Below, one piece after another: positions 1-64,000 of a DNA stretch of 64,000 nucleotides. Origin of the DNA: Clostridia bacterium (GTDB lineage: Bacteria; Bacillota; Clostridia; Christensenellales; CAG-917); contig JAZLBO010000020.1 in NCBI GenBank assembly GCA_045613765.1, positions 5,193 through 69,192 on the forward strand, given 5' to 3'. A program made the translations under genes and the position numbers. A model generated the notes under the pieces. It saw only the letters and a list, made by a program, of their open reading frames with translations. It was not told the DNA's origin and searched no databases. Each line of letters starts with the position of its first letter. Position 1 is the stretch's first letter.

Positions 1-35
1 TGCGTCTGTCCTTTTATTTAGCGTATAAATAATGC

Positions 36-818
36 TCAGTATTTTGAGTAAATATCGTTTTCTCCAACAGCGTCAAGGGAAGGTTTTTCAATCTCTTTTA
101 CCTCGCCTTTTGTTGCAAGGAAACATCTTTCTCCAAGGTTGAATATGTACTTGTCAGAATGAATTGAATCGCTATATACATCCTTTACGATAATGTTTGG
201 AAGTTGTTTTTTAAGGCGCACAACTTTCTCTTCCTTTCTGCAAATTTCGCCCACCATTGTATATCTTTTTGACATTGTTGTTGCAATACAATAATCAACA
301 CCCATACGACGTGCAATTTCTTCAATAAGAAAATCTGGGCTTGCACTTATAAGTACAACCTTTCTGCCATTTCTGTTTTCAGGACGGAACCAATCGTAAA
401 TTTGCTTTTCGTACTTATCCCAAAACTTTTCAACGTTTCGTTTATTATTGATAAAGTTTGCAAACCAAAACGCAACCTTTTTACAAGTTTTGACAGAGAT
501 GATCTTACACCCCATCATAACACCCCAAATGAATTGGAAAGGAAGCATTAAGATAATCCAAGGGTTATGGAGCATACAATAGCCCCAATATTTCAGCTGA
601 CTGTCAAAGGGGATTGCAGTTTTGTCAAAGTCGTACATATCAACTTCGATCGCCTCATCAGTCAACACTTTGACGCCGTATAATGCCTCTTTTTCGCCGA
701 TCACGTACTCATTTGATATTTCTTCTGCGGGAGTATCATCTGCATCTTGTTTGACTTCTGGCAAGGTTTCATTTACTTGCTCATCAACTATAATTTGTTC
801 TTCGTATAATTCGTTCAT
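36..818 (-). CDS. HAD-superfamily hydrolase/phosphatase (subfamily IB-like)
   Basis: 260-aa ORF. DxDxT-type motif (MYDFDKTAI), then VVLISASPD and a C-terminal acidic motif (VYSDSIHSD), as in HAD phosphatases. Acidic low-complexity N-terminus. Confidence 0.6.
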   Translation of the reverse strand: MNELYEEQIIVDEQVNETLPEVKQDADDTPAEEISNEYVIGEKEALYGVKVLTDEAIEVDMYDFDKTAIPFDSQLKYWGYCMLHNPWIILMLPFQFIWGVMMGCKIISVKTCKKVAFWFANFINNKRNVEKFWDKYEKQIYDWFRPENRNGRKVVLISASPDFLIEEIARRMGVDYCIATTMSKRYTMVGEICRKEEKVVRLKKQLPNIIVKDVYSDSIHSDKYIFNLGERCFLATKGEVKEIEKPSLDAVGENDIYSKY

Positions 819-822
819 AGTG

Positions 823-2334
823 CTAAATCATTGGCTTACGGACGGTATATCCTTCCTTTTGCCATTTTGTAATTTGTGTATTTATTTGTTCAACAAACTC
901 GTTGTTTGATGATGTCTTTACAAGCATATTCAAAAGATTTTCAGTTGCTTCCATCGTATCCCCTGCTGCCAGCATCTTACGGACTCCCCAAACGCCTTCA
1001 AGTTCGTTGGGAGAAAGCAAAAGTTCTTCTTTTCTTGTGCCACTCTTTGCAAGGTCAATTGCAGGGAAAACTCTCTTTTCTTGCAGTCTTCTGTCAAGAT
1101 ATATTTCCATATTGCCCGTGCCTTTGAATTCTTCAAAGATAACTTCGTCCATTCTTGAACCCGTTTCTACAAGTGCAGTGGCAATGATTGTAAGGGAGCC
1201 ACCATTTTCAATTTTACGAGCAGAACCGAAGAAACGCTTAGGTGAGTGCAAAGCACCGGGATCAATACCACCCGAAAGACTTCTGCCTGTGGGTGCGATT
1301 GTCAAATTGTATGCTCGTGCAAGACGTGTCAAACTGTCCATCAAGATGACAACGTCTTTGCCGGACTCAACCATACGCTTTGCTCTGTCAAGGAGCATTT
1401 CTGCAGTCTTTGTGTGATGTTCCGGAAGTTCATCAAAGGTTGAGAACACAACTTCCCCGTTTATACTGCGCTGCATATCTGTGACTTCTTCAGGACGTTC
1501 ATCAATGAGCAGTACAAGAAGGACAACCTCAGGATAGTTTTCAGAGATTGAGTTTGCAATCATCTTGAGAAGGGTTGTCTTGCCTGCTTTGGGGGGTGAA
1601 ACGATAATTCCACGTTGACCCTTGCCAATGGGTGCAATCAAGTCTATACAGCGGGTAGCGTACTCTCTGGGTCTGCCGGGAAGTTCGAGGCGCAATCTTT
1701 CGTCAGGATATATAACCACAAGGTCATCAAAGTTGGGACGCTTGCCAACAGTGGCAACGTCCATACCATTGATACTGATGACACTTACAACTGCAGGGGG
1801 CTTGCCCTCTTGCATTGTTTTACAAACTGCTCTAACATAGTCGCCACGCCTTAAACCATATTGTTTGATTTTGGGGACGGGGACGTATGCATCCATATCG
1901 TTGATTTCGCCATTTTTGACACGCAAGAAACCGTAGCCATCAGGATATATTTCCAAGAAACCCATTCTTTCTTGTTCAACAGCACCTGAGTGCAATGATT
2001 GGCTTTCAAGACCATCATGACCGCCGCCAAATCTATGGAAAGGCTTAAAGTCGGGTTTGTCTTGTATGTTTCTGTCAATAACAGAGATGAGTTCATTTGT
2101 CTTTGGTTGTGTTTCAGTGGTTGTGCGATCTTCCTTTATATATACCTCCTTTGGAGGTCTGCCACGCTTGGGAGGATTGGGAGCGTCAATTTCACCATTG
2201 CTTATTTTAATAATTTGGTCAATAAGTTCGCCCTTATTTATCTTTGTCGCTGAAGGTATGCCAATGCCCCTTGCAATGTCACGTACCTCACAGATGCCTT
2301 TAGCACTCAATTGTTCAAAGGTATATTTTTCCAT
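823..2334 (-). CDS. rho: Transcription termination factor Rho
   Basis: 503 aa. Contains an N-terminal Rho_N-like segment, an RNA-binding OB region (GFLEIYPDGYGFLR), Walker A (PPKAGKTTLL) and a conserved RecA-type ATPase core. Confidence 0.95.
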   Translation of the reverse strand: MEKYTFEQLSAKGICEVRDIARGIGIPSATKINKGELIDQIIKISNGEIDAPNPPKRGRPPKEVYIKEDRTTTETQPKTNELISVIDRNIQDKPDFKPFHRFGGGHDGLESQSLHSGAVEQERMGFLEIYPDGYGFLRVKNGEINDMDAYVPVPKIKQYGLRRGDYVRAVCKTMQEGKPPAVVSVISINGMDVATVGKRPNFDDLVVIYPDERLRLELPGRPREYATRCIDLIAPIGKGQRGIIVSPPKAGKTTLLKMIANSISENYPEVVLLVLLIDERPEEVTDMQRSINGEVVFSTFDELPEHHTKTAEMLLDRAKRMVESGKDVVILMDSLTRLARAYNLTIAPTGRSLSGGIDPGALHSPKRFFGSARKIENGGSLTIIATALVETGSRMDEVIFEEFKGTGNMEIYLDRRLQEKRVFPAIDLAKSGTRKEELLLSPNELEGVWGVRKMLAAGDTMEATENLLNMLVKTSSNNEFVEQINTQITKWQKEGYTVRKPMI

Positions 2335-2492
2335 GTACTGCGTCTTTTATCTCCTATATTAATATTTCCTTGTTTTTTGTTTTGATTTTGTTGTTTTATT
2401 GGGGTTGTGAGAAATTTCTAAAATCTGCAGATAACTGCAAAGGGGACAAAGTGTTTCAAACTTCGCCCAATTAAGGGCGAAGGTCATAAGTG

Positions 2493-3152
2493 TTAAAATT
2501 TTTCAAGAACGTAAACCTTGGTGCTTTCTCCGTCAAAGTCATTACGATCAAACTCCACTGTATTTCCTTCAACGTAAACAATGTCTTCATCTTCAAAGAG
2601 ATCCAAAAATTCGCCTACTTTGTCAATGTCAAGTTCACAGTCCTTGGTTTTAAAGTGCATAGGGATAACGATGTCAGGCATAATCTTGTCAACGTATTCC
2701 TTTGCCATTTCTGCATCGATAGTATATGTGCCACCGACGGGGATAAGAAGAATATTGACAGGGATCATACTTTCCACAAGCATAGTTGAGCACTCCTCTC
2801 CAATATCTCCCATGTGACAGACTTCTACGCCGTCCATGCGGAATTTGAAGATGAGATTGCCACCCCTATCTGCGCCTTTGTTTTCATCGTGGTATGACTG
2901 TTGTGCAAACATATGCACGCCACCGATTTCATAGAACCCTGCATTGCGAATAACAGTGGGGTTTCCTTTGACGGCAGACACATTGCTGTGATCGTGATGT
3001 CCGTGTGATACTGTGACTATGTCAGCCTCAACTTCTGCCATGTCGTAGCCTACTTCACTGTCAAAAGGGTCTGTGACCACTGTTGTGCCAGTGCTTTCAA
3101 CAAGACTAAATGCCGAGTGACCTAACCATGTAAGTTTCAAAATTTCCTCCAT
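2493..3152 (-). CDS. MBL-fold metal-dependent hydrolase (UPF0173-like)
   Basis: 219 aa. HxHxDH motif (SHGHHDH). Size and layout fit small metallo-beta-lactamase-fold hydrolases. Confidence 0.8.
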   Translation of the reverse strand: MEEILKLTWLGHSAFSLVESTGTTVVTDPFDSEVGYDMAEVEADIVTVSHGHHDHSNVSAVKGNPTVIRNAGFYEIGGVHMFAQQSYHDENKGADRGGNLIFKFRMDGVEVCHMGDIGEECSTMLVESMIPVNILLIPVGGTYTIDAEMAKEYVDKIMPDIVIPMHFKTKDCELDIDKVGEFLDLFEDEDIVYVEGNTVEFDRNDFDGESTKVYVLEKF

Positions 3153-3165
3153 ATATCTCTAACGT

Positions 3166-4320
3166 CTATTTTGCGACGTGTGAGTTTGCAAGTGCGTGTA
3201 TTTTTTCAAAGGGGTCGAGAAGGTTTGCAACAGATTCATTGTAGTTGGCAGCAGCAATGATGAAAGCAATATACTTTGAAATGTCTGCTTCAATAAACCA
3301 ACTGCAGTCCTTGAGTTCGGGGATTCTGTATGTAAGGTTGGTTGACACAACTGCATCAAAATAACCTTTTTCATAAGCGTCATTGAACTTTTGGACACCT
3401 TCAGTGAAAAGTGAGAAGGTTGCAGAAAGGAAAACTCTCTTTGCGCCCTTTTCTTTGAGTTCTTTTGCGAGTTTGATTATGCTGTCGCCTGTTGCAATCA
3501 TATCGTCTGCAACAAAGACGTCTTTGCCTGCTACGGGTGCGCCAATGTATTCGTGTGCGACAATGGGGTTTCTGCCATTAATGATGACGGAATAGTCACG
3601 GCGTTTGTAGAACATACCAAGGTCAAGACCCAAGACTGTTGCATAATAGACGTTTCTGCCCATTGCGCCTTCGTCGGGGGAAACACACATCAAGTGATCC
3701 TTGTCAAAGTTGATTGTGGGGAACTTCTTGACAAGTGCCTTGAGGATTTGATAGTTGGCAAAATAGTTGTCAAAGCCCATGAGAGGCACTGCGTTTTGGA
3801 CACGAGGATCGTGTGCATCAAATGTTATGATGTCACTTACGCCCATATTTTGAAGTTCTTGAAGCATAATTGCACAGTCAAGAGATTCTCTGCCGGCTTT
3901 TCTGTGTTGTCTGCCACCATAAAGCATGGGCATTATGACGGTGATTCTGCTGGGCTTTCCACCTGCTGCTGAAATTATGCGCTTAAGATCTGCAAAGTGT
4001 TCGTCTGGGGTAAGAGGAATTTTTTGTCCAAAAAAGTCAAAGGTGACACCGTGGTTGCCGGGATCACAAATAATGTAAAGGTCTTTGCCACGGAGGGTTT
4101 CATAAATCATACCCTTGGCATCGCCGTTTGTAAATCTGGGGCAATTTGCCTCAATCAAAAATGAGCCTTTTTTAATGCGAGCATTTTTTGGAGCTGACGA
4201 GTTGTACATGGCAACAAGTCGTTTGTCAATAAGTTCTGCAAGTTCCTTTGCTCCGGGCGTTGCAATAATCGCAAGTGGTGCAGAGGGTCTCTCTTCAAAA
4301 AGTGACAGTTCGGGTGACAC
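3166..4320 (-). CDS. prs: Ribose-phosphate pyrophosphokinase family protein (long form)
   Basis: 384 aa. PRPP-synthetase-like N-domain and a phosphoribosyltransferase PRPP loop (VFVADDMIATGDS). Confidence 0.75.
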   Translation of the reverse strand: MSPELSLFEERPSAPLAIIATPGAKELAELIDKRLVAMYNSSAPKNARIKKGSFLIEANCPRFTNGDAKGMIYETLRGKDLYIICDPGNHGVTFDFFGQKIPLTPDEHFADLKRIISAAGGKPSRITVIMPMLYGGRQHRKAGRESLDCAIMLQELQNMGVSDIITFDAHDPRVQNAVPLMGFDNYFANYQILKALVKKFPTINFDKDHLMCVSPDEGAMGRNVYYATVLGLDLGMFYKRRDYSVIINGRNPIVAHEYIGAPVAGKDVFVADDMIATGDSIIKLAKELKEKGAKRVFLSATFSLFTEGVQKFNDAYEKGYFDAVVSTNLTYRIPELKDCSWFIEADISKYIAFIIAAANYNESVANLLDPFEKIHALANSHVAK

Positions 4321-4499
4321 GATTTTGACCTCCGTATTTTGTGAGTTGATTATAGCACAATTTTTTCAAAAAACAACCGAAATTGCACTGAAAATATTTA
4401 TTTGTAAATATTCGACAATATGCGACTGTCTTTGAAAATGGGTTTTGTGGGTTGAAAATGATTGATAAAAGTCGGTTTTTGATAGGATTGCGACCAAAA

Positions 4500-5627
4500 T
4501 TATGACAAAATTTCAACGAGAATATGATTCATAACGTCCATACCCTTGTCGTTGAGTGCAATTCTGCCATTTGAAATCGTGATAAAATCGGCAAATTTTT
4601 CTTTGAGAACATTTGCCTTTGAGCCAAGAATACTCTCGTCAATTCCGTCCTTTAGACGAAGTGCGAGCATCACTGTTTCTTCATGAATTTCATCATCTGT
4701 GAGAACTGTTGTTTCTCTTTCAAAATCAAAATAAGACAATGAATTTCGTGCATCTAACAGGTATTTTTCAATATTGTCGGTGTTTTTGAATCTTTCTTCA
4801 ACAACACCGTTTTCCTTTGATATTTTGGTCAAAGAACTCGCGTTCAAGCCCAAGCCAAGATACTCCTCTCTTGTCCAGTAGCCAGTGTTGTGGTTTGAGC
4901 GTTTTCCGTTTTTAGAGAAGTTGCTCACTTCGTATCTTTCAAAGCCCAAATCTTTCAATACATTGCAGGCATACTCAAAGAAATCAACTTGTTTGTCGGT
5001 GTCGGGCAAAATTATTTTGCCACTTTCAACAAGTTTTTCAAGAGGTGTGCCACTTTCAACGGATAACATATACACTGAAATATGGTCAACAAAAGGTGCA
5101 ACCAATTCAAGTTCTTCCTTGATTGATGCAAAGGTGTCATAAGGCAATCCAACAATAAAATCTACAGATAGATTGCCGAAATATTCCTTGATAAGACAAA
5201 TTTTGTCAAGGGCTGTTTGTCTATCGTGCACTCTGCCGATTGCCTTCAAATTGTCATCAAGCAATGATTGAACGCCAAGGCTGATTCTGTTTACGCCAAG
5301 ACTGCGCATCAACTGAAGTTTCTCTTTTGACACGCTTTCTGGATTACATTCAACTGTGATTTCTATGTTGTTTGAAAGGTTGAAGGAATTTGTTAAAGTG
5401 TTGAAAACACTTGAAAACTGCTCCAAATTGAGCAAAGATGGTGTGCCACCACCAAAATAAACAGACGTGATTTCACGGCTTGAAAATTCAGTGCCTGCAA
5501 GAGAGATTTCCTTGTTTAACCCGATTAGATAGTCATTTATTTTGTCACTATCGGCACAAGGAAAACTCTTGAAGTCACAGTATAAACATTTATTTTTACA
5601 AAATGGTATGTGAAGATAAAGTTTCAT
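4500..5627 (-). CDS. hemW: Radical SAM heme chaperone HemW (oxygen-independent coproporphyrinogen-III oxidase-like)
   Basis: 375 aa. N-terminal CxxxCxxC (HIPFCKNKCLYCDF), GGGTPS motif and a HemN_C-like tail. Located next to lepA, as in many Firmicutes. Confidence 0.85.
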   Translation of the reverse strand: MKLYLHIPFCKNKCLYCDFKSFPCADSDKINDYLIGLNKEISLAGTEFSSREITSVYFGGGTPSLLNLEQFSSVFNTLTNSFNLSNNIEITVECNPESVSKEKLQLMRSLGVNRISLGVQSLLDDNLKAIGRVHDRQTALDKICLIKEYFGNLSVDFIVGLPYDTFASIKEELELVAPFVDHISVYMLSVESGTPLEKLVESGKIILPDTDKQVDFFEYACNVLKDLGFERYEVSNFSKNGKRSNHNTGYWTREEYLGLGLNASSLTKISKENGVVEERFKNTDNIEKYLLDARNSLSYFDFERETTVLTDDEIHEETVMLALRLKDGIDESILGSKANVLKEKFADFITISNGRIALNDKGMDVMNHILVEILS

Positions 5628-5629
5628 AA

Positions 5630-7432
5630 TCAGTCATCATCACCGACTTTGAGTATGGTGACAAATGCTTCACTGGGGATTTCTACGCTACCCACACGGC
5701 GCATACGCTTTTTGCCTTCTTTTTGCTTTTCAAGAAGTTTCTTCTTTCTTGTGATGTCACCACCATAGCACTTGGCAAGAACGTCTTTGCGCAATGCTTT
5801 GACTGTTTCTCTTGCAATAACCTTGCCACCGATTGCTGCTTGCACGGGGATTTCAAAAAGTTGACGGGGGATTGCATCTTTGAGTTTTTCTGCAATACCT
5901 CTGCCCCTTGCATAAGCCTTATCCTTGTGGACAATGATTGAGAGAGCGTCACACATATCTCCGTTGATGAGCATATCAAGGCGAACAAGGTCACTACGTT
6001 GATAACCTGCCATATCATAGTCGAGAGATGCGTAACCACGGGTACGTGATTTGAGTTTGTCAAAGAAATCATAAATGATTTCATTGAGAGGGATTGTATA
6101 AGTCAACTGAACACGGGTGGGATCAATATAACTCATATCTTCAAAGACACCACGCTTGTCTTGGCAAAGTTCCATGATTTGTCCCACATACTCTGGGGGT
6201 GTATATACGGTTGCTTTGACAACAGGTTCTTCAATATAATCAATTTCGCCTGCAGGGGGCAAGTTGGTGGGGTTTGACACCTCAAGTTTTTCCCCATTGG
6301 TTTTTGTGACGATATATTGAACGCTTGGTGCAGTTGTGATAATATCAAGGTCAAACTCTCTTTCAAGACGTTCTTCAATGATTTCCATGTGAAGAAGACC
6401 CAAAAAACCACATCTAAAACCAAAACCAAGTGCGAGTGATGCCTCTTGTTCAAAACTGATACTTGCATCATTAAGTTGCAGTTTCAAAAGTGCCTCTTTG
6501 AGATCGTTGTATCTTGCGCCGTCTGCAGGGAAAATGCCAGTGTAAACCATTGGCGTTGCCTTTTTATATCCGGGGAGAGGCTCTTTGGAAGGATTGTCAA
6601 CTCTTGTGATTGTGTCGCCGACTGCTGTATCTGACACGTTTTTGATGCTTGCACCAATATAACCGACTTCCCCTGCCTCAAGTTTGCCAGTTGATTTCAT
6701 ATTGGGTGAAAATACGCCAACTTCAACAACGTCAAACTCTTTGCCCGTTGACATCATACGTATTCTATCTCCAACACTGACTGTGCCGTCAACAATACGA
6801 ACCATTGAGATTGCGCCACGATAATTGTCGTAGAAACTGTCAAAGATGAGTGCTTTCAAGGGTGCATCTTTATCGCCCTTGGGTGCAGGAAGTTTTTCTA
6901 TGATTGCAGTGAGAACATCATCAACACCAATGCCTTCTTTTGCAGAAATAAGGGGGCAACCGTCGGTGTCAAGACCGATAATATCTTCGATCTCTGCCTT
7001 TGCGCCGTCAATATCTGCAGATGCAAGGTCAATTTTGTTGATGACAGGTATGATTTCAAGATCGTTGTCAAGAGCAAGATACACGTTGGAGAGGGTTTGT
7101 GCCTCTACGCCTTGTGTTGCATCGACAACCAAAAGTGCGCCCTCACAAGCAGCGAGAGAGCGAGATACTTCGTAAGTAAAGTCCACGTGTCCCGGGGTGT
7201 CAATAAGGTTGAGCGTATATTCCTCCCCGTTGTGTTTGTGGAAAAGACGGCAAGTTTGAAGTTTGATTGTTATGCCTCTTTCCTTTTCGATATCCATATT
7301 GTCAAGAAGTTGGCTTGACATATCGCGGGCAGCAACAGTCCCCGTCTTTTCAATAAGACGGTCTGCGAGAGTGCTTTTGCCGTGGTCAATGTGGGCTATA
7401 ATTGAAAAATTGCGAATCTTATCTAAATTCAA
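5630..7432 (-). CDS. lepA: Elongation factor 4 (LepA)
   Basis: 600 aa. Contains [28 protein letters not shown] and NKID motifs, plus the LepA-specific C-terminal domain. Confidence 0.97.
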
Positions 7433-7458
7433 AACTGCCTCGAATTGTATATTTTATC

Positions 7459-7487
7459 TTGACAATATTATAATAGAATTATAAAAT
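7459..7487 (+). promoter_or_regulatory. Sigma-A type promoter for the GDPD gene
   Basis: TTGACA (7459-7464), a 17-nt spacer and TAAAAT (7482-7487), upstream of the RBS AAGGTGG and the ATG at 7533. Confidence 0.55.
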
Positions 7488-7532
7488 TTTATCAACGATT
7501 TATAAGCGAAAAATAGCAAGGTGGTCAAAAAT

Positions 7533-8282
7533 ATGAGTGATAATGCCCTTTCTTGGCTCTTAAACACACCAATAGCACACCGTGGACTTCATGATGATAT
7601 TATCCCCGAAAACAGTATGCCCGCTTTTGAAAAGGCTGTAAACTTGGGGCTGAACATTGAAATTGACGTCCATCTCACAAAAGATAACGTCCTTGTTGTC
7701 TTCCACGACGACAACTTGAAGCGTATTTGTGGCATTGACAAAGCAGTCAAAGATTGCACTATTGATGAAATCAAAACATGTCGTCTTAAAGATACCGACT
7801 GCACAATCCCCACTCTTGATGAGTTTCTTCAGTTGGTTGACGGAAAGGTTGGCATACTTTGTGAAGTAAAAGGCATAAACCCCTTTGACACAAGCATTGC
7901 AAAGGCAACCATTGAAAGATTTAAGTCATACAACGGCAACGTTGCACTGCAATCATTTAACTTTGGGGCTGTCATTTGCTTTAGAAAAGACGGCAGTCGC
8001 CCATTTGGTCAACTTATCACTTGGGGTTGGGGAAATGCCGAGAAATGCGCCAAAATGAACTGGATGGGCAAATTGCACGTCTGCAAACTTTCAAAGCCTC
8101 AATTCATTGCTTATGACGTGCGCAGTTGCCTTGACGCAGAAAAATATCTCAACAAACAAAAGCAAAAAGGCAAACCTATTATTCTTTGGACAATCAATAC
8201 ACCAGAAAAACTTGGAATCGCCAAGAAAATCGCAGACAATTTCATCTTTGAAATCCCCTGTGGTTATCTTGATGAACAATAA
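7533..8282 (+). CDS. Glycerophosphodiester phosphodiesterase family protein
   Basis: GDPD signature (IAHRGL..ENS..AF, EIDVHLTKD). The track ORF starts at GTG 7521, but ATG 7533 has a well-spaced AAGGTGG RBS. Confidence 0.8.
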   Translation: MSDNALSWLLNTPIAHRGLHDDIIPENSMPAFEKAVNLGLNIEIDVHLTKDNVLVVFHDDNLKRICGIDKAVKDCTIDEIKTCRLKDTDCTIPTLDEFLQLVDGKVGILCEVKGINPFDTSIAKATIERFKSYNGNVALQSFNFGAVICFRKDGSRPFGQLITWGWGNAEKCAKMNWMGKLHVCKLSKPQFIAYDVRSCLDAEKYLNKQKQKGKPIILWTINTPEKLGIAKKIADNFIFEIPCGYLDEQ

Positions 8283-8300
8283 CTTAAACAAATTAAAATT

Positions 8301-8326
8301 AAAGCCACCAAATCGGTGGCTTTTTT
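8301..8326. terminator. Intrinsic terminator after the GDPD gene (bidirectional shape)
   Basis: Stem GCCACC/GGTGGC with an A-run upstream and a T-run downstream. Confidence 0.7.
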
Positions 8327-8333
8327 GTAAAAT

Positions 8334-8429
8334 GAAAACTGGGTTTTCGGCAAATTTTGCTTGCGCAAAGTGAAAAGCAATCAAAGATTGCACCAAATGA
8401 CACGAAGTGTCACCGTGGATAATATCCAC
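8334..8429. repeat. Cluster of six adjacent short, dissimilar palindromes
   Basis: GAAAAC-tgg-GTTTTC (8334-8348), GCAAAtTTTGC (8350-8360), TTGCGCAA (8361-8368), GCAATC-aaa-GATTGC (8377-8391), TGACAC-gaa-GTGTCA (8398-8412) and GTGGAT-aat-ATCCAC (8415-8429). Confidence 0.6.
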
Positions 8430-8451
8430 ATTTAAATCCGCCGCCAAAACC

Positions 8452-9561
8452 TTATTTACTTGATTTTCTGCGGTTGTGTTCTTTGCAAAGCATTTGGCAG
8501 TTGGCTATTTCAGTCTTTCCACCCTCACACCACGGTGTTATGTGGTCTGCCTCCATTTCTTCTATCTCATAGTGAGTATTTTCTCTTCCTTCTTTAACGC
8601 AGTGATAGCATATTCCACCTTGCTTTTCGTAAACTTGTCTTTTTTCATTGTCCGTGAAAGCGCGTATATTAAGGTGCTTTTCGTTGCCAGACAATAGGTA
8701 TTCGTATATGCCTGCACGTTTTGTCACATCATCATCTTGCATGAGAAGTGTAATTTTTTGTTCTAATTCAGTAGGGTTGTAAACCTTATCCCCGTATGTG
8801 TTGTACAAAATCCCCCATTGCAGTCCTTTCATCTCTTTGCGATACTTGGGGAAAATTGTTTTCACCCAGTTGATTACAATTTGGAAATACTGCCACAAAG
8901 GTGTTGCATGACTATCGTGTTGGTGCATTGACATATAGTCTTCAATCTTTATTCCGTCACGGCTTGCAATCCAGCTTATTGCGGTCTCAAGATAGTCTTG
9001 TCTTATTGCCGTTCCATTGAGATAATCGTGTGCAATTTTATATGCAGCACAACTATTCTTTGAAAAGTATCTCTTGGCATCCGTCAACCACTCCCCCGTG
9101 TAGATTGCATTGCGCAATTCTTGGTCAGTAAGTTTTTCACCTGCAATGTTGATTATCTTAAACCAATCAAGTTTTTCCTTGTCATTGCCTTTGCAGATGT
9201 AAATCATCAATGGATAGTCAAGAATTTGTTGCTTTTCTGTTTCGGTCAAATTGTGAAATGCTCTGCTATCAAGTGAAAAATCACCATTGAAATATTGACA
9301 AATACTGAGTGTTCTTTGTTGTCCGTCGAGAAGTTCAAAATTGCCATCTTCATTTTCAACCCAGTACATAACGTTCAAAGGAAATCCTTTTTGCACCGTT
9401 TCAATGACTGCATCACGCTGTTTATCCTTGTACACAAATTCTCTTTGATATGCAGGTCGGATATTGAGTTTACCATTATAACCAACAACACCATTTTCGT
9501 CACTGTCAATATAGCCAGTAACAACATCTCTAATCAATATTTCGTGGAGTTCAATTTTCAT
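8452..9561 (-). CDS. DUF262 (ParB-like, DGQQR motif) plus C-terminal HNH nuclease fusion; presumptive restriction component
   Basis: 369 aa. N-terminal PAYQREFVY...LLDGQQRT motif typical of DUF262/GmrSD-type domains. C-terminal HNH (CYHC...ADHITPW...NCQMLCKEHNRRK). The start overlaps the upstream methyltransferase stop by 11 nt and has its own AGGAGA RBS. Confidence 0.75.
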   Translation of the reverse strand: MKIELHEILIRDVVTGYIDSDENGVVGYNGKLNIRPAYQREFVYKDKQRDAVIETVQKGFPLNVMYWVENEDGNFELLDGQQRTLSICQYFNGDFSLDSRAFHNLTETEKQQILDYPLMIYICKGNDKEKLDWFKIINIAGEKLTDQELRNAIYTGEWLTDAKRYFSKNSCAAYKIAHDYLNGTAIRQDYLETAISWIASRDGIKIEDYMSMHQHDSHATPLWQYFQIVINWVKTIFPKYRKEMKGLQWGILYNTYGDKVYNPTELEQKITLLMQDDDVTKRAGIYEYLLSGNEKHLNIRAFTDNEKRQVYEKQGGICYHCVKEGRENTHYEIEEMEADHITPWCEGGKTEIANCQMLCKEHNRRKSSK

Positions 9562-10666
9562 CTGCTTTTCTCCTTATTATTAACCTTGCGTAAGGAACAA
9601 TTAGTTTTTTGTTATCATCAAAATAAAACGGGATTCCTCTCCTAAATGCAGGATTCTGCTGCTTAAAATCCTTAATTTCATCTTCGGTGTAATTTGCTCC
9701 TATTCCTATATCTCTACCAAGATCTCCAGCACCTAAACCAATTATTTCAAATTGCTCAGGATTGTATTTATCTAAAAATGTGATAGGAACACCCATACAC
9801 CCAGCATAATCACATGGAATATCACTTACTTTATTTACATTTATTGCATCATATTTGTAATAACTTTTATATTCTGTTGGATTATATGTTTTGTATAAAA
9901 TTAATTCTTCGTGCCTTTTACGTATATCAATATTTGTAAACCAAGTAATAGCAGGAACTCGACCATACTTTTTTCCGTTTCTAATTTCGCCTTTGTATGT
10001 GTCAGGAACATTAAATTCAAGTGTTTTATTAAATATGTAACCACTCCACAGTTTCTCACATTTAATGTGTTTGAAAACATCGCGATAAGTTATAGCATTC
10101 ATATTTCCAATAATTATAAATTTTTTGTTATAATCTATGAGCTGGGTAACATATTCACGGAAAAGCGAAAAAGGTGGGTTTGTAACGACAACATCACACT
10201 CTTTAAGTAATTCAATGCACTCTTCAGAACGAAAATCGCCATTGCCGTTTAGCAATGAAAAAACGTTATTTTTATTTTTAAGCAGATATTTTACATCACT
10301 CAAATCAACTGCCCCGTCATTGTTGTAGTCATCAACTTCAGTTATTTCAATTTTATAAGCATGCCTACCTGAAAGGTCGTAGCGCACTTGCTTCATATCT
10401 TCAAACAATGAAACTTGCTCATAAGCAATGGGTGAATCATCATAACAAGTGCAAATAAGTTTTTTCAATCCTAAATGGTTGAAATTCATAGCAAAATATT
10501 TGAAAAAGTTGCTCTCATAAGGGTCATCACAGTTACAAAACACAACCTTTCCTTTGAAAAACTCTTTATAATGCTTTAACTCTAGTTCGATATCCGCAAG
10601 TTGAGTATAAAACTCATCAGATTTGTTCTTTCTTGCAGTTCCTCTGTTTGTTGCCATATCAACCAC
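9551..10666 (-). CDS. N6-adenine DNA methyltransferase (EcoRI-methylase-like family)
   Basis: 371 aa. NPPF catalytic motif (VVTNPPFSLFREY) and an N-terminal DEFYTQ segment as in EcoRI-type methylases. The gene is visibly more AT-rich than its flanks. Confidence 0.8.
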   Translation of the reverse strand: MVDMATNRGTARKNKSDEFYTQLADIELELKHYKEFFKGKVVFCNCDDPYESNFFKYFAMNFNHLGLKKLICTCYDDSPIAYEQVSLFEDMKQVRYDLSGRHAYKIEITEVDDYNNDGAVDLSDVKYLLKNKNNVFSLLNGNGDFRSEECIELLKECDVVVTNPPFSLFREYVTQLIDYNKKFIIIGNMNAITYRDVFKHIKCEKLWSGYIFNKTLEFNVPDTYKGEIRNGKKYGRVPAITWFTNIDIRKRHEELILYKTYNPTEYKSYYKYDAINVNKVSDIPCDYAGCMGVPITFLDKYNPEQFEIIGLGAGDLGRDIGIGANYTEDEIKDFKQQNPAFRRGIPFYFDDNKKLIVPYARLIIRRKADEN

Positions 10667-10675
10667 CTTTTAATG

Positions 10676-10733
10676 ATGTTTTATACATATATTTTATGTG
10701 TATTGCACATATTTGTCAATGTGTATTGCACAT
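10676..10733. promoter_or_regulatory. Tandem palindromic operators (C-box-like) in the divergent methylase/controller promoter region
   Basis: Two identical 15-mers ATGTGTATTGCACAT (10696-10710 and 10719-10733; arms ATGTG/CACAT). A weaker ATGTtttatACAT lies at 10676-10688. A TAAAAT box (10739-10744) sits 6 nt before the controller ATG, which suggests a leaderless transcript. Confidence 0.55.
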
Positions 10734-10750
10734 TTTAATAAAATATAGAT

Positions 10751-10957
10751 ATGGAATTTGGAAAGTATTTTAAAAGATGCAGAAAATATAGTGGAAAAAC
10801 ACAAAAGGACGTTGCAGAGCTTTTGGGCATACATCAATCCAATGTGAGCGACTGGGAAAACAACATTTCTCGTCCTGAATATGAAAACCTAATAAAGTTG
10901 GCAAAAATTTACGATGTCACGATCAATGACTTGCTTGGAATAGAAGATAAAAACTAA
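10751..10957 (+). CDS. XRE-family HTH protein, probable R-M controller (C) protein
   Basis: 68 aa. Classic XRE helix-turn-helix (KTQKDVAELLGIHQSNVSDWE). Its size and its position divergent from the methylase/nuclease pair match C proteins. Confidence 0.7.
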   Translation: MEFGKYFKRCRKYSGKTQKDVAELLGIHQSNVSDWENNISRPEYENLIKLAKIYDVTINDLLGIEDKN

Positions 10958-10986
10958 AAACGAACCTCTTTAGGTTCGTTTTTTTT
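10957..10986 (+). terminator. Intrinsic terminator after the controller gene
   Basis: Stem CGAACC/GGTTCG followed by a T8 run. Confidence 0.7.
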
Positions 10987-10991
10987 AATAT

Positions 10992-11017
10992 AAAAGGCAC
11001 TCGTGTGAGTGCCTTTT
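10992..11017. terminator. Intrinsic terminator after the 735-aa membrane protein gene
   Basis: Stem GGCACTC/GAGTGCC flanked by A and T runs, just downstream of the minus-strand stop at 11040. Confidence 0.6.
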
Positions 11018-11039
11018 GATTTTGTTTTGTCAAAGTTGA

Positions 11040-13247
11040 TTACTTTGATTTCTTTGCAGATGCTGTCTTGTTGGGGAGATCCTTGCACCATTCTGCCACT
11101 GTTGTGTGGAAGGGTTTGGGCATTGCAGGGATATCAACTCTCTTGCCGTCGTTTGAGATTGAGTAACTGACGTATGCATAGTAGAGTGTCACAAGAACTG
11201 CCAAGACGCTGAAGATGATAAAGTCGGGGCTTGTTGTTTCGAAGTTGACAAAGTATGCTGTTGTTGAACCACGGAACATATCGCTAAAGTGTGCTGTTGA
11301 TGCCACGAAACCACTGTTGCTCATAAGTTGTCCAAGGTTCAAGAACATAAGGACTGAATAGCCACCGAGGATGCCGAACATTCTCTTTTCGCCACTGATC
11401 ATTGTATAGATGAAGCCAAGTGCCAATGCAAGGAACAGATATGTGTAGTCAACCTTGAGTGTGAAGACACCAATGACTGCAAATGTAAATGATGCGAGCA
11501 TGAGAACTTCTTGCTTGTTGCGATTCTTGAAATACAATGTTGCCACGTAGATGACAAGGACGAGAAGGAACACAAGGTTGAGTGCAGATGCAGTTGAGTT
11601 GATGCCCTTTTCGTTCATTGTTGCAAGGCCGTAAAGACCGAGTGCGTTGTCTATCATCAACTTGTTGTTCATGATTTGGTTTGCGATCACTGTCAAGCCG
11701 TAGAAGGGTCTGGGTTCTTCGCCACCAATATAGTTGATTGCAACGGGCAATGTGAGAAGATATACAACGATAAATGCGCCGACAAGACCGAATACGATCA
11801 TTGCACGATTTGCTGTGAACTTCTTGAGATCTGCGTCGTCTTTGTAGTATCTATATCCCATATATGTCACTGCGAGAGGTGCAAGTGCCATTGCTCTTAC
11901 GTCAAGGACCACTGCAAGTGCAAAGACAAGATATGTGAGCAAGTACTTCTTTTCAACGAGAAGGATTATTGCGCCAACCAAGAGTGCAACAAGGAGTGCT
12001 GTAAATGTGTGATCAAGTCCACCCATAAGAAGTGTGATGGGAAGGAGTGCATACATTGCTGCATAGATGGTTGATTGACGGTCGCCAACGTACTTTCTGC
12101 CATAGAGATAGATCATGACAACTGTTGCAACTGTTGCAAGAGTGTTGACCAATCTAATGAGAATGCCGATTTCACCGAGTGATGACATATTTTGTCCAAT
12201 TGCGCCAATGATTGCAAGGATATAGACAACGCCGGGTGCTGTTGTGCTGAGTGCGCTGTAATCTGCGTATGCTGTGCCAACTGCGCCTGCCTTGCCCAAG
12301 TTAAATGCAAGTTGTGCAACCTTGTTGATTTCACTGCCGAAACCATACATTGAGAGCAAGAAGATAAGGTTGACAAGTGCCGTGCCGATTGCAAGCAATG
12401 TTGCAACTGTTGCAGGATTTGATGCAACTTTCTTCAATGCGCCTGCATTGCCGTCGAGTTTGTTGTAGTTCAAGAAAGCGTTGCTCTTTGAGTAGAGTCT
12501 ACGGATAAGAACATATGCTCCACCAAGGACTGCTACTGTGAACAATGAAAGAAGGACAACAAACAAGATGCCTGAAACGTTGACGTTGTAGCGTGCGATA
12601 TCTGACTTTTTGAAGTTTGTCACTGTGACACCTTCGGGTGCGCTTTCAACCTTTACTACTGAAACGTTGTCAAAGAGTGCTGTACCACTTGCAAATGCGT
12701 TTTCGCCACCGAGAGTAAGACAAATTGTAAGATAGTCTGTGTTGGTGGGGTTGACGTAGAAGGTCAAAGTTTCCCAGTTGGCTGTTTCTTCATTGTTGTA
12801 AACAGTCTTTCTTTCAACAAAGCGATAGCTGGGGTTTTCAAGGAACGTGACGTATGCGCCGTAATATTCGTCCTTGATGCCTTTCTTCACTGAGCCGTCA
12901 AGTTTGAGATCAACAGTCACTTTGTAGGTTGCATTTCTGTCAACTTTGATTTCTTGATAGAGATATGCATAACCTGCTGTGCTGTTTTGGATGCGAAGAT
13001 AACTTCCGCCGCCATCAGATCTGCTTGCGATTTGATATTGTGACTTTGCAGTGTCCCAACTTTCTGACACTTTCCAGCCATCAATAGTAATTGTACTACT
13101 ACCAGCAGATGTGTAATCGACAAAATCGCCATTTACAACGAGTTCTTCGTCATAAGGGATTTCATCTGTGTTACATGCTGTAAACGCAAAAAGTGCTAGC
13201 ACAACAACTAGCACTGATGCGAAGATAACGAATAATCTTTTCTTCAT
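11040..13247 (-). CDS. Lipoprotein-signal, jelly-roll (CBM-like) ectodomain fused to a polytopic membrane domain; possible glycosyltransferase-like protein
   Basis: 735 aa. N-terminal signal with a lipobox-like FAFTAC. A roughly 190-aa region resembles CBM4_9/galactose-binding-like domains (VVNGDF...FDNVSVVKV). About 13 predicted TM helices follow. The start is 11 nt after the rplS stop, with an AAGGA RBS. Confidence 0.5.
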   Translation of the reverse strand: MKKRLFVIFASVLVVVLALFAFTACNTDEIPYDEELVVNGDFVDYTSAGSSTITIDGWKVSESWDTAKSQYQIASRSDGGGSYLRIQNSTAGYAYLYQEIKVDRNATYKVTVDLKLDGSVKKGIKDEYYGAYVTFLENPSYRFVERKTVYNNEETANWETLTFYVNPTNTDYLTICLTLGGENAFASGTALFDNVSVVKVESAPEGVTVTNFKKSDIARYNVNVSGILFVVLLSLFTVAVLGGAYVLIRRLYSKSNAFLNYNKLDGNAGALKKVASNPATVATLLAIGTALVNLIFLLSMYGFGSEINKVAQLAFNLGKAGAVGTAYADYSALSTTAPGVVYILAIIGAIGQNMSSLGEIGILIRLVNTLATVATVVMIYLYGRKYVGDRQSTIYAAMYALLPITLLMGGLDHTFTALLVALLVGAIILLVEKKYLLTYLVFALAVVLDVRAMALAPLAVTYMGYRYYKDDADLKKFTANRAMIVFGLVGAFIVVYLLTLPVAINYIGGEEPRPFYGLTVIANQIMNNKLMIDNALGLYGLATMNEKGINSTASALNLVFLLVLVIYVATLYFKNRNKQEVLMLASFTFAVIGVFTLKVDYTYLFLALALGFIYTMISGEKRMFGILGGYSVLMFLNLGQLMSNSGFVASTAHFSDMFRGSTTAYFVNFETTSPDFIIFSVLAVLVTLYYAYVSYSISNDGKRVDIPAMPKPFHTTVAEWCKDLPNKTASAKKSK

Positions 13248-13258
13248 GATTTACGTCC

Positions 13259-13603
13259 TTATCTAACTTCCTTGAGTTTTGCAGCCTTACCTGTTCTCTC
13301 ACGGAGATAATAAAGTTTTGCTCTTCTGACTTTACCGTGTCTTACGACTTCGATACGATCAATTTTGGGTGAGTGGATGGGGAATGTTCTTTCTACGCCA
13401 ACACCGTATGTGACACGACGAACTGTCACTGTTTCACGGATGCCACCGTTCTTGAATGCGATAATTGTGCCTTCGTATGATTGAAGTCTTTCTTTGTCGC
13501 CTTCTTTAACTTTGACGAAGACCTTTACTTGGTCACCGATTGCGAGTTGGGGAAGATCTTGCTTCATGCCCTCTTTTTCCAATGTGTCGATAATGTTGCT
13601 CAT
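13259..13603 (-). CDS. rplS: 50S ribosomal protein L19
   Basis: 114 aa. Strongly conserved L19 sequence ([27 protein letters not shown]...). Confidence 0.97.
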
Positions 13604-13779
13604 TTGACTATACCTCCTATATTACGATACGTTCACAACAGATGTCTTCTGCCGGCGGAACGCACGAGTCACGTGTGCTATAATAGCATATAAATTATAT
13701 TTATACAAGCAAATTTACATCATTAACAAAAATTTTTTATTTTTAATGTTTCTTGCCGGTATATCGGTTGTTTTAGAGT

Positions 13780-14127
13780 TTAGCACTCAAATGCGTTGAT
13801 AATGTGGTTGATTTCGTCTTCTAAAACTTCGATTACGTCAAATCGTATGTCCGTATTCTTGATTTTGTGGGACAAGATATATCCTTTTGCACCTTGAATA
13901 TATCTCATTTGTTTTTGCTTTGTGACTGCTTCAACAGGTCTTCCAAAGAGTGTGTTAGTCCTTGTTTTCACTTCACAAAACACCAACGTTTTCTTGTCCT
14001 TGAAGATGATGTCCATCTCAACGCCTGCATAGGTACAATTCCTTTCAAGAACTTTGTAACCTTGGGTTTTTAGGTATTCTAATGCGATATTTTCTCCGAT
14101 ATCGCCAATCAATTTCTTGTTGCTCAT
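13780..14127 (-). CDS. YraN family (UPF0102) endonuclease-like protein
   Basis: 115 aa. GEN.A..YL...GY..L..N, E.D.I and EVK motifs of the YraN family. Overlaps the rnhB stop by 4 nt. Confidence 0.85.
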   Translation of the reverse strand: MSNKKLIGDIGENIALEYLKTQGYKVLERNCTYAGVEMDIIFKDKKTLVFCEVKTRTNTLFGRPVEAVTKQKQMRYIQGAKGYILSHKIKNTDIRFDVIEVLEDEINHIINAFEC

Positions 14128-14732
14128 TTGACAAAATTCTTGATGAAGGTCTTTCTGTGGATGGGTGTCGCGCCCAATTCCTTCAGTGCAGATATGTGTT
14201 GTGCAGTGCCGTAACCAACGTTACTTTCAAAGCCGTATTCGGGATACTTATCTGCCATTTCAAACATAAACTTATCTCTTGTCACTTTGGCAACGATACT
14301 TGCAGATGCGATTGAATAAGAAAGTGCATCTCCCTTTATTATACCCATTGTTTTGTAAGGTATATCAAGTTTCAATGCATCAACAAGAACAACGTCGGGT
14401 GCAACGGACAATCCCATAATTGCATCACGCATACAAGACTTTGTTGCTTCAAGTATGTTCATTTCATCTATTTGATGGTTGTCATAAGACACTGTGTTGA
14501 CTGCGATTGCCTTTTCCATAATGATGTCATAGAGTTTGATGCGCTTATTCTTTGACACCTTTTTGGAATCGTTGACACCTTGAATCAAATCATCAAGGGG
14601 CATAATGACTGCAGAACAAGTGACAGGGCCGGCAAGAGGGCCTCTGCCCACTTCGTCAACACCACAAATATACTTGTAGCCTGCGTCAAGCAGTTGTCTT
14701 TCATATTGCATAAGTTCGTTTACGTCAACCAT
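14124..14732 (-). CDS. rnhB: Ribonuclease HII
   Basis: 202 aa. Contains GVDEVGRGPLAGPV, DSKK and the conserved C-terminal HR motif. Confidence 0.93.
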   Translation of the reverse strand: MVDVNELMQYERQLLDAGYKYICGVDEVGRGPLAGPVTCSAVIMPLDDLIQGVNDSKKVSKNKRIKLYDIIMEKAIAVNTVSYDNHQIDEMNILEATKSCMRDAIMGLSVAPDVVLVDALKLDIPYKTMGIIKGDALSYSIASASIVAKVTRDKFMFEMADKYPEYGFESNVGYGTAQHISALKELGATPIHRKTFIKNFVK

Positions 14733-14761
14733 AATTTTAACCTACGTAAGATATTTCAAAA

Positions 14762-14789
14762 TTCAAAACCCCGACCATATCTTCGGGGC
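14762..14789 (-). terminator. Intrinsic terminator between rbgA and rnhB
   Basis: On the minus strand, GCCCCGA...TCGGGG is followed by TTTTGAATTTT. Confidence 0.5.
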
Positions 14790-14794
14790 TTTGA

Positions 14795-15625
14795 TTATTT
14801 TTCAAGTATGATTTTGCCAAGTCTGCCCTTTCTAAAATCGTCAATGATTGTACGAGCAGTGCGATCATAGTCCACTTCTGCACCACGCATTTTGTACCCA
14901 CGTGACATTGCGATTGCATCCATAATTTCAATGGTGCTTTCAGGAAGTTCCTTGAGATTGTATCTATCCACCAAGTTTTGAGGATAACTTTCCTTGATTT
15001 CTTCAAGGAAGTCAAAACACAAATCGCCAGTGTCAAGAATATCATCACGGATACTGCCAATGTATGCAAGATGGTGCGCAACCTTTTGGTCTTCAAATTT
15101 ACCCCACAACGTACCGGGGGTGTCAAGGAAATCAACTCCGTCTATTGAAAGCCATTGTTTGCCACGAGTGACACCCGGTCTATCCCCTGTGACTGCCTTT
15201 GCCTTGCCAACCATTGAGTTGATGATCGTTGACTTGCCACTATTGGGTACGCCGACCACCATTGCTCTAACACTGACCTTTGCGCCTTTTTCTGCAAAGC
15301 GTTGAAGTTTGTAGGCGTTGATTTCTTTGAGCTTCTTGACGATTGCAGTACAATCTCCAGACGTGCCTACGACTTTGACACATGGTTTGCCCAATTTTTC
15401 ATAGAGAGAAATCCATCTGTCAAGGTCGTTTTTGTCAACCAAGTCACACTTGTTGAAAACATACAAAACGTTTTTGCCTGTGATGAGTTTGTCAAGCAAA
15501 GGATTGGCGCAAGAATAGACTGCACGTGCATCAATGACGTATATGAGAGAATCCACAAGACGAAGATTTTCTTCCATCATGCGAATTGCTTTTGTCATGT
15601 GTCCCGGGAACCATTGAATATGCAT
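14795..15625 (-). CDS. rbgA: Ribosome biogenesis GTPase A (YlqF/RbgA)
   Basis: 276 aa. Circularly permuted GTPase motifs (NKCDL ... GVPNSGKST ... DTPG). Confidence 0.9.
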   Translation of the reverse strand: MHIQWFPGHMTKAIRMMEENLRLVDSLIYVIDARAVYSCANPLLDKLITGKNVLYVFNKCDLVDKNDLDRWISLYEKLGKPCVKVVGTSGDCTAIVKKLKEINAYKLQRFAEKGAKVSVRAMVVGVPNSGKSTIINSMVGKAKAVTGDRPGVTRGKQWLSIDGVDFLDTPGTLWGKFEDQKVAHHLAYIGSIRDDILDTGDLCFDFLEEIKESYPQNLVDRYNLKELPESTIEIMDAIAMSRGYKMRGAEVDYDRTARTIIDDFRKGRLGKIILEK

Positions 15626-15708
15626 ATTCTTCCTTACCTTTCAAATCACTACTGCCTGAAACTGGGCAAATACGGTGTTTTGGGTGCTATTTTGATACTA
15701 TAAACCGA

Positions 15709-16380
15709 TTATTTGAGCAAATCGGGGCGTCTTTCCTTGGTGATTTTGAGAGATTGTTCTTTGCGCCATTTGGCAATTTCACCATGGTTGCCACTTTGCA
15801 ATACTTCGGGGACTTTGAGCCCACGATACACTGCAGGACGGGTGTAGTGAGGATATTCAAGAAGACCGTTTGAAAAACTTTCTTCATTGGTGCTTTCACT
15901 TGATCCAAGCACGCCGTCAACATATCTTGCCACTGCATTGATGAGTACGAGAGCAGGCAGTTCACCACCTGTCAAAACATAGTCGCCTATGGATATTTCC
16001 TCATCAATACAAAGGTCGATAATGCGCTCGTCAATGCCTTCATAGTCCCCACACAAAAGCAAAAGTCCGTTTTCTTCCTTGGCAAGATCTTCAACAAGTC
16101 CTTGCTTGAGTTGTTTGCCCTTGGGAGAAAGGTAGATGCGTTTGAGTTTATGCTCGGGGTCAACTGCTTCAATGGCACTGACAACTGGGTCTGGTGTCAT
16201 GACCATACCTGCCCCACCACCGTAGGGATAGTCATCTGTCTTTGAGTGCTTGTCCTTTGAGTAGTCACGGATATTTGTGACAGACACGTCCAAGACGCCT
16301 TCTCGTATTGCCTTGCCAATAAGGCTTTGAGAAAGCACACCAAAGTACTCTGGGAATATGGTCAAGATTTCAAATTTCAT
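15709..16380 (-). CDS. trmD: tRNA (guanine37-N1)-methyltransferase
   Basis: Conserved MKFEILTIFPEYF N-terminus. I place the start at ATG 16380, immediately after the rimM stop, rather than the longer track ORF (16425). Confidence 0.95.
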   Translation of the reverse strand: MKFEILTIFPEYFGVLSQSLIGKAIREGVLDVSVTNIRDYSKDKHSKTDDYPYGGGAGMVMTPDPVVSAIEAVDPEHKLKRIYLSPKGKQLKQGLVEDLAKEENGLLLLCGDYEGIDERIIDLCIDEEISIGDYVLTGGELPALVLINAVARYVDGVLGSSESTNEESFSNGLLEYPHYTRPAVYRGLKVPEVLQSGNHGEIAKWRKEQSLKITKERRPDLLK

Positions 16381-16381
16381 A

Positions 16382-16894
16382 CTAATTGTTGTAAACTGCG
16401 ACTCTATCAAAGAATCTGCCGTCAATGATTATTTTGCCTTCTTCAACGTTGTAAGATTTGACAACTTCTTTCAGTGCAGGGAAATTGACTGTGCCTTCTC
16501 TATCCTTGAGTTTGACAACGTAAACATCTGCAGAGCCATATTGAAGAACGTCAACAAGTTCACCAATATTGTCGCCATCAACGATAACGTCACAGCCTAT
16601 GATATCTGCAATATAAACTTTGCCGCCGCCAAGTTTGGGAAGTTTGCTTCTGTCTGCATAAAGACTTTTGCCACGATACTTCTCTGCTTCTTCAACAGTG
16701 TCTATGCCTACAAATTTGATATAAGCAAAATCGCCTTCAACGGAGATTTTTTCAACGTCGAAGGCTTTGTCGCCAAGTTTGAATTGTTGGATTGAGCGAA
16801 AGCGCATTGGGTCTGACGTGTACAATTCAAAGCGAAGTTCGCCTTTCAGTCCACGAGGACGGAGTGCTTTGCCCACAAGGAATTCGGTCTTCAT
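16382..16894 (-). CDS. rimM: 16S rRNA processing protein RimM
   Basis: 170 aa. RimM/PRC-barrel pattern (VGKALRPRGLKGEL...). Standard position between the KH protein and trmD. Confidence 0.92.
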   Translation of the reverse strand: MKTEFLVGKALRPRGLKGELRFELYTSDPMRFRSIQQFKLGDKAFDVEKISVEGDFAYIKFVGIDTVEEAEKYRGKSLYADRSKLPKLGGGKVYIADIIGCDVIVDGDNIGELVDVLQYGSADVYVVKLKDREGTVNFPALKEVVKSYNVEEGKIIIDGRFFDRVAVYNN

Positions 16895-17124
16895 TATCTT
16901 TCTTCAATGACAACGTTATATCTCACAGGGCTCTTGACACTTGCTGCTTTGACAAGTGTACGGATTGCTCTTGCAATTCTGCCTGATTTGCCAATAACTT
17001 TGCCGATATCCTTTTTGGCAATGATTATTACAATGTCGCTCTCGTCACCGTTTTCACGAAGTTCGACTTCGTAGTCACCACCGGGGACGAGATTTGCGAC
17101 TAAATATTCAACCAGTTCCAACAT
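16894..17124 (-). CDS. KH-domain RNA-binding protein (YlqC-like)
   Basis: 76 aa. GKVIGKSGRIARAIR KH motif. Its stop overlaps the rimM start (TAATG). Confidence 0.85.
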   Translation of the reverse strand: MLELVEYLVANLVPGGDYEVELRENGDESDIVIIIAKKDIGKVIGKSGRIARAIRTLVKAASVKSPVRYNVVIEER

Positions 17125-17126
17125 AA

Positions 17127-17366
17127 TTAGATGATGCCGTTTGCTTTGAAAAGGTCACGAACTGTTTCTGTGGGTTGTGCACCGTTTGCAAGCCATTTCT
17201 TTGCGATTTCGCCATCGATGACAACAACTTTGGGTTGTGCAACGGGATTGTAATAACCGATTTGTTCGATATATTCGCCGTCACGTGCCTTGCGGCTGTC
17301 AACTGCTACGATACGATAGAAAGGTGCTTTCTTTGCGCCCATACGTGTAAGTCTGATTTTTACCAT
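17127..17366 (-). CDS. rpsP: 30S ribosomal protein S16
   Basis: 79 aa. Starts [25 protein letters not shown]. Confidence 0.97.
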
Positions 17367-17473
17367 AATTGTTTCTCCTTTTGGAAATGTTTATTTGTTG
17401 ATTTTGTGTTTTATTTGTTCAAAAACCTTGTTTATCACTTGGTTTCAGTTTTTTATCTATTGTTTTTATCCTT

Positions 17474-18802
17474 TTAGAAAAGTCCACGGAGTCCTTTAAG
17501 ACCACCTTTTTGCATGCGTGCCATCATATTCTTTGTCAATTCAAACTGCTTGAGAAGTTGGTTGACGTCTTGGATTGACGTGCCACTGCCTGCTGCAATT
17601 CTCTTGCGTCTTGATGCTTTAATGATGTCGGGATTGCGCTTTTCTTTGGTTGTCATTGATTGGATGATTGCCTTTGTGCGCTTAAGTTGATTTTCATCAA
17701 TTTGAGGTGCGCCACCTTTCATCTTGCCTGCAAGTCCGGGGATCATACTGACCATGTCACTGAGATTGCCCATCTTGCCGACACTGTCAAGTTGTTCAAG
17801 ATAATCATCAAGGGTGAAACTGTTTTCTTTGAGTTTTCTTTGAAGATTGAGTGCTTGTTCTTCTGAAAATGCTTGCTCTGCCTTTTCAATGAGTGTAAGC
17901 ACGTCGCCCATGCCAAGAATACGGCTTGCCATTCTGTCGGGGTGGAAAGGTTCAATTTCTTCCATCTTTTCGCCAACACCACAGAATTTGATGGGCTTGC
18001 CTGTGACTGCTTTGATTGAGAGTGCTGCACCACCACGAGTGTCGCCGTCAAGTTTTGTCATAATGACGCCAGTGACATCAAGGGTTTGATTGAAGGTGTC
18101 TGCAACAGTCACTGCATCTTGACCTGTCATTGAGTCAACAACAAGAAGGATTTCGCTGGGGTTGACTGCCTTTTTGACGTCAACAAGTTCATCCATCAAC
18201 TTTTCATCAATGTGAAGTCTGCCTGCTGTGTCAATGATGACTGTATCGTAGCCGTTTTTGAGCGCGTAAGGAATTGAATCCTTTGCGATCTTAACGGGGT
18301 TGATTTGACCTTCTTCAAAGACCTCTGTACCTGCTTTGCCTGCCACGACCTTCAGTTGTTGGATTGCTGCGGGACGATATATGTCGCAAGCGACGAGAAG
18401 AACTTTTTTGTTTTGTTTTTTGAGATAAAGAGCAAGTTTGCCACACATTGTTGTCTTGCCTGCGCCTTGCAAACCACACATCATATAGACGGTGGGTTGA
18501 TGGTCGCTGACGACAAGTTTTTGTGTCTTGCTGCCCATAAGTTCAACAAGTTCTTCATTGACGATCTTGACGATTTGTTGTGAAGGTGTCAATGATTTGA
18601 GAACTTCTTCTCCAAGGGCCTTTTCACTGACAGATGCAATGAACTGTTTGACGACCGTGAAGTTGACGTCTGCTTCAAGCAATGCAACACGAATTTCGCG
18701 CATGGCTTGTTTGATTTCAAGTTCCGTAAGTCTGCCCTTATTGCGAAGTTTTGAGAATATATGGTTCATTCTCTCACTCAATGATGCAAATGTACGTGCC
18801 AT
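17474..18802 (-). CDS. ffh: Signal recognition particle protein Ffh
   Basis: 442 aa. N/G domain (GLQGAGKTT, DTAGR, TKLDG) and a Met-rich M domain. Confidence 0.97.
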   Translation of the reverse strand: MARTFASLSERMNHIFSKLRNKGRLTELEIKQAMREIRVALLEADVNFTVVKQFIASVSEKALGEEVLKSLTPSQQIVKIVNEELVELMGSKTQKLVVSDHQPTVYMMCGLQGAGKTTMCGKLALYLKKQNKKVLLVACDIYRPAAIQQLKVVAGKAGTEVFEEGQINPVKIAKDSIPYALKNGYDTVIIDTAGRLHIDEKLMDELVDVKKAVNPSEILLVVDSMTGQDAVTVADTFNQTLDVTGVIMTKLDGDTRGGAALSIKAVTGKPIKFCGVGEKMEEIEPFHPDRMASRILGMGDVLTLIEKAEQAFSEEQALNLQRKLKENSFTLDDYLEQLDSVGKMGNLSDMVSMIPGLAGKMKGGAPQIDENQLKRTKAIIQSMTTKEKRNPDIIKASRRKRIAAGSGTSIQDVNQLLKQFELTKNMMARMQKGGLKGLRGLF

Positions 18803-19120
18803 TTAGCCCTCCAATACCTTTTTAATTTCCTTGACTTGTCCAATGACGCTTTCATCATCAAGTGATGAGATAAGGTCATCAAGCATACCGTCAATTTTTG
18901 TTTCCTTCTCTACGAGTTTCAACACTGCCTCGTATTCTTCAAGATGTTTGACACCTTTTGTGATACTATCAAGAACTGCATTTCTTGACACTTCAAACAT
19001 CTCTGCGATTTCGCCATAAGACATATCTTCGTCATAGTGAAGTTCAATCATCTTGTTTTGCTTGTCTGTGAGCAGTCCACCATAGTAAGCACGAAGTGTT
19101 GATATCTTAAATCTATCCAT
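18803..19120 (-). CDS. ylxM: YlxM/UPF0122 putative helix-turn-helix protein
   Basis: Conserved position upstream of ffh, with a sigma-70 region-4-like HTH. I prefer ATG 19120 (AGGAG RBS 5 nt upstream) over the TTG at 19135 used by the track. Confidence 0.85.
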   Translation of the reverse strand: MDRFKISTLRAYYGGLLTDKQNKMIELHYDEDMSYGEIAEMFEVSRNAVLDSITKGVKHLEEYEAVLKLVEKETKIDGMLDDLISSLDDESVIGQVKEIKKVLEG

Positions 19121-19245
19121 AACTGCTCCTGTCAAGGTTTTTTACTTCACACCTATAATACACACAAAAATAAAGGGTGTCAAGCATTTTAACCTAACAC
19201 CCAATAAATTTTTATAAAATTTTTATATAATCCCTTTTGCTCACT

Positions 19246-20190
19246 TTAGAAAAGGGCATCAACAAAGTCTTCTGCGTCGAAGGGGATAAGATCATCAATC
19301 TTCTCGCCTACACCAACGTAAAGGACGGGGAGTTCCAATTCGTCACTGATTGCAACCACAACACCACCTTTTGCAGTGCCGTCAAGTTTGTTGAGGATAA
19401 TACCGTCAATGTCGATTGCCTCGCCAAACACCTCTGCTTGAGATACTGCATTTTGTCCTGTTGTTGCATCAAGGACGAGATATTTTCTAAAGTCGGCATC
19501 AGGCATTTCTCTTTCTACAACACGGCAGATCTTCTTGAGTTCGTTCATGAGATTGACTTTGTTGTGAAGTCTGCCTGCTGTATCAACAAGCACAACGTCT
19601 GTACCTTTGGCTTTTGCAGATGAGATTGCATCAAACACTACTGCAGCAGGGTCACTGCCTTCCCCGTGCTTGACAACACGGACGCCTGCACGTTGTCCCC
19701 ATACTTCAAGTTGTTCACTTGCAGCAGCACGGAAGGTGTCTGCCGCCGCCACAACAACACTCTTGCCGTCTTCTTTGAACATATTGGCAAGTTTGCCGAT
19801 GGCAGTGGTCTTTCCAACACCGTTTACCCCTGATACGAGAATGACCAAAGGATAGTCATAATCATCAATATCAAACTTTATGTCACCGATTATGATGTCT
19901 TTAAGTAGTGATTGTGCGTCTTCCGGGGATTTGATCTTTCTTTCAAAGACTTCGTCGCGAAGTTGCTCTATGACAGACTCTGATGCAGTGATGCCCATAT
20001 CTGCACTGAGCAATGCTTCTTCAAGATTGTCATAAAATTCATCATTGAGTTGGCGAGCAGAAAAGGCGTAAAACAACTTCTTTTTGAAATTGTCGTTGGT
20101 CTTTTTCATACCATCTTTTATCTTTTGGAAAAATTGACCCTTTTCCCCTTTTTGCCTTTTCTCTTTCTTTTCTTTCTTATCCTTTGCCAT
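19246..20190 (-). CDS. ftsY: Signal recognition particle receptor FtsY
   Basis: 314 aa. Lys/Glu-rich N-terminus, then an NG domain (GVNGVGKTT, DTAGR, NKLDG). Confidence 0.95.
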   Translation of the reverse strand: MAKDKKEKKEKRQKGEKGQFFQKIKDGMKKTNDNFKKKLFYAFSARQLNDEFYDNLEEALLSADMGITASESVIEQLRDEVFERKIKSPEDAQSLLKDIIIGDIKFDIDDYDYPLVILVSGVNGVGKTTAIGKLANMFKEDGKSVVVAAADTFRAAASEQLEVWGQRAGVRVVKHGEGSDPAAVVFDAISSAKAKGTDVVLVDTAGRLHNKVNLMNELKKICRVVEREMPDADFRKYLVLDATTGQNAVSQAEVFGEAIDIDGIILNKLDGTAKGGVVVAISDELELPVLYVGVGEKIDDLIPFDAEDFVDALF

Positions 20191-23100
20191 TATGCCTCCA
20201 TAGCAAGACCGTCATCATTGCCGTCCATACCTGCAGTTGCTTTGACTGCTTCTTCAAATTCGATTGCGACGATCTTTGTGACACCACGTTCTTCCATTGT
20301 TACGCCAAAGATACTATCTGCGTGGCGCATTGTGGGTTTACGGTGGGTGATGACGATAAATTGTGTATAGTCAGAGAACTTGGTGATAAATTCTGCAAAG
20401 AGGTTTGCATTTGATTCGTCAAGTGCTGCGTCAATTTCGTCGAGCACACAGAAAGGCATAGGTTTCAAACTCAAGATTGAGAAAAGAATTGCGATTGCCG
20501 TAACTGCTCTTTCGCCACCTGACAACAATGAGATGTGTTTGAGTGACTTTCCGGGAGGTTGTGCATAGATTTCAATGCCTGCCTCAAGGGGATCATTGGT
20601 TTCGCTTGTGTCAAGACGGAGTTCGCCTTTGCCACCACCAAAGAGTTTTGTAAAGACGTCTTTGAAGTTGACTTGGATCTTTTCAAATGCGTCAACAAAC
20701 TTGCCCGTCATTTCGGTGGTCAATTCTTCTATAATCTTGAAGATGTCGTTGTATGCTGCTTGAATATCGTCACGTTGGACAACTTGTTCTTCGTGGCGTT
20801 TTTCTGTTTCTTCAAGGGTTTGAACTGCCAAGGGGTTGACTTCGCCAAGGCGACTGATTTCCTTCTTCAAATCACTGATTGCAGTCTTTGCACCGTGGAT
20901 TTCAAAGGCTTCATCCTTAAATTCAAGTGCGCTTGTGTACGTGAGATCATATTCTTCAAGAACATGTTCTTGAAGGTGTCTGTTTTCATCATCAATACGT
21001 TCAAGCATACCTTCGTCACGGATTTTCTTTTCAGAAAGGGCGTTCTTTTCTTCAAGAAGTGTGTTCTTCAACGTGTCAAGCTCACGAATTCTTTCTGCAG
21101 TGGTACGTTTCTTTTCTGACAAATTGCCGATTGAAGTTTCAAGTTCACGTATTCTCTTAAGGTCTGCATCTGAGAAAGACGTCCTTTCAGGTGCATTGGT
21201 AATGTTGTTGAGTTGTGCTTGAACTGATTGGATCTTGGCAATATAGTCAAGTTTTTCTTCTTCAAGTTCTGTTGCAGTACGTTTGTGTCTAAACATTTCT
21301 GCATCATAGCCGTCAAGTTCGCTTTGGATTTGTGCCATCTTGACACGAAGATCCATAACTTCTTGGCTGAGTTGATCACGCTCGCTCTTTCTTTCGCCTT
21401 TGTCTGCCTTTTGCATTGCAACAAGGCTATCGTATTCTTGCTCACGTGATTTGACAAGGGTTTCAAGTTCATCAATAGATGAAAGGCGTTCCGTCAAGTC
21501 TTTGACTCTTTCCTTGACGATTTCATATTCCCCTGCGTTTTGTGAGATTTCTTGACGGAGTGATTCTATGAGTTCAACTGACTTCTTGGACTTGTCTTCG
21601 TTGAGTGTGATTTCAATACGGAGTTCAGAGATACGAGTGTTGAGTGCCTCCAACTTTTCATCATAAAGTTCGATATCTCTTGCTCTATCTTCTCTTTGTT
21701 CACGGAGTGATGACAGGTTCTTGAGAAGTCTTTCAAGGTTTTGTTTGTGTTGTTCGATTTGTGCCTCTTGTGAAAGAAGACCACTTGTTGCGCTACGTCT
21801 TGAACCACCAGTGACTTCGCCACCACGTGCATAAACTTCGCCATCAAGTGTGACAATCTTAAATGAACGATCGTACTTCTTCCAAATACGTTCTGCACTG
21901 ATCATGTTATCTACGATAACAACGTTGCCGAGAAGTGCGCTGACAAAGTCATCAAACTTGGGTTCGCACTTGACAAGATCCGCCGCCACACCAAGACAAC
22001 CTTGTTCCTTCAATACTTCAAGTTCGTAGCCTTGAAGACTTCTGCGCTTGCAAGCAGTACGAGGACGGAAGGTAATTCTGCCGTAGTTCTTTTGTTTAAG
22101 GTGTGTGATGAGTGCGCCTGCATCACGTTCGTTTTCAACGAGAACGTTTTGCATATTGCCACCGAGTGAGTACTCGATTGCAGATTCATATTCCTTGGGG
22201 ACAACCAACACTTCTGCCATAACACCCAAAATCTTGCTTTGGAGTGAAGGATCGTGCTTGGCATCTGCCATAAGGCGCTTGATTGACTCTTGATAACTTG
22301 AATATTCGTCCTTGGCAGCGATTGCAAGTTTCAACTGGCTTTCAATAAATGCTCTCTTTGCATTAAGACTGACTTCGTCTTCATTGATGCCCTTGATTGC
22401 TTCCCCTGCATCTGCCTTTTCTGAAAGTGTTTCGTTGTATTCTTGCAGTGTGTTACGAAGTTCTTCCTTTCTTGCCTTGATGTTTGAATCAGAGATTGAG
22501 AGATTGGTGTTTTCTTCATCAAGTTTTGCTTTCTTTTCGTTGACGAGAGCAAGCAAGTTTTTGGCTCTTTCTTCGTTGACACCTTTTTCTTGAATGTATG
22601 CAGATGAGTTGTTTCTCAAATCGCCAAGTTCCTTGATGGCAGAAATATACTCTGCATTCTTGGCTTCAAGGTCTGTTTCGCCACCTTCGATTGAACGAGA
22701 AAGAAGTTGAAGTCTTTCATCACGTTGCTTGTAGTCCTTTGATGTTTCAAGGAACAAAGCCATTGTTTCTTCTTTCTTTGTTTCGCTCTTACGAATAAGG
22801 TCGGTTGTGATGACAAGTTGTGCATCAACTGACTTGAGTTCATCATTAAGACGGTTTTCTTCGTTTTTAAGGTTTGAGATACGTTCCTTCAAAACGTTGA
22901 CTTGACCGGTCACTTTTTCTGCATCAACTTTCAATGAGAGAAGTTCTGCATTTTCTTGATCGTAGGTTTGGTCAAGAAGGGTGCTTTCTCTCAAGTTTCT
23001 TTCATATTCTTCAACTGCACCGTTGTATGCAAGTTCCTTTGCCTTCAACTGACGATTGGTTTCATCAATACGGTCATAGACCTTTTTCTTGATGGACTCG

Positions 23101-23825
23101 TTGTTTTCGTAGTTGTAGATGTAAAGGTTGACTTCTTGGCGTTTCAAAGAGTCTTTCAAAGCATACCACTTCTTTGCTGCTTCTGCTTGACGGCGCAAAG
23201 GTACAAGTTGTCTTTCAATTTCTGCAATAACTTCGTTGGCTGTTTGAAGATTGAGTGCAGTCTTTTCAAGTTTTCTTTCTGCTTCAACTCTTTGTGCTCT
23301 AAACTTTGAGATGCCTGCTGCTTCTTCAAAGATATTTCTTCTGTCTTCAGGCTTTGCAGACAAAATCTCGTCAATACGACCTTGACCAATGATTGAATAA
23401 CCTTCCTTGCCGATACCAGTATCGTGAAGAAGATTGATGATGTCTTTCATACGGCAACGGGTGTTGTTGATGTAGTATTCTGAAAGACCACTTCTGTCAA
23501 GTTTACGAGTGATTGACACTTCTTCAAAAGGAAGACTGGGGAAAATCTTGCGACCGTCAACGGGTGTGTTGTTGAACACCAAAGAAACTTCGCTATAAGA
23601 CATACTCTTACGCTTTTCCGTACCTGCGAAAATGACGTCTTGCATGCTCTTACCACGAAGGGACTTTGCGCTTTGTTCACCAAGTGTCCAACGGATTGCC
23701 TCTGCAACGTTTGACTTGCCACAACCATTAGGACCAATGATTGCAGTAAAGCCATCTTTGAGAGGGATCTTTGTCTTGTCGGCAAATGACTTAAAGCCGT
23801 GTAGTTCTATACGTTCAAGATTCAA
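20190..23825 (-). CDS. smc: Chromosome segregation protein SMC
   Basis: 1211 aa. Walker A (GPNGCGKSN), long coiled coils, a hinge, the signature LSGGE and Walker B (FCVLDEIDAALD). Confidence 0.97.
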   Translation of the reverse strand: MNLERIELHGFKSFADKTKIPLKDGFTAIIGPNGCGKSNVAEAIRWTLGEQSAKSLRGKSMQDVIFAGTEKRKSMSYSEVSLVFNNTPVDGRKIFPSLPFEEVSITRKLDRSGLSEYYINNTRCRMKDIINLLHDTGIGKEGYSIIGQGRIDEILSAKPEDRRNIFEEAAGISKFRAQRVEAERKLEKTALNLQTANEVIAEIERQLVPLRRQAEAAKKWYALKDSLKRQEVNLYIYNYENNESIKKKVYDRIDETNRQLKAKELAYNGAVEEYERNLRESTLLDQTYDQENAELLSLKVDAEKVTGQVNVLKERISNLKNEENRLNDELKSVDAQLVITTDLIRKSETKKEETMALFLETSKDYKQRDERLQLLSRSIEGGETDLEAKNAEYISAIKELGDLRNNSSAYIQEKGVNEERAKNLLALVNEKKAKLDEENTNLSISDSNIKARKEELRNTLQEYNETLSEKADAGEAIKGINEDEVSLNAKRAFIESQLKLAIAAKDEYSSYQESIKRLMADAKHDPSLQSKILGVMAEVLVVPKEYESAIEYSLGGNMQNVLVENERDAGALITHLKQKNYGRITFRPRTACKRRSLQGYELEVLKEQGCLGVAADLVKCEPKFDDFVSALLGNVVIVDNMISAERIWKKYDRSFKIVTLDGEVYARGGEVTGGSRRSATSGLLSQEAQIEQHKQNLERLLKNLSSLREQREDRARDIELYDEKLEALNTRISELRIEITLNEDKSKKSVELIESLRQEISQNAGEYEIVKERVKDLTERLSSIDELETLVKSREQEYDSLVAMQKADKGERKSERDQLSQEVMDLRVKMAQIQSELDGYDAEMFRHKRTATELEEEKLDYIAKIQSVQAQLNNITNAPERTSFSDADLKRIRELETSIGNLSEKKRTTAERIRELDTLKNTLLEEKNALSEKKIRDEGMLERIDDENRHLQEHVLEEYDLTYTSALEFKDEAFEIHGAKTAISDLKKEISRLGEVNPLAVQTLEETEKRHEEQVVQRDDIQAAYNDIFKIIEELTTEMTGKFVDAFEKIQVNFKDVFTKLFGGGKGELRLDTSETNDPLEAGIEIYAQPPGKSLKHISLLSGGERAVTAIAILFSILSLKPMPFCVLDEIDAALDESNANLFAEFITKFSDYTQFIVITHRKPTMRHADSIFGVTMEERGVTKIVAIEFEEAVKATAGMDGNDDGLAMEA

Positions 23826-23899
23826 AATGTTTCTCCTACATTTTATAATTTTGTAAATTATAACACATTTCCCCTTTCATTTCAAGTAAATACCGAATA

Positions 23900-23939
23900 A
23901 AAAAAGAGATGTTTCACAAAATCCGTGAAACATCTTTTT
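23900..23939. terminator. Intrinsic terminator after rnc (bidirectional shape)
   Basis: 11-bp stem AGATGTTTCAC/GTGAAACATCT flanked by an A7 run and a T4 run. Confidence 0.7.
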
Positions 23940-24009
23940 GAACTGGGTTATTTTGGCACTTTTCATTGTTTTTGCGTGCTGCACAAAGGCAATTATGCAA
24001 TTAAACAAC

Positions 24010-24690
24010 TTATTTGGTGAGTTTTTGAAGTGCCTCTTTGGCTGCCCATTGTTGAGCATTTTGTTTTGTGTAGCCCTTGCCGTTGCCCATACAGACACCA
24101 TCAACGTACACTTCAAATTCAAATGTAGGTTTGTGTACGGGGCCTATTTGTGACACAAGGACGTAGTCTATGCTACTGCCGTGTTTTGTGGCGTATTCAT
24201 TGAGTTTGGACTTGGCATCAAGGTCTTCTTCCGGCTTTGAGAAAGCGATTGCCTTATCAAGCATTGTAAGGACAAATTTCTTGGCATTTTCCATGCCACC
24301 GTCAAGATAAATTGCACCCACGATTGACTCAAACAAATCGCATTTAATAGAGTCGTTTTCATACACCTTTCTGCGCTTTTCTCCAACGCCGAATTGCATA
24401 TATTCCGTAAGTCTAACCCGTCCAATTGCATCAGACAAAGGTTGTTCACTGACGATTTGTGCGCGCATTTTCGTGAGGATGCCTTCATTATAACTGGGGT
24501 TGATTTCCATCAATCTTTCTGCAATGATGAAATCCAAAATGCTATCCCCAAGATATTCCAATACTTGATAGTTTTCTTCCACTTTTGCCTTCAAAGAAGG
24601 ATGAGTAAAAGCACGAATAAGAATTGTCTTATCCTTGAAAACATAACCGATTATATCTTCAATTTCTCGTACTTTTGCTTGGTCAAGCAT
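24010..24690 (-). CDS. rnc: Ribonuclease III
   Basis: RNase III signature (ERLEFLGDS-like: QVLEYLGDSILD) and a C-terminal dsRBD. I prefer the start at ATG 24690 (MLDQAKV), just after the plsX stop, over the track start at 24735. Confidence 0.93.
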   Translation of the reverse strand: MLDQAKVREIEDIIGYVFKDKTILIRAFTHPSLKAKVEENYQVLEYLGDSILDFIIAERLMEINPSYNEGILTKMRAQIVSEQPLSDAIGRVRLTEYMQFGVGEKRRKVYENDSIKCDLFESIVGAIYLDGGMENAKKFVLTMLDKAIAFSKPEEDLDAKSKLNEYATKHGSSIDYVLVSQIGPVHKPTFEFEVYVDGVCMGNGKGYTKQNAQQWAAKEALQKLTK

Positions 24691-24694
24691 AGTG

Positions 24695-25705
24695 TTATTG
24701 GATACCTTCTTTGATAAGTTCAGGAAGACCTGCAACGGCCAATTTCTTTGCCATAATTATGCTTGCAGAAATTGCTTTATACTTACTGCTACCATGTGCT
24801 TTGACAACAACCTTGTTGCAGCCAAGGAAGGCTGCGCCACCCTGTTGATTGTAGTCAACCTTTCTCTTGAGAGCACGAAGTACGGGCTTGAGCAAAAGAT
24901 AACCTATCTTTGCTTTTATGCCACCCTTTTCAATGCCTGCTTTAAGGATTGAGAAGATTGCACCTGCTGTGCCTTCTGCAGATTTCAATGCAATATTGCC
25001 GTTGAATCCGTCTGAAACCACGACGTCATAGTCGCCAGAAAGCAAATCTCTTGCCTCGCAGTTGCCTACAAAGTTGATGTTTTCATCTTCCTTGAGAAGT
25101 GCAAAGACTTCTTGATTGAGTTCCGTGCCCTTGTGATCTTCTGCACCGTTTGAGAGAAGACCAACGCGAGGATTTTCCTTGCCGAGCATGGCTTTTGAGA
25201 AGGCGTTGCCCATAATTGCAAAGTGATGAAGATTGATTGCTTTGCAGTCAATGTTTGCACCACAATCGCAAAGTATGACCTTTTCTTCCCCATTGACTGT
25301 GGGAAGCATAGGTGCGAGTGCAGGACGTGAGATGCCTTTTATTCTGCCTATCTTCATAAATGCACCAACAAGGACTGCCCCTGTTGAACCAGCAGAAACA
25401 AGACCACCGACGTTTTCATCACTGGCAACTCTATCCATTGCTTTGACAAGTGAACTTTCCTTCTTTTGCTTGATTGCAATCGTGGGAATATCGTCATTTG
25501 TGATGATATCCTTTGCATCAACAAGTTCAATTCTATCCTTGCCTGCGCTTGCGTTGATCAATTCAACGTCAATCTTGTCAAGATCGCCAACCAGCACAAC
25601 TTCAAGTGTGTTGTCTTGTTCTATTGCGTCAAGTGTGCCTTTTACTACTTCTTCGGGTGCATAATCGCCACCCATTGCATCTACAACTATCTTATTCAAA
25701 CTCAT
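24695..25705 (-). CDS. plsX: Phosphate acyltransferase PlsX
   Basis: 336 aa. Contains VDAMGGDYAP and conserved PlsX core motifs. Confidence 0.95.
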   Translation of the reverse strand: MSLNKIVVDAMGGDYAPEEVVKGTLDAIEQDNTLEVVLVGDLDKIDVELINASAGKDRIELVDAKDIITNDDIPTIAIKQKKESSLVKAMDRVASDENVGGLVSAGSTGAVLVGAFMKIGRIKGISRPALAPMLPTVNGEEKVILCDCGANIDCKAINLHHFAIMGNAFSKAMLGKENPRVGLLSNGAEDHKGTELNQEVFALLKEDENINFVGNCEARDLLSGDYDVVVSDGFNGNIALKSAEGTAGAIFSILKAGIEKGGIKAKIGYLLLKPVLRALKRKVDYNQQGGAAFLGCNKVVVKAHGSSKYKAISASIIMAKKLAVAGLPELIKEGIQ

Positions 25706-25745
25706 AATAGTAAAAAGAGAGCGATTGATCGCTCTCTATTCATCC

Positions 25746-25937
25746 TTATTTTTCTTCGTTTTTGCTTACGATTTGTTCACCATCATAGTAACCGCATTTG
25801 GGGCAAACTACGTGGCTCTTTTTCAATTCGTGGCATTGAGGACATTCAACAAGACCGGGAGTTGAGAGTCTGTTCTTCCAGTTTGCGAAACGTGAATTTG
25901 TCTTTGAATGTGAAATTTTATTTTTTGGTGTTGCCAT
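25746..25937 (-). CDS. rpmF: 50S ribosomal protein L32
   Basis: 63 aa. Contains a CPQC...CPKCG zinc ribbon and the L32 N-terminus (ATPKNKISHSK). Confidence 0.93.
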   Translation of the reverse strand: MATPKNKISHSKTNSRFANWKNRLSTPGLVECPQCHELKKSHVVCPKCGYYDGEQIVSKNEEK

Positions 25938-26098
25938 ATCTATCTCCTCCGCATATTAATCAATAATATATTTTGCTTATGCAATTATATAGAAAAAATA
26001 CTATATTGTCAAACGATTTGAGTATTTTCTCTATTTTGCTGAAATTTATAGGGATTTTGGTGGTTTTTTGCACCAATTTCCCTATTTTTCAACCAAAA

Positions 26099-27310
26099 TT
26101 ACGCATTTTGAACCAATGCTTTGGTTTCTCTTGCGATTGAAAGTTCCTCATTGGTGGTTGCAACAAGCACTTTGACCTTGCTATCTTTTGCTTGGATTTC
26201 GTAGATGCCTGCATCATAACCACGGACGTATTTCTTGTTGAGTTCGTCATCAAGTTCAACGCCGAGATATTGCATATCCCCTGCGATAAGTCCTCTCATA
26301 AGGTCACTATGTTCGCCAATGCCACCTGTAAATGCGATTGCATCAACACCGTTGAGTGATGCTGCAAATGCGCCAACGTACTTCTTGATGCGATATGCTG
26401 CTGCTGTGATTGCGATGGTTGCCTTTTCGTCCCCTGCGAGCATCTTGGGTTCAAGGTCACGCATATCTGAACTGAAGTCCCCACTCAAGCCGTACATACC
26501 ACATTTCTTGTTGAGGTATGTGACCATTTCGCCCATGTCTTTGCCGAGTTTTTTGCCAAGATATTCAACTGCGCCTGCATCAATATCCCCTGCTCTTGTG
26601 CCCATGATAAGACCTTCAAGAGGTGTGAAACCCATTGTTGTATCTACGCACTTGCCTGCATTGACTGCTGAAAGACTGCTGCCGTTGCCAAGGTGACATA
26701 CGATAATCTTTGCATTGGGATTGTCAAGATACTTTGCCACTTCTTGTGACACGAACTTGTGGCTTGTGCCGTGGAAACCGTACTTACGGACTTTGTAGTT
26801 TTCATAGTCTTCGTAACGGATGCCGTACATATATGCTTTTGCGGGAATTGTTGAGTGGAAGGTTGTGTCAAACACTGCAACCATAGGCTTGCCGGGCATA
26901 ACTTGTTGACAACCCTTAATACATGCAACGTTGCCGGGATTGTGCAAGGGTGCAAGGTCACTATTTCTTTCACAGATTGCGATAACTTCTTCGTCAATGA
27001 CAACTGACGTTGTAAAATCTTCGCCACCGTGGACAACTCTGTGACCTACTGCAGAAACTTCGTCAACTGATTTGATTGCGCCAAATTCAGGATCAACAAG
27101 TGCTTTGAGCACCAATTCAAGAGCCTCTTTGTGTGTGGGCATATCTTGCGTGACAACGAGTTTTTTGCCGTCTGCAGTCTTTTGTGTGAGCATGCCACCT
27201 GTTGCTGTAATTCTTTCACAGATGCCTGTCAAGATTGCTTCTTCGGTGGTCATATCAACGAGTTGATATTTGAGTGATGAACTGCCTGCATTGAGAACGA
27301 GAACTTTCAT
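26099..27310 (-). CDS. ackA: Acetate kinase
   Basis: Conserved MKVLVLNAGSSSLKYQL start at ATG 27310 with a GGAGGA RBS. The track ORF is extended upstream to 27379 and overlaps pta. Confidence 0.96.
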   Translation of the reverse strand: MKVLVLNAGSSSLKYQLVDMTTEEAILTGICERITATGGMLTQKTADGKKLVVTQDMPTHKEALELVLKALVDPEFGAIKSVDEVSAVGHRVVHGGEDFTTSVVIDEEVIAICERNSDLAPLHNPGNVACIKGCQQVMPGKPMVAVFDTTFHSTIPAKAYMYGIRYEDYENYKVRKYGFHGTSHKFVSQEVAKYLDNPNAKIIVCHLGNGSSLSAVNAGKCVDTTMGFTPLEGLIMGTRAGDIDAGAVEYLGKKLGKDMGEMVTYLNKKCGMYGLSGDFSSDMRDLEPKMLAGDEKATIAITAAAYRIKKYVGAFAASLNGVDAIAFTGGIGEHSDLMRGLIAGDMQYLGVELDDELNKKYVRGYDAGIYEIQAKDSKVKVLVATTNEELSIARETKALVQNA

Positions 27311-27321
27311 ATTTTCCTCCA

Positions 27322-28320
27322 TTATTTTGCTTGAAGTGCTGTGATTGCTGCAACTGCTGCGATATCTTCTGCAGAGCAACCACGTGAAAGGTCATTGACA
27401 GGAAGTGCAAGACCTTGCATGATAGGGCCAACTGCCATAAAGTTGCCAAGACGTTGTGCGATTTTGTAACCGATATTGCCTGCATCAAGGTTGGGGAATA
27501 CAAAGACGTTTGCTTCGCCTGCCACTGTGCTTTCGGGGGCTTTTTGCTTGCCTACGCTGGGCACGAGTGATGCATCAAATTGCATTTCGCCATCAACGTT
27601 GATTTCGGGATGTTCTGCCTTGACTTTGTCATAAGCATTTCTAACCTTTTGCACTGCTTCGTGATTTGCACTGCCTTTGGTTGAGAAACTGAGCATTGCA
27701 ATCTTGGGTTCGATACCGATAATATTCTTTGCGCTATCGTTGGCTGCAACAACGATATCTGCAAGTTGGTCTTCTGTGGGGTAAGGGATGACTGCACAGT
27801 CTGCAAAGATATATGCAGGTGCATTGTCATACTTGAAACCGTTTTCGGGGGGAATCATCACAAAGCAACTTGACACACTGCTGATGCCGGGGGCTGCTTT
27901 GACAACTTGAAATGCTGCTCTTGAAACGTCTGCTGATGAGAACACTGCACCACCGACAACACCATCAACGTCACCACACTTGAGTGCTACGCAAGCATAG
28001 AACATATTGTTGGTTGACACGATTTGACGTGCATTTTCAAGTGTCATACCCTTTGCCTTGCGAAGTTCAAACAACATATTTGCGTACTTTTCAAGGTTTT
28101 CGGATGTGGCAGGATTTTCAAACTTGACACCATCAAAGTTGACTTCGGGGAACTTGGCTCTTGCCTCGTTTTCATCACCGATAAGCACCACTTTGCAGAT
28201 GCCGTCTTTTGTGAGCATTTCTGCTGCTTTGCAAGCACGAATATCAAAACCTTCTGCAAGTGCGATGGTTTTGCCACGTTCTTTTGCTCTTGCCATCAAG
28301 TTGTCAAGGAATTGTGACAT
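27322..28320 (-). CDS. pta: Phosphate acetyltransferase
   Basis: 332 aa. PTA_PTB family pattern. Forms an operon with ackA. Confidence 0.93.
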   Translation of the reverse strand: MSQFLDNLMARAKERGKTIALAEGFDIRACKAAEMLTKDGICKVVLIGDENEARAKFPEVNFDGVKFENPATSENLEKYANMLFELRKAKGMTLENARQIVSTNNMFYACVALKCGDVDGVVGGAVFSSADVSRAAFQVVKAAPGISSVSSCFVMIPPENGFKYDNAPAYIFADCAVIPYPTEDQLADIVVAANDSAKNIIGIEPKIAMLSFSTKGSANHEAVQKVRNAYDKVKAEHPEINVDGEMQFDASLVPSVGKQKAPESTVAGEANVFVFPNLDAGNIGYKIAQRLGNFMAVGPIMQGLALPVNDLSRGCSAEDIAAVAAITALQAK

Positions 28321-28481
28321 AATATATCTCCTTCATATCATATAATCTTATTTGCTTGCTTTTCATAAAAAAGCATATATAATTATAGTAAACTATCCAA
28401 AATAAATCAAGAATAAATTTACACAATCGCCACTTTTGGACAAACATTTGTCAAAAAAATCGGTTGTGGAAGGGATAATAC

Positions 28482-29585
28482 GTGAAAATCGCAGGAATTA
28501 TTGCAGAATACAATCCTCTGCACAACGGACATCTTAAGCAAATTCGCAAAGCAAAACGTGAAGTCGGCGCCGACATCTTGGCAGTTGTCATGAGTGGCAG
28601 TTTTACTGAACGTGGGGACATTTGCGTGGCAGACAAATATACTCGTGCAAAATGGGCTATTGAAGCAGGCGCAGACGTGGTTATTGAATTACCCACCGTC
28701 TATACCCTTTCAAATGCTCAATTCTTTGCAGAAGGCGCAATGAAGACACTTTCTATGCTTGGGGAATTCACTCTCTGCTTTGGCACTGAAACTGAAGAAC
28801 TCAACGATCTTGCTATGGTGGCAGAATTTATGGCAAGCGAATCAAAGGATATGTCAGTTATGCTCAAAGGTTTCCTTTCAGAAGGATACTCTGTGGCAAA
28901 ATCTCGCTCTCTCGCTCTCAATCTCATACGCCCTGATATTGCAAATATGCTCCAAATGCCCAACAATATACTTGCCGTTGAATATATCAAGGCAGGGGCA
29001 AAGTACGGAGATAAGGTGGAATATCACAATATCCCTCGCATACCCGACAATGAGCGCACTATTCTTTCATCAACAAAGATAAGAAATCGCCTTTACAACG
29101 GCAACGATTTTTCAAAGGCAGTGCCCGAATTTGTAAAGAAAGAAGATATGCCTGTTGATATTGACAAGTACGGCACAATCTCTACATACGCATTAAAATC
29201 AAAGACACCTGAAGAATTGGCAGAAATAACCAATATTCACGAAGGTATGGAAAATAGAATTTCAAAGGCAGACTTCAACAACTTTGAAGAATTCCTTGGT
29301 CTTACCTCAAAGAGATATACTCGCTCTACCATAAAGAGAATTGCTGCTTGCACAACAATCGGCATCACAAAGGCTCACGTTCAACTTGCAAAGGATGAAA
29401 AACCTTATACAACAATCCTTGCAATCCGTGATAGCAAACGCAAAAAGATACTTCCTTTGCTTTCGGCGGCGGATGGCTACTTCTACTACAAACCCAGTGA
29501 TTGCCCTAAGGACTCACCTGTACGCCCCTTGCTTGACCTTGATGCAAAGGCTGCAAAAGTGTTGAAACTCTGCTCTCAAGAATAA
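28482..29585 (+). CDS. tmcAL: tRNA(Met) cytidine acetate ligase (TmcAL / YlbM, UPF0348 nucleotidyltransferase)
   Basis: 367 aa. N-terminal IIAEYNPLHNGH (HxGH-type nucleotidyltransferase motif), characteristic of the YlbM/TmcAL family. Confidence 0.8.
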   Translation: MKIAGIIAEYNPLHNGHLKQIRKAKREVGADILAVVMSGSFTERGDICVADKYTRAKWAIEAGADVVIELPTVYTLSNAQFFAEGAMKTLSMLGEFTLCFGTETEELNDLAMVAEFMASESKDMSVMLKGFLSEGYSVAKSRSLALNLIRPDIANMLQMPNNILAVEYIKAGAKYGDKVEYHNIPRIPDNERTILSSTKIRNRLYNGNDFSKAVPEFVKKEDMPVDIDKYGTISTYALKSKTPEELAEITNIHEGMENRISKADFNNFEEFLGLTSKRYTRSTIKRIAACTTIGITKAHVQLAKDEKPYTTILAIRDSKRKKILPLLSAADGYFYYKPSDCPKDSPVRPLLDLDAKAAKVLKLCSQE

Positions 29586-29695
29586 TTCCTTTGAGTTGAA
29601 CAAATATTATTCTAAAATTCTCAAATTTCTATCCGTGTATCTCAGTGAAACACAATAGAAAACTGGTGTTCTAACAACGTATTTTACATCAATAA

Positions 29696-29737
29696 ATGTC
29701 CGTCACATAATTTCGTGTTGACGGGCATATTTTTTTG
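29696..29737 (+). terminator. Intrinsic terminator after tmcAL
   Basis: 10-bp stem ATGTCCGTCA/TGACGGGCAT (one G-T pair) followed by a T7 run. It overlaps the 5' end of the next track ORF. Confidence 0.65.
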
Positions 29738-30839
29738 TGTGAGAAAAACGGTTGCAGTGTCAAATAGGTCAAAAAATCGTACAAAGGTCTTTGCCACTTT
29801 TGTCAATACAAGAAACGTGGCAAGGCGACAAAAAGTGGTAGATGTTTTTGAAAAGACAAAGCCATATATTTTGCCACTTATACTTTTGGTTTTCATTGGA
29901 CTGATGCTTGCATTTCCAACCCATTATTTGACTGCAACAAGAAATGGATTGTCGCTATTTGCTCACTCAATTTTGCCTGCCATATTCCCTTTTCTCTTTT
30001 TATCTTCCGTCCTTGGAAAAACAGACTTTATAAAAGATGTTTCAAGGGCATTTGAAAAGCCAATCAAGTTTCTCTTTGGCACGTCATCTTATGGGGCTTA
30101 CGTGTTGTTTTCAAGCCTTATATGTGGTTATCCTGTGGGTGCGCTTACCACATACGAATTGTACAAAGACGGGCGCATATCTTCAAGAGATGCAAGAAGT
30201 TTTCTGCCCTTTACGTCAACGGCAGGTCCTATCTTTATTTTGGCAACTGTTGGTGGTGCAATATTTGGAGATAAGGACATTGGACTTGTAATACTTCTAT
30301 CTCACTATGCAGGCACGCTCATCAACGGCTTGTTGTGGCGTAGAAGAAGCATAAGATTGTTGACGGATAATGTTGAGCCTTGCACACTCACGCACGCATA
30401 CGGGCGCGTACACGCTCTTATTGATAATGATGGGAGGGATATTTTTGGAGATAGCATTGTCAAATCAACAACTCAAATGTTGACGGTGGGTGGATATATC
30501 GTTTTGTTTGGGCTTTTAATTGACACGCTCTGTCTTTTGCCTTTCGTTGAAAACCTATCCCCCATTTTGAAAAGTCTGCTCTTTTCATTGTTTGAGATGA
30601 CAAGGGGTGTTGCCACCTGCACAAACATACCTTTCAAATGGTTGTCCGTGAGTTTTGCAACCTTGGCTGTTACCTTTGGTGGACTGGGTGTAAATATGCA
30701 AAATTACCACTTTCTTTCAAAGTGTAAATGCCCCTTGAAAGAAGTCGTTTTGAGCAAAATTTCACAGGGGATTTTGGCCTTTTTTTGTGCAATAATTTTT
30801 TCACTAATTTTTTTCAACATTTTTGGCACAAACTATTGA
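29715..30839 (+). CDS. ylbJ: Sporulation integral membrane protein YlbJ-like (nucleoside-recognition/Gate-domain membrane protein)
   Basis: Multi-TM protein with YlbJ-like N-terminal topology and position next to ylbM. The first 120 nt or so of the track ORF overlap the tmcAL terminator, so the true start is probably downstream (for example in-frame GTG 29835). The start is uncertain. Confidence 0.6.
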   Translation: MLTGIFFCVRKTVAVSNRSKNRTKVFATFVNTRNVARRQKVVDVFEKTKPYILPLILLVFIGLMLAFPTHYLTATRNGLSLFAHSILPAIFPFLFLSSVLGKTDFIKDVSRAFEKPIKFLFGTSSYGAYVLFSSLICGYPVGALTTYELYKDGRISSRDARSFLPFTSTAGPIFILATVGGAIFGDKDIGLVILLSHYAGTLINGLLWRRRSIRLLTDNVEPCTLTHAYGRVHALIDNDGRDIFGDSIVKSTTQMLTVGGYIVLFGLLIDTLCLLPFVENLSPILKSLLFSLFEMTRGVATCTNIPFKWLSVSFATLAVTFGGLGVNMQNYHFLSKCKCPLKEVVLSKISQGILAFFCAIIFSLIFFNIFGTNY

Positions 30840-30915
30840 CTTTTAATATAAAAAACTCGTATTCTTATGGTACAAAGATTATTTTTTTACATTTTCACGG
30901 AGGAACAACTTAATA

Positions 30916-31404
30916 ATGACAAAAAATTGGAGCAACACTTTGATTGTTGCTTATTCTCATTTACCCAAAATCGTTAAAATTATCGATTCAAGGGTGGAAA
31001 ATCGCGTAAATTCAGGTTTTCAGAGCGTTCACTTGCAACGTGGCATGACAAATGAGCAATTATATGGTGAAATACTGCAATTAATTGGTGAAAAGCACAA
31101 AATGTACAACCTTTATCACATTGTAAACGACGGTCTTGACGAGATAAAAGACAACTGCCGTCTGCTCATTGAACTGCGCTATTTTCGTAAGAAAACTTGG
31201 AACGAGATCTCTCAAACTCACGGCATACCTATGCGCACTCTTCACCGTCGCATTGATGAGGCTTTGACAAGATTTCAAAAGGCGATTTCAAAAATGGGCT
31301 ATACTGAAGAATTTCTTGAAAAGGAATACGGCTCAATGAAATATATGGAAATACTCCACGAGTCCATTGACAAAGAAAAGTTTTCACCGTCCTTTGACAA
31401 CTGA
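30916..31404 (+). CDS. Small sigma-70 region-4-like / ArpU-like transcriptional regulator
   Basis: 162 aa with a GGAGGA RBS. The C-terminal half (LIELRYFRKKTWNEISQTHGIPMRTLHRRIDEALTRF) resembles the sigma-70 region 4.2 HTH. No region 2 is visible. Confidence 0.5.
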   Translation: MTKNWSNTLIVAYSHLPKIVKIIDSRVENRVNSGFQSVHLQRGMTNEQLYGEILQLIGEKHKMYNLYHIVNDGLDEIKDNCRLLIELRYFRKKTWNEISQTHGIPMRTLHRRIDEALTRFQKAISKMGYTEEFLEKEYGSMKYMEILHESIDKEKFSPSFDN

Positions 31405-31414
31405 ATATGTAAAA

Positions 31415-31446
31415 TAAAAAACGGCGAAAATCTCGCCGTTTTTTGT
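31415..31446. terminator. Bidirectional intrinsic terminator
   Basis: Stem ACGGCGA/TCGCCGT flanked by A6 and T6 runs, between convergent genes. Confidence 0.75.
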
Positions 31447-31460
31447 TTACAATTTAATGT

Positions 31461-31964
31461 TTATTGTTTGCCACCACAATGTGTACAGAAAGTTGAATCT
31501 GCATCAATCATTTGTCCGCAATGTTTGCAGAACTTTTGGGGATCTCCATCATCGTCAATTGGATGACTATTTGTTTGACCGTCCGTCCAACCCTCTTTGA
31601 TTGCTTTTGTTGTGGTTGTCACTGCCCCACCATAAATTTCTGCTTTAGTGGACGCAATATCTGTCAAATCGTCTTTGTTTTCTTGTTGCAGATACTTTTC
31701 TGTTTGAACGATCGTCTTATTGATTTGAGGTATAAATGCAAATACCGAGCCAAGAACACCAATAAACGTAACGAGTATGCCGGGTATAAGGCAGGCTACG
31801 TTGGGCCAAATTTCAGTTTCACCCATAAACTCTTCTTTGTCTCCAAGGACTGTGCAACTAAGCACAATGAGAGTTATGCCCAATGCAAGAAGAATTGGGG
31901 CTACTATCTTGAGTATTGTGAAGATTTTGGGTTTTTCAACTCTTTGATTGCTAATATTTGACAT
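31461..31964 (-). CDS. Membrane protein with two N-terminal TM helices and a C-terminal zinc ribbon
   Basis: 167 aa. Contains CKHCG...CTHCGGKQ. Paralog of the adjacent gene. Confidence 0.6.
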   Translation of the reverse strand: MSNISNQRVEKPKIFTILKIVAPILLALGITLIVLSCTVLGDKEEFMGETEIWPNVACLIPGILVTFIGVLGSVFAFIPQINKTIVQTEKYLQQENKDDLTDIASTKAEIYGGAVTTTTKAIKEGWTDGQTNSHPIDDDGDPQKFCKHCGQMIDADSTFCTHCGGKQ

Positions 31965-32004
31965 ATTAAATTTTACCCTCTTTATGATTTATTTAATTTA
32001 GACG

Positions 32005-32706
32005 TTATTGTTTGCCACCACAGTGATTGCAGAAATTTGAATTTGCGTCAATCTTTGCACCACAGTGTGCGCAAGTTTTGCCATCTCTGACTGCATCTTT
32101 GATTGAGGTCGCAACTGTTGCCACTGCATCACCAAGGACTTCTGCTCCTGTTGAAACAAAGTCCTTGATGTCATCTTTATGCTCTGCGACAACTTCTGTT
32201 GCTGTTTCAACACCAAAGCCGACTGCCTCTTTGCCAAGGTTCTTGATTTTATCCTTATTTTCTGCAACAATGCCTGTTGCTGTGTCAACACCAAGACCAA
32301 CTGCTTTTTTGCCAAGGTCTGCAATGCCTTCCTTGTGTTCATCAATGATTTCTGTTGTTGATTCAACACCGAAGTCCACCACTGATTTGCCAAGTTCTTT
32401 TGCATCTTTCTTTGTGCTATCCAAAACAAATCTGCCTGTCTTGACTGCAAGTTTGGGGATAAGGGGCAAGCATGAAAGGGCTGTGCCAATACAACCAATG
32501 ACTGTGAGGATGATGCCACCAATCAACGCAAAGCCATTGGGTTGTGTGCCAAAGTGTGTTGTTTCATAACCCAATACGGTGCAAGCAAGTGCAATAAGAG
32601 TGATGCCACTCACTGCCAACAAGATGCCAATTACTCTCAATACGATAAAAAAGATGGGCAATTTTGCCATTGTTGTTTTTTTGACGTTTGTATTGTTTTG
32701 TTCCAT
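32005..32706 (-). CDS. Paralogous membrane zinc-ribbon protein with internal 26-aa tandem repeats
   Basis: 233 aa. Same 2-TM N-terminus and CAHCG...CNHCGGKQ C-terminus as the neighbouring gene. Between them lie 3 to 4 repeats of the LGK.AV.FGV.TAT..VAE.KD.I type. Confidence 0.6.
   Translation of the reverse strand: MEQNNTNVKKTTMAKLPIFFIVLRVIGILLAVSGITLIALACTVLGYETTHFGTQPNGFALIGGIILTVIGCIGTALSCLPLIPKLAVKTGRFVLDSTKKDAKELGKSVVDFGVESTTEIIDEHKEGIADLGKKAVGLGVDTATGIVAENKDKIKNLGKEAVGFGVETATEVVAEHKDDIKDFVSTGAEVLGDAVATVATSIKDAVRDGKTCAHCGAKIDANSNFCNHCGGKQ
32089..32403 (-). repeat. In-frame tandem repeat of about 78 nt (26 aa), 3 to 4 copies, inside CDS 32005..32706
   Basis: Peptide units AKELGKSVVDFGVESTTEIIDEHKEGI, ADLGKKAVGLGVDTATGIVAENKDKI and KNLGKEAVGFGVETATEVVAEHKDDI, plus a degenerate fourth. 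Confidence 0.7.
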
Positions 32707-32762
32707 TTGATTTTCTCCTATTTTCTATGGGATATTTTTGTACTATCCCTTGTTTACAATCC

Positions 32763-32850
32763 TATTATATTCCTTATGTCACACAAAATAAATGACTGGA
32801 AAGTTAAAATAAACCACTCTATTTTGCACAAAAAGTAAAATAATAGGCAA
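32763..32850. repeat. Intergenic conserved module, copy A (paired with 55361-55449)
   Basis: Colinear blocks with spacing that is identical between the first three blocks, and 26 vs 27 nt to AGGCA: ATTATAT, then ACTGGA 31 nt later, then CTATTTTGC(A/G)CAAAAAGTAAAA 24 nt later, then AGGCA. Confidence 0.6.
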
Positions 32851-32888
32851 AATCCCACCTTTCACATTGAAAAATGGGATTTTTGTCG

Positions 32889-33602
32889 TTATCTATTTCT
32901 TATTGTAATTGAGAGATATTTGTCAACGTCATAGTGTTGCCAAAGACCGACTTCGGGGGGATATACCCTAAAAGTCATTTGTTGACCACCAACGGGGTGT
33001 GCAAATCTCAACTCGCTTGCCCAAAGGTGCAAAGGAAGTGAATATTTGTCGCCATTGCCGTATCTTCTGTCACCAACGATAGGGTTGCCCATTGTTGCCA
33101 TCTGAACACGGATTTGGTGTCCTCTGCCTGTGACAAGGTTGACTTGAACAAGACTTGTATTATCCTTGCTTTCAAGAAGTTTGTAGTCAAGTTCTGCATA
33201 CTTTGCCCCTTCGGTCAGTTGAGGGACAACTCTCACTGTGTTTTCTTGAGGGAACTTTTTAAGGAAACAAGTGAGTTTTTCACTGCGTTCTCTTGTTGTG
33301 CCTTCAAGGATGGCAAGATATTTCTTTTCAACTTCGCCATTGCGCAGTTGTTCACTAAGTCTTGATGCTGCCTTTGATGTCTTTGCAAAAACCATAACGC
33401 CACCAGTGGGTCTGTCAAGACGGTGGACAAGTCCAAGATATGCATCGCCAGGCTTGTTGTACTTTTCAACCAAATACTCTTTGAGCATTGTGAGAAGATC
33501 CTTGTCCCCACTTTCGTCTTCTTGGACAGGTATGTTCATAGGTTTTGCAACAACCAAAAGATGATTGTCTTCAAACAAAATGTCAATGTCTTTGTAGTTC
33601 AT
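32889..33602 (-). CDS. RluA-family pseudouridine synthase
   Basis: Contains HRLDRPTGG (catalytic Asp motif) and KKYLAI. I prefer the start at ATG 33602 (MNYKDIDILFED, GGAGAA RBS). The track ORF extends to 33773 and overlaps the upstream gene. Confidence 0.88.
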   Translation of the reverse strand: MNYKDIDILFEDNHLLVVAKPMNIPVQEDESGDKDLLTMLKEYLVEKYNKPGDAYLGLVHRLDRPTGGVMVFAKTSKAASRLSEQLRNGEVEKKYLAILEGTTRERSEKLTCFLKKFPQENTVRVVPQLTEGAKYAELDYKLLESKDNTSLVQVNLVTGRGHQIRVQMATMGNPIVGDRRYGNGDKYSLPLHLWASELRFAHPVGGQQMTFRVYPPEVGLWQHYDVDKYLSITIRNR

Positions 33603-33610
33603 AAGTTCTC

Positions 33611-34465
33611 CTAAAAGGTTGCAAAGGCTGTACATCCTTGGGGGAGCACAAGACCTTCGTCTGTGGGTATGCCGATTTCGTCGGCTTCTATCTTTGCCGT
33701 TGCAGGCAACGTGAGTTTGAGTATGTTTGCCATGACTGTGGGTTGAAGTCCCGTTGTATAACTGTTCAAGCACACAAACAAAGGTTTGTCACTGAGAAGT
33801 TCACTGATAAGTTCACAAAGTTCAGAGATGCCTTCTTCAATCTTCCACTTTTCTCCGTTTGGTCCACGGCCAAAACTTGGGGGATCAAGGATGATTGCGT
33901 CATACTTTCTTCCACGTCTTTTTTCTCTTTCGCAGAATTTGAAGCAATCGTCAATTATGTATCTCATACCTTGGCTTTCAAGACCTGACAATCTAAGATT
34001 GTCCCCTGCTCTTTCAACCATTGCTTTTGCCCCGTCAACGTGGCATACTTTTGCCCCTGCTTGTACACAAGCCACTGATGCTGCACCTGTGTAGCCAAAC
34101 AAGTTGAGCACAGAGATTTCTCTCCCTGCATTTTTGATGAGATCCATCATTCTTGACCAGTTGACTGCTTGCTCGGGAAACAAGCCTGTATGCTTGAAGC
34201 CCATAAGTTTCAACTTAAACTTCAAATCACGCCAACCAATGACAAAGTCATCAGGGACGGGTTTATTGTACTTCCAAAAGCCACCACCCGTTGAACTTCT
34301 TTCATAGATGGCAGTTATGCCTTGATATGAGCGAAGGGGCTTTTTGGCGTGCCAAATGACTTGAGGGTCGGGGCGCAACAATATAAGGTCGCCCCAACGT
34401 TCAAGTTTTTCTCCGTCACCGGTTGCAATGACTTGATAATCTTTCCAATCTGGTGCTAATAACAT
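33611..34465 (-). CDS. Class I SAM-dependent RNA methyltransferase (RlmI/RlmK-like)
   Basis: 284 aa. SAM-binding LNLFGYTGA and DPPSFGR motifs typical of the RlmI/YwbD family. Confidence 0.8.
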   Translation of the reverse strand: MLLAPDWKDYQVIATGDGEKLERWGDLILLRPDPQVIWHAKKPLRSYQGITAIYERSSTGGGFWKYNKPVPDDFVIGWRDLKFKLKLMGFKHTGLFPEQAVNWSRMMDLIKNAGREISVLNLFGYTGAASVACVQAGAKVCHVDGAKAMVERAGDNLRLSGLESQGMRYIIDDCFKFCEREKRRGRKYDAIILDPPSFGRGPNGEKWKIEEGISELCELISELLSDKPLFVCLNSYTTGLQPTVMANILKLTLPATAKIEADEIGIPTDEGLVLPQGCTAFATF

Positions 34466-34488
34466 AATTCACCGTTTTTAGTCTTTGA

Positions 34489-37400
34489 CTAAATCTTCTT
34501 CACTGACAACGTGACTTTGTCGCCATTTATGTCAAGTGCCTTTGTATATCCGTCAACTTCGGTTGAAATCTTATCGCAAAGGACGTCTGCCAAGAAACTG
34601 CCACTTTCAAGGACTTCAAGTGCAAGGCCTGTTGCCTCGTAGCCGATTGCGATATGGTCAACAACTTCAAAACCTGCCTCTTTGCGCATTGTTTGGATCT
34701 TGCTGACAAGTTCTCTTTCAACGCCTTCACGGATGAGTTCATCATTGAGTTCTGTGTCAAGGACAACTGTTGTTTCGCCGTCGCTTTCTGCAGAGAAACC
34801 TTCTCTATTTTGCACTGAAATCAAAACGTCATCTTCTGTGAGTTCGATTGTCTTGCCGTCAACATCTCTTGTAAAGACACCACCGTCTTTCACTGCAAGG
34901 ACGATTTCTTTGCCGTCATTTGCCATGATTTCACGGATCTTGCCAAGGAGTGCGCCATATTTGGGGCCCAATGTCTTGAGTTGGGGCTTGACAATGTATG
35001 TCACATAGTCTGCACTGCCGTCACTGATTTCAACTTCTTTGACGTTGAGTTCATCTTCAACAAGTGCTTTGAGTTCATCACTCAAATCGTTCTTGCCGTT
35101 GTAGATAAGTCTGGGCAAAGGTTGACGATTCTTGATATTTGCCTTGTTTCTTGCTGCTCTGCCAAGGACAACAACCTTCAACACGTCATCCATACCCTTT
35201 TCAAGTGCGCTGTCAATATACTTTTCGTCTGCTTCGGGGAAGGTGCAGAGATGTACGCTCAAAGGTGCGTTTTCGTCAAAGTTGCGCACAAGGTTTTGAT
35301 AGATATTTTCTGCCACGAAAGGCACGTAAGGTGCGATAATCTTTGACAAGGTTGCAAGGACTGTGTAGAGAGTTGTGTATGCTGCTTCCTTGTCGGGATT
35401 CATATCACTGCCCCAGAAACGTTCACGGCAACGACGGACGTACCAGTTGGAAAGATTGTCTGTGAATTCGGCAATCTTACGTGATGTTTCTGTGATCTTA
35501 TATTCGTTCAAACCTTCGTCAACAAACTTGATAAGGCTGTTGAGTTCGGACAAAATCCATCTGTCCATGACGCTCAATTTTTGGTCTTCAAGTTTATGTT
35601 CTGTGGGATTGAACTTGTCGATTTCGGCATACAATACGTAGAATGCGTAGGTATTCCACAATGTACCCATAAATTTACGTTGTGATTCGCTGACGTTATC
35701 TCCACTGAATCTTGAAGGCAACCAGGGTGCGCTTGCTGTGTAGAAATACCATCTTGTTGCATCTGCGCCTTGCTTGTCAAGGACTGACCAAGGATCAACC
35801 ACGTTGCCTTTGTGCTTTGACATCTTCACGCCGTCTTTGTCATTGACAAGGCCGAGAACGATACAGTTCTTGAAAGGTGCTTTGTCAAAGAGTACCGTTG
35901 AGATTGCAAGAAGTACGTAGAACCAACCACGTGTTTGGTCAACTGCTTCTGAGATGAAGTCTGCAGGGAATTCCTTCTCAAAGAGTTCCTTATTTTCAAA
36001 GGGATAGTGCCATTGTGCAAAGGGCATTGATCCACTGTCAAACCAACAGTCAAGGACTTCGGGTGTACGTTCAAAAGTGCCACCACATTCACAATCCCAC
36101 TTGACACCGTCAATGTAAGGTCTGTGAAGTTCAATATCGCTGTCAAGGTTGCCACACTTTCTCAGTTCTTCACGAGAGCCGATAACGTGGATCTTGCCAC
36201 ACTTGTTGCATACCCAGATGGGCAAAGGTGTGCCCCAATATCTTTCACGTGAGAAGCCCCAGTCAACAACGTTTTCAAGGAAGTTGCCCATACGGCCTGT
36301 GCCGATTGTTGAGGGCATCCAGTTGATTGATGCATTGTTTTTGAGAAGTTGGTCTTTGACTTCTGTCATCTTGATGAACCAACTTGAGCGTGCGTAGTAA
36401 AGCAAAGGTGTGTCACAGCGCCAGCAGAAAGGATAACTGTGTTCAAACATTTCTTCTTTGAACAACGTTCCGTTGGCTTTGAGCATACCAATGATGACTT
36501 TGTCTGCATCTTTGACAAACATACCTTCAAGGTCTTTTGCCTCGGGGATAAACTTGCCTCTTTCGTTGACCATTTGGACAAAAGGCAAATCATACTTTCT
36601 GCCAACTCTGCCGTCATCTTCACCAAATGCAGGTGCGATATGGACGATACCTGTGCCGTCTGTCAACGTGACGTAATCATCATTGACAACATAGTGTGCT
36701 TTCTTCTTTGCCCCTGTTTCATAGTTGAACAAAGGCTCGTATTCTGCATATTCATATTCCTTGCCTTTCTTGAGAGAAAGTCTTTCATAAGTGCCTTCTT
36801 CAAAGAGTTTTGCAACAAGTGCATCTGCAAGGATAAATCTTTCATCTTCCACTTTGATTTCTGCATAGTCTTCGTTTGCGTTCATACAAAGTGCAACGTT
36901 TGAAGGAAGTGTCCAAGGTGTTGTTGTCCAAGCAAGGAAATATCTGCCTTCTTCTCCCTTCAACTTGAATTTTGCATATACGGAAACTTCCTTCACGTCT
37001 TTGTAGCCTTGTGCCACTTCGTGTGATGAAAGTGCAGTTCCACAACGGGGACAATAGGGGACGATCTTGTAGCCTTTGTAGATAAGTCCTTTATCGTAGA
37101 TGGTCTTGAGTGCCCACCACACAGACTCAATGTAATTGTTGTCGTATGTGATGTAGGGTTCTTTCATATCTGCCCAGTAGCCGATACGGTCGGACATCTT
37201 TTCCCACTCGCTTGTATATTTCCACACAGATTCCTTACATTTTGCAATGAAGGGTTCTATGCCGTAGTTTTCAATTTCTTGCTTGCCGTCAATGCCGAGA
37301 AGTTTTTCAATTTCCAACTCAACGGGAAGTCCGTGTGTGTCCCAACCTGCTTTGCGAAGAACGTGATAGCCTTTCATGGTCTTGTAGCGAGGGATAATAT

Positions 37401-37596
37401 CCTTCATAACTCTTGTGAGAATATGACCAATGTGAGGTTTGCCGTTGGCTGTAGGGGGGCCATCATAAAAATTGAAGCCCTTTTTGCCTTCGTTGATTGC
37501 AACGCTCTTTTCAAAAACGTTGTTTTCCTTCCAGAAAGCAAGGACTTCCTTTTCTCTTTCAACAAAATTGAGATTTGTGTCAACTGGTTTGTACAT
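34489..37596 (-). CDS. ileS: Isoleucine--tRNA ligase (type 2, long form)
   Basis: 1035 aa. HIGH (PHIGH) and KMSKS (KMSKHKGN) motifs, a CP1 editing domain and a type-2 C-terminal extension. Confidence 0.97.
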   Translation of the reverse strand: MYKPVDTNLNFVEREKEVLAFWKENNVFEKSVAINEGKKGFNFYDGPPTANGKPHIGHILTRVMKDIIPRYKTMKGYHVLRKAGWDTHGLPVELEIEKLLGIDGKQEIENYGIEPFIAKCKESVWKYTSEWEKMSDRIGYWADMKEPYITYDNNYIESVWWALKTIYDKGLIYKGYKIVPYCPRCGTALSSHEVAQGYKDVKEVSVYAKFKLKGEEGRYFLAWTTTPWTLPSNVALCMNANEDYAEIKVEDERFILADALVAKLFEEGTYERLSLKKGKEYEYAEYEPLFNYETGAKKKAHYVVNDDYVTLTDGTGIVHIAPAFGEDDGRVGRKYDLPFVQMVNERGKFIPEAKDLEGMFVKDADKVIIGMLKANGTLFKEEMFEHSYPFCWRCDTPLLYYARSSWFIKMTEVKDQLLKNNASINWMPSTIGTGRMGNFLENVVDWGFSRERYWGTPLPIWVCNKCGKIHVIGSREELRKCGNLDSDIELHRPYIDGVKWDCECGGTFERTPEVLDCWFDSGSMPFAQWHYPFENKELFEKEFPADFISEAVDQTRGWFYVLLAISTVLFDKAPFKNCIVLGLVNDKDGVKMSKHKGNVVDPWSVLDKQGADATRWYFYTASAPWLPSRFSGDNVSESQRKFMGTLWNTYAFYVLYAEIDKFNPTEHKLEDQKLSVMDRWILSELNSLIKFVDEGLNEYKITETSRKIAEFTDNLSNWYVRRCRERFWGSDMNPDKEAAYTTLYTVLATLSKIIAPYVPFVAENIYQNLVRNFDENAPLSVHLCTFPEADEKYIDSALEKGMDDVLKVVVLGRAARNKANIKNRQPLPRLIYNGKNDLSDELKALVEDELNVKEVEISDGSADYVTYIVKPQLKTLGPKYGALLGKIREIMANDGKEIVLAVKDGGVFTRDVDGKTIELTEDDVLISVQNREGFSAESDGETTVVLDTELNDELIREGVERELVSKIQTMRKEAGFEVVDHIAIGYEATGLALEVLESGSFLADVLCDKISTEVDGYTKALDINGDKVTLSVKKI

Positions 37597-37644
37597 GTCT
37601 GTCTCTCCTGCACGTATGTGCGCGTTTTCTATATAATCGCAAAA

Positions 37645-37673
37645 ATTATATAATAGTTTATTAAATATTGCAA
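37645..37673 (-). promoter_or_regulatory. Sigma-A type promoter for ileS
   Basis: On the minus strand: TTGCAA (37673-37668), a 17-nt spacer and TATAAT (37650-37645). This leaves a leader of only about 40 nt before AGGAGAG and the ATG. Confidence 0.6.
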
Positions 37674-37729
37674 GTGAAAAATTAAAAACTAAAAAATTCC
37701 GTGCAAAAAGTAATGTAAATTTGAATTTT

Positions 37730-37850
37730 AAAAACTGTGATATTTAGATGCATGACGAGGAAAGAAAAAGCCCACGGATAGGCGCGTACTTGCCGTACGT
37801 AACTATTCGTGGGCTTGAACTTAACAAAGTCAGGCGCTAAATAGCAAACA
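37730..37850. repeat. Inverted-repeat-bounded structured element, copy 1
   Basis: Left end AAAAACTGTGATATTTAG and right end GCGCTAAATAGC. Central nested hairpin (CCCACGGA/TTCGTGGG around CGTAC-ttgcc-GTACG). On the minus strand the hairpin is followed by a T5 run. Confidence 0.65.
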
Positions 37851-37889
37851 CTAAACGTATTGCTGCTCTGAACATTTTTTAGGAACGCT

Positions 37890-38013
37890 TAAAAACTGCG
37901 ATATTTAGATGCATAGCAAGGAAGAAAAACCCACAGGGGTCGTGACATACTTGTCGTATGTGAGAATCCTGTGGGTTGTATCTGACGATGATAGGCGCTA
38001 AATAGCGCAGTTT
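37890..38013. repeat. Inverted-repeat-bounded structured element, copy 2
   Basis: Ends AAAAACTGCGATATTTAG and CTAAATAGCGCAGTTTTT are complementary at 17 of 18 positions. Central nested hairpin (CCCACAGG/CCTGTGGG around ACATAC-ttgtc-GTATGT). Copy offset is 161 nt. Confidence 0.7.
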
Positions 38014-40272
38014 TTACCTTTTGATGATTTTGTGGCCTGTCTTGGTCAACAACCAATGGGCATCATCAAGAAGTTGATAGTCATACTTGATGACGTCCTT
38101 TCTTTCTTCTGCTTGAAGAAGGGTTTCGTCTTCTCTCTTGTCCCTTTCTGCAACCATTTTTCTAAACTCAACGAGTCCATCAAAGGTTGTAAGATTACCA
38201 TGACGGCGCAACGTATAGTTTTTGCCGTTGGTATGCTTTTCAGTACCGTCTGCCATTGTGACAGTTTCTGTCAAGATTTGTTCCTTGCTTGCAGGCACTG
38301 TTCCCTTTGAAATCATATAGGAATTCCAACGATAGTGCTCGTGGATTGCCATATTCTTTCTTCTTGAATCTTTGAAGTCAAGGGTGTAGCCAATAATTGC
38401 CTTGCCGTCTGCAGTCACAGAGTATGCGCTCTTGTCGGGCATATCATTTTGGGCATAGATTTCAAGATATTCATCTTCTGTCAAAGCCTTGCCGTCTTCA
38501 TCTACTTTGCAATAGTCAAGCCCCATCATATTAAGTTTACTGCGAAGGCTCAATGCACAATAGATGTTGGACTCTCTTTCGTTTTGGGTTTTTCTTTGAT
38601 ACCAATCACGGTGTGCTTGCTTTTTGATTTCATCCACTCTTTCTTCAGTCAACTCTTTGCCGTCACTTGCCACTTCGTACTCAATGGCGTAAACAGCGTC
38701 ACGAAGACCTGCCATTTTGAATATATCGTCTGCAATTATGTTTTCAACGTCATAGACTTCATCTTCGCAAGCAATGATATAGTATCCTTCATTGTCCTTG
38801 ATGCCTTGACCGTGGTGGTTATCTCGTACTTTCACAAAGATGGTTGTGTTGTCCCCTTCCCACTCTTTGAGTTTGCCCAAAAGTTTCTTTGCCATATCCA
38901 CGTTTTCAAGATCACTGCCAAATGCAATGATGACAAAGTTGGCGTCATCACTTGACTTTGTAAGCACTGCCTTAATTTGATTGTAGAACTTTTGGTCATT
39001 GACGTCTAAGTGATGGAAGTTTTCACCCGCAGGATAACTGGGCAAAGGCAAGTATTTTTTGTCCTTGTCATCACGCTTTTCTTCTTCCTTGGCGATATGT
39101 TCAAACTCGTTCTTATATCTAAAATAGTTGTGGTTGAGATTTTTGTCATTGACAGAGCAATCGCACTTGTCTATGGTGTGTTCATCAACAAAGCACTTGT
39201 CAAAAAGATGATAGTTGACCTTCTTCAGTTCAACACCATCTGCACCTTGTGAGATAAATTGATTGTTGGCAACAGAGGTCAAGAAAAGTTGTTGATTTGT
39301 CCTGCCAAAGCCCAACATAACGACGTTGATGTCAACCCCATTTTTTACACAAGACGTGGTATAATCTATATGTTTTGCATCCATAAACATTGTGTATGGA
39401 TATTTTGATGCAAAATTGACTGCCATTTTTTGATATTTGTTGACGTAGGAAATGACACCTTTTCCGTCTTCAACAACTTCTTCATAGATGGCTTCAAATT
39501 TGGGGTCACCAAACAAATAGACTGCAACGTTGTCAAATACTTCAACTTGCTTTTCGGGGGCAAGTTTTGAAAACTCGCTTGTAAATTGTCTTGCAATTTC
39601 AAGGTTTCTTTCATCATCTTTCGTGTTGATGATGACGGTGATTTTCTCTTGTCTTTTCACTTGACTGCCTGCAAGTTTTGTGATGTAGTTGTCTGTTGAA
39701 TTTACTTTTGTGTATGCGATATTTTCAATGTAAAGTGAGAGTGCATCATCACTTGAAATATTGTCAACAATGACCTTTGCCCTTGCTTTTTCACTGGCAT
39801 AAATCTTGTAGTTTTGCTCATTATTGCCAAAGATAACAAGTTTATTTTTGCTATATTTTACACGTTGATTTGTTATGAAATTCCAGAGATATTGACTGAC
39901 AAGGGACAACGCAAAAAGCACAACGTTGACACATACAAGTGCAAATGAAAAGTATATTGCAAAGTTGTACAAAGGATTTGCGCTTGCAAGTGCTTCCACT
40001 GCCCCAACATTGAACTTCAATACAACGGAATCCATAATCAATGGTATTGCATTGATGAAGCCGTCAAGGATTGATTGACCACTGTAAATCAAGCCAATCC
40101 AGAACAACGGGAACACACAGATGTAGATGAGCACTATTCTGCCCTTTTTGTAGTCACGGAGATAGTTGACTTTGTCTTCACGATTCTTTTTGAGCAAGCC
40201 AAAGAACACCGAAACCAAGCCGATAATCATTGCCGTAAGACAAAGTGATGTGATTATGTAATATGGTGTCAT
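38014..40272 (-). CDS. Uncharacterised membrane protein: N-terminal multi-TM region, two RCK/TrkA-N-like Rossmann segments and a C-terminal RyR-like segment
   Basis: Probable start at ATG 40272 (GAGG RBS); the track extends to GTG 40320. About four TM helices. KLVIFGNN...ITVIINTKDDERNLEIA and NVVMLGFGRTNQQ...FVIIAFGSDLENVDMA resemble RCK N-domains. AIHEHYRWNSYM...RHGNLTTFDGL resembles the RyR-domain signature. No K+ selectivity filter was seen. Confidence 0.5.
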   Translation of the reverse strand: MTPYYIITSLCLTAMIIGLVSVFFGLLKKNREDKVNYLRDYKKGRIVLIYICVFPLFWIGLIYSGQSILDGFINAIPLIMDSVVLKFNVGAVEALASANPLYNFAIYFSFALVCVNVVLFALSLVSQYLWNFITNQRVKYSKNKLVIFGNNEQNYKIYASEKARAKVIVDNISSDDALSLYIENIAYTKVNSTDNYITKLAGSQVKRQEKITVIINTKDDERNLEIARQFTSEFSKLAPEKQVEVFDNVAVYLFGDPKFEAIYEEVVEDGKGVISYVNKYQKMAVNFASKYPYTMFMDAKHIDYTTSCVKNGVDINVVMLGFGRTNQQLFLTSVANNQFISQGADGVELKKVNYHLFDKCFVDEHTIDKCDCSVNDKNLNHNYFRYKNEFEHIAKEEEKRDDKDKKYLPLPSYPAGENFHHLDVNDQKFYNQIKAVLTKSSDDANFVIIAFGSDLENVDMAKKLLGKLKEWEGDNTTIFVKVRDNHHGQGIKDNEGYYIIACEDEVYDVENIIADDIFKMAGLRDAVYAIEYEVASDGKELTEERVDEIKKQAHRDWYQRKTQNERESNIYCALSLRSKLNMMGLDYCKVDEDGKALTEDEYLEIYAQNDMPDKSAYSVTADGKAIIGYTLDFKDSRRKNMAIHEHYRWNSYMISKGTVPASKEQILTETVTMADGTEKHTNGKNYTLRRHGNLTTFDGLVEFRKMVAERDKREDETLLQAEERKDVIKYDYQLLDDAHWLLTKTGHKIIKR

Positions 40273-40364
40273 ATTTACCTCATGCCCTATGTTTTCGGGC
40301 AAAAATTCTTCAAAAAACACATAAATCCACCATTACAGTGGATTTACGATTGATACTATTATAA

Positions 40365-41189
40365 TTATTGGATCATGAGCCAAGGCAAGCACTTTTCAAT
40401 GAGAAGTCCATATCTCAAATCTGCCTTTTGCTTGAGTGACGTCTTGATGAGTTCGTGGCAGAAGTCAACTGCTTTTTGTGCAGAGTCTTCAAAAGAGCAA
40501 CCACTCATAAGTTTGCCAATAAATGCAGATGAAAGACAATCCCCTGCACCGTGGATATAGGTGTCAAAATGCTCGTTGTATTGGAAAGAAATTCTGCCGT
40601 TTTGCAATGTTGCAGTGCCCTGCTTGTCGTCTGCAATTATGCCGCTGAGAAGAACCTTTTTGTATCCGTTGTGACGAAGGATGTTGAGTATCATCCTTGC
40701 ATTTTCGGGTGTAGGATCAAGTTCCATATCAAGACCTGCAAGCATTTTGCCTTCTGTGAAGTTGGGCATAACAATGTCTGCAACTTGGCAAAGTTCTTGG
40801 ATCTTTTTCCAGTACTTTTGATCAAATATGCGATAAAGTTGACCGTGTTCTGCACAAGCAGGGTCGATGGCAATAAGTGTGCCCTTCTCTTTCAATGCCT
40901 TTGCAATTTTGATTGTTGCTTCAACGGTTTCCATTGTGCCGATAAAGCCTGTGTACATACAATCAAACTTGATGTCAAGTTTTGTCCAATGTTCAAAACT
41001 GGGCATCATATTTGAGTATAAATCGTTGAATGTGAAGCCTTCGATGCCTGCAGTTTGTGTTGACAAAAGTGCTGTGGGCAAACCAACAGGTTCTTGACCA
41101 CAAGCAGAGATAATGGGGATTGCTGCCGTAAGCGAGCATCTGCCGATTGATGAGTAATCTTGGATTGTAAGGATGCGTGTATGCTTCAT
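40365..41189 (-). CDS. pdxK: Pyridoxal/pyridoxamine kinase (PfkB/ribokinase-like)
   Basis: 274 aa. Contains ILTIQDYSSIGRCSLTAAIPIISACG and the C-terminal GAGD anion-hole motif. Confidence 0.85.
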   Translation of the reverse strand: MKHTRILTIQDYSSIGRCSLTAAIPIISACGQEPVGLPTALLSTQTAGIEGFTFNDLYSNMMPSFEHWTKLDIKFDCMYTGFIGTMETVEATIKIAKALKEKGTLIAIDPACAEHGQLYRIFDQKYWKKIQELCQVADIVMPNFTEGKMLAGLDMELDPTPENARMILNILRHNGYKKVLLSGIIADDKQGTATLQNGRISFQYNEHFDTYIHGAGDCLSSAFIGKLMSGCSFEDSAQKAVDFCHELIKTSLKQKADLRYGLLIEKCLPWLMIQ

Positions 41190-41266
41190 ATATACACCTC
41201 TTATATAGTATATTGTTATTATTTTATCATAAATGTACGCTCAAATCAATAGGCTTGAAAATTTTG

Positions 41267-41295
41267 TTGCAATTTTTTCAAAGTAGTGTTATAAT
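41267..41295 (+). promoter_or_regulatory. Sigma-A type promoter for the SRP RNA
   Basis: TTGCAA (41267-41272), a 17-nt spacer and TATAAT (41290-41295). Confidence 0.7.
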
Positions 41296-41299
41296 TCTC

Positions 41300-41570
41300 T
41301 CGCTGTGCTAGATGGGGAGTTGGCGGTGCCCTGTAAACTGCAATCCGCCATAGCAGTATTGAACACCGATCGAGGCCTTCCATATGGTTGGTCGCACCAA
41401 ACAAGGAATGTTGATATCAAGGTCCGATGCAACACCGTGTCGTGAACCGTGTCAGGGCCTGACCGCAGCAGCACTAAGCGAATTTCGGCGTGTGCCATCG
41501 GGAAGCTTTGAAGGAGTCACCTATTTGGTTTCCACTTCGGTGTGGATTGTCGGAATCGGCGCACAGTATT
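41300..41570 (+). ncRNA. ffs: Signal recognition particle RNA, large Bacillus type (with Alu domain)
   Basis: Recalled similarity to B. subtilis scRNA: GCTGTGCTAGATGGGGAGTTGGCGGTGCCCTGTAAACTGCAATCCGCC at the 5' Alu domain, and CCGTGTCAGGGCCTGACCGCAGCAGCACTAAGCG (domain IV, helix 8). The 5' CTGTGC pairs with the 3' GCACAG. The ends are approximate. Confidence 0.85.
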
Positions 41571-41581
41571 TTGCAAGAAAC

Positions 41582-41611
41582 AAGGAGTCTATTGACTCCT
41601 TTTTCTTTTTT
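41582..41611 (+). terminator. Intrinsic terminator after the SRP RNA
   Basis: Stem AAGGAGTC/GACTCCTT followed by TTTTCTTTTTT. Confidence 0.8.
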
Positions 41612-41649
41612 GTGTTTAAAAATGGAGTGAGTGCGAACATATCAATTTA

Positions 41650-41958
41650 GGATTCCCCCTTTCCTCATGTGTTTCCCCCCATTGGCTTCGCCAAGCCCTA
41701 CGGGCAGGGGCAACTCGACGCGATTGACTTCGTAGCAATCGCTATTCCGTCACTTTGTTCCTTACGGCACGCGCACATTAAGTGCCGTTCTCTCATTATG
41801 TCACTTGCCACTTGGGTGGGGAAAATATGATCCCCAAGTGGCTGGCGTACTTTCGTCTGGTGCTTGGCACTCGCTTTCTCGCCACCCTGTGGCTCGCGTT
41901 CCGTCCTTAAACGAGTGAGTGCTTGTATAAGTACCCCACGAACTTGCCGTAGTGCACA
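41650..41958. ncRNA. Candidate structured non-coding region of unassigned class
   Basis: No credible ORF. Noticeably more GC-rich than the surroundings. Several strong local hairpins: GCGATTG/CAATCGC 41720-41742, ACGGCAC/GTGCCGT 41764-41788, CCACTTGGG/CCCAAGTGG 41808-41841 and GCCAC/GTGGC 41881-41893. Bounded by terminators. Strand not determined. Confidence 0.3.
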
Positions 41959-41986
41959 AAAAACTGCGCTAAATAGCGCAGTTTTT
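41958..41986. terminator. Perfect palindromic hairpin sharing the end sequence of the 37.7-38.0 kb elements
   Basis: AAAAACTGCGCT-aaat-AGCGCAGTTTTT. A 12-bp stem with A and T runs on either side. Confidence 0.65.
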
Positions 41987-41987
41987 G

Positions 41988-42019
41988 AAAAAGGGTGCTC
42001 GTCTTGAGCACCCTTTTTG
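41988..42019. terminator. Bidirectional intrinsic terminator after the EF-G paralog
   Basis: AAAAAGGGTGCTC-gtctt-GAGCACCCTTTTT. Confidence 0.8.
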
Positions 42020-42034
42020 TTTGTATTGAGGTAA

Positions 42035-44098
42035 TTATTTCTTTGCTGCTTCTTCTTTACGTTTCTTTGCGTCTTCAATGATCTTTGCATTGGCTGAGCC
42101 GGGAACTTCTTCATATCTTGTGAGTTCCATTGTGAACTTGCCTCTGCCTTGTGTCATTGAACGAAGGTCTGTTGCATAGCGGAACATTTCTGCTTGAGGA
42201 ACTTCTGCTGTGATGACTTGCTTTGAGCCTTCTGCATCTGTAAAGAGAATTCTACCACGACGCTTGTTCATATCGCCAAGGATGTCGCCAAGATAGTCGC
42301 TGGGGACTGTGATCTTTGCTGTCATGATGGGTTCAAGGAAGCAAGGTGATGCCTTTGCGCATGCTTCGTCATAAGAGAGTTTTGCTGCGATAACAAATGC
42401 GATTTCCTTACTATCAACGGGGTGATATTTTCCATCATAAAGTGTTGCTTTGAGGTTGACCATAGGATATCCTGCAAGGACGCCTTCTTTGATTGCTTCA
42501 CGAAGACCCTTTTCAACTGCGGGGATAAATTGTCTGGGAACTGCGCCACCGACAACTGCGTCAACAAATTCAAATTCGCCATCTGCTGCACCGGGTTCAA
42601 ACTTGATCCAAACATCACCAAATTGACCTGCACCACCTGATTGTTTCTTGTGCTTGCCTTCTGCTGATGCTTCTTTACGGATTGTTTCTTTGTATGCAAC
42701 TCTGGGTTCTTGCCAGCTGATGTCAATGCCGAGTTTGTTCTTTACGCGTTTGCACATAATGTCAAGTTGTGCTTCGCCAAGACCACTGATGAGGACGTCG
42801 CCTGTGACAACGTTCTTTTCAACTTTGAATGTTGCATCTTCGTCTTGCATCTTGATAAGACCTTGGATTGCCTTTTCTTCGTCTTTGTTTGCGCTGACTG
42901 CGTATGAAATGACGGGTTGAGGGAATTCGATCTTGCTGTATTGAAGTTTGTAGTCAGGTGCTGAGAGTGTATCGTTTGTGTTTGTGTAAACGAGTTTTGC
43001 AAGTGCGCCGATATCGCCTGCGTTGAGTGAATCAACTGCTTCTTGCTTTTTGCCCTTAAGGATGTAGAGTGCGCCTGCTTTTTCTGCTTTTTCTGCAGTG
43101 TTGTTGAACATTGCATCGCCACTTGAGAGTTTGCCACTCAAAACCTTGAAGATGAGAAGTTTGCCAACATAGGGGTCAACGATTGACTTGAAGACTTGTG
43201 CGCTGAAAGGTGCATTTGCATCACATGCGATTTCTTCTTCCTTGCCTGCCACTGTTGCTTTTGCTTTGTTTGCTGTTGCAGGGCTGGGGAGATAGTCAAC
43301 GATAATGTCAAGAAGACTGCTGATGCCTGTTGATGTTGTTGCATTGCCTGCCATAAGAGGAATAAGTGATTCTGTTGCGATTGCTGTGAGAATACCCTTC
43401 TTGATTTCTTCTGCAGTAAATTCTTCCCCTTCAAAGAACTTCATCATGAGTTCTTCGTCGGTTTCTGCAACCATTTCCATGAGTTGATCTTTGTATGCGC
43501 TTGCCTTTGATGCGACGTCTGCAGGTGCATCAATTGCTTTGCCGTTGAGATCCTTTGCTGAACCTGAAAGGACGTCAACTGAACCGACCATCTTGCCACC
43601 TTCGATAATAGGAAGTTCGATAGGAAGGACTTTGCCGTATTTTGATGTGATTGCATCAACTGTACCGTAGAAGTCACTGTTTTCTTTGTTGATTGCGTTG
43701 ACAAAGATGAGTGCGGGCACTGCCTTTTCTGCACACATATCAAGTGCTTTTTCTGTGCCGACTGTGAGTGAGCCACTTGCTGATGTGACGACTACTGCAC
43801 TGTCTGCTGCGTGGAGTGCTGATGCCATTTCGCCTTCAAAGTCGAAGAATCCGGGAACGTCAAGGACGTTGATCTTTGTGTCACGATGAATTGCGTATGC
43901 AACACCCATGCTGATGGATATCTTGCGCTTGATTTCTTCATCATCAAAGTCCATTGTTGAGTTGCCATCGTCAACTTTGCCGAGACGGTCTACTGTCTTG
44001 GTTGCAAACAAGAGTGCTTCTGCAAGAGAAGTCTTGCCTTCACCAGAGTGACCGATGAGAGCGATATTACGAATAAATTCTGTTGTGTAAGATTTCAT
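42035..44098 (-). CDS. Elongation factor G paralog (EF-G2-like translational GTPase)
   Basis: 687 aa. G1 motif GHSGEGKTS (non-canonical, as in EF-G2-type paralogs), DVPGFFDF and NAINK motifs, and EF-G domains II-V. Confidence 0.88.
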   Translation of the reverse strand: MKSYTTEFIRNIALIGHSGEGKTSLAEALLFATKTVDRLGKVDDGNSTMDFDDEEIKRKISISMGVAYAIHRDTKINVLDVPGFFDFEGEMASALHAADSAVVVTSASGSLTVGTEKALDMCAEKAVPALIFVNAINKENSDFYGTVDAITSKYGKVLPIELPIIEGGKMVGSVDVLSGSAKDLNGKAIDAPADVASKASAYKDQLMEMVAETDEELMMKFFEGEEFTAEEIKKGILTAIATESLIPLMAGNATTSTGISSLLDIIVDYLPSPATANKAKATVAGKEEEIACDANAPFSAQVFKSIVDPYVGKLLIFKVLSGKLSSGDAMFNNTAEKAEKAGALYILKGKKQEAVDSLNAGDIGALAKLVYTNTNDTLSAPDYKLQYSKIEFPQPVISYAVSANKDEEKAIQGLIKMQDEDATFKVEKNVVTGDVLISGLGEAQLDIMCKRVKNKLGIDISWQEPRVAYKETIRKEASAEGKHKKQSGGAGQFGDVWIKFEPGAADGEFEFVDAVVGGAVPRQFIPAVEKGLREAIKEGVLAGYPMVNLKATLYDGKYHPVDSKEIAFVIAAKLSYDEACAKASPCFLEPIMTAKITVPSDYLGDILGDMNKRRGRILFTDAEGSKQVITAEVPQAEMFRYATDLRSMTQGRGKFTMELTRYEEVPGSANAKIIEDAKKRKEEAAKK

Positions 44099-44234
44099 TA
44101 TTTTACCTCAATAAATAATTTAATACTGGGATATAATACACTATTTGGGGGTGAGTTGACAAGCAAAAAAAACTACTACACGCCACTTTTTTTAATTTTT
44201 TGATACTTTTTTCGGTTTTTGCATATTGTGAAGT

Positions 44235-44966
44235 ATGAGTATCATAGGGATTTATGACAGTGGAATCGGTGGACTTACCACTCTTTGCGCTTTGAAAAAA
44301 GTCTTTCCGAGGTGCGATTTTTATTATCTTGCAGACAACAAAAACGTGCCTTTGGGTACAAAAAGCCGTGAAGAAATCGTCAGTGCAGTTGAGCATGGTC
44401 TTGAACTTTTGAAAAGAAAAAGCCATCTTCAAGTGGTGGCATGCAACACGGCGTCAACCGTCGTAAATCCCGATGCCTATCTTCTTTGCCCTAATCTTGA
44501 AAACTTGCCCTGTGACAAAACTTTACTTTTGTGCACACCTGCAACGTCATCTGCACTTGGACTGAAAGAAAAGGGCTATACCATTGCAGACACAAAGTGT
44601 CTTGCATCTCAAGTTGAAGAAATTGCTCAATGCAAATTCCTTGAAAACCAAGATTTGACCTTTGAAAGCCTTGAAAGTACTCTTGAAAATATTGTCCAAA
44701 AGGCACTTGAAGAAAACCCGAAAATAGACAGAATTTATCTTGGTTGCTCACACTATTTATACTTCAAAAGCACCCTTGAAAAAGTTTGTCACGGGTTGAA
44801 AATCCTTGACGGCAACAAGAGTCTAATAAGCGAGATGTTGACCCTTGAAAATATCAATTACGGCAGCAGAAAAATGCAATTTGATTTCACACTGTCGCCC
44901 TGCCGAGAAAAGTACGATTGGACACTTGAAAAGTTGATGAAAAATCCAAAGTTTTACGGCATCTAA
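44235..44966 (+). CDS. murI: Glutamate racemase
   Basis: 243 aa. Contains IGIYDSGIGGLT and the two catalytic Cys motifs (VVACNTAS, LGCSHY). Confidence 0.8.
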   Translation: MSIIGIYDSGIGGLTTLCALKKVFPRCDFYYLADNKNVPLGTKSREEIVSAVEHGLELLKRKSHLQVVACNTASTVVNPDAYLLCPNLENLPCDKTLLLCTPATSSALGLKEKGYTIADTKCLASQVEEIAQCKFLENQDLTFESLESTLENIVQKALEENPKIDRIYLGCSHYLYFKSTLEKVCHGLKILDGNKSLISEMLTLENINYGSRKMQFDFTLSPCREKYDWTLEKLMKNPKFYGI

Positions 44967-44970
44967 TCGG

Positions 44971-45831
44971 TCAAATTGAATATGCGATATTGACGGCTTG
45001 TGCGATTATATTCGAAGTGTTTTCAAGGTATAATTTCACTTCTTTTGGTGCAACCACAAGCCGTGACAACTTTTTGTCACAAAGGGTGCTGTGAAAAGCA
45101 AATTCATCAATGTTGAAGGTTGGATTTGTTTCCTTATAACTTTTGACAAAATCTTTGATGACGCCTTGCATTGTCAAGACAAGTGGCACACCGATTGAGA
45201 TTGTTGGCACACCGTATATTTCCTTGTTCATTGGTGGCTTGTCACTGCCCACACCACTGCCGGGGGTTATGCCTGCCGTTGACATTTGAAATGACGTGCC
45301 GAGGCGTGATACACTTGTTGTGGCAAGGGTGTCAAATATCAAGATGGCAGACGGTTGAATTTTGTCCCGTAATGCAGACAGTATTTCATTAGATTTGATG
45401 CCACTGACACCCTCTACACCCAAAGGGTGAGTGCAAAGATTGTATCTATGTTCATTTAGGCTGTTGCCACGGGTTGCATTTATCTTTTCAACCACTTTTA
45501 CACCAAGAGCGTCTGCAAGGACTTGTCCATTGCCAAGCCCAACAGCGAGTATCGTGCTTCCCACCGGCAGTATGCCAACTACTTGCCGTATTGTGCTTGC
45601 AATTATCTTTGACAAATAGTCCTGATAGCCTTCGTCACGGACTGAACTTGTATCATAGGTCACATAGATGCCTTTTGGCTTTCCAATCTTACTGGCAAGG
45701 TCGTTGTTTTTGACGTTGACAACAGATTGAGAAATTCCGTAGAATAGTTTTTTGACGGTGGCAAGATCGTTTAGCCCCCTATTTTCAAGGTTGTCAAGTG
45801 CCATATCACTGTAAAAAATGTCGTTTTGCAT
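44971..45831 (-). CDS. gpr: Germination protease GPR (spore endopeptidase)
   Basis: 286 aa. Contains VGLGNGQVLADALG and ITPGSGVG...GVPTISIGVPLV motifs. Adjacent and divergent to rpsT, as in Bacillus. Confidence 0.82.
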   Translation of the reverse strand: MQNDIFYSDMALDNLENRGLNDLATVKKLFYGISQSVVNVKNNDLASKIGKPKGIYVTYDTSSVRDEGYQDYLSKIIASTIRQVVGILPVGSTILAVGLGNGQVLADALGVKVVEKINATRGNSLNEHRYNLCTHPLGVEGVSGIKSNEILSALRDKIQPSAILIFDTLATTSVSRLGTSFQMSTAGITPGSGVGSDKPPMNKEIYGVPTISIGVPLVLTMQGVIKDFVKSYKETNPTFNIDEFAFHSTLCDKKLSRLVVAPKEVKLYLENTSNIIAQAVNIAYSI

Positions 45832-45871
45832 AAAATTATTGTGTGCATTATCAAAAAATAGATTAAAACAC

Positions 45872-45900
45872 TTGCAACTTTTTTCTAAATATGCTAATAT
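45872..45900 (+). promoter_or_regulatory. Sigma-A type promoter for rpsT
   Basis: TTGCAA, a 17-nt spacer and TAATAT. Confidence 0.6.
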
Positions 45901-45943
45901 TTCAAAGATTTCTAATTAAGTATTCAAATATGAGGAGATAAAT

Positions 45944-46213
45944 ATGCCTAATATTAAGTCAGCAAAAAAGAGAGTCAAGGTTTCAGCAAGACAAAACAAA
46001 GAAAACACAATGAAAAAGTCACGCGTTAAGAACGCAGTCAAGAAGTACAATGATGCAATCGCAGCTAACGATGTCGCACTCGCAACAGAACTTCTTCCCG
46101 GAACCATGGCAGTCATCGACGCAGCAACTTCTGATGGTGTTTACCACAAGAACACAGCAGCAAGAAAGAAAGCAACTCTCTGCCGTTCATTGGACAAAAT
46201 TAAGAACAACTAA
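45944..46213 (+). CDS. rpsT: 30S ribosomal protein S20
   Basis: 89 aa. Starts MPNIKSAKKRVKVSARQN. Confidence 0.95.
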   Translation: MPNIKSAKKRVKVSARQNKENTMKKSRVKNAVKKYNDAIAANDVALATELLPGTMAVIDAATSDGVYHKNTAARKKATLCRSLDKIKNN

Positions 46214-46238
46214 TTGACACTTACGACACTCAATGAAA

Positions 46239-46265
46239 GGGTTGTCAGTTGACAGCCCTTTTTTT
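46239..46265 (+). terminator. Intrinsic terminator after rpsT
   Basis: Stem GGGTTGTC/GACAGCCC (one G-T pair) followed by a T7 run. Confidence 0.7.
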
Positions 46266-46320
46266 CGTATAATAAATACATTACACTACTATCATATTTG
46301 AATATCAACACAAAAATAAA

Positions 46321-46346
46321 AGCAGACCACTACGTCTGCTTTTTTG
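46321..46346. terminator. Intrinsic terminator after the 670-aa peptidase gene
   Basis: Stem AGCAGAC/GTCTGCT with flanking A and T runs. Confidence 0.65.
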
Positions 46347-46417
46347 TTTGCTTTTTTATATTTTAATTGTTGCTTGTTGCAATTTAATGGGACGTCAAAG
46401 CTGCATTTTCAAATGTG

Positions 46418-48430
46418 CTATTTCTTCTGCTCTTTCTTCTTGAGTACGGCAAAGACGATTGAAAGCACAATGACACCTATGACTGCATAGGCGACGTAGA
46501 ACGCAATTATGACAATCCAGATATATTCTGTGGCAACGGCAATGCCAGCAAAAGCAAGCGCATAGATGACAAAGAGCACGAGCCACGCATCTGAGGATTC
46601 ACTTTCGTATTCTACCACTTTATAGTCAATTACTTCTTCGCCGTTGACCTTGACCGTAATTATATAGGGTATATTCTCTGCGCCATCTTCCACTGCAAAA
46701 TCAAAATTGTTGCCAGTGTGTGCCAACTGACCGTTGACATACCACTCTATTGATTGGATTGTAATTGAGGGGTCAAGATAATCCGATCTAATGCTATAGG
46801 TATAACTGTAGGTATCATTTTCTTTGACGAATATGCAAAGGTCTTCAATTTGTTGATAGACAACATTGAATACGATAGGTTCTTCTGCAACCATATATTC
46901 GTTGCCTGCCTTGTCATAAATCGCCCATGTAATTTGATATTCGCCTACTTCTTCGGGCACTTCAAAGTGCGCATACCAACCCTCTGCAAAAAGATATTCT
47001 TCTCCGTTAAAGACATACCACCATTTTACATCATAATCGTATTTCATTGTTGAAGGTGTAGGCATTGCATACAATGTGATTTCACTATCTTTGCCTACAA
47101 TGTAAGATTCTTGAGCGTCGCTGAGAATATCAACGCTTTCTTCTGCGCCAACAACGGAATTGATAAACACAACGTCGCCGTAGAAGTTGTAGGAAAGAAT
47201 ATCAGTGAGATTGAGCATTGGATATTGCTCGTACTCCAAACGGGAATTAGAGCCGTTTCGAGCGCCGTAGGGGATCATTGCACGGATTATGTCGGGTGTC
47301 AGTTCAACGTCCAATCCATAGTTGTTGTAGCCCCTAAATCTAAAGTATGCCAGAGCACTTGCAAAGGCAGTGATGGGTGTTGCCATACTTGTGCCTGTGA
47401 GCGTGCCGTATTCATCTCCGTTGATTGAAGATATTATATCTGTGCCGGGTGCTGCAATGTCATACCAAATGCCGTAGGTGGAACTGTCTGCCAAGACGGC
47501 TTTGCCGTTGCTTGTCATTTCATAGTTCATTACACCAAGGACGTTTGAGTGGGCTGCAGGATAGCCGTCGGTGTTTTTGCCTTGGTTTCCTGCTGCTGCA
47601 ACCAAAACCATATCGTCTGCTCTGTCAAAGTCATAAGATGTTTTATTGCTTGAGGTTGCAGTGAGTGAAAGGTTGACAACATCTGCGCCATTTTCATAGG
47701 CAAATTCCAATGCACTTTCAATGTTTGAACTATTGTAGCTGGCAAGGTATTCCCCGCTTTTTTTGTTGGAAAGGGTTGTGTTTGCCTTTATCGGCAAAAT
47801 CTTGATGTAGTCTTCAAGTCCAAGTTGGTGGATGAGAAGTGCCACAATGCCTGTGACGTGTGTGCCGTGATCGTTGGACGTGTTGTCAACAAGGTCAAGG
47901 GCAATGTTGCCACTGTCTGTCACTGCAGTGATTGTTTTGTCTATGAGATTAGTGTCAATCTTCACTTTGTCGGCAAAGTTTTTGTAGATATAATTGCCGT
48001 CGCCGTCCTTCAAAAGCACGTCATCAAAGATTTCGTGGAGTTTGTAGGATACACCACTGTCATAGACGTTTTCGGGGTTTACTGCCACTTCCGTTGAGAC
48101 ACTTGTCTTGTAGGCATATCCTATGCCACTGTCAATGACTGCAATTACAATGGGATCGTTTTTTAAGGTTTCTTTGTCAAAATCTGGGTCACTCAAGAAA
48201 TCTTGTACAAATGCAAGCGCACCATCAAGATTGAGATAAGTTTCGCCAAAATACCAATCTTTGTTGTCCGTTGATGGCAATGAGTTGATATGCTCGGTGT
48301 AGCCATCTTGCCAATCTGCGTAGGCAACCCCAGATGGTGCAAAAATAAATGAGCACAACAAAAGAAGGACAAATGTAATTGTTGCCAAGGACAAAATGTC
48401 GTTTCTCTTTGCTATGCTCAAATTTTTCAT
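46418..48430 (-). CDS. Membrane-anchored S8 (subtilisin-family) serine peptidase with Ig-like repeats
   Basis: 670 aa. Signal peptide, canonical triad motifs (VIDSGIG, DHGTHVTG, GTSMATP), two Ig-like modules of about 90 aa, and C-terminal TM helices with a KKKEQKK tail. Confidence 0.85.
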   Translation of the reverse strand: MKNLSIAKRNDILSLATITFVLLLLCSFIFAPSGVAYADWQDGYTEHINSLPSTDNKDWYFGETYLNLDGALAFVQDFLSDPDFDKETLKNDPIVIAVIDSGIGYAYKTSVSTEVAVNPENVYDSGVSYKLHEIFDDVLLKDGDGNYIYKNFADKVKIDTNLIDKTITAVTDSGNIALDLVDNTSNDHGTHVTGIVALLIHQLGLEDYIKILPIKANTTLSNKKSGEYLASYNSSNIESALEFAYENGADVVNLSLTATSSNKTSYDFDRADDMVLVAAAGNQGKNTDGYPAAHSNVLGVMNYEMTSNGKAVLADSSTYGIWYDIAAPGTDIISSINGDEYGTLTGTSMATPITAFASALAYFRFRGYNNYGLDVELTPDIIRAMIPYGARNGSNSRLEYEQYPMLNLTDILSYNFYGDVVFINSVVGAEESVDILSDAQESYIVGKDSEITLYAMPTPSTMKYDYDVKWWYVFNGEEYLFAEGWYAHFEVPEEVGEYQITWAIYDKAGNEYMVAEEPIVFNVVYQQIEDLCIFVKENDTYSYTYSIRSDYLDPSITIQSIEWYVNGQLAHTGNNFDFAVEDGAENIPYIITVKVNGEEVIDYKVVEYESESSDAWLVLFVIYALAFAGIAVATEYIWIVIIAFYVAYAVIGVIVLSIVFAVLKKKEQKK

Positions 48431-48492
48431 ACTATACCTTTATGATTTGTTTTTAGATGATACAAGTATTGTTTTTGTGATTATGTGACCAA

Positions 48493-51400
48493 TTAGACAA
48501 TCTTACGCTTTTTCTTCAAAAGCAATGCAAGTGCCCATGCTCCAAAGCCCAAGGTTGAACTGCCAAGGACTGATGATGTTGCAATAAGTGCCGTCTTTGC
48601 ACCATTGTCATCATTTTCATCCACAGTGGGTGTTTGTTCTTCTTGAGTGGGAGGTGTTGTGGGTTCACCTTCGGTGACAGGAGGTGTGGGTGTTGTGTCT
48701 TCAACCGTGTGAGTTGCCACTTGTCTTTCTTGTCCGTCCACAACAACTGTGATGACGTATTCGCCGGGCATGATCAACGTGCAAGTGTAATCTGCGCCAG
48801 TTGCCACCAATATGCCGTTGAGATACCACTCTATTCCATCCACAACCGTGGGATCAAGGAGATTTTCGGGTATTGCATAGTGGACTGCTTTGTCGAAGGT
48901 TTCAACGACTTCAACGTCCACGTCTTCGGGTGCATAGTAGATCACTGCAAAGGTAAGTGCGTTGGTGCTTTGTGCGTATCTCACGCCGTCTTTGCCAACG
49001 TATGCACACTTGACAACGTAGTTGCCTACTGCGCCGGGGATTGCAAACTCAACCGTTGCGCCTGTGCCAATGATTGTTTCCTTGCCACCGACTTCGTACC
49101 ACCATGTGAGTGCGTCTTCTGTCTTGTAGTTTGAAGGATTGGTTGTTGCAGTGAGTGTGACAACTGTTGTTGTGTCGATCATATATTCATTGTCAATGAT
49201 GGTGTTGATCGTTGTGCTCTTGGGGCTATAATCCAAGACGTCAATTGACAATGTGTTTGAATTTGAAAGGGTTATATTGCCTTCGCTGTCCTTGAGTACG
49301 CAGTAGATTGTGTATGTGCCGGGCTCGGTGGGGAGAACGAAGTCAAGGGTTGCGCCTGTGCCAACTTCTGTTGTGGTTGTGCCAACTTTACACATCCACA
49401 CAAGAGTGTCGTCGGTGACTGCGTTTGTGGGATTTATGGTTGCAGTAAACGTTACTGACACACCATTGTGGTCCACCACAGAAACTGCAATGCTTTCAGG
49501 CACGTAGTTTGTCACTGCAAATGAGATTGTATCGGTTGAAACCAGTGTCTTGACACCACTTGCATTTACAAGTGCGCAATAGATTGTGTATTCGCCTATA
49601 GCATTGGGAATTGCAAACTCAACTGTCCAACCACTGCCGATTTCAAAGGTGTATTTGCCGTCTATGACGCCCCACCAATAGGGTGTGTCTGCCGTGTATT
49701 CGTCTGCGCCGATTGTTGCACTCAAAGTGACAACTGCATTGGTTTCAACTTTGTATTCACTTTCAACGCTTGCAACAACACTCAATGCATCGACTTTTGC
49801 GTATGCAGTCAAAAGGATTGTGTCATTGCCTTGGATATACAAGCCACTTTCATTGTTTGAGAGTGTGCAATAGATTTCGTATTCCCCTGCTTGATTGGGA
49901 ATTGTGAAATTGATATTCCAACCGTAGCCAATTGCGTTTGCTTTGCCGTCAAGTTGATACCACCAATAAGGTTGTTCATCTTGGAACAATCCGTTGGTTG
50001 CGATGGTTGCATTCAAGGATATTGTGTCGCCAAGATAGTGAATTGACTCTGCATTTGATGTGACGTCAATCACCGTTGAAACACCTATCAATTCAAGGAA
50101 ATCTTGATCGCCGTAGAAATCGTAAGTCAAGACGTTCTTGAAATCGAGAGCAGGATATGAGTATGTGACGTTGCCATCTTTCTTCGTTGCCACTTGATCG
50201 GAGCAATAAGGAATCATATTCTTGATGACGTCGGGCGTAAGTTCAATATCTACACCATAGTTGTCATATCCCCTATATCTAATCACTGCAAGTGCACTTG
50301 CAAATGCTGCGACGGGGGTTGAAGAACTTGTGCCACCCATAACCTTATATGAGTAGATTGAATCCAAGGTTGCGCCATAACAAGGAATGACAAGATTTTC
50401 GCCGGGAGCAGCGATGTCATACCATTCTCCGTAGGTTGAACCTGCAGTTCCATCGTACAAAACGAGATTGCCATTGCCGTCCTTCACGTAGTTCATTACG
50501 CCAAGCACGTTGTCAAAGCCTGAAGGATATCTGTGTTCAATTTGGTTTGTGTTTCCTGCAGCGCCAACAATAAGGATTTCATCTGCCAATTTTTTGTACA
50601 ATTGACTGTCTGCGGTGCCATAGGATGCGTTAACGATGTCTGCTCCGTTGTCATACGCCCATTGCAATGCCTCTTCCAATATTTTGGCTGAAAAGCCACG
50701 TTGGAAAACTCCTTTGTCATCCATCCAGAAGGAATCTCCCGCCTTGATGGGCATAATCTTCACGTAGTCTTCAACGCCAAATTGATGGATGAGATATGCA
50801 ATTATGCCACCAACGGCAACACCATGGTCGTCAAAAGATACAAGGTCGTGGGCGATGTCGCCATTGTTTTCCCACGTGTAATTAATGACCGTGCCATCTC
50901 TTCTGTCGGTGTAAACGATGTCCGTTGCAAGGTTTGCATATACGCAGTTGCCATTGGCATCGGTCAAAATGACGTCTTCAAAGATGGGGTGCATTCTAAA
51001 CGCCGTGTTGGGATTTTTTTCTATAATGGTGTGTCCAAAGCCGACTTCTTCTACAAGGTAGCCGTATTCATCGGTTGAAAATGCAACACTAAATCCGGGC
51101 TCAATGACTGCGATGACAATGGGGTCTGCCATAAGTGATGCCTTGTCAAAATTTGGATCACTCAACATGGTTTGCAATTCTACAATTGCATTGTAGATGT
51201 CAAGATATTGTTCATCAAAATACCAGTCTGCATCTGCTCCACCATTGGCGTTTGCATACGTGTCAAGATAATTTTGATAGTCTTCTTCCCAGTCGTACAC
51301 ACTTTCAGCAACGTTGAAAGCGACACTGTTGCTTTGAAGGATAATGTTGTCATTGTCATCAAAGATGACACAATAGACTGTATATCTGCCAACAACGTGA

Positions 51401-54400
51401 GGGATTGAGATTGTGACACTTGCTCCATCTCCAAATTCAACCACGTTTCCGTCAAGTTCATAGCACCAGACAATAGTGCCATCAAACACTGCATTTGTAG
51501 GGTTGACGGTTGCACTGAAAGTTGCATTGTAACTCTTGTCAACTCTATATTCGCCCGTGACATTTGAAGTGAGGGTTATACTTTCGGGGGCATAGTTGCT
51601 CACCACAAATGAGATTGCATCTGTTGAAACAAGTGTCTTGTTGCCTTGATTATCAACCAATGCACAATAGACTGTGTATTCGCCTGCAACATTGGGGATT
51701 GAGAATTCAACTGTTGCGCCTGTGCCGATTGTTGTTGCAATACCACCGAGTTCATACCACCATGTGAGTGTATCTTCGGTCACTGCCAAGGTGGGATTGA
51801 TTGTTGCAGAGAGTGTGACGACTTCGGCTGTGTCAACTTTGTATTCACTTTCAATGTCTGCACTGACTGAAATGCTTTCGGGGGCATAGTTTGTCACTGT
51901 AAAATCAATGGGATTGCTTGAAAGCAAGTAGTATGCGCCATCCGAGTTTCTATAACCACAATTGATTCTATATGTGCCAACTTCTTGAGGAACTTGAAGT
52001 TCTGCAGTAAAGCCTGTTGTGATGAAATGATACTTGTTGCCCTCGGACAAATAGAACCAAGCAAACTCGCCATCTGTATATGAATTTGCAGGAGAAACCA
52101 CTGCACTAAGCATAATCTTGTCTGTGGTGTCAACCTTGTATTCGCCCTTTGCATTTGAATAGATGGTTATGCGTTGAGGCTCATAGTAGGACACTGTAAA
52201 TGCAAGAGTATCCGTGCTTTGTGCATACATGACACCATTTTCATCAACGAGTGCACAGAAAATTTGATAACTGCCTGCTGTTGTGGGGATTTGATAGTCA
52301 ACCGACCAACCACTGCCGATTTCAAAGGTGTATTTGCCGTCCACAACGCCCCACCAATAGGGTGTATCTTCCGTATATTCGTCTGCGCCGATTGTTGCAG
52401 TGAACGTGACTGACTTGCCACTGTCAACCTTGTAATTTGCTTGCAAATTGCTGGTTACTGTGACTTTTTCAGGCAAAGGAAGTGTTGCTTTGGGCACTGA
52501 GAATTCAATGAGTTCTGCACTTCTCCTCAAATCGTATGCACTGCCTTTCCAAACGGTCAAGACGTAATAAATGTCGTAGTCGCCTTCTTCGGGAATGACG
52601 AAATTGATTTCGTTGCCTGTGCCTATGGTATATTCTATACCGTCAAGTCTATAATACCAAGTCGCATTGTCGATGCTGTCGTACTTGCCGTCTTCAACTA
52701 TTGCCATGGCACGGAGTAAGATTGTATTGCCCACTTCTTCCACGTCTTTTGCGTTGGAAAGTGCGCCAAAGTATCCACTTGCATGAATACCAACACTATT
52801 CATAAATTCGCCGTCTTTCAAGAACTCGTACGTCAAGACTGCGTTGAAATCAAGGGCAGGATATTCATACACTACTCCGTTGCCAACGTCCTTTGTTGCC
52901 ACCTTGTCGGTGCAATAAGGAATCATTTCTCTTGCAATTCTGGGAGTGATTTCAATGCCTGTGCCGTAACTGTTGTAGCCTCTATATCTAAACAGTGCGA
53001 GTGCGCTTGCAAATGATGCAACAGGGGCTGCTGCACTTGCGCCATGCATTTGCTTATATGACGCTGTATAACTTATGTGATTGCCGTAGCAAGGTGTAAC
53101 CAAGTCTTCGCCGGGGGTGGCAACGTCATACCACTCGCCATAATTTGAACCAGTATTGCTATTGGATGCGTCACCATAAAGGACAACGTTGCCGTCTTTA
53201 TCTCTTGAATAGTCCATGACACCCAAGACGTTTTCAAAGCCTGCGGGATAATGTTGGGCCATTTCGTTGTCGTTGCCTGCTGCACCGACAACAATGATAC
53301 TATCACCGTATGCACCATACAAATTGTTGTCGGCACTGCCACCAAAGGATGCATTGACGATATCTGCACCCGCTTCCTTTGCATACCTAACTGCATCATT
53401 CATGGTGTTCATATCGTATCTTGTTACGATTTGATTATTCTCGTTTCTTACGTATGCACTGTCGGCTTTGATGGGCAAGATTTTGATGTAATCTTCAAGA
53501 CCAAATTGATGTATCAAATATGCCATAACACCGGTGACACCTATGCCGTGATCGTCAACACTGACCATATCTTTGGCGATATCGCCCGTGTTGTTCCAGT
53601 AGTATGTGACCAAACTGGGATTGGGATCTGTTCCAGTCTTTTTTGGTTGATATTTAAATGTAGGTGTTGACAAATAATACACGTAGTCGCCATTTTCATC
53701 TTTTAAAAGGACGTCTTCAAAGATGGGATGGAGAACGTATTCCACTTCAACGGGGTTGATGAACATAGCAGTCAACCCTGCTCTACTGCCACTTGATTTG
53801 ATATAGCCGGAACTGATGCCCGTTTCAATTGATGCAATGATGATGGGATCTTCCTTCAATGCATCACGATCAAAGATACTATCGTTAAGCATATTTTGAA
53901 CTTCTACAATTGCATTGTAGAGATCAAGATATTGCTCATCATAATACCAGTCATCTCTTATATCGTCAGTGAAGTCATCATAGATTTCTTGCCAATCACG
54001 GCCCCATTCCACAACCCTAAATGTAAGGGCTTCTTCTGCTTTTTGCGTGCTGCCGTCATAGAGTGTTGCATAAATGACGTAGTCGCCTGCCATTTTGGGA
54101 ACTGTCATACCAAAGTCCCAACCGCTGACGGATTCAATCAAAATTCCGTTGACATAACATTCCCACTGAACGGTGCAATCTGCAAGACTTTGATCGGTGA
54201 CGTGTGCTTTGACACTAATTTCATCGCCAACTTGCATTTCGCTTTCTACGTTGGTTGTAAGTTTGAGCGTTGTGCCGTATGTAACCTCTGCACTTGCAGG
54301 GTTTGAAACAGGAGCAAATACAACTGCAAAAGTTGTCAAAAGCAAAGCAACAGCAACTATAAATATGGTTGCTGTCCAAATTCTGTTAAGTTTCGTGGTG

Positions 54401-54408
54401 TTTGTCAT
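48493..54408 (-). CDS. Giant surface protein with two subtilase-like domains (Glu at the Asp position) and about 11 Ig-like repeats, C-terminally membrane anchored
   Basis: 1971 aa. Signal/TM at the N-terminus. S8-like domain 1 (SIETGIS, DDHGIGVTG, HGASAAAP) and domain 2 (VIEPGFS, DDHGVAVGG, GGTSSSTP). Repeated modules with the WW(Y/G)...G..IP...G.Y.IYC pattern. Pro/Thr linker, then a TM helix and a KKKRKIV tail. Confidence 0.85.
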   Translation of the reverse strand: MTNTTKLNRIWTATIFIVAVALLLTTFAVVFAPVSNPASAEVTYGTTLKLTTNVESEMQVGDEISVKAHVTDQSLADCTVQWECYVNGILIESVSGWDFGMTVPKMAGDYVIYATLYDGSTQKAEEALTFRVVEWGRDWQEIYDDFTDDIRDDWYYDEQYLDLYNAIVEVQNMLNDSIFDRDALKEDPIIIASIETGISSGYIKSSGSRAGLTAMFINPVEVEYVLHPIFEDVLLKDENGDYVYYLSTPTFKYQPKKTGTDPNPSLVTYYWNNTGDIAKDMVSVDDHGIGVTGVMAYLIHQFGLEDYIKILPIKADSAYVRNENNQIVTRYDMNTMNDAVRYAKEAGADIVNASFGGSADNNLYGAYGDSIIVVGAAGNDNEMAQHYPAGFENVLGVMDYSRDKDGNVVLYGDASNSNTGSNYGEWYDVATPGEDLVTPCYGNHISYTASYKQMHGASAAAPVASFASALALFRYRGYNSYGTGIEITPRIAREMIPYCTDKVATKDVGNGVVYEYPALDFNAVLTYEFLKDGEFMNSVGIHASGYFGALSNAKDVEEVGNTILLRAMAIVEDGKYDSIDNATWYYRLDGIEYTIGTGNEINFVIPEEGDYDIYYVLTVWKGSAYDLRRSAELIEFSVPKATLPLPEKVTVTSNLQANYKVDSGKSVTFTATIGADEYTEDTPYWWGVVDGKYTFEIGSGWSVDYQIPTTAGSYQIFCALVDENGVMYAQSTDTLAFTVSYYEPQRITIYSNAKGEYKVDTTDKIMLSAVVSPANSYTDGEFAWFYLSEGNKYHFITTGFTAELQVPQEVGTYRINCGYRNSDGAYYLLSSNPIDFTVTNYAPESISVSADIESEYKVDTAEVVTLSATINPTLAVTEDTLTWWYELGGIATTIGTGATVEFSIPNVAGEYTVYCALVDNQGNKTLVSTDAISFVVSNYAPESITLTSNVTGEYRVDKSYNATFSATVNPTNAVFDGTIVWCYELDGNVVEFGDGASVTISIPHVVGRYTVYCVIFDDNDNIILQSNSVAFNVAESVYDWEEDYQNYLDTYANANGGADADWYFDEQYLDIYNAIVELQTMLSDPNFDKASLMADPIVIAVIEPGFSVAFSTDEYGYLVEEVGFGHTIIEKNPNTAFRMHPIFEDVILTDANGNCVYANLATDIVYTDRRDGTVINYTWENNGDIAHDLVSFDDHGVAVGGIIAYLIHQFGVEDYVKIMPIKAGDSFWMDDKGVFQRGFSAKILEEALQWAYDNGADIVNASYGTADSQLYKKLADEILIVGAAGNTNQIEHRYPSGFDNVLGVMNYVKDGNGNLVLYDGTAGSTYGEWYDIAAPGENLVIPCYGATLDSIYSYKVMGGTSSSTPVAAFASALAVIRYRGYDNYGVDIELTPDVIKNMIPYCSDQVATKKDGNVTYSYPALDFKNVLTYDFYGDQDFLELIGVSTVIDVTSNAESIHYLGDTISLNATIATNGLFQDEQPYWWYQLDGKANAIGYGWNINFTIPNQAGEYEIYCTLSNNESGLYIQGNDTILLTAYAKVDALSVVASVESEYKVETNAVVTLSATIGADEYTADTPYWWGVIDGKYTFEIGSGWTVEFAIPNAIGEYTIYCALVNASGVKTLVSTDTISFAVTNYVPESIAVSVVDHNGVSVTFTATINPTNAVTDDTLVWMCKVGTTTTEVGTGATLDFVLPTEPGTYTIYCVLKDSEGNITLSNSNTLSIDVLDYSPKSTTINTIIDNEYMIDTTTVVTLTATTNPSNYKTEDALTWWYEVGGKETIIGTGATVEFAIPGAVGNYVVKCAYVGKDGVRYAQSTNALTFAVIYYAPEDVDVEVVETFDKAVHYAIPENLLDPTVVDGIEWYLNGILVATGADYTCTLIMPGEYVITVVVDGQERQVATHTVEDTTPTPPVTEGEPTTPPTQEEQTPTVDENDDNGAKTALIATSSVLGSSTLGFGAWALALLLKKKRKIV
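49627..49720 (-). repeat. Near-identical intragenic repeat (partner at 52306-52399)
   Basis: 94-nt stretches differing at 6 positions by my count. They encode the TPYWWGV.DGKYTFEIGSGW core of Ig-like units 3 and 8. Confidence 0.8.
52306..52399 (-). repeat. Near-identical intragenic repeat (partner at 49627-49720)
   Basis: See the partner entry. Confidence 0.8.
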
Positions 54409-54430
54409 AATTGCCTCGTCTTTGAGATGA

Positions 54431-55228
54431 TTATATCCACTTCACCGTTCCGTCAGTGGATATCGTACCCCATTTGCCGTCCTTCTTGACTTTTGCTTCT
54501 CCATTTTCAAAGGCTGTGGCTGCATCATATTCAAAGGGGATCACAAGTGTGTTTTCCTTGTTGATATAGCCAAACTTATCCCTTTTTGCAACTGCGGCAA
54601 GACCTTCAGAGAAACTCATTGCAGTTTCGTATTCAAAAGGTATGACAACGTTGTTGTCACTGTCAATGTACCCACACTTTTCATCAAGTTCTACTGATGC
54701 AAGTCCATCACGGAAGCAAAATACTTCATCATAGGTTGCAGGTATGACAGTTTTCATGCCATCATAGAAACCCCATTTGCCACCCTTTTGAATCTTGCGC
54801 CAATCGTTGACTGACAAAGGTTCATTGAGTTTTGCAGGCTTTTCAGGTTGCTCTTTTTGCACCTTTTCTTGCTTGCCCTTTTGTCCTTTGCCCTCTTGCT
54901 TTTCAACTTTGCGAGGCTCGTTTTTGGGTGCTTTGGGGACGGCAGGTCTAAATTCCATGCCCTGTGACTTCAATGCATCTTTGAGTTCAAAGAGCATCTT
55001 CTTGTTGAAGCCTTGCACCTTGAACATATCTCTTTCAGTGCGAATACAGACGTCGCCTGCAGTGTTGATCTTGTTTTTTGCAAGAAGTTCTGCAGTTTTG
55101 ACGCTCACGCCTATATTTTCAAGGACGAGATTCATCTTTTCTGCAGGATAAAGATTGCTTTGAGTTTCTGTGTTTTGTTGCTTTGAAACTGATTTGTTTC
55201 TGTTGTGATAATAAAATTTCTTTGCCAT
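54431..55228 (-). CDS. WG/KWG-repeat protein with an N-terminal RpoA-CTD-like helix-hairpin-helix segment
   Basis: 265 aa. Contains ELLAKNKINTAGDV...VQGFNKKMLFELKDAL (alpha-CTD-like) and a Lys/Glu-rich linker. The C-terminal repeats are GKWGFYDG, KCGYIDSDNNVVIPFEYE, KFGYINKENTLVIPFEYD and GKWGTIS. Confidence 0.7.
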   Translation of the reverse strand: MAKKFYYHNRNKSVSKQQNTETQSNLYPAEKMNLVLENIGVSVKTAELLAKNKINTAGDVCIRTERDMFKVQGFNKKMLFELKDALKSQGMEFRPAVPKAPKNEPRKVEKQEGKGQKGKQEKVQKEQPEKPAKLNEPLSVNDWRKIQKGGKWGFYDGMKTVIPATYDEVFCFRDGLASVELDEKCGYIDSDNNVVIPFEYETAMSFSEGLAAVAKRDKFGYINKENTLVIPFEYDAATAFENGEAKVKKDGKWGTISTDGTVKWI

Positions 55229-55360
55229 AGTTTTTTACCTTTTCTTTATACTAACATAATACATAGATATTTACAAGTATAAATAAAACTATATTCAACC
55301 AAAATTTTACATCTTTGACAGTTGCATCAGTCAAATGGCACAACAAATGATTGTAGAATA

Positions 55361-55449
55361 CATTATATCCCACTTTTTCTCTTGAAAAAATCACTGGACT
55401 GTAAAAATAGACCCATCTATTTTGCGCAAAAAGTAAAAATCGCAGGCAT
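55361..55449. repeat. Intergenic conserved module, copy B (paired with 32763-32850)
   Basis: Same ordered blocks and spacing as copy A. On the minus strand the ATTATA block reads as a TATAAT -10 box. Confidence 0.6.
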
Positions 55450-55519
55450 AACGTTCAACAACACACCTTTGCAAAATTTACACCAACAACCCCAACACCT
55501 TTCAACTATTTCTATTGTC

Positions 55520-55548
55520 TTGACTAAAACTGTCATTTTGTATATAAT
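55520..55548 (+). promoter_or_regulatory. Consensus sigma-A promoter abutting the start codon (probable leaderless mRNA)
   Basis: TTGACT (55520-55525), a 17-nt spacer and TATAAT (55543-55548). The first ATG at 55555 is 6 nt downstream of the -10 box, and no Shine-Dalgarno sequence is present. Confidence 0.6.
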
Positions 55549-55554
55549 TTGTGT

Positions 55555-57903
55555 ATGCTTATGAAGATGAAGAAACAATCAATCATTTCTACGTTGATTT
55601 TTGCCGTAATTTTGGTTTCGGCAGTTTTTTCGTACTCAAATATAGCCTTTGCAGACCAAGTGGAATTGCTCTACCCCAACGACGGATATGTGCAAGCAGA
55701 AAACGTTGATTGCATTGGACTGAACAATCTCTACACCGTCACTTTTGACAACGAAAATCAACTCTTGTCATACAACGGCACAAAGGTCGGCTCAATCCAA
55801 CTTGAAGACAGCGTTTCAAAGATCTTTGTCTTTGGCAACACTGCAGTTGTCAAAGGGGAAAAGGGCTTTTATTTTGTTGACTTCTCTGCAAATGAAATTT
55901 CCGTCCAATCAACCACACTTTTTGATGGGGATAGTTATCTTGCAACAGACGGCACTTCCCTTTTTGTTCACTCATACGGACAAGTGGTTGTATATGACGA
56001 GAGCATTCAAGTGGTAAGCACATATACTGACAGCATCTTCAACAACAAGCCTGTTTTGGTGGCACAAGACAACGTCATCTACGGCTTTGTGGTTGAACAC
56101 GGCATCAGTATTGTTTACACCTACGATACACTGACTGGCGAAGCACATAGTTTCATCAAAGACACAGTCATAAAAGGTGCAGTGGCAGGTGGCACAATCT
56201 TTGGCTACAATGGGGAAAATATCATACTCGTTGACAAGAAAAATATACCTGTTGATGACGGCACTCTTGACTTTGTTGCAACAGATATAAGCGAGCAAAA
56301 TTTCACTGCTTTTGGCGACTATCTTTACATTGCAAAAAGCAAGGACGGATTTGACAAATTTGCATATCAAAATGGCGCTCTCACATTTGTTGGAAACTAC
56401 TCCTACACAGGCAGTGGCCTTGACAAGTTGAACAACCCTTCATCAGTGGCAACAATGAAAGACGAACTCATCATTGCAGACACTTCAAACAATCGTATTC
56501 TCTATGTGGGCGACGAGGTTGTGGCTCTTGAAATGGACGCCCCTACACTCATCACTGCAAGCAAAAATAGACTGTATGTTTTGACATCAAACGGCATTGC
56601 AATCGTTGACAACAAAACCGTTGTAAGCACAATCAAAACAAGCGTTGAAATCCATGATATGATTTACACTGACGGATTGTATGTTTTGGCAGAAAACGGG
56701 GTTTATATACTCATAGGTGGCAGTTTAATCAAGGTTATTGACGTAAATGACTGCTTTGCCTTTGCATCAAACTCATTGATTTACACTCTCAATTCAACTG
56801 GTGTTAAGGTCTTTGATTTTGACGGAAATGAAAACGAACTTTTGTCCTTTGTAGTTGATGGATACACCCCTCTTGACCTTCTTGTTGACGTGGTTGGCAA
56901 TGTGTATATTCTTGGTGACGACAATGCAGTCCACGTATATAAATGGCAAGATATAATAAGTGCAAATATCAGTGGCAACACCACTCTTTCAACTGAAATT
57001 TCCATCGACTCAACAACGTACAATTTCAGTGCACAATCAATGTTTGAAATTGATGAAAAACTTGTATTTGCAACAACAGAAAATGCTTTGATTTCTCTTG
57101 ATAATCCCCTTGTAAAAACCGTTGAAAACGGTGTGTCTATTGACACTGCAAACTACGGTGCAGACACATACGTTACAACTGAAAGCGCATACTTTATAAC
57201 CAATGAAAATGACGGCACAACTGCAATGAAAATTGACAGTGAAATAATACTGATTTGCTACGAAGTTGAGGGTATGCTTTACACCTCTATTGACGGCAAA
57301 AAGGGTTGGATTTTTGGCGCTGACAAGGTCATAGAAGACACTGCTTGCGCAGGCGAATATATTGCAAAGGCAGACATCAAGTTGTATGCAAATCCTATGG
57401 TTGACAGTGGCATAACCGTAAAGAAAGGCACTGCTCTCAACGTGATTGACAATGCAGGTGGATATGATGGCAACAAGTGGGTGCGTGTGGAATACAACGG
57501 CAAGACCTACTACACTGAAAGCAGTGGACTTCAAAAGAAATCATCAGCCACTATCCTTCCTGAAATACCCAAACCTGAAAAGCCTGAAAAGGTTGACACT
57601 GAATACGGCAGAGCCAAAGCATCACGTGCAGGGGAACTTGTGTCACTCTACTCTCTTGACGGCTCAACCGTTGTTACAAGCGTTGCAGACGGCACAAAAC
57701 TTGAAGTGGTTGAAAAGATTGGGGAATACTTTAAAGTCAAGCACGACGGGAGCGAGGTTCTCATCCACCAAGATCATTTCAAACTTGACGGATTGACAAC
57801 GGTGCAAATCGTTGCAATCATATTGTCCGTGGTTGTTGTGCTTACAGGTGGACTTATTTTTGCAGTGACTTCTCTGTCAAAGAAAAAAGAAGAAAACCAA
57901 TAA
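55555..57903 (+). CDS. Secreted, membrane-anchored beta-propeller (NHL-like) protein with C-terminal SH3b-like domains
   Basis: Signal peptide. NHL-like repeat (LIIADTSNNRILYV). SH3b-like segments (GEYIAKADIKLYANP...NKWVRVEYNGKTYY; ELVSLYSLDGS...YFKVKHDG). A TM helix and a KKKEENQ tail. The start could be ATG 55555, 55561 or 55567. Confidence 0.72.
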   Translation: MLMKMKKQSIISTLIFAVILVSAVFSYSNIAFADQVELLYPNDGYVQAENVDCIGLNNLYTVTFDNENQLLSYNGTKVGSIQLEDSVSKIFVFGNTAVVKGEKGFYFVDFSANEISVQSTTLFDGDSYLATDGTSLFVHSYGQVVVYDESIQVVSTYTDSIFNNKPVLVAQDNVIYGFVVEHGISIVYTYDTLTGEAHSFIKDTVIKGAVAGGTIFGYNGENIILVDKKNIPVDDGTLDFVATDISEQNFTAFGDYLYIAKSKDGFDKFAYQNGALTFVGNYSYTGSGLDKLNNPSSVATMKDELIIADTSNNRILYVGDEVVALEMDAPTLITASKNRLYVLTSNGIAIVDNKTVVSTIKTSVEIHDMIYTDGLYVLAENGVYILIGGSLIKVIDVNDCFAFASNSLIYTLNSTGVKVFDFDGNENELLSFVVDGYTPLDLLVDVVGNVYILGDDNAVHVYKWQDIISANISGNTTLSTEISIDSTTYNFSAQSMFEIDEKLVFATTENALISLDNPLVKTVENGVSIDTANYGADTYVTTESAYFITNENDGTTAMKIDSEIILICYEVEGMLYTSIDGKKGWIFGADKVIEDTACAGEYIAKADIKLYANPMVDSGITVKKGTALNVIDNAGGYDGNKWVRVEYNGKTYYTESSGLQKKSSATILPEIPKPEKPEKVDTEYGRAKASRAGELVSLYSLDGSTVVTSVADGTKLEVVEKIGEYFKVKHDGSEVLIHQDHFKLDGLTTVQIVAIILSVVVVLTGGLIFAVTSLSKKKEENQ

Positions 57904-57937
57904 TTTTTCACAAATTTATTTATTTTGTGTTAAATGC

Positions 57938-57966
57938 TTGCTTTTTATATTTCTATGATATATAAT
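57938..57966 (+). promoter_or_regulatory. Sigma-A type promoter for tRNA-Pro
   Basis: TTGCTT, a 17-nt spacer and TATAAT, ending 11 nt before the mature tRNA 5' end. Confidence 0.65.
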
Positions 57967-57977
57967 AGCAACGCTAT

Positions 57978-58054
57978 ATGGGTGTGGCGCAGTTTGGTAG
58001 CGCGCTTGAATGGGGTTCAAGAGGTCGGGGGTTCAAGTCCCTTCACCCATACCA
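57978..58054 (+). tRNA. tRNA-Pro (anticodon GGG), CCA-encoded
   Basis: Manual cloverleaf. Acceptor ATGGGTG/CACCCAT, D arm GCGC-AGTTTGGTA-GCGC, anticodon arm CTTGA-ATGGGGT-TCAAG, variable loop AGGTC, T arm GGGGG-TTCAAGT-CCCTT, discriminator A and CCA. Confidence 0.88.
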
Positions 58055-58055
58055 G

Positions 58056-58093
58056 AAAAAGACTCAGGATTGTAATCAATCTTGAGTCTTTTT
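58056..58093 (+). terminator. Intrinsic terminator after tRNA-Pro
   Basis: AAAAAGACTCA...TGAGTC followed by a T5 run. Confidence 0.7.
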
Positions 58094-58100
58094 CAATTAT

Positions 58101-58267
58101 ATCCGCCTTTGACGGAATAAATCCACATCAGTGGATGAAATCGCTCCGCGATGAAATCTACCTAATCGGCAGGTTTGAAAAGGTGGATATGATTTCATCT
58201 GAGGTGACACAACGAAGATTTCATCCAAACCTGTTTGGATTTCATCCTGCAAAAGCAGGATTTCATT
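58101..58267. repeat. Array of ATC...GAT palindromic hairpins joined by a constant 9-nt junction
   Basis: Hairpins: ATCCAC-atca-GTGGAT (58121-58136), ATCGC-tcc-GCGAT (58140-58152), ATCCAAAC-ct-GTTTGGAT (58223-58240) and ATCCTGC-aaaa-GCAGGAT (58244-58261), plus weaker ones. The junction GATGAAATC occurs at 58134 and 58150. Its reverse complement GATTTCAT(C) occurs at 58191, 58217, 58238 and 58259. Confidence 0.65.
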
Positions 58268-58316
58268 ATTGCTTTTCAATAGATTTTGTACTATACTTGT
58301 AAAAGAGGTGACTATT

Positions 58317-58661
58317 ATGACAGAAAACAAACTCGCAGATTTGTCTATAGATTTTGCTGTTAGCGTTTTAAAATTGACAGGTAGCATCAAAGGACACTAC
58401 TCTCTTGTAAATCAATTAGAACGCAGTGCAACATCTATCGGTGCAAATATTCGTGAAGCAAAATACGCTCATAGCAAGGCAGACTTTATATCCAAACTTC
58501 AAATTTCTTTAAAGGAATGTTATGAAACTGAATATTGGCTTGAGATTATGCAAAGAGCCGAAATAATAAATGACGACAAATCTAAAGCACTTATGCACGA
58601 TTGTGGCTCCATCAGAAAAATCCTCATTTCTTCCATAAACACTGCCAAAACAAATTCATAA
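58317..58661 (+). CDS. Four-helix-bundle protein (23S rRNA intervening-sequence protein / Avd-like family)
   Basis: Start at ATG 58317 with an AGAGGTG RBS. The sequence LERSATSIGANIREA...FISKLQISLKECYETEYWLEI is typical of the TIGR02436/PF05635 family. Confidence 0.85.
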   Translation: MTENKLADLSIDFAVSVLKLTGSIKGHYSLVNQLERSATSIGANIREAKYAHSKADFISKLQISLKECYETEYWLEIMQRAEIINDDKSKALMHDCGSIRKILISSINTAKTNS

Positions 58662-58690
58662 GACGCTATTTCAACAATATATAAAACCAC

Positions 58691-58727
58691 AAAAAAACGG
58701 ACTATATTCAGTCCGTTTTATTTTTTT
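58691..58727. terminator. Bidirectional intrinsic terminator
   Basis: A7 run, then stem CGGACT/AGTCCG, then TTTTATTTTTTT. Confidence 0.75.
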
Positions 58728-58792
58728 GAATTTTGAATTATCTGGGGGTTTAATGCTCAAATTTTCTTTATAAAGTGGTTGTTTTTGCGATT

Positions 58793-58975
58793 TTACTCGT
58801 CACTCTCAGTAACTGCATTGTCCTTTTTGCTGTGGCAAGAATTTGCGTGGGGGCAGGTGGCACAACCACAGCCACAACCACTTTTGCCTTTTACTTTTTT
58901 GTAGATGGAAAGGGCTATCACTGACACTACGATCAGTGCAGACACCACCACTATTGCGATTTCAGTCGGGGTCAT
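58793..58975 (-). CDS. FeoB-associated Cys-rich membrane protein
   Basis: 60 aa. One TM helix followed by GCGCGCATCPHANSC, immediately downstream of feoB. Confidence 0.8.
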   Translation of the reverse strand: MTPTEIAIVVVSALIVVSVIALSIYKKVKGKSGCGCGCATCPHANSCHSKKDNAVTESDE

Positions 58976-58984
58976 AGTACCCTC

Positions 58985-61279
58985 CTATTTTTTGTTTTTG
59001 ATTTTGTCAATAACTTTCTTTGGGTTCAACTTTGACAAGTTGATTTTGCCTTTGTTGTTGAGCAGGATAAGGGTTATGACAACTGCCCACAGTGCAAGGA
59101 AGATGAACACTGTCCACCACCATTGACCGATAAGGTAGAACATTGATGACACTATGTATGACGTTGCCACCCAGAATACCAATGTCCAAGCAAATGACTT
59201 TTTGTTGCCAAGTTCTGCCTTGGCTGTGGCGACAGCTGCAAAGCAAGGTATTGTGAGCATATTGAACACGATAAAGGATATGAGCGCAGGCACTGTGACG
59301 CCTGTTGCAGTGATCATGTGGACTACTGCATCAACCCCTTCCACTTCCCCAGTTGCCACAAGACCGGCAGACACACAAGCAGCGAGAGTGCCAAAGGTTG
59401 CAACGACGTTCTCTTTGGCGATAAGACCTGTGATTGCTGCCACAACAAATACCCAACCAAAGCTTGTCAGTTGTGAGCCAAATCCAAGGGGTGTGAACAA
59501 GGGCAAAATGAGTTTGCCTATGCCTGCGAGAATACTCTCGTTGATGCGAGTATCGTCAAGGTAGTGCCAATCAAATGAGAAGTGTGACACAAACCATATA
59601 ACTATTGTTGAGGCAAGGATAACCGTGAAAGCCTTTTCAATGAAGTGCTTTGCTTTATCCCACAAGTGCAACATAAGGTTTTTGAATTGGGGTGCATGGT
59701 AGTTGGGCAATTCCATAATAAATGGGGGGACGTCGCCTTTCATGGTTGTTGAGCGCATGAGAAGAACGGACAAGATTGCCACCACTATTCCAACCACGTA
59801 CATGCCGTATGTGATAAGGTCGGTGTGAGGAAGTCCAAAGGACAAGCCAATTCCACCTGCGATTGCAGTGAGTATGGGCATTTTTGCGCCACAACTGAAG
59901 AAAGGTATGACACGTATGGTTGCCTTACGCTCGTTTTCGTCTGCAAGAGTGCGAGTGTTGATTATTGCAGGCACTGAACAGCCAAAGCCCATAATCATAG
60001 GCATAAATGCTCTGCCTGACAAACCGAATTTACGGAAAATTCTGTCCAAGATAAAGGCAACACGTGCCATATATCCACTATCTTCAAGTATTGAGAATAA
60101 GAGGAACAACAAGAGAATTTGAGGAAGGAAGGTGAGCACTGCAAAGAGTCCACCAAGCACCCCTTCGCACACAAGTCCTATTGCCCACTCGCTAATGTCT
60201 CCTTCTACCATTGCATTTGAGATGAGGTCCGTGAGAGTGGATGTGCCAAGATCTAATAGGTTGAAAAGCACTACGCCGGGTGAATTGATGCCACCTTCAC
60301 CAAATACACCTTCCATCACCGTGCCTTGAAGTGCTACCCAATCTTTTGGCAAGAAAAGACTGATGAACAAGAAGTCTTCAGAGAAAGTCAAGTGGAATAC
60401 GCCAAAGAGTATCACAAGGAAGATGGGTATGCCCCAGAACTTGTGTGTGAGCACTTTGTCGATCTTGTCCGACTTGGTGTTGCCGTCACTGTGTGCTTTG
60501 GGATTGCGAGTGAGTGCAACTGAATAGTGTTTGGTTATGTGCTTATATCTGCTATCTGCGATAACTGCCTCAAAATCACTGCCAAAGGTGTCATTTTCGT
60601 AGGTTTTCTTGAATTCTTCCACCATAACTGCAGAACTTGGGTGGGCTTCCACTTCAATTTCGTCAAGTTCCACAAGTTTGACTGCATGGAAAAGTGCATT
60701 GTCAACTCCTTGACCTTCAAGAGCAATACGACAGTCGCCAATAAGGTGCATAAGGGGTGTATTTTGCATGACGGTAAAGCCTTTGCGCTTTTCTTTGCTA
60801 CACTCGTATGCACGTGTCATAAGTTGGTCAAGCCCCGTTTCCTTGAGTGCAGATATTGACACAACGGGGACACCAATCTTTTCTTCAAGTTTTCTTTCGT
60901 CAAGGACATCTCCACACTTTTCAAGTTCATCCATCATATTGAGCGCAACGATAACTGGCACGTCAATTTCAAGGATTTGTGTTGTGAGATACAAGTTTCT
61001 TTCAAGATTGGTTGCGTCAACGATATTTATGACACAATCAGGCTTTTCATCTAAGATGAAATTACGTGAAATAACTTCCTCGGGTGTGTATGGAGAAAGT
61101 GAATAAATACCGGGCAAATCTACAATAGATATTGGCTCAGCACATTTTTTGTATAAACCTTCCTTTTTGTCAACAGTGACACCGGGCCAGTTGCCAACGT
61201 GAGCAGTTGAGCCTGTCAATGAGTTGAAAAGGGTGGTTTTTCCACTATTGGGGTTTCCTACAAGGGCAAATCTTTTCAT
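58985..61279 (-). CDS. feoB: Ferrous iron transport protein B
   Basis: 764 aa. N-terminal G domain (GNPNSGKTTLFN, DLPG, NMMD) and a polytopic Gate-domain permease. Confidence 0.96.
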   Translation of the reverse strand: MKRFALVGNPNSGKTTLFNSLTGSTAHVGNWPGVTVDKKEGLYKKCAEPISIVDLPGIYSLSPYTPEEVISRNFILDEKPDCVINIVDATNLERNLYLTTQILEIDVPVIVALNMMDELEKCGDVLDERKLEEKIGVPVVSISALKETGLDQLMTRAYECSKEKRKGFTVMQNTPLMHLIGDCRIALEGQGVDNALFHAVKLVELDEIEVEAHPSSAVMVEEFKKTYENDTFGSDFEAVIADSRYKHITKHYSVALTRNPKAHSDGNTKSDKIDKVLTHKFWGIPIFLVILFGVFHLTFSEDFLFISLFLPKDWVALQGTVMEGVFGEGGINSPGVVLFNLLDLGTSTLTDLISNAMVEGDISEWAIGLVCEGVLGGLFAVLTFLPQILLLFLLFSILEDSGYMARVAFILDRIFRKFGLSGRAFMPMIMGFGCSVPAIINTRTLADENERKATIRVIPFFSCGAKMPILTAIAGGIGLSFGLPHTDLITYGMYVVGIVVAILSVLLMRSTTMKGDVPPFIMELPNYHAPQFKNLMLHLWDKAKHFIEKAFTVILASTIVIWFVSHFSFDWHYLDDTRINESILAGIGKLILPLFTPLGFGSQLTSFGWVFVVAAITGLIAKENVVATFGTLAACVSAGLVATGEVEGVDAVVHMITATGVTVPALISFIVFNMLTIPCFAAVATAKAELGNKKSFAWTLVFWVATSYIVSSMFYLIGQWWWTVFIFLALWAVVITLILLNNKGKINLSKLNPKKVIDKIKNKK

Positions 61280-61280
61280 A

Positions 61281-61508
61281 CTATATTCTCTCCATTGTCA
61301 CAAGTTCAGCCTCTGTCTTGCGCAGAGTGAGTTCATAGCCACGGAGTTTGACTTCAATGGGATCGCCAAGGGGTGCTTTTTTGCGCAAAGTGATTTCTGC
61401 GCCCGGTGTGACACCCATATCAAAAAGACGTCTGCGAATTGCACCTTCGCCACCAACCGTCTTGACTACTCCCCTTTCTCCAATGGTAAATTCGCTGAGT
61501 TGTTTCAT
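61281..61508 (-). CDS. feoA: Ferrous iron transport protein A (FeoA)
   Basis: 75 aa. SH3-like FeoA pattern (RRLFDMGVTPGAEI...). Confidence 0.9.
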   Translation of the reverse strand: MKQLSEFTIGERGVVKTVGGEGAIRRRLFDMGVTPGAEITLRKKAPLGDPIEVKLRGYELTLRKTEAELVTMERI

Positions 61509-61730
61509 ATCAAATCTCCTAACAAAAAACTAAAATGTGAACTTTATTTCATATTTTGCAAAATTATTATATGACTTTGTGTGTCTTTTGTCAATCAAAA
61601 AGTGAAACAAATTTCATATTTTTGAAAATTTTTCTTGCAGAATATAAAATATGAGTTATAATGTATATGAAATAAATTATATCAAATTATATATCATTGT
61701 ATTGTGGCATTTTGTCACATAGGGGGAAAG

Positions 61731-62330
61731 ATGAGCGAAGTCCGTACACCACAGCAAGAGCGTTCAATCGCCAAAAAGAAAAAGATCATTGAGGCAGGTT
61801 ATGACCTGTTCTCTCGTGTGGGCTATCACGCAACAAATACTGCAGAAATCGCCAAGCACGCAGGGGTTTCAACAGGCATAGTCTATGGCTACTTTAAGGA
61901 TAAGAGAGATATCCTTCTCGACGTCCTTGACATCTATCTTGACAAGGCTCTCGCACCTGTCCTTACACTTTTTGACGGACTTACTGCACCCATCAACTTT
62001 GACAAATTTATCCCCGAAGTCATTGATGCAACCATCGACACACACCGTCACAATGCCAACATCCACGAAGCACTCCACGCCATGAGCGCAAGCGACGAGG
62101 CAGTCAACCATAAGTTTATGGAACTTGAAGACAAAATGACGTCTGCCATCGCAAACAAACTAAAATCACTTGGGGTTGACGTTGATAGTATGGAAGAAAA
62201 AATTCACCTTGCCATCGGTATCGTGCAAAGTTTCTCCCACGAGTGTATCTTCGACAACCACCACTATCTCAACTACGATAAAATGCGTGACGTCTGCATA
62301 AGCGTTGTAAAAAGCATGTTTGAAAACTAA
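61731..62330 (+). CDS. TetR/AcrR family transcriptional regulator
   Basis: N-terminal TetR HTH (GYHATNTAEIAKHAGVSTGIVYGYF). I prefer ATG 61731 (GGGGGAAAG RBS) over the track GTG at 61704. Confidence 0.85.
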   Translation: MSEVRTPQQERSIAKKKKIIEAGYDLFSRVGYHATNTAEIAKHAGVSTGIVYGYFKDKRDILLDVLDIYLDKALAPVLTLFDGLTAPINFDKFIPEVIDATIDTHRHNANIHEALHAMSASDEAVNHKFMELEDKMTSAIANKLKSLGVDVDSMEEKIHLAIGIVQSFSHECIFDNHHYLNYDKMRDVCISVVKSMFEN

Positions 62331-62353
62331 CAACCAGCAAACTTGAAGCACAT

Positions 62354-62383
62354 AAAAAAACGAGCCTAAAATGGCTCGTTTTT
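62354..62383. terminator. Bidirectional intrinsic terminator between the TetR gene and the M13 peptidase gene
   Basis: A7 run, then stem CGAGCC/GGCTCG, then a T5 run. Confidence 0.75.
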
Positions 62384-62425
62384 ATTATGCATTATACTTT
62401 TGCAAATTTCATAATCGACGTTTTA

Positions 62426-64000
62426 TTACCATATAATAAGACGTTTATCTTCTGAAATGTACATTTTGTCTGTTTCCTTGACGTCAAATGTTTCATACCA
62501 CTCTTTGAAGTTTCTGGGAGGAATGTTTGCTCTCAAAATGCTGGGGCCGTGGACATCAACTGAAAGAAGAAGGGTGAGATATTCAGGCTTTGCCTTTTCG
62601 CACCATACTCTTGCCCAATTCTTGAAATATTCTTTAAATGATGCACCTTCTGTTCTTCTCATGATGTCAACTGTGACTGCCATACCACCATTGTCTGCCA
62701 TATTTTCGCTGACGATAAATCTGCCGTTGACTTTGCCCCAAGGAAGTTCAATGCCGTCAAATTGCTCTACCATTGCTTCAACCTTTTGGTCAAAACGCTT
62801 GAAGTCTTCGTCTGTCCACCAGTTGTTGATGTTGCCGTTTTCGTCACATTTTGCACCGTTTGAGTCAAATGCGTGTGAGATTTCGTGACCGATAACTGCG
62901 CCTATGCCACCAAGGTTTTCACTTCTTGATTGCTTGAGTGAATAGAAAGGTGCTTGCAAGATTGCTGCAGGGAAAGTGATGTCATTGACAAAAGGATCAT
63001 AGCAAGCATTGACCATGTGTCCGGGCATTGCCCAGTTTTCGGGATTGGTGGGCTTTGTAAGGCTTGCATAGTTGTCAAGTTCCTTGACCGCTTTGAGTTT
63101 GAGTTGAATATCAAAGAGTGAATCTTCGGGGTTGAAATCCATTTGTTCATAGATGTCTCTAACCTTGTCGGGATAACCGAGTTTGAGTCCCATCTTTGAG
63201 AGTTTGAGGATTGCCTTTTCTCTTGTTTCATCTCCAAGGATTTCGTTGGTCTTGATACGTTCTTTGTACGTGTCAACGATTTGACGGACGATTTCTGTGA
63301 TGTCTTTCTTTGCTTCTTCGCCAAAGTACTTTTCGCCGTAGTAGATGCCGACGGGTTCTGAGTACGTCATTGATGCAAGGTTGTATGCAAATTTTTCAAT
63401 AGATTGCATCTTTGCAACGCCCATAATTGCACGGTTGTACATACCACCCATATCACGAAGTTCTTCTGAAAGGTATGAACATGATTTCAAAAGACCTGTG
63501 ACATATGCCCAGTGCTTGTAAAGTTCAAGGTTTTCGCCGTTGAATACTGTTGCAAATGCGTTAAAATATCTGGGCTCTGTGACGACAACAATTGAGGGTA
63601 CTGTGCCAAACAAATCATTGAGCACTGCTGTAAAATTCATTGTTGAGAGGGTTGCGCTCATCTTGTCTGTGTCAACGGGGTTGTACATTTCAACGTACTT
63701 TGACCATTCTTCACGAGTTTTGACAAGACCACCAAGGATTGCGTCAAATGCAAGGGTGTCTGCGACGTACTTTTCTTGGTCTTCGGGTGTCAAATCTGTC
63801 TTTGACATAACCATCTTGGCAACGTTTGTCCAAATGCCCAAGATTTGTGCCTTTTGTGCCTCCATTTCGGACTTGTAGTATGATGCATCAGGAAGGATGA
63901 CGCCGGGGCCTTGAATATATGCAAGACGTTGTTTGGTGTTTTTCATATCTGTGTCTGCACCAATGTTGATGGGTGTGGGGATACCATTCAATGAAAGTGT
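62426..64000 (-). CDS. pepO: M13-family zinc metallopeptidase (neprilysin/PepO-like), N-terminus beyond the window edge
   Basis: HEISHAFD (HExxH) and ENMADNGG motifs. The frame stays open to position 64000, so the gene is truncated by the window. Confidence 0.9.
   Translation of the reverse strand, partial: TLSLNGIPTPINIGADTDMKNTKQRLAYIQGPGVILPDASYYKSEMEAQKAQILGIWTNVAKMVMSKTDLTPEDQEKYVADTLAFDAILGGLVKTREEWSKYVEMYNPVDTDKMSATLSTMNFTAVLNDLFGTVPSIVVVTEPRYFNAFATVFNGENLELYKHWAYVTGLLKSCSYLSEELRDMGGMYNRAIMGVAKMQSIEKFAYNLASMTYSEPVGIYYGEKYFGEEAKKDITEIVRQIVDTYKERIKTNEILGDETREKAILKLSKMGLKLGYPDKVRDIYEQMDFNPEDSLFDIQLKLKAVKELDNYASLTKPTNPENWAMPGHMVNACYDPFVNDITFPAAILQAPFYSLKQSRSENLGGIGAVIGHEISHAFDSNGAKCDENGNINNWWTDEDFKRFDQKVEAMVEQFDGIELPWGKVNGRFIVSENMADNGGMAVTVDIMRRTEGASFKEYFKNWARVWCEKAKPEYLTLLLSVDVHGPSILRANIPPRNFKEWYETFDVKETDKMYISEDKRLIIW

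Follow-up and report, generated by a model that had tools for sequence, protein, structure and literature searches.

The array of hairpins between a tRNA-Pro gene and a four-helix-bundle gene in a Clostridia bacterium is a somewhat degenerate copy of a conserved, dyad-symmetric element of about 170 bp. Comparison with its homologues shows a cis-acting structural module that sits where a tRNA or tmRNA transcription unit, or a small accessory gene, reaches its 3' boundary. The element is widespread and uncharacterised in gut Clostridia, and one of its halves is already catalogued as the Gut-1 RNA motif; we show here that the catalogued motif is only half of the larger, mirror-symmetric structure. 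All coordinates refer to the window, the whole stretch of 64,000 nucleotides that was analysed (assembly GCA_045613765.1, contig JAZLBO010000020.1).

As read from the sequence, the array occupies positions 58095-58267 and comprises seven hairpins joined by linkers, four of them forward (…AAATC / GATGAAATC) and four reverse (GATTTCAT). It starts directly after the tRNA terminator and not at 58101, where an earlier note on this DNA had placed its beginning. The terminator-proximal, forward half (58095..58194, + strand) contains linkers L0-L3 and hairpins A-D and is closed by a long-range stem of 16 bp between segments S1 (58095-58110) and S3 (58179-58194), an inverted repeat (I4) both of whose mismatches are G·T on the + strand. 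The first linker, L0 (AATTATATC), is degenerate, the second, L1, reads AATAAATC, and L2 and L3 are exact + strand copies of GATGAAATC at 58134 and 58150. The promoter-proximal, reverse half (58191..58267, - strand) contains hairpins E-G and linkers GATTTCAT(C) at 58191, 58217, 58238 and 58259, spaced 26, 21 and 21 bp apart; at the first three of these positions the reverse complement GATTTCATC is found, and at the last GATTTCAT. Perfect hairpins are formed at B (ATCCAC/GTGGAT, 58121-58136), C (ATCGC/GCGAT, 58140-58152), F (ATCCAAAC/GTTTGGAT, 58223-58240) and G (ATCCTGC/GCAGGAT, 58244-58261), while A (58102-58116), D (58156-58174) and the degenerate E (58197-58219) are weak in the window copy. 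The earlier description of two halves that face each other is borne out.

The 9-mer occurs 10 times in the whole window against 1.1 expected, a number reached in 0 of 100 shuffles, and five of the copies are packed into 113 bp. Relative to dinucleotide shuffles, the fold of 58055-58275 has z = -7.5 on the + strand and z = -6.7 on the - strand. With this enrichment over shuffled controls, the z-scores and the own-arm pairing in 89 arrays described below, the chain of variable hairpins on a constant junction is real. Two open reading frames overlapping the array had been called artefacts, and they show no coding conservation: between homologous arrays the differences are compensatory changes and indels of hairpin length.

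Upstream of the array, a putative promoter read from the sequence (57938..57966, + strand; -35 TTGCTT, 17-nt spacer, -10 TATAAT) precedes a tRNA-Pro(GGG) gene with an encoded CCA end (57978..58054, + strand; ARAGORN; Rfam tRNA, 61.2 bits). A symmetric terminator-like palindrome, inverted repeat I1, follows at 58055..58094 (GAAAAAG, an 18-bp stem, CTTTTTC), and its A-tract and T-tract suggest that it may act both ways; related loci have a similar hairpin directly after CCA. Downstream, the promoter of the four-helix-bundle gene, likewise read from the sequence (58269..58297, + strand; -35 TTGCTT, 17-nt spacer, -10 TATACT), abuts the array, its -35 beginning 2 nt past the last linker. The ribosome-binding site AGAGGTG and the gene span 58304..58661 (+ strand; gene 58317-58661, 114 aa), with 50 nt between the array end and the ATG at 58317. 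A terminator-like hairpin at 58694..58719, matched on both strands by the terminator scan and so termed bidirectional, closes the gene. The neighbours within about 4-5 kb are genes for a WG-repeat protein and an SH3-domain protein, the tRNA-Pro, a small membrane ORF, FeoB, FeoA and a TetR-like ORF.

Judged by its profile matches, gene 58317-58661 is a clear member of PF05635 / TIGR02436, the Avd-related family of the 23S rRNA intervening-sequence proteins, to which the accessory protein Avd of diversity-generating retroelements (DGRs) is structurally related. Residues 4-104 match PF05635 with 91.2 bits (E 6e-26; Pfam cut-off 33.8), TIGR02436 is matched with 102 bits (cut-off 24), and the match to PDB 2RLD, an entry with five chains, has E 9e-25. 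An exact-sequence lookup of the protein found no record, and a PADLOC search for anti-phage defence found no match. To our knowledge, no role is known for the very large PF05635 family except in DGRs, and we know of no demonstrated sequence-specific binding by its members; the literature found on PF05635 function states only that the family is uncharacterised. Unlike the Avd genes of DGRs, the window gene has neither a reverse transcriptase nor a template/variable repeat pair. Among the neighbouring genes (about 4-5 kb) there is no reverse transcriptase, as the earlier note had observed, and no unexplained ORF of that size, and no repeat of the gene region was found. A DGR at this locus is ruled out on these grounds. 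A Type III toxin-antitoxin system with a ToxI-like array was also rejected: the units differ and are mirrored, a promoter lies between array and gene, and the protein belongs to PF05635 and has no PADLOC match.

What is already known of such arrays? The proposed Rfam check identified Gut-1 (RF01706) as the nearest family for both halves. The window copy scores 28.7 bits (+ strand, 58094-58162) and 34.0 bits (- strand, 58213-58281), below the gathering cut-off of 50 bits, and arrays that align with it end to end score above the cut-off (L002, 57.7; L239, 52.7 and 51.2; L060, 50.6; L236, 56.5; L217, 54.7; and others). On these scores, the window copy is a degenerate Gut-1 homologue and not a model-level member. 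Gut-1 and the array share three or four short hairpins whose stems start with AU and end with (G/A)U, with GAA inside the constant word (G)UGAAAU; the window copy, when aligned to the model consensus, has three consecutive hairpins, AU…(G/A)U stem feet and GAA joints within UGAAAU. Weinberg et al. (2010; PMC2864571) catalogued the motif from uncultured gut bacteria, gave it no function, treated it as a free-standing non-coding RNA and rated it 'certainly' RNA on covariation. A literature search on Gut-1 function returned nothing past this catalogue, and the motif has stood in Rfam since 2010 without function, cultivated host or genomic context.

The Rfam model, however, spans only the terminator-proximal half. 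The mirrored second half, the long-range closing stem, the several linker words, the position right after tRNA/tmRNA terminators and the link to a PF05635 gene have not been described for Gut-1. The flanks of Weinberg's seed alignment nevertheless contain the larger element: after a terminator come the forward hairpins, farther on a complement of the first segment, and then the reverse array. One seed differs in that its forward half is followed directly by its own terminator. The window locus and its relatives tie Gut-1 to PF05635, and both to tRNA/tmRNA 3' ends, and the two orphans become directly testable.

How is an element conserved whose hairpins vary so widely? Among 89 homologous arrays each hairpin position has 15-28 distinct arm sequences, and at A, B, C, E, F and G the arms pair far better with their own partner than with arms of other arrays. 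Covariation of the S1:S3 helix is seen across 134 distinct arrays and also in RNAalifold, and compensatory changes are found in S1:S3 and in hairpins B, C and G. The two halves of an array always share one linker word, and at the orthologous tRNA-Pro locus this word changes between relatives in both halves together. Inner stems contain about 0.2% G·T (2 in about 1190 pairs), compared with about 3% in terminator hairpins of related genome loci. Read on the + strand, forward-half loops are TTC, TGC, TTGC or TTAC and reverse-half loops are GAA, GTA or GCA, most of them with a C-G closing pair. Tandem G·A mismatches are likewise mirrored: the reverse half has them on the + strand (101 cells), the forward half on the - strand (16 cells). 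Because loops and mismatches are oriented and mirrored and inner-stem G·T is rare, the element is symmetric at the duplex level and its stems are unlike ordinary RNA stems. The near absence of G·U, the mirrored G-N-A loops and the mirrored tandem G·A form a pattern that is unusual for RNA.

At the second stem pair in the Gut-1 orientation, G·T outnumbers A·C by 34-45 to 3-4 in the forward half and, in the mirror sense, by 14 to 1 in the reverse half. The U·G wobble at this pair favours inward-reading strands, whereas the G·A mismatches and G-N-A loops favour outward-reading strands. The counts of G·U versus A·C do not single out one transcribed strand, since almost all of the signal comes from one linker position and is mirrored between halves. 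A register-specific pairing of forward linkers with the nested reverse linkers was also set aside: for L2/L3 with R1 p is about 1e-5, but the signal is carried by few lineages, and the association of G/C variants between L1 and R3 is not significant. For a conserved - strand promoter, the best scores were at background level and their positions scattered. Taken together, these data fit a folded-strand element with dyad symmetry better than they fit an ordinary sRNA or a phased operator.

The link between array and four-helix-bundle gene suspected in the earlier note is real: an array lies upstream of the PF05635 gene at 80 of 80 retrieved loci of close homologues (76 pass a crude automatic test and 4 have variant arrays). 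The order at these loci is tRNA or tmRNA, symmetric terminator, array, strong promoter and gene. The promoter is at the same position in about 72 of 82 homologous loci, its -10 ending 18-24 nt before the ATG, and a same-strand tRNA (13 isotypes) or tmRNA ends about 255 nt before the ATG in 63 of 82; the tRNA adjacency is a conserved feature and not incidental. When arrays were found by DNA pattern alone, a PF05635 gene was adjacent in only 25 of 84, but the arrays still lay, as a rule, behind a tRNA 3' end: a full tRNA was present in 32 of 75, and CCA plus terminator in 44 of 75. The same contigs hold arrays with the linker words ATGAAGC, AATGATGT, GTGAAGT and GATTACAT, none of which was seen with an adjacent four-helix-bundle gene, so that a single protein specific for a single linker word cannot account for every array.

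Relatives, distant ones included, keep the array at the orthologous tRNA-Pro locus; their neighbouring SH3 protein is 80, 60, 58 and 46% identical, and the genes to the right of the array vary between them. It is kept there even without cargo (L338), and no empty site was found at this locus. The proposal of an integration-site relic fits poorly with an array retained next to a protein of 46-80% identity.

What might such an element do at the end of a tRNA gene? The comparisons above show its architecture, conservation, covariation and gene linkage; the function that we propose is tentative, a possible one rather than a probable one. Of the readings considered, we favour a hairpin scaffold at a transcription-unit boundary that would be recognised by the four-helix-bundle protein. 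The array would act as a folded single strand, of DNA or RNA, in which seven short, perfectly paired hairpins could be set in series on a constant 7-9-nt linker, the left half being closed by the long-range stem. An oligomeric nucleic-acid-binding protein may then read the scaffold at the constant linker and stem-foot junctions. The adjacent four-helix-bundle protein would be the prime candidate for this reader, because its family forms pentamers and the DGR relative Avd binds nucleic acid. Binding might mark or insulate the point where a heavily transcribed tRNA unit gives way to variable genes on its right, and could feed back on the abutting promoter. Counted against this scaffold explanation are the gene linkage of 25/84, the other linker words, the strand conflict, the eroded window copy with its weak A, D and E, and the lack of a conserved - strand promoter. 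The PF05635 members borne in rRNA offer a partial likeness, in that the window gene too has a stable-RNA gene and a highly structured repeat region as neighbours; it differs in lying outside rRNA, with its own promoter and terminator.

Does the array instead encode a structured non-coding RNA, as the Gut-1 literature would have it and as the earlier note, in naming a multi-hairpin RNA, also allowed? Here either one RNA would arise by read-through from the tRNA, or two convergent RNAs would each start with a Gut-1-type half, and the product might be an sRNA, a protein sponge or a processing signal. The Rfam matches on both strands, the covariation-based rating of Weinberg et al. (PMC2864571), the U·G at the second stem pair when each half is read in the Gut-1 sense and the very stable folds all speak for it, as do the seed whose forward half ends in its own terminator and the symmetric terminator, whose A-tract suggests that transcription arrives from both sides. 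Such an RNA is possible; the dyad symmetry and the near absence of G·U from inner stems weaken the case. Since a hairpin unit and its reverse complement are not equivalent in RNA, the symmetry stays unexplained if one RNA is made. Moreover, there is no promoter between terminator and array and no conserved one on the - strand, and hairpin E has tandem C·U mismatches in the Gut-1 orientation. We regard this reading as rather unlikely.

A site of recombination or mobility, bounding exchangeable units of terminator, array, four-helix-bundle gene and cargo on the flanks of stable-RNA genes, is a further possibility on which we would place little weight. On this reading a recombinase whose gene lies elsewhere would recognise the folded hairpins, by analogy with integron attC sites or with rRNA intervening sequences that carry PF05635 genes. 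Near-identical units do occur behind different tRNAs (L339 after tRNA-Pro, L019 after the 3' fragment of another tRNA), and the same terminator plus array is found behind Leu, Ser and Gly tRNAs, with similarity beginning exactly at CCA. Cassette-like strings (gene, terminator, array, repeated) contain small accessory ORFs such as DUF4240, and L060 and L239 have such an order. In L041, L050, L044 and L070, tandem arrays and direct repeats of the terminator plus first segment flank array and gene, and in L336 a gene of the second clade lies between inverted heptamer repeats just upstream of a tRNA. The variable genes right of the array, the ssDNA-like features (no G·T, C-G-closed G-N-A loops, tandem G·A) and the occurrence of PF05635 genes inside rRNA insertions are also in its favour. 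However, the breakpoints in L041, L050 and L026 do not look site-specific, because their positions differ, and no recombinase is consistently near in the 2.5-5 kb flanks examined. The retention of the array without cargo, the lack of an empty site at the orthologous locus and the single linker word of each array, which implies no exchange inside arrays, likewise count against recombination.

The two systems invoked in that comparison resemble the element only in part. Intervening sequences and insertion elements of rRNA also combine a small four-helix-bundle ORF with inverted-repeat structure in a stable-RNA operon, and their distribution is patchy. Those elements enclose the ORF within their stem-loop and are excised whole from the rRNA, whereas the window array stands entirely upstream of its ORF and does not overlap the mature tRNA. 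With attC sites the arrays share conservation of structure over sequence, mutually complementary halves with constant end words and a position at the 3' end of small accessory genes of the same orientation, and folding as ssDNA would fit the pattern of mismatches and loops. They differ in forming multiple hairpins and not one bulged hairpin, and in that the cassettes have their own promoters and terminators. The attC core words (RYYYAAC … GTTRRRY) are absent from the arrays, and the only integrase seen in the 2.5-5 kb flanks is an unrelated one of a prophage, located at a displaced fragment of a tRNA in L215. We know of no integrons in this bacterial group, the gut Clostridia.

A bolder version, which we consider doubtful, would make the arrays an unrecognised class of dyad-symmetric hairpin-forming ssDNA sites that bound exchangeable accessory units after tRNA/tmRNA genes in gut Clostridia, with the Avd-related four-helix-bundle protein as their dedicated binding or mobilisation factor. 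If true, it would provide the first function outside DGRs for the orphan PF05635 family, including the proteins of rRNA intervening sequences. A boundary or recombination site acting at the DNA level would, if confirmed, be a signal of a new kind that organises the genomes of abundant gut bacteria.

It is improbable, too, that the array is an intergenic repeat of the REP/BIME or MITE kind, self-propagating or structurally maintained after terminators, which might give a topological or insulating benefit and would have no specific tie to the four-helix-bundle protein. Enterobacterial REP/BIME, pneumococcal BOX and neisserial Correia elements are likewise mosaics of palindromes and linkers after gene 3' ends, some with outward-facing promoter elements. 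The arrays, too, lie after terminators between transcription units, in many diverged copies with several linker words per contig. In their common form TTTTCAACTAAATC faces GATTTCATTGAAAA, giving imperfect inverted-repeat ends with an outward-facing -35. They also outlive the gene, of which truncated remnants persist in L218, L305 and L285, and perfect stems without intermediates could come from templated correction in DNA palindromes and not from selection. REP palindromes, in contrast, are conserved in sequence, whereas these arrays vary their stems and keep their linkers, and the copies within a genome are diverged and position-specific, not near-identical. The placement is highly specific, directly after CCA plus terminator, and is kept at the orthologous site; every gene of the window protein's clade has an array, with a promoter abutting the last linker at a fixed distance. 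With the number of arm sequences at each hairpin position, and with no RAYT-type or other transposase noted in the array flanks examined, membership in REP/BIME was rejected.

A classical double-stranded operator or iteron array, in which the 9-bp words bind a conventional regulator and the hairpins are incidental, is very improbable and had been among the roles proposed earlier: the repeated 9-mers do form two opposed groups ending at the -35, with three window copies 21 bp apart, but linker spacing ranges over 16-26 bp and tracks hairpin length across 92 aligned arrays, so that homologues do not keep a helical phase, the stretches between the words are constrained to pair with themselves and not in their letters, some arrays have no downstream promoter, and we know of no four-helix bundle that is a sequence-specific dsDNA-binding fold. 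Readings of the linker as a DnaA box, cre, CodY, Fur, Rex or Chi-like site were dropped, because the match is partial and the remaining linker words disagree with it. Tandem weak terminators (a hairpin plus UUUCAU) would suit the GAAATC word, and the terminator scan flags hairpin G, but here again the remaining linker words disagree.

A phage origin of the array was dropped after scans of viral contigs. A two-word pattern matched at least 120 stretches, with no real array among the matches listed. A more specific three-word pattern matched only two viral contigs, in one of which a prophage attachment site has the array on its host side.

In the window, the 3' boundary of a tRNA unit is occupied by a hairpin array that is dyad-symmetric, conserved and under selection. 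The array follows tRNA-Pro(GGG) (57978-58054) and a 40-nt perfect palindrome, GAAAAAG-stem-CTTTTTC, detected by inverted repeat search right after the tRNA (58055-58094). The array starts at 58095 with a degenerate linker, AATTATATC, and continues through hairpin A (58102-58116, then linker AATAAATC), hairpins B (ATCCACatcaGTGGAT, 58121-58136) and C (ATCGCtccGCGAT, 58140-58152), each followed by GATGAAATC, and the weak hairpin D (58156-58174). The distal segment AAAGGTGGATATGATT comes next (58179-58194); the degenerate hairpin E and hairpins F (ATCCAAACctGTTTGGAT) and G (ATCCTGCaaaaGCAGGAT) are spaced by the reverse linker, GATTTCAT(C), present four times, at 58191, 58217, 58238 and 58259. Re-reading the array bore out the earlier note's description of two facing halves, each of hairpins joined by constant junctions. 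One feature had gone unnoticed there: 58095-58110 and 58179-58194 have 88% complementarity, with G·T on the + strand at both mismatches, and fold prediction for that strand places hairpins B to D inside the stem they form. The array region also folds far better than shuffled controls (z = -7.5 on the + strand, -6.7 on the - strand). The 9-mer GATGAAATC occurs 10 times in the window versus 1.1 expected, with five copies inside 113 bp. Five more lone copies lie at 7764, 13158, 24526, 38626 and 50575, where about one is expected window-wide, and none of these is within an array.

Is such an array already known? In a permissive Rfam scan of the window, a check put forward in the earlier note, the only relevant matches besides tRNA were to Gut-1 (RF01706), and they cover both array halves: + strand 58094-58162 (28.7 bits) and - strand 58213-58281 (34.0 bits), both below the gathering score of 50. 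Several arrays upstream of homologues of the adjacent four-helix-bundle gene exceed this cut-off, as do 7 of 20 additional arrays tested that were located by DNA pattern. Gut-1 was reported from human-gut metagenomes only and was graded 'certainly RNA' and not cis-regulatory, with no function proposed; in its seed flanks a tRNA 3' end or stop codon is followed by a terminator and GUUAUAUUCGCC, then by hairpins linked by GUGAUAU or GUGAAAU, and distally by GGCGAAUAUA, which complements the first segment, and an AUAUCAC-linked hairpin array (Weinberg et al. 2010, PMC2864571). The Rfam model is therefore half of a mirror-symmetric element. In one seed, hgutS7_s7_168049 (Weinberg 2010 supplement), the linker word is GAAAUC and a second terminator directly follows the forward half, without a reverse half; half-arrays between two terminators thus also exist. 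The window array is a divergent homologue of this catalogued, uncharacterised motif. Its full mirrored architecture, closing stem and tRNA/tmRNA-flank specificity, together with the linker-word family, PF05635 linkage and atypical mismatch spectrum of the arrays, appear undescribed in the literature searched.

The ORF at 58317-58661 was identified by profile search as a PF05635/TIGR02436 four-helix-bundle protein with thousands of homologues at E < 1e-10; among solved structures the nearest is 2RLD, whose entry has five chains. Using one genome per species, we retrieved more than 532 loci and analysed the best 80, all from uncultured gut Clostridia of humans and animals (Oscillospiraceae, Acutalibacteraceae, Christensenellaceae, Faecousia). 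The earlier note had asked whether related genes are preceded by the array; at all 80 of these best loci a common module fills the ~260 nt before the ATG. It opens with CCA and a symmetric terminator, continues with TTTTCAACTAAATCC…, forward hairpins linked by (A/G)TGAAATC, GGAC GGATTTAATTTCATC, reverse hairpins linked by GATTTCATC, and GATTTCATT(GAAAA), and closes with a promoter whose -10 is TG-extended, AAGAGGTGAT and the ATG. By a crude automated test 76 of the 80 qualify as arrays, and the remaining four are variant or rearranged arrays. In ~72 of 82 loci the gene has a strong promoter at a fixed position. ARAGORN finds a same-strand tRNA (13 isotypes) or tmRNA in 63 of the 82, and in most of these the RNA gene ends 224-275 nt upstream of the ATG; several of the others are truncated contigs or retain only a tRNA 3' fragment. 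What comes after the array is often, and specifically, a promoter and PF05635 gene. The octamer TTGCTTTT is common to the putative -35 regions of tRNA-Pro (57938-57945) and the four-helix-bundle gene (58269-58276). The reading we rank highest, tentatively and well short of calling it probable, is that an oligomer of the four-helix-bundle protein would read the folded hairpins as a scaffold, which would serve as a boundary and autoregulatory element. It ranks first because gene-to-array linkage is complete, the last linker abuts the -35 at a fixed distance and the family has a nucleic-acid-binding character.

Would the scaffold be RNA or DNA? The usual array has four forward linkers (L0 AACTAAATC; L1 G(G/A)ATAAATC or GGTGAAATC; L2 and L3 GATGAAATC) and four reverse linkers (R1 inside GGATTTAATTTCATC; R2 and R3 GATTTCATC; R4 GATTTCATT). 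Beyond the constant ATC/GAT feet, inner stems are complementary inside one array and not across arrays: at least three inner pairs form in 91% of arrays for hairpin G and 89% for hairpin B with the array's own arm, versus 22% and 16% with another array's arm. The first and distal segments pair in 134 distinct arrays through 63 different pair combinations, with compensatory changes in RNAalifold (G-C 65 versus A-U 22; C-G 45 versus U-A 39). A local hairpin, A, can draw on the first segment instead, which means that the array conserves two pairings that exclude each other. Forward-half loops on the + strand are TTC (109/347), TTGC, TGC, TTAC and TTTC, which the - strand presents as GAA, GCAA, GCA, GTAA and GAAA; reverse-half loops on the + strand are GAA, GTA, GCA and GTTA, and the closing pair is mostly C-G in both halves. 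On the + strand, G·A accounts for nearly all inner-stem mismatches of the reverse half (101 cells), and those of the forward half are C·T (16 cells), seen as G·A on the - strand. Given these mirrored loops and mismatches, the element is truly dyad-symmetric, both strands reading alike 5' to 3'. Inner-stem G·T occurs twice in ~1190 pairs, versus ~3% in terminator hairpins of related genome loci; wobble is common only at pair two of the stem foot, where the linker's GAT becomes GGT, and has the opposite sense in the mirror half. Array stems lack the G·U signature typical of ordinary RNA helices. An ncRNA of the Gut-1 type is accordingly an unlikely account: that signature and a promoter are absent, and the dyad symmetry goes unexplained. 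No conserved - strand promoter was found among the 82 homologous loci. DNA hairpins, like those of RNA, are notably stable when they have C-G-closed G-N-A loops and tandem G·A pairs, which may be a lead towards a folded-DNA form. A terminator scan flagged hairpin G plus TTCATTATTG (58244-58270) as terminator-like on the + strand; the GAAATC family has a U-rich ATTTCAT after each reverse-half hairpin, and other linker words are not U-rich.

A metagenome contig scan with the three-word pattern GATGAAATC-N-GATGAAATC-N-ATTTCATC located at least 120 loci. Among the matches listed, the gene lies beside 25 of 84 arrays with sufficient downstream sequence, and several further arrays retain a truncated remnant only; with sufficient upstream sequence, a full tRNA precedes 32 of 75 and CCA plus terminator 44 of 75. 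The array-gene association noted earlier therefore holds in one direction: each clade gene has an array, yet arrays outlast the gene and are tied more tightly to the tRNA/terminator. Several arrays not linked to tRNA have before their terminator a ~100-nt conserved segment (…CATCATCGCCAAGGGATAAGT…GGATCGATTT…GCATCACAAG; L060 ~1090-1185 and ~2113-2250, L070 ~3440-3570) without Rfam match, ending in CAAG versus CCA(A)G in tRNA-linked arrays. In L236 (~1380-1450) the last hairpin loop of a GAAATC array holds a ~50-nt hairpin-forming insertion, and a second array with AATGATGT linkers lies ~300 nt further on. Scaffold gaps (runs of N) interrupt apparent array duplications in L012 (2810-2909) and upstream in L082; short-read assembly probably fails at array repeats, and metagenome assemblies may therefore show too few tandem copies.

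Is the array itself mobile? Tracing the orthologous locus with the neighbouring SH3-domain protein as anchor gave four relatives. L337 (80% SH3 identity) has the window's layout after tRNA-Pro and terminator, gene included; L339 (58%) has the gene and a GAAATC array with a different hairpin set, nearly identical to a unit (L019) following another tRNA's 3' fragment, and different cargo to its right (LigT-like, acetyltransferases). The two relatives lacking the gene, a comparison suggested in the earlier note, still carry arrays: L338 (60%), of like architecture with linker word ATGAAGC/GCTTCAT, and L340 (46%), degenerate with GATTACAT linkers. The array has thus long resided in the tRNA-Pro flank, the region to its right varies, and either both halves change their linker word together or a paralogue takes the place of the entire array. 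The three-word pattern occurs in two viral contigs only, in one of which the array lies past a prophage attachment site and has stayed with the tRNA 3' fragment that was displaced. The final ~19 nt of a tRNA, T-arm to CCA, recur as direct repeats (L272 846-860 and 1037-1053; L215 ~503-540) on either side of an insert or integrase-bearing prophage, with the array on the displaced fragment; such insertions into array-bearing tRNAs are of the ordinary integrase type. The viral contig and the L272 duplication indicate that the array is native tRNA flank.

Arrays alternate with small accessory genes (e.g. DUF4240) in cassette-like strings (L060, L239), and L041, L044, L050 and L070 contain tandem arrays and direct repeats of terminator plus first segment. 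Circumstantial evidence speaks well for a recombination or mobility site, but in 2.5-5 kb flanks no recombinase lies consistently near arrays, and we consider this reading improbable, on a par with the ncRNA. A REP- or MITE-like repeat fits more poorly and is somewhat more doubtful still; a classical operator is very improbable. The scaffold reading has its own main weakness: several linker words per genome occur without adjacent four-helix-bundle genes. Arrays with other words (ATGAAG[CT], AATGATG, GTGAAGT) share contigs with GAAATC arrays. In L336 (- strand), ~420 nt before the tRNA-Leu preceding its array, a second, more divergent PF05635 gene (MNNPIEEKSFGFAVRIV…) is preceded by tandem heptamers (ATTGCAA ATTGCAA ATGGCAA ATTGAAA) and followed by their reverse complement, an arrangement much like that of an intervening sequence within the leader of a tRNA operon. 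At the window locus, 54431-55228 (- strand) encodes a 265-aa protein with WG-containing beta repeats and, at the N-terminus, a domain resembling the RNA polymerase alpha-subunit C-terminal domain, and its pairing with the divergent SH3-domain gene is kept in 4/4 syntenic relatives.
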